Below are positions 1 through 64,000 of a stretch of DNA of 64,000 nucleotides, piece after piece; within the stretch, counting starts at the first letter, position 1, and each line of letters starts with the position of its first letter. The translations under genes were made by a program, and so were the position numbers. The notes beneath the pieces were generated by a model that was not told the DNA's origin, searched no databases, and saw only the letters and a list, made by a program, of their open reading frames with translations. The stretch is from assembly GCA_951406725.2 (NCBI GenBank), contig OX597829.1:32364001-32428000 (forward strand), read 5' to 3'. This DNA comes from Octopus vulgaris (lineage: Eukaryota).

Positions 1-353
1 AAACAATAATTACAAGAACAGGAAAAAAAAAAAAAACAGGTCATTCATGGCCTTCTTTCTTCAGTCAAGTTACCAGATGTCCTTGCAGTTTCGGGCAGTT
101 ACACTTGAGACTGTTCAATCTGGTTGTCCCCCAAAAAGTCTAAGCTAAAAGCATAGAATTTTTGTAAGAAAGGTAGCGAATGTGTACAGCATCGAAGACA
201 AAAAAATGGAGAATATGGTACACAATTACAGATACAAACAATATTGATGCAGCATGGCCACTGTGGTTACAGTACTTGTGTTTTGACCATGTGCTTCCAG
301 ATTCAGTCACACTGAGAATCATTTTGGGCAAATGCCTTCTGGTGATTAAAGTA

Positions 354-403
<50 letters not shown>

Positions 404-1060
404 TTAAAATTCATATTCCATGCTAGCATTGGCTGGACAGTTCAACAGGGTTCAATGGGTCTAGGAATTGTATCATGCTCCTGTGTCTACAACTGTATGT
501 CCTTCCTAACACCAACTACGTTACAGTGGTGCTTTTTACATGCCACTGGCATGTATGTGAGATCACCATGCAGCTTGTAAAACTATGAACCAAGAGAGAG
601 GCAGCTGTATGTTAGGAGTTGAGGGTTGTATATCTCTATTCACATATATATATGAATAGCAATATTGTTCTCTATTCGTATTCATCTATCATTATACTTT
701 ATACTACTTTAAATGTGTAGCACATTGTTATTACATTGTTATTATACAGAATTCCTTATATCATAAATTAACTAGAAAATATCACATAGTTTGTTATATT
801 GACTGATTGATCAATAGAGAGTATCTCTGGTATATCTCCCAAGGATACTTTAGCGAGATACATGCAGGAGTGTTAAAAAATATTTTTTAATTAAATCTTT
901 CTTACCTTGTGATGAACAGATCCATTGAACCCATACCAATATGGAAAAGTGAGTATAAAAATGATGGTGATGTTATGTGCAAATATGTGTATGTCCATAC
1001 TCTATCTAATTTTCCTCAATTCATGTCTTCTTATTTCTATCTGTTCTTTTCTTTCCACAG

Positions 1061-56069
<55,009 letters not shown>

Positions 56070-56097
56070 TAATGCTCATTAAGTGAAACACAGACTA

Positions 56098-56476
56098 TCC
56101 ACTTTCATAGGAGAAGCCACTGGGAAACACCACAACATACAACAAATGTACTCGCCCAGACAGTGCAATGGAAAAAACATACAACATCTAGAGTACTTCT
56201 CTTTCAGACAGACCAACACTGTGGGGGTGGGAACCCTTCCCTCTAACAAAACACACACACACACATATATACAAACACATGGTATCCCTTTTCGGATCAA
56301 TACAGTGGGGGAAAAGAAAATGAATGAAAAACATATACAATACACTTTGTCCACTTTCAGACCAGCCCAGTGGAGGGAGTGGAAGGAAACATTATAACAT
56401 GCAATGTCCATTTCCAGACCAACTAAATAATGGAATGATATAGCTTAAAGAATCCACTTTCAGACTACTTAATGGA
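56098..56476 (+). repeat. degenerate 7-unit TCCACTTTCAGAC...TGGA stem-loop array in the proximal 3' UTR
   Basis: Units start near 56098, 56149, 56197, 56285, 56350, 56407 and 56453. Confidence 0.7.
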
Positions 56477-56774
56477 AAATAAAAGCAAAATTATACACAA
56501 GTATAAATACATACACATAAACACACACAAGTACGGACAATTTATTGAACCAAAATCAGAAAATGAAAAGAAAAAAAAATACTAATAAAAGGATGTTAAG
56601 GAACAAAATCAAATACTCCCATTTTCCCTTTTACAGAACTTTACAAGGAAAATATAAGACTGTTTGTGGAGAGGATAGGGAGGGTGGGTGAGATCTTAAT
56701 AGTAAATATATGTGTGCATGTATGTGATATGTGTGTGTCTGTGTGCATATTTGTGTGTGTGTTACATATATATA

Positions 56775-56815
<41 letters not shown>

Positions 56816-56939
56816 TACACACATAGAGATATATGTATATATGCATATATATATATATATAATATATATCTTTATATATGTATATATATTAATATATATA
56901 TAGTGTGTGTATGTGTGTGCATGTGTATATATATATGTG

Positions 56940-56985
<46 letters not shown>

Positions 56986-58138
56986 CTTGCCAGCCATGTC
57001 ATTGGAATTTAGCTTTGCTTCACTTCTAAAACAAGAATGTTCTTTTTTCCTCTCTTTTTCATATATATATATATATATATGCACACACACACATACACAC
57101 GCATGTATTATATATATGTGCATTTTAATCTGCGTATGTGTAATATATGTGTGTATGTATGTGTATATATAATTATATATATATACATACATACATATGT
57201 GTGTGTATTCTTACATGCATTATATATATGTATGTGTGTATTGTGCATATGTGTGCAGTTTGTATTTGTGTGTATATGTATCTTTACACACACACACACA
57301 CATATCATGTATGCTGATACTTTTTATGAAATCACTTTTAGTGCAATCTTCCAATTTAGCCTCTAACCCCTGGTCCTATTTGATCTTGTTTTATATTTTT
57401 CTGTTGAGCAAGTAAACTAATCGTGTTAAAGACATACATGTAATTCTATTGTTCCAAGAACACATTATATCAATAATAATAATAATAATTATTATTAATA
57501 TTTTTATTATTATTATTATTATTTTCATTGTCCACAGTAAATTTTTTTTGTTGCAAAGATGATGATGATGATGACGATAATGATGATCCTGTTGCCACTA
57601 TTAAATACACAATAATTATGTCATCCATTCACTCCCTCCCACAAATCTAAAAAAAAAAAAAACCTTCTCTCCCTTCAGTATCTTCCCCCATCTAGGAAAT
57701 TAAATAAAAATAAAATAAAATTTTAAAAAAATTTGAAAAGTTAATGAATTATATAATAAAATGTAAACTACACACTAATTCTTGGTCTTTTTCACTACTT
57801 ATGAGGATCATAGAATTGTATTTAGTCATCACAGTTGAAACCCTCATAAATGGAACAAAATCCCGAATTCTGTTTTTTTTTTTTTTTTTTTTTTAATTAT
57901 TATATTTGTAAAAGAAAATGTTTGAAATATTTTTTTTTTTCCATTCTGTACATGTTCTTTCTTCCTAGTGACTAAGGAAGAAACATTGTTGGTTAAAGAG
58001 GAAACTTTTCGACAGAAATTGTTATGGAATAAAAGAGAGAATAAAGAATTAAATAATAAACCAGAGATTACATCAATAATTACTAGAGTTTAAGCGATCA
58101 AAACCAATTTAGGAAAGGGGTTGAATATTCTTACGCGT

Positions 58139-58460
<322 letters not shown>

Positions 58461-58556
58461 TTCTGCCCCACTCTATCCCTTTCTTGACATTGAGAATGAT
58501 TTTTCTGTCTGTTTAACAATTCAAACTGGAATTTTCTGTGTTATATGGAAGTTGGC

Positions 58557-58587
<31 letters not shown>

Positions 58588-58742
58588 TTCCTTGTTGTTA
58601 CTGAAACAGTTAATAATGAACAATTAAGCAAAAATGAAAATAATTAAATAAATGGATATATTTAAAAAAAAAAAGAAAAACAACAAACAAGCAAAACAAA
58701 TAATAATGCTGGTTAATATTAAAAATATATGTGGAGTGGAAT

Positions 58743-58748
58743 AATAAA
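58743..58748 (+). terminator. candidate distal polyadenylation signal
   Basis: AATAAA with downstream ttttctgtgtttc. Confidence 0.35.
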
Positions 58749-59374
58749 AACCTTATTTGAAGAAAGCTAAATTAATTGTTCAAATATTTTTCTGTGTTTC
58801 TCTAACTTGCCCATACTTCACCTGTTTGTTCATTTGAAAGACAACCCTTTTATTTGTATACACACACAAACACTCACACACACACAGAGTCTGTCTGACC
58901 ACCCCTCTCTCAGCATGGCTATGTGGTCAGGGAGTTTGCTTCTCAGCCATATGCTTCTGGGTTCAATTCCAGTATGCTGCATCTGGGGCAACTGTTTGTC
59001 TTTGGCTGACCAGAGCCTTGTGAATGGATCTGGTAGATGATGGTAGACAAAAACTGAAAGAAGCTGGTCATATGTTTGTGAGTACACCCTTGGCTTGGTA
59101 TCGTTCAATAGTTGTAAATGAGTGTCATTGTCATACAAGCAGTGTTGTTTGCTTTCAGTCTTCCATGAAAACCATGTTCAGCTATGGAGAAAACATTAAC
59201 TTGTGAGGAAAGTGGAAGTTGAAATGATGAGGAAGCTGGTGAGACATGTACCATCATTATCATTATTTAACATTCGTTTTCCATGTTAGCACAAGTTGGA
59301 TAGTTTAACAGGATTTGGTGTGCCACTGAGCTGCATTATGTTGCATGTCAGCTTTGGCTTGGTTACTCTGACTG

Positions 59375-59945
59375 TGTAGAATGACCGTGCGAAAGGAGAG
59401 GTGATGAATGAATGACTCCTTTAATACACTGCACGGTCGCTTGCAATAAAAGCAAAAAGGATAAATGAGTATGAGTGCCAGAAAGGAAAGAAAGAAGACA
59501 CAACCGTAGAATGTTAAGAGAAAGGTTTTATTTATGTGTTAGCAGAGTGTGTGTCTGTGTGTGTGACATAGTACATATATAATAATAATAGACAGGCCGT
59601 CATGCATACATAAAGTGTATGTGTCTACAAACAAGGGTGTATGCATGTGAGATAAAATACAGAGCATAGAAAGAGACTACAACAGGAATCAAAGTTTTAT
59701 AGCAAATTATAGGCTCAAATGGAGCTTTAGAAAAACTGTGTCATGGGACCTTATCAGAAGGCTGCGATTGGTTGGGTTGCACATTGGCGCACAATAGAGC
59801 AAGAGACAAATTGCGCCAATACCAACCAATCAGAGTAGTGGACACAACAGGGTCCAAACAGCCGAAGGCTAGCTGTTATCTGTTACGTCTGTATTTATGT
59901 TATATATAACAGAGAGAGAGAGAATTTCACTAAGCGTCTGTTACA
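59375..59945 (-). mobile_element. solo LTR (571 bp), Gypsy-like
   Basis: TGTA...TACA termini, 4-bp TSD ACTG (59371-59374 and 59946-59949); on the - strand CCAAT, TATA-like and AATAAA occur in order; interrupts an older repeat. Confidence 0.75.
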
Positions 59946-60869
59946 ACTGGATGCCCTTCTTTAATAATAACTACTTTTACAATGTGTATAGGGTGGTTTT
60001 TAGTGCAACTGGCACTTGTGAGGTTGGAAAGTAACTTGCAAGAGAGGACAAAAAATGAATTGAGGGATCCCCTCCACTAAGTAGGGGAGAGGTGGTTTTA
60101 TGACAGGGACAAGCAGAGGTGCTTTGCTAAGGAGAAGATACATGGTTACTCTACATTATATAAGGGTAGGTGGGAGTAGCTGGGAAGAAGATGAGATGAT
60201 AGTGATGAGATAAATGATATGGGCAGTGGATCAGCAGGGGGCGGCTGTTATAAGAGTGTGAAGGAAGAGTAACAGATGAGAGATAGGAGTTGAGGTGAAT
60301 ATAGTGAGTGATGAGTGGGAGTGTGGCTTGATGGGAAATATCTGTATGGGATTAGGGGTAAAGTGAGATAGATAGAAATGGATCAAAGATACAGGGTGAT
60401 AAAGCAAAGCATATGAATGCTGGGGAGATAGATGTAGAGGTACATAAAGATGGCTATTGTGAGTGGGCATGGTAGTAGATATTAGAGGGTGCTGGGAATG
60501 ATAGCAGATATGACAGGTGTTAAGATGAAGTATGGTAGAGGACAAGGGAAAGGATGAAAATGAGAAAGAAGGACGGAAGTTGAGGAAGGTAGCAACTGGT
60601 TGTGTAAAGGTGATATGTTCCAAAGTGATATAGATGTTGGAAGAGAGTTTGGGACATGTATACATATAGGCAAAAAAATAAAACAAAAGTCAGAAGGATT
60701 TACTCAGTGAATGTATTAGGTTGATGGTCAGTTTCAGATGGAAAAGAGAAAGGTGTGAGATTTCAAGCATGGTTCTTTGTCAGGAAAGAAGAAAGGTCCA
60801 GAGAGAAGGAAGAGTCTGAAAAGAGCATGTGTGTAATTACATGTCTCTCTCTCTCATATATATGTATGT

Positions 60870-61202
60870 GAAGGCACATGGCTCAGTGGTTAGAGCATCG
60901 AGCTTACAATCGTGAGGTTGTGAGTTCGAATCCCGGACCAGGCTGTGTGTTGTGTTCTTGAGCAAGACACTTTATTTCACGTTGCTCCAGTTCACTCAGC
61001 TGTAGAAATGAGTTGCGACGTCACAGGTGCCAAGCTGTATCAGTATTTGCCTTTCCCTTGGATAACACTGGTGGTGTGGAGAGGGGACGCCGGTATGCAT
61101 GGACGACTGCTGGTCTTCCATAAACAACCTTGCCCAGACTTGTGCCTGGGAGGGTAACTTTCCAGATGCAAGCCCACGGTCAGCCATGACCGAAGAGGTC
61201 TC
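60870..61202 (+). mobile_element. tRNA-derived SINE
   Basis: TGGCTCAGTGG / GTTCGAATC boxes; same family as 5107-5435. Confidence 0.85.
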
Positions 61203-61474
61203 AATATTTATATATGTATATGTATAAACACACACGCCTAATCCATTTCCAACATTCTTGACAATGCTGCTAGAAATATTGACCAGCCTTCTCTCCAATC
61301 CCATTCTATCATCTCTGAAAACAGATGGAATTGTCACAATTGCAATGCCTTTCATAATAAGGTCTGATCATTGACAACTGGCCTGGGGCTAAACAACTGC
61401 ACACATCTGTTTCCTGCTTGTCAGCCATATTTTGTTGGCTTCCTAAATTTACAAATCTACTGATTAAGGCTCCC

Positions 61475-62505
61475 CAGACAAAATGCTTAGCAGTATTTGA
61501 TCTGTCTTTATGTTCTGAGTTCAAATTTTGTCAAGATCAGCTTTGCCTTTCATTCTTTTGGAGTCGATAAATTAAGTACCAGTGAAACACTGGAGTTGAT
61601 ATAATCGACTGGTCCCCTCCAGCAAAATTTCAGGTCTTGTGCCTTTAGTAGAAAGGATTCTTCTTATTTAAGAAGGGAGCAAGTTGGCACAATTGGTAGC
61701 AGGCCAGACAAAATGCTGAGCGGTATTTCATACGTTCTGAGTTCAAAATCCACCAAGGTTGACTTTGCTTTCCATCCTTTCAGAATCAGTAAAATAAACC
61801 TTCTAAGCATAGGGGTTGATCTAATCAACTAGTCCCCTCCCCCAAATTTCAGGCCTTGTGCCTAGGGCTTTTAGCAGAATCATTAGAGTGTCAGACTGGC
61901 AGTATTTGTTCTAGTTCTTTATGTTCTGAGTTGAAAACCTGTTGTGGACAATTATGTCTTTCATCCTTTTGGGGTTGATGAAATAAGTACAAGATATGTA
62001 CTGAGATCAATGTAATCAACTAGCCACCTCTCCCCAAATTTCTGGCCTTATTCCTATAGTAGAAAGGATTATTATTATTAAGGTGGTGAACTGCCAAGAT
62101 TGTTAACACATTGGACAAAATACTTAGCCGCATTTTGCCCATCTTTGTGTTCTGAGGTCAAATTCTGCCAGGGTCAACTTTGCCTTTCATCTTCTTGAGG
62201 TCGATAAATTAAGTACCAGTTGAATACTGGGGTCAATGTAATCGACTATGCCCCTTACCCAAATTTCAGGCCTTGTGTCTATAATAGAAAGGATTATTAT
62301 TATTTAAGTAGGTGGTGAGCTGGTTAAATCATTAGCTCACTGGAGAAAATGCTTATTGGCATTTCATCTATCTATATGTGTTGGGTTCAAATTCTGCCAA
62401 GGTCAATTTTGCCTTTCATCCTTTTGGGGTCAATAAAATAAGTACCAGTTAAGCACTGAGGTCGATGTAATCAACTGGATCCTTCCCCCAAATTTCAGGC
62501 CTTGT
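61475..62505 (+). mobile_element. head-to-tail array of 5 SINE copies (about 200 bp each)
   Basis: Five successive gacaaaatgct...ttctgagttcaaat...tttcatcc...aagtaccagt...aatttcaggccttgtg units. Confidence 0.8.
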
Positions 62506-62776
62506 ATTAGGGTATTTTTTATATAGATTTACATACAATGTACTCATCAACATGCCACCAGTGAATGGAAAAAATATAAAAGCGTTTAATCCAAACAAAG
62601 AATGGAGATGATTGTATTTGTTGTTTACTGATCATAAATTTTACTCTAAATATTAGACCAACCGTAAAACACTATCATTATGTGTGTTTAAAAATTGTTT
62701 GGAGGTGTTATTTGGGTAAATTAGGAGGACAAGTTGAGGTTTTGGGACAAGACCTGTTTTTCCTCATATATTCTAT

Positions 62777-63067
62777 TATTTTGTTGTGTCTGGGGAGAGT
62801 CATTTTCTTTTTGTGCCTTATAATTTAACACACTCACCAGTAAAATTTCCAAATTTCCACTTATTTCTTATTTTATTTTCCTAAAATTTTTGTTGCGTCT
62901 TGCAACTTTTTCAATAGTCTTTTCAATAAGACTATTGAAAAGGTTGCAAGATGCAATGAAAATTTTAGGAAAATAGAAATAAGAAATAAGTGGAAATTTT
63001 ACCGGTGAGTGTGTTAAATTGTAAGGCACAAAAAAAGAAAATACTCTCCTCCAGACACAACAGAATA
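62777..63067. repeat. palindrome, about 140-bp arms and 6-nt spacer; probably Penelope-like
   Basis: ...ttttcaatagtctt-ttcaat-aagactattgaaaa...; arms match with scattered substitutions and one 8-nt duplication. Confidence 0.85.
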
Positions 63068-64000
63068 TGCTTCGACACACGAACTCATATAAAGAATCTT
63101 GAAAACCAAATCCCAAAACGAAACATTCATGATAAACAAGGATAGATGTACTAATAAAATACTGGAGATCAATAAAATCTACAGGCCCCCCACATCCAAT
63201 ATCTGACCTTGTGTGCTTGTCAGAAAATTTATTTAAACAGGTGAAGGTGTGACTATGTTTTAAAAAGCTTGCTTCCCAACCACATGGTTCCAGGTTCACT
63301 CCCACTACGTGGTACCTTGTGCAAGTTTCTTCTGCTATTAGCCCTTGGCCAACCAAAAATCTTTTAAGTGAATTTGGTAGATGGAAATTGATGAAAAAAA
63401 GCTCATCATTTATTTCCATGGGGAAATATTACCTTGTTTATAGATAGGAAGGGCATTTGGCTGCGGAAAAATCTACCATTATAAATTCCACCGTACCCAT
63501 GTAAGCATGGAAATGTGGACGTTAAATAATGATGATGAGCACTTAACTGGTCATATCCATTCATCAGCAAGTGTCTTCTATTCAGAGAACAAAGAATTCT
63601 ATTTGGTAGATGGAAACTGATATTTTCAGACATTATTCCATGTATTATCTAGGTGATGTCCTAGCATGGCCGCACTTCAATGATCGTTACAAGAAAAAGA
63701 TGAAAGATTATGTTTATGACGTCAGAACTACATCATCCAATGTATTTTCTTTTCTACTCTAGGCGCAAGCCCTGAAATTTTGGGGGAGGGGACCAGTTGA
63801 TTAGATCAACCCCAGTACCTAACTGGTACTTAATTTATTGACCCTGAAAGGATGAAAGGCAAAATTGACCTTGGCGGAATTTGTACTCAGAATGTAAAGA
63901 CAGATGAAATACTGGTAAGCATTTCACCCTGCCTGCTAACGATTCTGCCAGCTTACAGCCTTACTCTTTTACTTGTTTCAGTTGGGACTGTGGCCATGCT

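What the first reader, a model, noticed from the sequence alone, without database searches (positions are those of the whole stretch)
56098..56476. Array of seven related stem-loops with compensatory changes just after the stop codon
Seen: a degenerate unit recurs every 45-90 nt: TCCACTTTCAGAC, a short spacer, (A)GTGGA/ATGGA, then an A/C-rich linker (AAACATACAACA). The closing arms co-vary: TCCACT/AGTGGA (56350/56369), TCCATT/AATGGA (56407/56429), TCCC/GGGA (56285/56309), TCCA/TGGA (56453/56473). The loop-side TTTCAGAC is largely retained; units 2 and 3 pair weakly. It matches none of the interspersed repeats in this window. Inference: a multivalent 3' UTR cis-element (localisation, translation or stability) on the mRNA of an axonal-transport adaptor.
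Basis: partly seen in the sequence, partly recalled or inferred. Interest (0 to 1): 0.72.

Follow-up and report, generated by a model that had tools for sequence, protein, structure and literature searches.

The report
Worn hairpin repeat in JIP3/4 mRNA
Seven worn copies of a roughly 50-letter, partly self-pairing repeat follow the stop codon of an octopus gene for the axonal-transport adaptor JIP3/4; they are likely an old local duplication rather than a selected RNA signal, because the matched changes claimed for their stems are no more than chance would give.

Summary
The repeat is real: seven related units (56098-56476) start 29 nt after the conserved stop of a JIP3/JIP4 gene. Units 1-3 lie on a spliced contig, units 4-7 on an adjoining contig of like depth. 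No second array was found in the genome or in 39 other-animal JIP3/4 3' ends; the scan noted no look-alike before.

The compensatory changes do not hold up. In register there is one double change (unit 6), unit 7 has a C.A mismatch at that pair, and unit 4 pairs by slipping along a G-run. Pair retention (33 of 42) fits neutral decay (P 0.12-0.37); arm swapping gives p 0.11-0.20; whole-array folding z is -0.48. The linkers are homologous too, and 3 of 23 other JIP3/4 3' ends carry unrelated repeat arrays.

Best reading (0.55): a decaying tandem duplication. A multivalent protein-binding hairpin array stays open (0.3): core retention is borderline (24 of 555; 1721 of 6705). Conservation in other cephalopods, the decisive test, could not be run.

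The parts
53189..53329 (+). Penultimate coding exon of the JIP3/JIP4-like gene (ends ...[10 protein letters not shown])
   Evidence: Sequence; spliced contig covers it and joins it to the last exon over a GT..AG intron of 2633 nt
55963..56069 (+). Coding part of the last exon, ...[14 protein letters not shown], stop TAA 56067-56069
   Evidence: Translation; same end in proteins named for Octopus vulgaris, O. bimaculoides and Argonauta hians, and the same stop position within a few residues in other animals
56098..56125 (+). Unit 1: TCCACT arm, loop word changed to CATAG, 5 of 6 pairs in register (one G.U, one C.C break)
   Evidence: on spliced contig
56147..56172 (+). Unit 2: only 2 of 6 pairs in register; an alternative 6-bp hairpin 56147-56167 encloses CAGAC
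56197..56235 (+). Unit 3: core with doubled AGAC, 4 of 6 pairs in register, folds otherwise when alone
56285..56312 (+). Unit 4: loop word changed to CGGAT; 6-bp stem by slipped pairing with a G-run
56343..56383 (+). Unit 5: consensus unit, perfect 6-bp stem 56350-56374, 3' arm duplicated 9 nt downstream, extended stem; most stable unit (z -1.65)
56407..56434 (+). Unit 6: perfect 6-bp stem with the single double change (U-A for C-G); z -1.65
56453..56476 (+). Unit 7: consensus core, 4-bp stem then C.A mismatch, -1.2 kcal/mol; first AATAAA follows at 56478
56126..56452 (+). A/C-rich linkers between units (A+C 0.56-0.87), homologous to each other (AAACATACAACA-like), linker 3 expanded by a CA run
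   Evidence: (families D14, D20)

Best explanation
Seven diverged copies of a roughly 50-nt unit (short arm, CAGAC loop word, complementary arm, A/C-rich linker) lie in the proximal 3' UTR of the octopus JIP3/JIP4 transcript, and they likely arose by local tandem duplication of one unit that already happened to be self-complementary and have likely been decaying since, with at most mild constraint on the 13-nt core. Shown: the repeat, its place after the stop, homology of arms and linkers, single locus. Inferred: slippage or unequal crossing-over as the origin; hairpins inherited from the founder unit rather than kept by selection; about 0.26-0.37 changes per site per copy since duplication (model-dependent).
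For: Whole unit including linkers is repeated. Stem pairs kept, 33 of 42, against a neutral mean of 30.3-31.9 given the same 16 changes, P 0.12, 0.25, 0.37 for three transition biases. Own arms fold no better than swapped arms at p 0.11-0.20 in four settings, 5040 permutations each. One double change, contradicted by unit 7. Whole array z -0.48; 5 of 7 units have z above -0.5. Loop word lost in 2 of 7 units. Core retention reached by 1721 of 6705 loosely matched neutral simulations. Base rate: 3 of 23 clusters of other animals' JIP3/4 3' ends carry an unrelated 4-5 copy array in the first 431 nt, and four stretches of these fold at z -0.34 to -1.93; this genome holds fresh minisatellites with similar words on three other contigs.
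Against: In the better matched simulation the best 13 columns were as conserved in only 24 of 555 runs. No insertion or deletion falls in the 13-nt core of any unit while unit length runs 46-88 nt. All trends lean the functional way: swapped-arm p is lower on the transcribed strand (0.11-0.20) than on the other (0.24-0.48); 5 G.U against 2 A.C. The array lies wholly before the first AATAAA. The neutral models are my own and simple.
Confidence: 0.55

Rival explanations
1. A selected multivalent RNA element: each unit would fold a 4-6 bp stem that displays UUCAGAC in a 12-17 nt loop, spaced by unstructured A/C linkers, and would bind several copies of one protein (or be an m6A site, the AGACH word fitting the recalled DRACH consensus) to control localisation, translation or decay of JIP3/4 mRNA in neurons.
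For: Core retention 24 of 555; arms complementary beyond composition, 4 of 400; 5 of 7 units fold so alone; the A of GAC is predicted unpaired at 0.93-0.99 in units 5-7; in the spliced transcript; transcripts annotated JIP3 and JIP4 are listed in squid giant-axon axoplasm, RPKM 30.8 and 13.1 (PMC5797086 supplement rows).
Against: No significant covariation; all five bases of CAGAC unpaired together only 0.03-0.44 in context; 2 of 7 loops changed; no second array in the genome or in 39 other-animal 3' ends; the axoplasm list holds 7820 genes, so presence there is unselective; no Rfam family reaches its gathering score in 55900-57000.
Confidence: 0.3
2. A cluster of target sites for one cephalopod microRNA whose seed would pair with the CUUUCAG/UUUCAGA word; the hairpins would be incidental.
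For: The best kept part is a 7-8 nt word followed by A; octopus has many novel microRNA families with conserved sites (PMC9699675 passages).
Against: No microRNA with that seed was found; the paper's sequence files could not be read and the readable supplements hold none of six such words, so this is untested. The exact word CTTTCAGA is in only 3 of 7 units (3, 5, 7).
Confidence: 0.06
3. A cluster of alternative 3' splice sites: five units read pyrimidines-CAG|AC and could accept the upstream donor, replacing the conserved C-terminus with short tails.
For: Units 2, 3, 5, 6, 7 look like acceptors.
Against: The contigs run unspliced through the array and none of the 15 joints shown (of 158) enters it; all seven named octopod proteins end at VTCPD; such splicing would drop the conserved ERSHLIVW strand. 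Contigs drop rare forms.
Confidence: 0.03
4. A DNA-level or RNA-level SMAD element: repeated CAGAC words in one orientation, as in CAGA-box enhancers.
For: CAGAC is the SMAD-binding word in DNA and in pri-miRNA stems (PMC3321553 passages); it occurs 7 times in 56091-56465.
Against: A 5-nt word is weak evidence; the RNA form is described in stems whereas here it is predicted in loops; it does not explain the arms.
Confidence: 0.03

Closest known systems
MAT2A 3' UTR hairpins hp1-6 bound and methylated by METTL16 (PMC10578476, passages)
   Same: Several hairpins in one 3' UTR, the first close to the stop codon, each with a repeated loop word containing CAGA
   Different: Defining loop UACAGARAA is absent from all 7 units; MAT2A hairpins are conserved across vertebrates, whereas no conservation is shown here
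Five iron-responsive elements in the TFRC 3' UTR (PMC8058555, passages)
   Same: Multiple hairpins in a 3' UTR as candidate multivalent protein sites
   Different: IREs are bulged hairpins with a short apical CAGUGN loop (loop word recalled, not from a call); here loops are 12-17 nt and CAGUG, where present, lies in the 3' arm
Locus-specific degenerate minisatellite in a 3' UTR (general class, own knowledge)
   Same: Head-to-tail homologous units of 46-88 nt, single locus, slippage in linkers; unrelated arrays after the JIP3/4 stop in 3 of 23 other animals
   Different: Too diverged for Tandem Repeats Finder at score 30; unit is self-complementary and its core is somewhat better kept than the rest
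Hairpin array noted in the octopus Zmast lncRNA
   Same: Same contig, degenerate hairpin units with A-rich linkers and a CCA...TGG outer stem
   Different: Different unit with an inner G/C stem; model R1 finds nothing there at E up to 1; only 2 skeleton matches in 2.1 kb

Membership tests
METTL16/MAT2A hairpin | Loop motif UACAGARAA | tested here: not met
   Motif; loops read UUCAGAC, UCCAGAC, CCCAGAC, UUCGGAU, UUCAUAG in all 7 units
METTL16/MAT2A hairpin | Hairpins clustered in a 3' UTR, first one near the stop | tested here: met
METTL16/MAT2A hairpin | Conservation across the clade | not testable with these tools
   No other cephalopod 3' UTR could be read
Iron-responsive element | C-bulge, 5-bp upper stem, apical CAGUGN loop (recalled) | tested here: not met
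   No IRE family among 43 Rfam matches at E up to 10; loops 12-17 nt
Any Rfam RNA family | Score at or above gathering threshold | tested here: not met
   0 of 43 matches in 55900-57000 reach it; the only one inside the array is SNORA27 at 16 of 64 bits
Selected structured RNA array | Significant covariation between copies | tested here: not met
   seven copies give little power
Selected structured RNA array | Loop word kept better than the rest of the unit | tested here: inconclusive
   24 of 555 against 1721 of 6705
Selected structured RNA array | Present in the mature RNA | tested here: met
   Spliced contig through units 1-3; adjoining contig over units 4-7; one run
Interspersed repeat or genome-wide satellite | Many copies elsewhere in the genome | tested here: not met
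   1 DNA match; 2 and 3 lone unit-like hits, none in an array; searches give lower bounds
Locus-specific minisatellite | Head-to-tail homologous units including spacers at one locus | tested here: met
microRNA response elements | Match to the seed of an expressed microRNA | not testable with these tools
   Octopus microRNA sequences not readable

The most novel reading that the evidence does not exclude
A cephalopod-born, seven-fold hairpin zipcode: duplication built an array that presents UUCAGAC (an m6A-type AGAC word) in loops right behind the stop codon, and a multivalent RNA-binding protein uses it to ship or translate the mRNA of the kinesin/dynein adaptor JIP3/4 in axons, so that the transport adaptor's own message is cargo. 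The gene is probably on the Z chromosome, so the array could also tune its dose.
Probability: 0.25. Interest if true: 0.7.

Novelty: new member of a known kind. Interest (0 to 1): 0.3.

Why it matters
As a worn minisatellite it is ordinary, and a useful warning that duplicating one self-complementary unit mimics covariation. If it proved conserved and functional, it would be a new 3' UTR hairpin array on a core axonal-transport gene in a group whose giant axons allow direct tests of mRNA localisation, with seven natural variants to define the binding rule. Searches that found no description: JIP3, UTR, stem-loop, mRNA localization: 2 papers, listings only; sunday driver, syd, UTR, mRNA: 9 listings; UUUCAGAC: 25 of 59 listings; none was about such an element by title or abstract start.

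Tried and rejected
Runs search: no holder is on record as RNA (no RNA holder listed); 20 rows in 9 studies and four organism codes hold 0.88-0.98 of the words, too close to inform on constraint. Runs X21 and X22 (organisms E, F) hold the orthologous penultimate exon at about 80% but nothing of theirs was laid on the last exon or UTR; since even the coding part failed to lay, this is no evidence of absence; X18 had no cover over the array. Metagenome scan gave 77 loci and no recognisable cephalopod; 39 had a readable stop, 38 were dropped for lack of the last-exon motif. Searching translations of the UTR to reach other cephalopods gave nothing: 0 of 3 candidates, none among 30-56 aa proteins, 2 hits among representatives, the one inspected being an unrelated repeat protein. 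Coding role rejected: spacings are not multiples of three, double stop TAATAA. Two lone pattern hits rejected: one is the centre of a long palindrome, one isolated; satellites on C4, C8 and C24 share words but no arms (33 of 133 matches not listed). Model R1 has only 3 pairs because MAFFT would not put the 3' arms in register; in the genome only 150 of 271,739 candidates were scored. Link to the Zmast array rejected. FMRP (ACUK/WGGA), ZBP1, Nova, NFAT and CSL words were noticed from memory and not tested. Supplement 1 of PMC9699675 (data S1-S4) could not be read and may hold the microRNA seeds and octamer conservation that bear on the microRNA rival.

Full report
Host gene and position. The last exon translates to ...[14 protein letters not shown] and stops at TAA 56067-56069. 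[quoted passage not shown] In run X11 one 1588-nt contig skips a 2633-nt GT..AG intron and runs without a difference to 56238, covering units 1-3; a second contig covers 56282-56720 at like depth (76.8 against 85.8), while intron bins free of repeats have 0-15. The break between them is a CA run that the tool skips. That all seven units share one transcript is therefore shown for 1-3 and inferred for 4-7, from one run whose RNA status is a guess by the tool.

The repeat is real. The 13-nt core occurs five times within two mismatches; 0 of 300 dinucleotide shuffles exceeded three copies, and only 2 of 148 window tiles reached five, both TA-rich. Units are 46-88 nt. The linkers are homologous too, so the duplicated unit is the whole stretch of about 50 nt. 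Tandem Repeats Finder does not see it, and no Rfam family reaches its threshold (0 of 43 matches).

It is confined to this locus, as far as the searches reach. The DNA search gave one match, itself. An arm-loop-arm pattern gave 5 matches, 3 here and 2 lone ones, control 0. A two-core pattern gave 133 matches; the 100 listed are 2 here and three unrelated fresh satellites. A covariance model gave 7 matches at E up to 10, 4 here and 3 lone ones. Of 77 animal JIP3/4 loci from metagenomes, 39 had a readable stop; 0 of 39 carry the core within two mismatches, and the model found nothing in 33 loci searched.

Structure. The arms are complementary beyond composition (4 of 400 shuffles of the 3' side), and units 2, 4, 5, 6 and 7 fold alone into a hairpin round CAGAC. 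But the stems are weak: z is -0.48 for the array and between 1.09 and -1.65 per unit.

Covariation, the centre of the finding, fails. In homologous register 33 of 42 cells pair; there is one double change, in unit 6, and unit 7 carries the 5' arm of unit 5 with the 3' arm of unit 6, giving C.A at that pair; unit 4's TCCC/GGGA arises from a shifted register in a G-run. Neutral change of a founder hairpin with the same 16 differences keeps 33 or more pairs with P 0.12, 0.25 and 0.37. Own arms against all 5040 arm permutations give p 0.11, 0.12, 0.20, 0.14 on the transcribed strand and 0.39, 0.41, 0.48, 0.24 on the other. RNAalifold returns no structure and the pair count is reached by 52 of 500 shuffles, both on an imperfect alignment. 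Seven copies give little power, so this is absence of support, with a mild lean towards the transcribed strand.

Retention of the core is the best argument for selection and is borderline: 24 of 555 matched neutral simulations with indels and duplication trees (of 4146 run, 1122 passing the score filter), but 1721 of 6705 under looser matching. The core has no indel in any unit, yet the loop word is changed in units 1 and 4.

Base rate. Among 23 clusters of other animals' JIP3/4 3' ends, three (L010, L015, L039) have an unrelated array of 4-5 copies in the first 431 nt, beyond 40 shuffles each, and two more have 3 copies; four stretches of the three arrays fold at z -0.34 to -1.93. Local duplication behind this stop codon is thus common and mildly structured by itself. 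The same observation could be read as repeated convergence on an array, but the units share no sequence.

Mechanism. Most likely (0.55) a founder unit that was self-complementary was duplicated in tandem and has since decayed; the hairpins are inherited, not maintained. The rival (0.3) is a multivalent protein-binding or m6A-type element: the A of GAC is predicted unpaired in units 5-7, the array lies before the first AATAAA at 56478, and squid giant-axon axoplasm lists JIP3 and JIP4 transcripts among 7820 genes (PMC5797086, supplement rows and passages). MicroRNA sites, alternative acceptors and SMAD words (PMC3321553 passages) are minor rivals.

Known systems. Architecture resembles the MAT2A hairpins, but the defining UACAGARAA loop (PMC10578476 passages) is absent; it is not an IRE array (PMC8058555 passages; loop word recalled). 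The preprint 10.1101/2024.12.09.627507 (passages) puts Zmast on the Z chromosome, so Z linkage of this gene is inferred. PMC9699675 was seen as passages, its supplement list and part 1 of file 3; its data files could not be read.

What remains open. No other cephalopod 3' UTR could be read, so conservation across octopods, the test that would decide between relic and element, is not done. Verdict: real repeat, unsupported covariation, probably ordinary; interest 0.3.

Noticed in passing
L010:407-540, L015:3270-3410, L039:925-1130: Three other animals have unrelated 4-5 copy repeat arrays within 431 nt of the JIP3/4 stop codon.
   Followed up: partly
   Followed up: partly
L002:1432-1600 (G000:C1): A roughly 170-nt imperfect palindrome, MITE-like, whose centre matches the unit by chance.
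   Followed up: no
G000:C24:31698475-31701783; C8:94187340-94187944; C4:153568258-153577305: Fresh minisatellites of about 35, 22 and 10-13 nt period containing TTTC/TCCAGAC words.
   Followed up: no
protein P0010: An unnamed 1318-aa relative (90% in the queried exon) leaves the conserved C-terminus after VVHSL and ends in an unrelated tail; alternative splicing or an assembly artefact.
   Followed up: no
window 56478-56483 and 56584-56589: AATAAA directly after unit 7 and again 106 nt later; the contig runs on to at least 56720, so these could be minor proximal poly(A) sites.
   Followed up: no
window 56040-56073: A well-predicted hairpin (pair probabilities 0.8-1.0) spans the last codons and the stop codon in local folding.
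   Followed up: no
window 55258-55449 and 61949-62505: Tandem arrays of 66-nt and 229-nt period made of abundant interspersed repeats.
   Followed up: no
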